From Octopus bimaculoides (taxonomy: Eukaryota), in NCBI RefSeq assembly GCF_001194135.2, contig NC_068993.1:58856214-58902132 (forward strand): a DNA stretch of 45,919 nt. The letters run 5' to 3'. Within the stretch, counting starts at the first letter, position 1. Each line of letters starts with the position of its first letter. Made by a program: the position numbers and the translations under genes. Below, piece after piece: positions 1 through 45,919 of the stretch. Below the pieces are notes generated by a model. It was not told the origin of the DNA. It saw only the letters and a list, made by a program, of their open reading frames with translations, and searched no databases.

Positions 1-13899: not shown

Positions 13900-14170
13900 T
13901 GCGACTCATATACATTTAATTACATACTCTTACAAGCTGGATAGCTTGATGAGTTGTATATACTTTGATAGTTATTTACTCTTACAGCCTATATACCCTT
14001 ACAGGTTACACATGCTTAATTTTACATGCTTACGATCTCTATACTCTTGCAAACCACGTTGCCCTTATGTCTTGTTATATCCTTACAAGTCATATTCTCT
14101 TACAAGTTGTGTAGTCTTTCGTTGCATACCCTTACAAGTTGTAAACCTTTATAAATTGTTCATCCTTGTA
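13900..14170. repeat. Degenerate CTTACA-core minisatellite upstream of the FAT acceptor
   Basis: CTTACA at 13929, 13981, 13998, 14082, 14099 and 14131, plus variants. Confidence 0.65.
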
Positions 14171-14288
14171 AAAATTGTGGCCTTGTGCCAATTTAATTAA
14201 TCATTATTAACTTAGAATTAAATTGTTGTCGTTGTTGTTGTTGTTTATTGGCACGATTTCACATTTTCTTTACTGATTTATTAATTAA

Positions 14289-14310
14289 TTATTATTTCTT
14301 CTACTTTCAG
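14289..14310 (+). promoter_or_regulatory. 3' splice acceptor of the giant FAT exon (exon starts at 14311, 14 nt before the ATG)
   Basis: Pyrimidine tract TTTCTTCTACTTTCAG ending in AG at 14309-14310. In-frame TAA at 14286-14288 lies upstream. Confidence 0.85.
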
Positions 14311-14324
14311 TTCAAGCCGATACA

Positions 14325-17300
14325 ATGATGCTTTCTGGCATCACCTTTCTTTGGAAGTGGTTAGTCTGGTTGTTCACTCTACACATCAGCTGCAGCTTAG
14401 CACAAACAACAATATCAATACAGCCACCTTTCCAATTCACACAGCCAAGCTACAATGCCAGCATTCCCGAAAACTCGGTGGGGAAAATCTATGTCCAATC
14501 AACGCGGAAAATGGGAATATCCGTCCGCGATTCCTCGCTGGAAGTTTCCTTCTCGATAATAAAACGAGACGATGATAGTATTTTTAAATTAGAAGAACTG
14601 TTCATTGAAGATTTTTGGTTTCTTCGGATACGAACTAACACAGGAATTCTCCCCGGCAAGCTAAATCGGGAGCTTCATGATCATTATACCCTATACATCA
14701 AAGCCGTGGCACAGAACCTGGGAGGCCTTATATTCGAGGCCGATGCTATTGTATATATATCTGTCCTTGATAGGAATGACTTAATGCCTATATTTTATAA
14801 TCCTCGATACAATATAACGCTTACTGAAGACACAGCAGTGCACAAACGCATAACGCAGGTGAGTGCATCCGATGCAGATATAGGAATAAATGCTGAAATC
14901 TATTACAGTTTTGTTGAAGCCACCAATACATTCGCTATCCATCCCACAACTGGAGTCATTACACTCACACGCCCATTAAATTATCAGGACCGAAGTGAAT
15001 ATGAACTTGAAATCCTTGCCAGTGATCGTGGGCACAAAATCAGTCATAGCCAGAGTATATCACGAGGTCGTGCTAAATTGTTCGTCACAGTTCAACAAGT
15101 CAACCTATATCCCCCAGAATTCTCAGTTGAAAATTTACCATCTTTGGTGGAACATGGCAACATCGGAACTGTTTATGCCATTGTTCGTATCGAAGATCAG
15201 GACACTGGTAATAATGGCAAGTTAAATATGCCACAGATCATCGATGGGGATCCCAATGGTTATTTCATGTTGAAAGCCGGTAAATCTCGAGAAGAGTTCC
15301 TCATTATAGTCCAAGAAAACCTTGACCGAGAAGACAGCCCTGATGGTTTTAATTTAACCCTTTATGTTTCTGATCAAGGAACACCCAGTCTAAATTCTAC
15401 AACAGTAGTCCCAGTGGACCTTCAAGACATGAATGACAATTCTCCAGTTTTCAGTCAAGCCATTTACCAGGCCAGTATTGATGAGACGGCATTGGTCAAT
15501 TCTCCTGTGATATTTATTAAGGCTGGAGATGCTGATGCTGGCAAAAATGCCAAAGTTCATTACACCATAACTGGCGGCAACGTAGATGGATATTTCCAGA
15601 TAGATCCTATATCTGGACTGATCACTACGGCATCAGTGTTGGATGCAGAGACTGTATCTGATGTGGAACTTGAAGTGTGCGCTGAGGACGAAGCAAACTC
15701 TGGGGCCAGGAAAAGCGGTGCTGCAATAGTGCACATAGATATCAAGGATTGTAACGACAACACCCCAGTGTTTAACAGCACAGGTGATATCTTTTATGTG
15801 GATGAAAACTCTCCAATTAGTAGTGTTGTCGGCCAAGTGACCGCTACAGATATTGACAAAGACGAAAATGGCTATTTCAGTTTGACCATTGCTAATATCA
15901 ACACGGTACCATTTGAAATTGAACCGTTTGCAGGGCATTTGAAGTTGACCCAAGTTCTTGATTATGAATCCATGAAGGACTCCTACATCCTCAAGATCCG
16001 TGCTTCCGACTGGGGCAGTCCATTTCGCCGAGAAGCAGAAACACAAGTTACAGTTAAGATCCGCGATGTGAATGACAACAAGCCCCGGTTTGAGAGTCTG
16101 TCGTGCATGGTTTATGTGTCATCCGACATCGAGAACGACACTGCTCTGTTGGTTGTTTCAGCCATTGACTTAGATATTACAAGTATTGTTAGTTACAGCA
16201 TTGATAAAGGGAACGAAAAGAACTACTTCTCCATTCACACAGAACGGGGCGATATATTTTTGAGTGTTCCGACAACTGAGTTGCTTGAGAGTAAATTCAC
16301 GCTGGCCATTGGTGCAACGGACGGCATCCATGCTGCTGACCCTATGGAAATGACCGTTGTTATTGTAAATAAAGAGGAAGCTGATAGACAACTCTTAGAC
16401 AACTCAGTGTCATACAGTTGCCAAAAATCTAATGCCACCAAAGTTCTTGAGAAAATGCTTTTAAAGAAGCAGAAGGATAGTGAAAATAACCAAGATTTAA
16501 TGGCTGAAATGCCAGACGAATATCGGTACAACATCAACCCTCCAGAGTTTGCTTTTGATATGCCAACTAATATTACCATCAGGGAAGATAAACCTGTCAC
16601 TTTCAGCATCTTAGAAATTCCTGTTTCTGACAGTGACCCTGGCTATAATGGTAAACTTACTTATGTTTTATCAAAGGGAAATGAGCAAGGCAAGTTTTCC
16701 ATTAGTAACGAAGGAAAATTGTACATATTATCTGAGTTAGACCGAGAGAAGAAGGATAACTATGAATTGGTCATCACAGCTGCTGACCTTGGCAAACCAA
16801 GCAAAACGGCTTCAAGGAATATCACTGTGACTGTCTTGGATGTCAATGATTGCTCACCAGTTTTTGAAAGGAACCATTACGCTGTCAATGTATCAGAGAA
16901 CATAAATCTCAATGCCACCATCACACAGGTTTATGCCACTGATGACGACACGGGGCAAAATGCTGAGATTCGATATACCATCATATCAGACACTGACGAG
17001 TTCAAAGTCGACAACCACTCCGGAATTATCCGGGTGAATGCATTGCTGGATCGAGAAAGACAAGAGGTTTATAATGTTTTAGTCCAAGCCAGTGACAAGG
17101 GATCAGAAATTTCCCTTTCATCAACAACGACCGTCACTATACATGTAACAGATATAAATGACAACTTACCGAAATTCTCTCCAGAGATTTACGACATCAA
17201 GATCCGAGAAGACTTGCCAATTGGTGCTGTGGTAACCACGCTGACGGCCTACGATCCAGATCTTGGGTCTGGCGGGGAAGTAACTTACAGCCTAATTTAT

Positions 17301-17661
17301 GGCACAGATGGTAAATTTGAAATTGATGAAATTACAGGAACGGTGAGAGTGTCACAGAAATTGGATTTCGAACAGAAACAAGTATACAACATAACAGCCC
17401 AAGCTCAGGATAATGGTGGTTCACCTCTATTGTCATCATGCTTTATCAACATCGAGGTGATTGATGTTAACGAGAATTTGTACCCACCTGTGTTTAGTAG
17501 CTTCGTTGCAATCGGTTACGTTCGTGAAGACGAACCGATTGGCACAGCTTTCATGCAAGTTTCTGCTATAGATGCAGATGCCCCGGAAGATGATCTTACA
17601 CCTATAATGTATTCCATACGAGATGGTTCTGGATTAGGACGTTTTACCATTGACAATAATG
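14325..17661 (+). CDS. FAT1/3-like: First coding exon of a FAT1/FAT3/kugelei-type giant atypical cadherin (signal peptide, 9 cadherin repeats, partial 10th); gene continues beyond the window
   Basis: 1112 stop-free codons plus 1 nt. Hydrophobic N-terminus MMLSGITFLWKWLVWLFTLHISCSLA. Repeated LDRE, A/xDxD and DxNDNxPxF motifs. Segments I recognise as FAT1/3-like: FQFTQPSYNASIPENS, DFWFLRIRT, DVNENLYPPVF, YSIRDGSGLGRF. A at -3 of the ATG. Confidence 0.93.
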
Positions 17662-17667
17662 GTAAGT
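17662..17667 (+). promoter_or_regulatory. 5' splice donor (phase 1) ending the giant FAT exon
   Basis: AAT AAT G|GTAAGT is a consensus donor. Cadherin-like sequence stops here and a pyrimidine-rich low-complexity tract follows. Confidence 0.9.
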
Positions 17668-19480
17668 CTTTCAAATTTTTCTCTTTTTCCTTATCTCTTT
17701 CTTATCCTTTTTTTTCTTTCAGCCTTTCTTTACTTCTATCTCTCCTTCTTTCTTTCTGTCCTTCAAAATTTCCTTTTCTCCTCTAGTCTTTCTGTCTGTC
17801 TGTCTTCCTTACTTTTGTCTTCCAAGTCTTTCTTTGCTCCTTTCTTTTCATTTTCATTTTAACTTCTTTAACATTACAGTGATGTACTTGCATAGCAAGT
17901 GACTTGATCTGAGATCGTGTGCTGAAACAAAAGCAATTGCAGTGTGGAAGGTGTTTANNNNNNNNNNNNNNNNNNNNNNNNNNNNNNNNNNNNNNNNNNN
18001 NNNNNNNNNNNNNNNNNNNNNNNNNNNNNNNNNNNNNNNNNNNNNNNNNNNNNNNNNNNNNNNNNNNNNNNNNNNNNNNNNNNNNNNNNNNNNNNNNNNN
18101 NNNNNNNNNNNNNNNNNNNNNNNNNNNNNNNNNNNNNNNNNNNNNNNNNNNNNNNNNNNNNNNNNNNNNNNNNNNNNNNNNNNNNNNNNNNNNNNNNNNN
18201 NNNNNNNNNNNNNNNNNNNNNNNNNNNNNNNNNNNNNNNNNNNNNNNNNNNNNNNNNNNNNNNNNNNNNNNNNNNNNNNNNNNNNNNNNNNNNNNNNNNN
18301 NNNNNNNNNNNNNNNNNNNNNNNNNNNNNNNNNNNNNNNNNNNNNNNNNNNNNNNNNNNNNNNNNNNNNNNNNNNNNNNNNNNNNNNNNNNNNNNNNNNN
18401 NNNNNNNNNNNNNNNNNNNNNNNNNNNNNNNNNNNNNNNNNNNNNNNNNNNNNNNNNNNNNNNNNNNNNNNNNNNNNNNNNNNNNNNNNNNNNNNNNNNN
18501 NNNNNNNNNNNNNNNNNNNNNNNNNNNNNNNNNNNNNNNNNNNNNNNNNNNNNNNNNNNNNNNNNNNNNNNNNNNNNNNNNNNNNNNNNNNNNNNNNNNN
18601 NNNNNNNNNNNNNNNNNNNNNNNNNNNNNNNNNNNNNNNNNNNNNNNNNNNNNNNNNNNNNNNNNNNNNNNNNNNNNNNNNNNNNNNNATGCATGTGTGT
18701 ATACGTGTGTGTATGTATACATCTATATGTGTCTGTATATACATATGTATATATATAAGTATATGCATATGTCTGTATATGTATATACTCATGTATATGT
18801 GTGTGTCTATGTATGTATATATCCATATATGTAGATATATGTATATGTGCGATATGTATGTGTATATGTGTGTATGTGTTTATGTATACATCTATGTGTG
18901 TCTATATATATCTGTGTGTATCTAAGTATATGCATATGTCTGTATATGTATATACACATATATATATATATATCTGTGTGTGTGTGTGTGTGTGTGTGTG
19001 CATGTGTTTCTGTGTGCGGGTGTGTGTGTGCTTCTGATTGTCGTGGCTGTAGAGTTATGTTATCATAAATCTGTGGAATTGTGTTCCGATCTGTTTCTGC
19101 AGACTTTAACATTCAGTTTCACTAGAAATTGTGTTGCCATTTAAAGTGTAAAAGCTTCCCCAGTTTTTCTAAAGGTTTCTTTCATTTTGTACTGGGTCGT
19201 TATTACGCTGCAGATATGTGGTAGTGGTGGCGGTGGTGATGGTACTGGATGTTGTCGTTGTTGTTGTTGTTGGTGGTGGTGGTGGTGTTGGTGGCGGTAG
19301 TGATAGGATGCTGTTGCGATGGTGATGGCAATGGAGTTGTAGATGGGGATTGTGGTGGTGTTGCTGATAATGGTACATGTTGCGTACTTGAGCACCAAAT
19401 AGAATAATCTCATTATTAACAGTTCTGGGTATGGCCATACTCATATTAGTAATAACTGTAGAATCATCATCATCATCATC

Positions 19481-19509
<29 letters not shown>

Positions 19510-19512
<3 letters not shown>

Positions 19513-19658
19513 TCTGAATTCAAATTCTACCAAGGTCAACTTTGCCTTTCATCCTTTCGGGATCATTGAAATAAGTACCAGTTAAATATTGGGGGTCAAT
19601 GTAATTGACTACACCCCTACTCCCAAATTTCAGACCTTGTGCCTATAGTAGAAAGAAT
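19510..19658 (+). mobile_element. SINE family B, 5'-truncated (trimer unit 1)
   Basis: GTTCTGAATTCAAATTC...TTTGCCTTTCATCCTTTCGG...CCTTGTGCCTATAGTAGAAAG. Confidence 0.85.
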
Positions 19659-19680
19659 TGTTATTATTATTATGATTATT

Positions 19681-19880
19681 AAGATGGCGAGCTGGCAGGA
19701 TCGTTAGCATGGCGGGCAAAATGCTTAGCAGCATTTAGTTTGTCTGTACGTTCTGAGTTCAAATTCCGCCGTGGTCGACTTTGCCTTTCATCCTTTTAAG
19801 TACCAGTTGTGTACTGGGGTCAATCTAATCGACCAGCCCTCTCCCCCAAAATTTCAGGCCATGTACTTATAATAAAAAGG

Positions 19881-19883
<3 letters not shown>
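19681..19883 (+). mobile_element. SINE family B, full length (trimer unit 2)
   Basis: AAGATGGCGAGCTGGCAG head, GAGTTCAAATTCC B-box-like motif, small internal deletion. Confidence 0.9.
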
Positions 19884-19919
<36 letters not shown>

Positions 19920-19921
<2 letters not shown>

Positions 19922-20133
19922 GATGGCGAGCTGGCAGAATCGTTAGCACGAGGGGCAAAATGCTTAGTGGTATTTTGTCTGTCTTTACGTTCTGAGCTCA
20001 AATTCTGCCGAGGTCAGTGTTGCCTTTCATCCATTTGAGGTTGATAAATTAAGTACCAGTTGCATACTGGGGTCGATCTAATCGACTGGCCCCCGCCTCC
20101 CCAAAAATTTTGGGCCTTGTGCCTAGAGTAGAA

Positions 20134-20134
<1 letters not shown>
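19920..20134 (+). mobile_element. SINE family B, full length (trimer unit 3)
   Basis: Colinear with unit 2; flanked by (ATT)n on both sides. Confidence 0.9.
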
Positions 20135-20169
<35 letters not shown>

Positions 20170-20581
20170 GTCCGGTGTACCAAAAATCACTGGAGTGTTA
20201 AAAGCAGTGTTTCATTAAGATTCTCAGTTCAAATGCCACGTACACTGACTTCATCTTTCATTGATGATGGGCCATTGCAATATGTACGAAACCAACAGCT
20301 AACTAGCATTGATAAAATCTAATTACAAGACCACACCCACCACCACTTCTCGCTTCACCACCCACCTTCCCCGCCCACCGCCATGGCTGCTGCTGCTTCT
20401 CTTGNNNNNNNNNNNNNNNNNNNNNNNNNNNNNNNNNNNNNNNNNNNNNNNNNNNNNNNNNNNNNNNNNNNNNNNNNNNNNNNNNNNNNNNNNNNNNNNN
20501 NNNNNNNNNNNNNNNNNNNNNNNNNNNNNNNNNNNNNNNNNNNNNNNNNNNNNNNNNCCTCGCCCAGCACCACCTCATCCA

Positions 20582-20617
<36 letters not shown>

Positions 20618-21616
20618 TCATTCATTCACACACACACCCCTGCACCACCGACATCAATATCACATCCTCCCCCAACTACCACCACCGATACCGCCACTGG
20701 CTCTACCACCACCATTAATATCAACACTATCACCACCACTACTAGCTGTCCCATCACCACCAATGCCACCACCACCACTACCATCTACACCCATGTAAGC
20801 ATCACTGAATCAAGTAGTAGTAGTAGTAGTAGCAGCAGCAGCAGAAGAAGCATTTACATATGCTTTGGTCTATTCAAACATCAATATTGTTATTGTTGTT
20901 AATATTATTACACTGGTAAGTCTAAAACACTATGGTGGTGGTGGTGGTGCTGATGGTATATAATCTCAGTTAGAAGTCTTGGGTATAAGAGAGTAAGAGT
21001 GGACAGCAGGTGATGTTGGCGGTGGTGGTGCTGCTTCCGACGGCAGCGGTGGTGCTTGCGGTTGCCGAGCTTGGAATTAATAGATGGTATTTGCCAAAAA
21101 TGTGTCACTAGTGAGTCAATTCAAAGACACAGTTTTCAGTGACGTGACTAAGAATAATGATAAATGATAGCAATGCTGGCATGTAAATAATGAACAACGG
21201 TAATATACAACCATTCTTAATTCGCTGCTTGAATGAGAATATTGGTTCAAATCCGGAGATTATGAATAAATAATTAGATATCAAAATGTCTACAATGTGT
21301 TGTTGTTAATAAAATTATAATTTTCCGGAGCATTAACAGCATCGTTAGAGAGTATGTTTACACTATTTGTGTTTAGATTAGGTCTCAGCTGGTTTAATAG
21401 TTTCATCTGTAATCTTTGCCTTATTACTTGCATCAGATTACTTTTTCTAGATTTGTACTGTATTTTCCCTCCAGCTTTGCGGTTACCCTAATCTCAATGA
21501 TGCACGAGAAATATGGGTTGAAAATTTTGAGACTAATTATAAACATAGTAAGCTAGTGTATGTAGTTTACATGAAGCATTGTCTGATGGAGATAAATGCT
21601 TTTAAGTTTTCTTTAA

Positions 21617-22426
21617 CACTTTTGTTACCATAGTTCTGTTGACATAAACTACATCATCATCATCATCATTATCATCATTTAATGTCCACCTTCTATGTTA
21701 GCATGGGTTGGACGATTTGACTGAGGACTAGCGAACCAGATGGCTGCACCAGGCTCCAGTCTGATTTGGCAGAGTTTCTACAGCTGAATGCCCTTCCTAA
21801 CGCCAACCACTCCGAGAGTGTAATGGGTGCTTTTACATGCCACCAGCACGATGGCCAGTCAAGCGGTACTGGCAATGGCCATGCTCAAAATGGTGTTTTT
21901 TACATGTTACCTGCACAGGAGCCAGTCCAGCGGCACTGGCAACGATCTCGTTCAAATGTTTTTTTCACGTGCCACCGGCCACAAGTGCCAGTAAGGTGAC
22001 GCTGGTAACGATCACATTCAAATGGTGCTATTTACGTGCCATTGGCACAGAAGCCAGACAGCTGCTTTGGCAACGATCACGCTCGGACGGTGCTCTTAGC
22101 GCTCCACTGGTACAGGTGCCAACACGATTTCGAATTCACTTGCCCCAACAGGTCTTCGCAAGCTGAGTTTAGTCTCCAATGAAGAAGAGGTTGGCATGAG
22201 TGCCAGTCATTGAGTTTAATTCGATTTGGAACTACCTCTGTTCCAATTAATTTTTTAAATAATGAAGGATTTAATTAAGTAACTTTGTCCTTCCTAATTA
22301 AGCTGATGTCTGGAACAAATTAACAAGAAATTTGGATGGTGGGAGATTATAATTTAGATCACTTTAAAACAATGAATCTTGTGTCGTAGAATCAGGAGCA
22401 GTCTCAGATGGTTGGTACCATAAGGA
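21617..22426. mobile_element. piggyBac-type MITE, interrupted by a family C retroposon
   Basis: TTAA at 21613-16 and 22427-30. Ends CACTTTTGTTACCA / TGGTACCATAAGGA. Internal sequence resembles 45328-45522. Confidence 0.7.
21653..22229 (-). mobile_element. Family C retroposon, long copy with internal 65-67-bp tandem units
   Basis: Same tail as other C copies; flanked by AACTAC at 21647-52 and 22230-35 (candidate TSD). Confidence 0.85.
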
Positions 22427-22460
22427 TTAAAGCCAAAACACTGTAAATTGTAAGAAACAA

Positions 22461-22666
22461 TTCTACAACAGGTATAGGACCTGAAAATTTAGAATAAGAG
22501 CCTAGTTGATTACATCGATCCCAGTACTCAACTGTTATTTTGTCAACCTTAACAGAATAAACGACTAAGTCAACCTTGGCAGAATATGTTCTCATAATAT
22601 AAAGGCATGAAATGTCGCTAAGCATTTTGTCTGGTATGATCACAGTTACCTCCAGCTTCTTACCTT
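22461..22666 (-). mobile_element. SINE family B, diverged subfamily
   Basis: ATTACATCGATCCCAGTACTCAACTG ... AAGTCAACCTTGGCAGAAT ... GCTAAGCATTTTG is the reverse complement of the B body and head. Confidence 0.65.
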
Positions 22667-23032
22667 AAATTTAAACAAATAATACAAGTCAATAGTTTGT
22701 ACTTTTACCTTATATTTCAATATTTAGGGATTAAAACAACTTCTTCAAGAAATCTTTTGAGAAAAGGTGTTCTGTAGGGTGTGTATCACATGTTCAGAAC
22801 CTGCCTGCCCTTGGACAGATCTTGAGCATGTGAATGAACCATCTCCAGCACTCTCTCTATATGACCTGGGAGGGCCTCTACTCTCTCTTGCCACCATCAA
22901 GTAGTTTACTGAAACTTTGCCTAATGTGACTAGACTTGAGATGAAGACAAGCAGTTGAGATTTGAACTCAGAATGTAAGCAGCCAAAATCATTATTGTTG
23001 TTGCATCAACAATTCTACCCCTCTCCCACCCA

Positions 23033-23152
23033 CAGAGCAATATGAAATTAAGTGTTTTGCTCAAGAACACAACCCACCACTCGGTTTGGGAATTGAACCC
23101 ACAAACTAACAATTATGAGTTCCATACTCTAACTACTAAGCCATACACTTTC
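23033..23152 (-). mobile_element. SINE family D, tRNA-like head plus core
   Basis: AAGTGTTTTGCTCAAGAACACAAC...GGAATTGAACCC...CTAACTACTAAGCC is the reverse complement of a pol III-type head. Confidence 0.65.
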
Positions 23153-23582
23153 GTAGAGTGTGGAATATGGAATAGAAACATGAAAACAATGTCTTGGCAC
23201 TTTAAAATATTTTAAAATACCAAAATATTTTGTTAATGGTTTAGTGACATATAGATCTTATTGATCATTTTGTAGCCTGCAGTTTTTTTTTCTTTCAGCT
23301 TTAAAGAAACCTGCTGTGCTAAACATAGATGACACTTCTCTCGGCAAAAATATTTTGTTTATGAAAGCTGCAGCATTTAACCTTCAGGTTGAACAGTAAA
23401 TTTTCAAGATTTGTTTTAAGGAAAAGAAAACTAGGATCCTCAGCGTCAAGAGATATGCTATGTTCTTGGCCCCCTTAAGCTGGATTGGAATTAGAAATTT
23501 TATTTCAAAATTGAGAAGAATATTCTTATCTACTAAACGATTAATATGTGTGTGCATATACATACACATGTGTATATTTATA

Positions 23583-23845
23583 GGCGCAGGAGTGGCTGTG
23601 TGGTAAGTAGCTTGCTTACCAACCACATGGTTCCGGGTTCAGTCCCATTGCATGGCACCTTGGGCAAGTGTCTTCTGCTATAGCCTCGGGCCGACCAAAG
23701 CCTTGTGAGTGGATTTGGTAGACGGAAGCTGAAAGAAGCCTGTCGTATATATNNNNNNNNNNNNNNNNNNNNNNNNNNNNNNNNNNNNNNNNNNNNNNNN
23801 NNNNNNNNNNNNNNNNNNNNNNNNNNNNNNNNNNNNNNNNNNNNN

Positions 23846-23916
<71 letters not shown>

Positions 23917-23917
23917 A

Positions 23918-23956
<39 letters not shown>

Positions 23957-24127
23957 GTTTATGTGTCTGTTTTTGTCCCCCCCCAACATCACTTGACAAC
24001 CGATGCTGGTGTGTTTACATCCCTGTAACTTAGCAGTTTGGCAAAAGAGACCAATTGAATAAGTACTAGGCTTACAAAGAATAAGTCCTGGGGTCGATTT
24101 GCTTGACTAAAGGTGGTGCTTCCAGCA
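23583..24127 (+). mobile_element. SINE family A, near full length with internal (TA/TG)n and a gap
   Basis: GGCGCAGGAGTGGCTGTGTGGTAAG head with GGTTCAGTCCC, central microsatellite, 3' part ending AAAGGTGGTGCTTCCAGCA. Confidence 0.9.
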
Positions 24128-25365
24128 ATACTAATGGATAACGTAGTCTTGGGTTTCTTCCACATAGGAGAAAGATGGGATGGCCATGACTGGAATAATT
24201 TTGATCAGAGCTCTGCTGCTAGGTTTCCTCTTACCCAACTCTTCCTCAAAAAGTGCCATTGAGAAGTACCTAGAGTAGAAAAGAATATAATCGACTTACC
24301 CCTCCCCTGAAATTTTTGGATTTGTGCCAAAATTGGAAACCAATTACAAGTACTGGTGTTTCTAGTCCTGCTATGAAATAGAACCCACAATGACCTTTTT
24401 CAGCAGCTTTGGTATGGAGGTCAAACTGATTGGTTTCATTGCTGTTTAATAATTCATCGTAATTCACTCACCTGCTGCAGATTATATTTGCAGAAGGCTA
24501 CTTATTGAAATATAAATAAGTATGCGCCCAGGCACAAACTCATTTGCATAACTGTACGAGTTTGACTGCTGGAAAATAATTACCAGCATACTAATGAAGC
24601 TTCAGTTATGAATAAATAAATGTACAGACTCACTTCCGTGCATATTTCGTCTTTCTAGGAAATAAGTCCCACAAGGACCATTTTGGTGACCTCGGAACTA
24701 GGATCCAAATGGATAATTTCAATCCAGTGTTTTATTTATCCAAGGAGCCATCGCACATCTACGAAACTTCTTGCTATGGCAGATGAAACAATTTCGCTTA
24801 TTTCTTGATTTGCGTAAAAAGAATAGCAAGGATTTCTATGCTAAAAACAGTAAGCAGATTCTGCCTGGTAGACCATCAAAGACAACTGGTTCCATTACCA
24901 TTAAATCTGATCTGAAAATGTGAGGATCAAATTACTATGCTTCGTTTATCTATTATTATACACAAATGAGTTTCATTTCATATCGTTGCTGTATAAATGT
25001 CACATATTGTAAATGAAAGACAACGATAGTACTCTATACACAGTACAGAGTTTGTTCGTGTATTAAAGTTATCTATATGCACGTGTGATGGGGGTGGATG
25101 GTCAGTGGTGTATTTTATAGAAGAGAGTCCACAGCGAACGATGGTAAGAAGTGGACCACAATGGCGAGAGGCAAAGTGTTGTTTGGTTTGTTCTTGTATC
25201 AAGAGAAAAATATTGATTTTCCGTCTTCTAAGCCAAAATGAGATTGCCAAAGTACCAAGGTGAAGTGTGGCTCCTTTGTATAAAAGTAACATATTGATTT
25301 CCTCGTTCCATGGCAAGGAGTTTGGTTCCCATGAACATGACGCACTCACAGACAGACAGTCCAAG

Positions 25366-25404
<39 letters not shown>

Positions 25405-45919: not shown

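What the first reader, a model, noticed from the sequence alone, without database searches (positions are those of the whole stretch)
14311..17661. Giant FAT exon would give a stop-free, endless-ORF circRNA if back-spliced
Seen: acceptor at 14310/14311 and donor at 17661/17662 give 3,351 nt, exactly 1,117 codons. The back-splice junction reads AAT AAT G|TT CAA GCC GAT ACA ATG ATG (N-N-V-Q-A-D-T-M-M), in frame with no stop. The circle would therefore encode a perpetual signal-peptide plus cadherin-repeat polymer. Known: the homologous first coding exon of mammalian FAT1 and FAT3 yields abundant circRNAs, and stop-free circles can undergo rolling-circle translation. Caveat: frame closure without a stop would arise by chance roughly one time in four, so conservation is the real test.
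Basis: partly seen in the sequence, partly recalled or inferred. Interest (0 to 1): 0.75.

Follow-up and report, generated by a model that had tools for sequence, protein, structure and literature searches.

The report
FAT cadherin exon; stop-free circle by chance
This is the ordinary giant first coding exon of a FAT-type cadherin gene; it would read endlessly if circularised, but related species show that property at about the chance rate, so it is most likely a coincidence.

Summary
AG|14311 to 17661|GTAAGT is 3,351 nt (3 x 1,117). The ATG is at 14325. A joined circle has no stop codon in the coding frame over three laps, and the junction reads FTIDNN-V-QADTMM.

The exon is the first coding exon of a FAT1/2/3-Kugelei-type cadherin: a signal peptide plus about ten cadherin repeats. 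It is homologous to the exon that forms human circFAT1 and circFAT3.

In 23 orthologous exons (molluscs, annelids, an insect-like group, vertebrates) two features are conserved: the phase-1 donor, and an acceptor 8-40 nt upstream of the ATG. Exon length mod 3 is spread 10:8:5. Only 4 of 23 (17%) close without a stop, matching the roughly 1-in-4 chance expectation.

Human circFAT1 (3,283 nt) shifts frame at the junction and stops after 27 extra codons. Human circFAT3 (3,309 nt) does close without a stop, judged from its published junction sequence. A fish- or bird-like FAT3 locus has a TGA at the junction.

Nothing in the window shows back-splicing. The flanks are long and hold inverted repeats, but these are no more common across the exon than within each flank.

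Verdict: a real, ordinary exon. The endless reading frame is coincidental and untested. Low interest.

The parts
14286..14288 (+). In-frame TAA upstream of the start codon. Any acceptor further upstream would bring a stop into the circle.
   Evidence: Translation of 14286-17663 starts with * and is then open.
14289..14310 (+). Predicted 3' splice site: a pyrimidine tract followed by CAG (AG at 14309-14310).
   Evidence: Sequence. The heuristic score is in the top 0.9% of 2,058 AG sites in the window. An equivalent site lies 8-40 nt upstream of the ATG in all orthologous loci.
14311..17661 (+). Giant first coding exon of a FAT1/2/3-Kugelei-type atypical cadherin gene. It is 3,351 nt = 1,117 codons, or 124 kDa per hypothetical lap.
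14311..14324 (+). 14-nt 5'UTR piece (TTCAAGCCGATACA). With the last exon base it reads G|TT CAA GCC GAT ACA, which has no stop.
14325..14405 (+). Start codon (A at -3) and probable 27-residue signal peptide, MMLSGITFLWKWLVWLFTLHISCSLA|QTT.
   Evidence: Sequence and hydropathy profile. The cleavage site is inferred from the -3/-1 rule and was not run through a predictor.
14406..17661 (+). About ten tandem cadherin-type repeats.
   Evidence: Pfam: Cadherin in 8 stretches, plus a CELSR2-9th-like and a FAT4-N-like match.
17662..17667 (+). Predicted 5' splice site GTAAGT, phase 1, after the first base of a Gly codon.
   Evidence: A phase-1 G|GT lies at the same aligned position in the orthologs. 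Its position in human FAT1 is confirmed by the published circFAT1 junction probe.
17662..17860 (+). A 200-nt tract that is 80-88% pyrimidine (CT-rich), immediately downstream of the donor. Its role is unknown.
6538..6712 (.). Upstream copy of an interspersed repeat. It is reverse-complementary to three copies at 19516-20169 in the downstream flank (77-82% over about 170 nt). This is a candidate intron-pairing element.
19516..20169 (.). Three copies of that repeat, 1.9-2.5 kb downstream of the donor; TRF calls a 239-nt-period tandem array over 19657-20169.
8510..8716 (.). Upstream repeat copy, reverse-complementary to 26437-26647 (83% over 211 nt). The downstream copy has a better partner in its own flank (23573-23752, 92%).

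Best explanation
Region 14311-17661 is the ordinary, deeply conserved giant first coding exon ('exon 2' type) of a FAT1/2/3-Kugelei-class atypical cadherin gene in a mollusc-like animal.

In normal expression it is spliced linearly. An upstream non-coding exon joins at the acceptor 14 nt before the ATG. The phase-1 donor after ...FTIDNN-G joins to the next cadherin exon, which lies more than 28 kb away, outside the window. The exon supplies the signal peptide and the first ten or so cadherin repeats of a very large membrane protein.

The length is a multiple of three and the 14-nt UTR piece has no in-frame stop. I read this as a coincidence of UTR-piece length, not a selected feature.

The exon has the architecture that makes its mammalian homologs circularise: a long single exon and long flanking introns holding repeats in both orientations. 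A low-level circle is therefore possible. If one forms, it would be one more circRNA with a rolling-circle ORF.

Shown: exon identity, boundary motifs, arithmetic closure, and lack of conservation of closure. Inferred: actual use of the splice sites. Untested: any back-splicing or translation.
For: Identity:
- Pfam Cadherin E = 4.7e-137.
- 639 homologs at E <= 1e-30. The named ones are fat-like, Fat 1/2/3 or FAT2; Fat4-like proteins reach only 29-30% identity.
- A neighbour-joining tree places the protein among molluscs.

Conserved architecture:
- The orthologous loci share the phase-1 G|GT donor at the same aligned site and a pyrimidine-tract acceptor 8-40 nt before the ATG. Exon lengths run from 3,283 to 3,579 nt.
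- Locus L028 reproduces human FAT1 exon 2 at exactly 3,283 nt when bounded by the published circFAT1 junction probe (PMC9274483).

Closure not conserved:
- Across 23 orthologous exons, length mod 3 is 10:8:5. Four close without a stop, and six are mod 0 but carry a stop in the UTR piece.
- A first pass on 16 lineages gave chi-square p = 0.78 for uniformity and a binomial p = 1.0 against 0.26.
- Within one clade about 80% identical in DNA (L016-L020 and L024), with the similar annelid-like loci L021-L026, the state varies among mod 0, 1 and 2.
- On the human circFAT1 circle the ORF runs 1,088 exon-coded codons, then 27 frame-shifted codons, then a stop.

Base rate: 14% of human full-length circRNAs already have host-frame rolling-circle ORFs (PMC9242994).

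Flanks: no other cadherin-coding exon lies in the 45.9-kb window.
Against: - No close relative (same genus or class) could be fetched. The best homolog is only 47% identical. A lineage-restricted constraint on closure therefore cannot be excluded.
- Human circFAT3 is stop-free at its published junction. Its 17-nt UTR piece has the same length in the two vertebrate FAT3-like loci L029 and L032. Within one FAT paralog, then, the mod-0 state is at least stable.
- Acceptors in the orthologs are predicted from sequence, not from RNA. A wrong call would shift individual mod-3 values.
Confidence: 0.85

Rival explanations
1. The exon does back-splice into a 3,351-nt circRNA at biologically meaningful levels and acts as an RNA, as reported for mammalian circFAT1 and circFAT3. 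The open frame is irrelevant to that role. This rival is compatible with the best explanation's view that closure is a coincidence.
For: - The exon is homologous to the one that forms circFAT1 and circFAT3 in human and mouse.
- It is a single long exon with consensus splice sites.
- The downstream flank runs at least 28 kb without another coding exon.
- Reverse-complementary repeat pairs span the exon, for example 6538-6712 against 19516-20169.
Against: - There are no RNA data.
- Reverse-complementary matches across the exon (9 rows) are no more frequent than within the upstream flank (11 rows) or the downstream flank (26 rows), and the within-flank pairs would compete.
- If the animal is a cephalopod, circRNAs are reported as low overall. 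Only 296 high-confidence circRNAs were found over 18 octopus tissues (PMC9699675 and its supplement).
- No report of a circRNA from the fly ortholog kugelei was found.
Confidence: 0.2
2. The circle forms and ribosomes translate it round and round. Each lap adds a 1,117-residue unit of signal peptide plus cadherin repeats, and the product is functional.
For: - The circle has an ATG in good context and no stop.
- Rolling-circle translation of stop-free circles has been shown with reporters and for some endogenous circRNAs (PMC9242994).
- Human circFAT3 shares the stop-free property.
Against: - Closure occurs at the chance rate among orthologs, and human circFAT1 lacks it.
- There is no sign of back-splicing or of cap-independent initiation.
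- Fan et al. report that concatemer products are generally unstable and degraded.
- An internal signal peptide on every lap would complicate ER translocation (my inference).
Confidence: 0.03
3. The true 5' boundary of the exon is elsewhere: another acceptor, or a transcription start just upstream. In that case the 3,351-nt circle does not exist as described.
For: - Splice-site use is not shown by RNA.
- Other AG sites with moderate scores lie 109-353 nt upstream.
Against: - The 14310/14311 site is by far the best nearby and is in the top 0.9% for the window.
- The same short-UTR-piece architecture appears in every full-length orthologous locus fetched. It is confirmed experimentally for human FAT1 and FAT3 by their published back-splice junctions.
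- The only other in-ORF AG, at 14315-14316, shifts the boundary by 6 nt and also closes without a stop.
Confidence: 0.08

Closest known systems
Human circFAT1 (hsa_circ_0001461, FAT1 exon 2, 3,283 nt)
   Same: It comes from the homologous exon. It carries a short 5'UTR piece (18 nt), the start codon, the signal peptide and about ten cadherin repeats. It ends at the equivalent phase-1 donor (...EETG|GT). The size is similar (PMC6280518, PMC9274483).
   Different: 3,283 = 1 mod 3. The frame shifts at the junction and the ORF ends 27 codons later. Circularisation is shown experimentally in human and not at all here. Reported functions are RNA-level: miRNA sponging and STAT3 binding.
Mammalian circFAT3 (hsa_circ_0000348, 3,309 nt; mmu_circ_0001746, 3,306 nt)
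   Same: It comes from the homologous first coding exon of a paralog. Its length is a multiple of 3. The published human junction reads ...RFSIDDESG-WKYDV-MDIIMGH with no stop, so it is stop-free like the hypothetical circle here.
   Different: It is an experimentally validated, abundant brain circRNA. Its UTR piece is 17 nt rather than 14. Its papers do not discuss translation; 'open reading frame' occurs 0 times in PMC10122638. A non-mammalian FAT3-like locus (L029) has an in-frame TGA right after the junction.
Rolling-circle-ORF circRNAs (for example circPSAP, circPFAS and circABHD12 in Fan et al. 2022, PMC9242994)
   Same: The defining property is the same: circle length divisible by 3 and no stop in the host frame.
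   Different: Those are much shorter (10-22 kDa per lap) and have mass-spectrometry or reporter evidence. This one would be 124 kDa per lap, would carry a signal peptide, and has no expression evidence.
Start-codon-sharing circRNAs from first coding exons, such as fly circMbl or circ-ZNF609 (from my own knowledge; not checked here beyond citations inside the papers read)
   Same: The circle would include the host gene's own start codon and a 5'UTR fragment.
   Different: Those have a stop shortly after the junction, so they make a finite product, and they have experimental support.

Membership tests
FAT1/2/3-Kugelei (fat-like) atypical cadherin gene, first coding exon | N-terminal signal peptide followed directly by tandem cadherin repeats | tested here: met
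   Pfam Cadherin in 8 stretches, E = 4.7e-137. Hydrophobic N-terminus with an SLA|Q site.
FAT1/2/3-Kugelei (fat-like) atypical cadherin gene, first coding exon | Closest homologs belong to the fat-like / FAT1-3 clade, not the Fat4/Fat clade | tested here: met
   Named hits at 39-47% identity are 'fat-like cadherin-related tumor suppressor homolog', 'protocadherin Fat 1/2/3' and 'FAT2'. Fat4-like hits reach 29-30%. In the tree, Fat4-like is the outgroup.
FAT1/2/3-Kugelei (fat-like) atypical cadherin gene, first coding exon | Conserved exon architecture: acceptor a few to 40 nt before the ATG, about 3.3-3.6 kb of coding sequence, phase-1 donor after ...ID-x-x-G | tested here: met
   23 orthologous loci plus the window. 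Human FAT1 exon 2 is reproduced at 3,283 nt.
FAT1/2/3-Kugelei (fat-like) atypical cadherin gene, first coding exon | Rest of the protein: about 34 cadherin repeats, laminin-G and EGF domains, transmembrane segment and cytoplasmic tail | not testable with these tools
   No further coding exon lies in the window. The gene's other exons are outside it.
Exonic circular RNA (back-spliced single exon) | Exon bounded by a canonical acceptor and donor that could be joined head to tail | tested here: met
   CAG| at 14310/14311 and |GTAAGT at 17661/17662.
Exonic circular RNA (back-spliced single exon) | Back-splice junction reads, RNase R resistance, or divergent-primer product | not testable with these tools
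   No RNA data are available. The window's own ORF is not on record in the assembly index.
Exonic circular RNA (back-spliced single exon) | Flanking introns that are long and/or carry reverse-complementary matches favouring pairing across the exon | tested here: inconclusive
   The downstream flank is at least 28 kb and the upstream flank at least 14 kb without coding exons. Nine cross-exon inverted matches stand against 11 within-upstream and 26 within-downstream rows. This is permissive, not enriched. 10.7% of the window is N.
Rolling-circle ORF (rcORF) circRNA | Circle length divisible by 3, no stop in a frame, and a start codon in that frame | tested here: met
   3,351 nt; 0 stops over three laps in the ATG frame.
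Rolling-circle ORF (rcORF) circRNA | Evidence of translation across the junction (Ribo-seq, junction peptide, concatemer ladder) | not testable with these tools
   No such data are accessible.
Rolling-circle ORF (rcORF) circRNA | Functional constraint: closure preserved in orthologs.
   4 of 23 close and the mod-3 spread is 10:8:5. Human circFAT1 is not closed.

The most novel reading that the evidence does not exclude
The giant first coding exon of FAT-family genes may be an ancient bilaterian circRNA-forming unit. In lineages where its length happens to be a multiple of three, it would be translated as a rolling circle into secreted N-terminal cadherin-repeat chains. Signal peptidase might re-cut these at each lap. 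Such lineages include this mollusc and, judging from its published junction, human circFAT3. The products could act as soluble FAT ectodomain decoys.
Probability: 0.03. Interest if true: 0.65.

Novelty: new member of a known kind. Interest (0 to 1): 0.2.

Why it matters
As it stands it matters little. It is a correctly spotted but chance-level numerical property of a normal exon.

Two things have some value.

First, the comparison shows that the FAT 'exon 2' architecture is conserved from molluscs, annelids and insects to humans. That architecture is a short 5'UTR piece, about 3.3 kb of coding sequence and a phase-1 donor. Whether circFAT-type RNAs predate vertebrates is therefore a concrete, testable question.

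Second, a by-product concerns human circFAT3, an abundant brain circRNA treated in the papers read here as non-coding. By its published length and junction it is a stop-free circle that contains the FAT3 start codon and signal peptide. A circRNA laboratory could check this in existing Ribo-seq or proteomic data.

Tried and rejected
- The built-in inverted-repeat finder on the whole window was dominated by N runs and microsatellites. I replaced it with BLAST of the upstream flank against the downstream flank.
- I searched for close relatives to test conservation at short distance. The protein search returned nothing above 47% identity. The window's own read-through ORF is not on record. P0038 was not on record, and the Periplaneta gene was too long to fetch.
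- My first automatic donor rule (a GTRAG pattern) missed GTAYNN donors and mis-set human FAT1 by 12 nt. I replaced it with 'first phase-1 G|GT', whose errors cannot change mod 3. The human case was fixed using the published probe.
- My automatic 'nearest good acceptor' rule failed for several annelid-like loci. These were curated by eye from the upstream sequence.
- I looked for further FAT exons in the window by tblastn and by six-frame blastp. None were found.
- Rfam at gathering threshold and ARAGORN gave nothing in the window.
- Literature searches found nothing for a kugelei circRNA or for FAT3 with rolling-circle translation. The octopus circRNA supplement names no FAT gene.
- L027 turned out to be a spliced vertebrate FAT1 mRNA contig (14.8 kb, read-through matches the protein). 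It was excluded from the exon tally.
Full report
**1. What is in the sequence**

The claimed boundaries are present. A 20-nt pyrimidine tract ends in CAG at 14308-14310, and the exon starts TTCAAGCCGATACA-ATGATG. It ends ...GACAATAATG, followed by GTAAGT at 17662.

The length is 3,351 nt = 3 x 1,117. Frame 1 from 14311 is full of stops. The real coding frame starts at the ATG at 14325. It is open from 14289 (after an in-frame TAA at 14286-14288) to a stop at 17784-17786 in the intron.

The donor falls after the first base of a codon (phase 1). On a circle that G joins TT to give GTT, followed by CAA GCC GAT ACA ATG. Three laps of the joined exon contain no stop in this frame, and the junction peptide is GRFTIDNNVQADTMMLSG.

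The only other AG inside the open stretch (14315-14316) would move the boundary by 6 nt, and that circle also closes.

**2. What the exon is**

The 1,112-residue product matches Pfam Cadherin at E = 4.7e-137 in eight separate stretches. It also has a CELSR2-ninth-like and a FAT4-N-like match. It begins with a hydrophobic segment ending SLA|QTT, which is typical of a signal peptide.

The protein search gave 639 homologs at E <= 1e-30. The named ones are 'fat-like cadherin-related tumor suppressor homolog', 'protocadherin Fat 1/2/3', 'FAT2' and 'fat cadherin', from insects, chelicerates, molluscs and an annelid, at 39-47% identity. Fat4-like proteins are at 29-30%.

Nothing closer than 47% was found, so the species and its near relatives are not in the searchable collection. 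A neighbour-joining tree places the protein within molluscs, next to a bivalve. A cephalopod origin is plausible but unverified.

The window is a draft assembly with 15 N gaps (4,904 nt in total), one of them 297 nt downstream of the donor. No other cadherin-coding exon is present anywhere in the window on either strand. The downstream intron is therefore at least 28 kb.

**3. The comparative test**

Many database hits are 1,100-1,170-residue open-frame calls. These are the same giant exon read on into the intron. I fetched 7 orthologous genomic loci by exact protein look-up: Sinanodonta, Paralvinella, Elysia, Candidula and three unnamed eukaryotic assemblies. A metagenome scan gave 62 more loci, about 25 of which hold the whole exon.

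Every full-length locus used has a phase-1 G|GT donor at the same aligned position (...ID-x-x-G|GT) and a pyrimidine-tract acceptor 8-40 nt upstream of the ATG. All candidate donors were required to be phase 1, so a wrong donor choice cannot change length mod 3. Only the acceptor call matters.

After removing duplicates above 94% identity, I curated the weaker acceptors by eye. The resulting table of 23 non-window exons reads:

| State | Count | Loci |
|---|---|---|
| Closed, no stop | 4 | L005 Candidula, L008, the L010 insect-like group, L032 |
| Length mod 0, but in-frame stop in the UTR piece | 6 | L017, L018, L021, L022, L026, L029 |
| Length mod 1 | 8 | L003, L007, L009, L016, L020, L023, L024, L028 |
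| Length mod 2 | 5 | L001, L002, L004, L006, L025 |

That is 10:8:5 for length mod 3 and 17% closed. My estimate of the chance rate is about 0.23-0.26. A first pass on 16 lineages gave chi-square p = 0.78 for uniformity.

Loci L016-L020 and L024 are about 80% identical in DNA. Across these and the similar annelid-like loci L021-L026, all three mod-3 states occur.

**4. The mammalian homologs**

The background claim is right. circFAT1 comes from FAT1 exon 2 and is 3,283 nt (PMC6280518; PMC9274483). It is also formed in mouse (PMC8261519).

Locus L028 turned out to be human-type FAT1 exon 2. The published Northern probe for the circFAT1 junction maps to AG|ATTCCCGACAGT... and ...GGTGAAGAGACAG|GTAAAT, exactly 3,283 nt apart, with an 18-nt UTR piece. 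On that circle the ORF runs 1,088 exon-coded codons, shifts frame at the junction, and stops after 27 more codons. Human circFAT1 is therefore not endless.

circFAT3 is 3,309 nt in human and 3,306 nt in mouse (PMC12216475). Both are multiples of three. The 100-nt junction target published for human circFAT3 reads ...AGG TTC AGT ATA GAC GAC GAG AGT G|GA TGG AAG TAT GAT GTG ATG GAT ATA ATT ATG GGA.... That is a 17-nt UTR piece, in frame and without a stop (PMC10122638 supplement).

Human circFAT3 therefore does have the property proposed for this window. The mouse junction has no stop in the 13 nt that the shRNA sequences reveal.

Two non-mammalian FAT3-like loci keep the 17-nt length. One (L029/L030) has TGA immediately after the junction, and the other (L032) closes. 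Within FAT3 the mod-0 state looks inherited, but stop-freeness is not strictly kept.

**5. Is back-splicing likely here?**

The architecture is permissive. It is a single long exon with consensus sites and long flanks holding interspersed repeats in both orientations.

The cross-exon inverted matches are:
- 6538-6712 against three copies at 19516-20169 (77-82%).
- 8510-8716 against 26437-26647 (83%).
- 11724-11876 against 26461-26613 (79%).

These 9 cross-exon rows are not enriched over within-flank inverted pairs, which number 11 rows upstream and 26 downstream. The best downstream copy has a better partner in its own intron.

If the animal is a cephalopod, the one systematic survey found circRNAs at overall low levels, with 296 high-confidence circRNAs over 18 octopus tissues (PMC9699675). 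No RNA evidence for this locus is available with these tools.

**6. How unusual would a stop-free circle be?**

Fan et al. found host-frame rolling-circle ORFs in 14% of human full-length circRNAs. They showed concatemer products for a few, and these were generally unstable (PMC9242994). The kind is known.

This one would be unusual only in size (124 kDa per lap) and in carrying a signal peptide on each lap.

**7. Verdict**

The functional implication is not supported. Closure occurs at the chance rate among orthologs, is absent in human circFAT1, and nothing shows that this exon circularises or that a circle would be translated.

The best explanation is an ordinary FAT first coding exon whose length happens to be 0 mod 3. 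Interest is low. The most useful by-products are the deep conservation of the exon architecture and the note that human circFAT3 is itself a stop-free circle.

Noticed in passing
outside the window: human circFAT3 junction (PMC10122638 supplement Table S4; chr11:92085261-92088570): Human circFAT3 is an abundant brain circRNA. It is 3,309 nt (3 x 1,103), and its published junction reads ...RFSIDDESG|WKYDV-MDIIMGH in frame with no stop. It therefore appears to be a stop-free circle containing the FAT3 start codon and signal peptide. Neither circFAT3 paper read here discusses an ORF, and no paper in the library pairs FAT3 with rolling-circle translation.
   Followed up: partly
L028:209-3491: This metagenome contig carries human-type FAT1 exon 2. 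Bounded by the published circFAT1 junction probe it is exactly 3,283 nt. The circle ORF is finite: 1,088 exon-coded codons plus 27 frame-shifted codons. It served as a positive control for the boundary-calling method.
   Followed up: yes
window 17662-17860: About 200 nt that are 80-88% pyrimidine (CT-rich) start right at the donor site. This could be a binding platform for pyrimidine-tract proteins or simply low-complexity sequence.
   Followed up: no
window 19516-20169, 6538-6712, 13544-13619: A SINE-like repeat of about 170 nt (...GGCGAGCTGGCAGAATCGTTAGCACG...GCTCAAATTCCGCCGAGGTC...) is present here. TRF calls a 239-nt-period array over 19657-20169, and the unit begins with an (ATT)n run. 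ARAGORN and Rfam do not call it a tRNA.
   Followed up: partly
window 6783-7024, 21662-21899, 40362-40553, 43851-44011; and 8510-8716, 11724-11880, 23573-23752, 26437-26647, 30906-31049: Two further interspersed repeat families have copies in both orientations on both sides of the exon.
   Followed up: no
window 6034-6132 and 44996-45241: An (ATAG)n microsatellite lies upstream and its reverse complement (TCTA)n lies downstream, 39 kb apart. These are a long complementary pair spanning the exon.
   Followed up: no
window: 15 N runs, e.g. 11935-12821, 17958-18688, 32849-33729: 10.7% of the window is assembly gap, including one 297 nt downstream of the donor. Repeat and intron analyses are therefore incomplete.
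   Followed up: yes
window 28379-28794: A purine-rich (AATGA/GAATG)n-type satellite with periods of 12, 36, 48 and 112 nt. GC skew is +0.60 over 28001-29000.
   Followed up: no
L029/L030 and L032 (vertebrate FAT3-like loci): The 17-nt 5'UTR piece keeps its length and the core AGAATGAT across these two loci, and human FAT3 also has a 17-nt piece (GATGGAAGTATGATGTG). It contains an out-of-frame upstream ATG. This may be a conserved translational-control element rather than anything to do with circles.
   Followed up: no
L027: This 14.8-kb contig from an ENA assembly is a spliced vertebrate FAT1 mRNA, not genomic DNA. The reading frame continues through the exon 2/3 junction and matches the FAT1 protein.
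   Followed up: partly
window 15633-16046 and 16235-16609, minus strand: Antisense ORFs of 137 and 124 codons lie inside the exon. They are probably a by-product of the coding strand's composition. They had no separate homology hit in the six-frame search.
   Followed up: no
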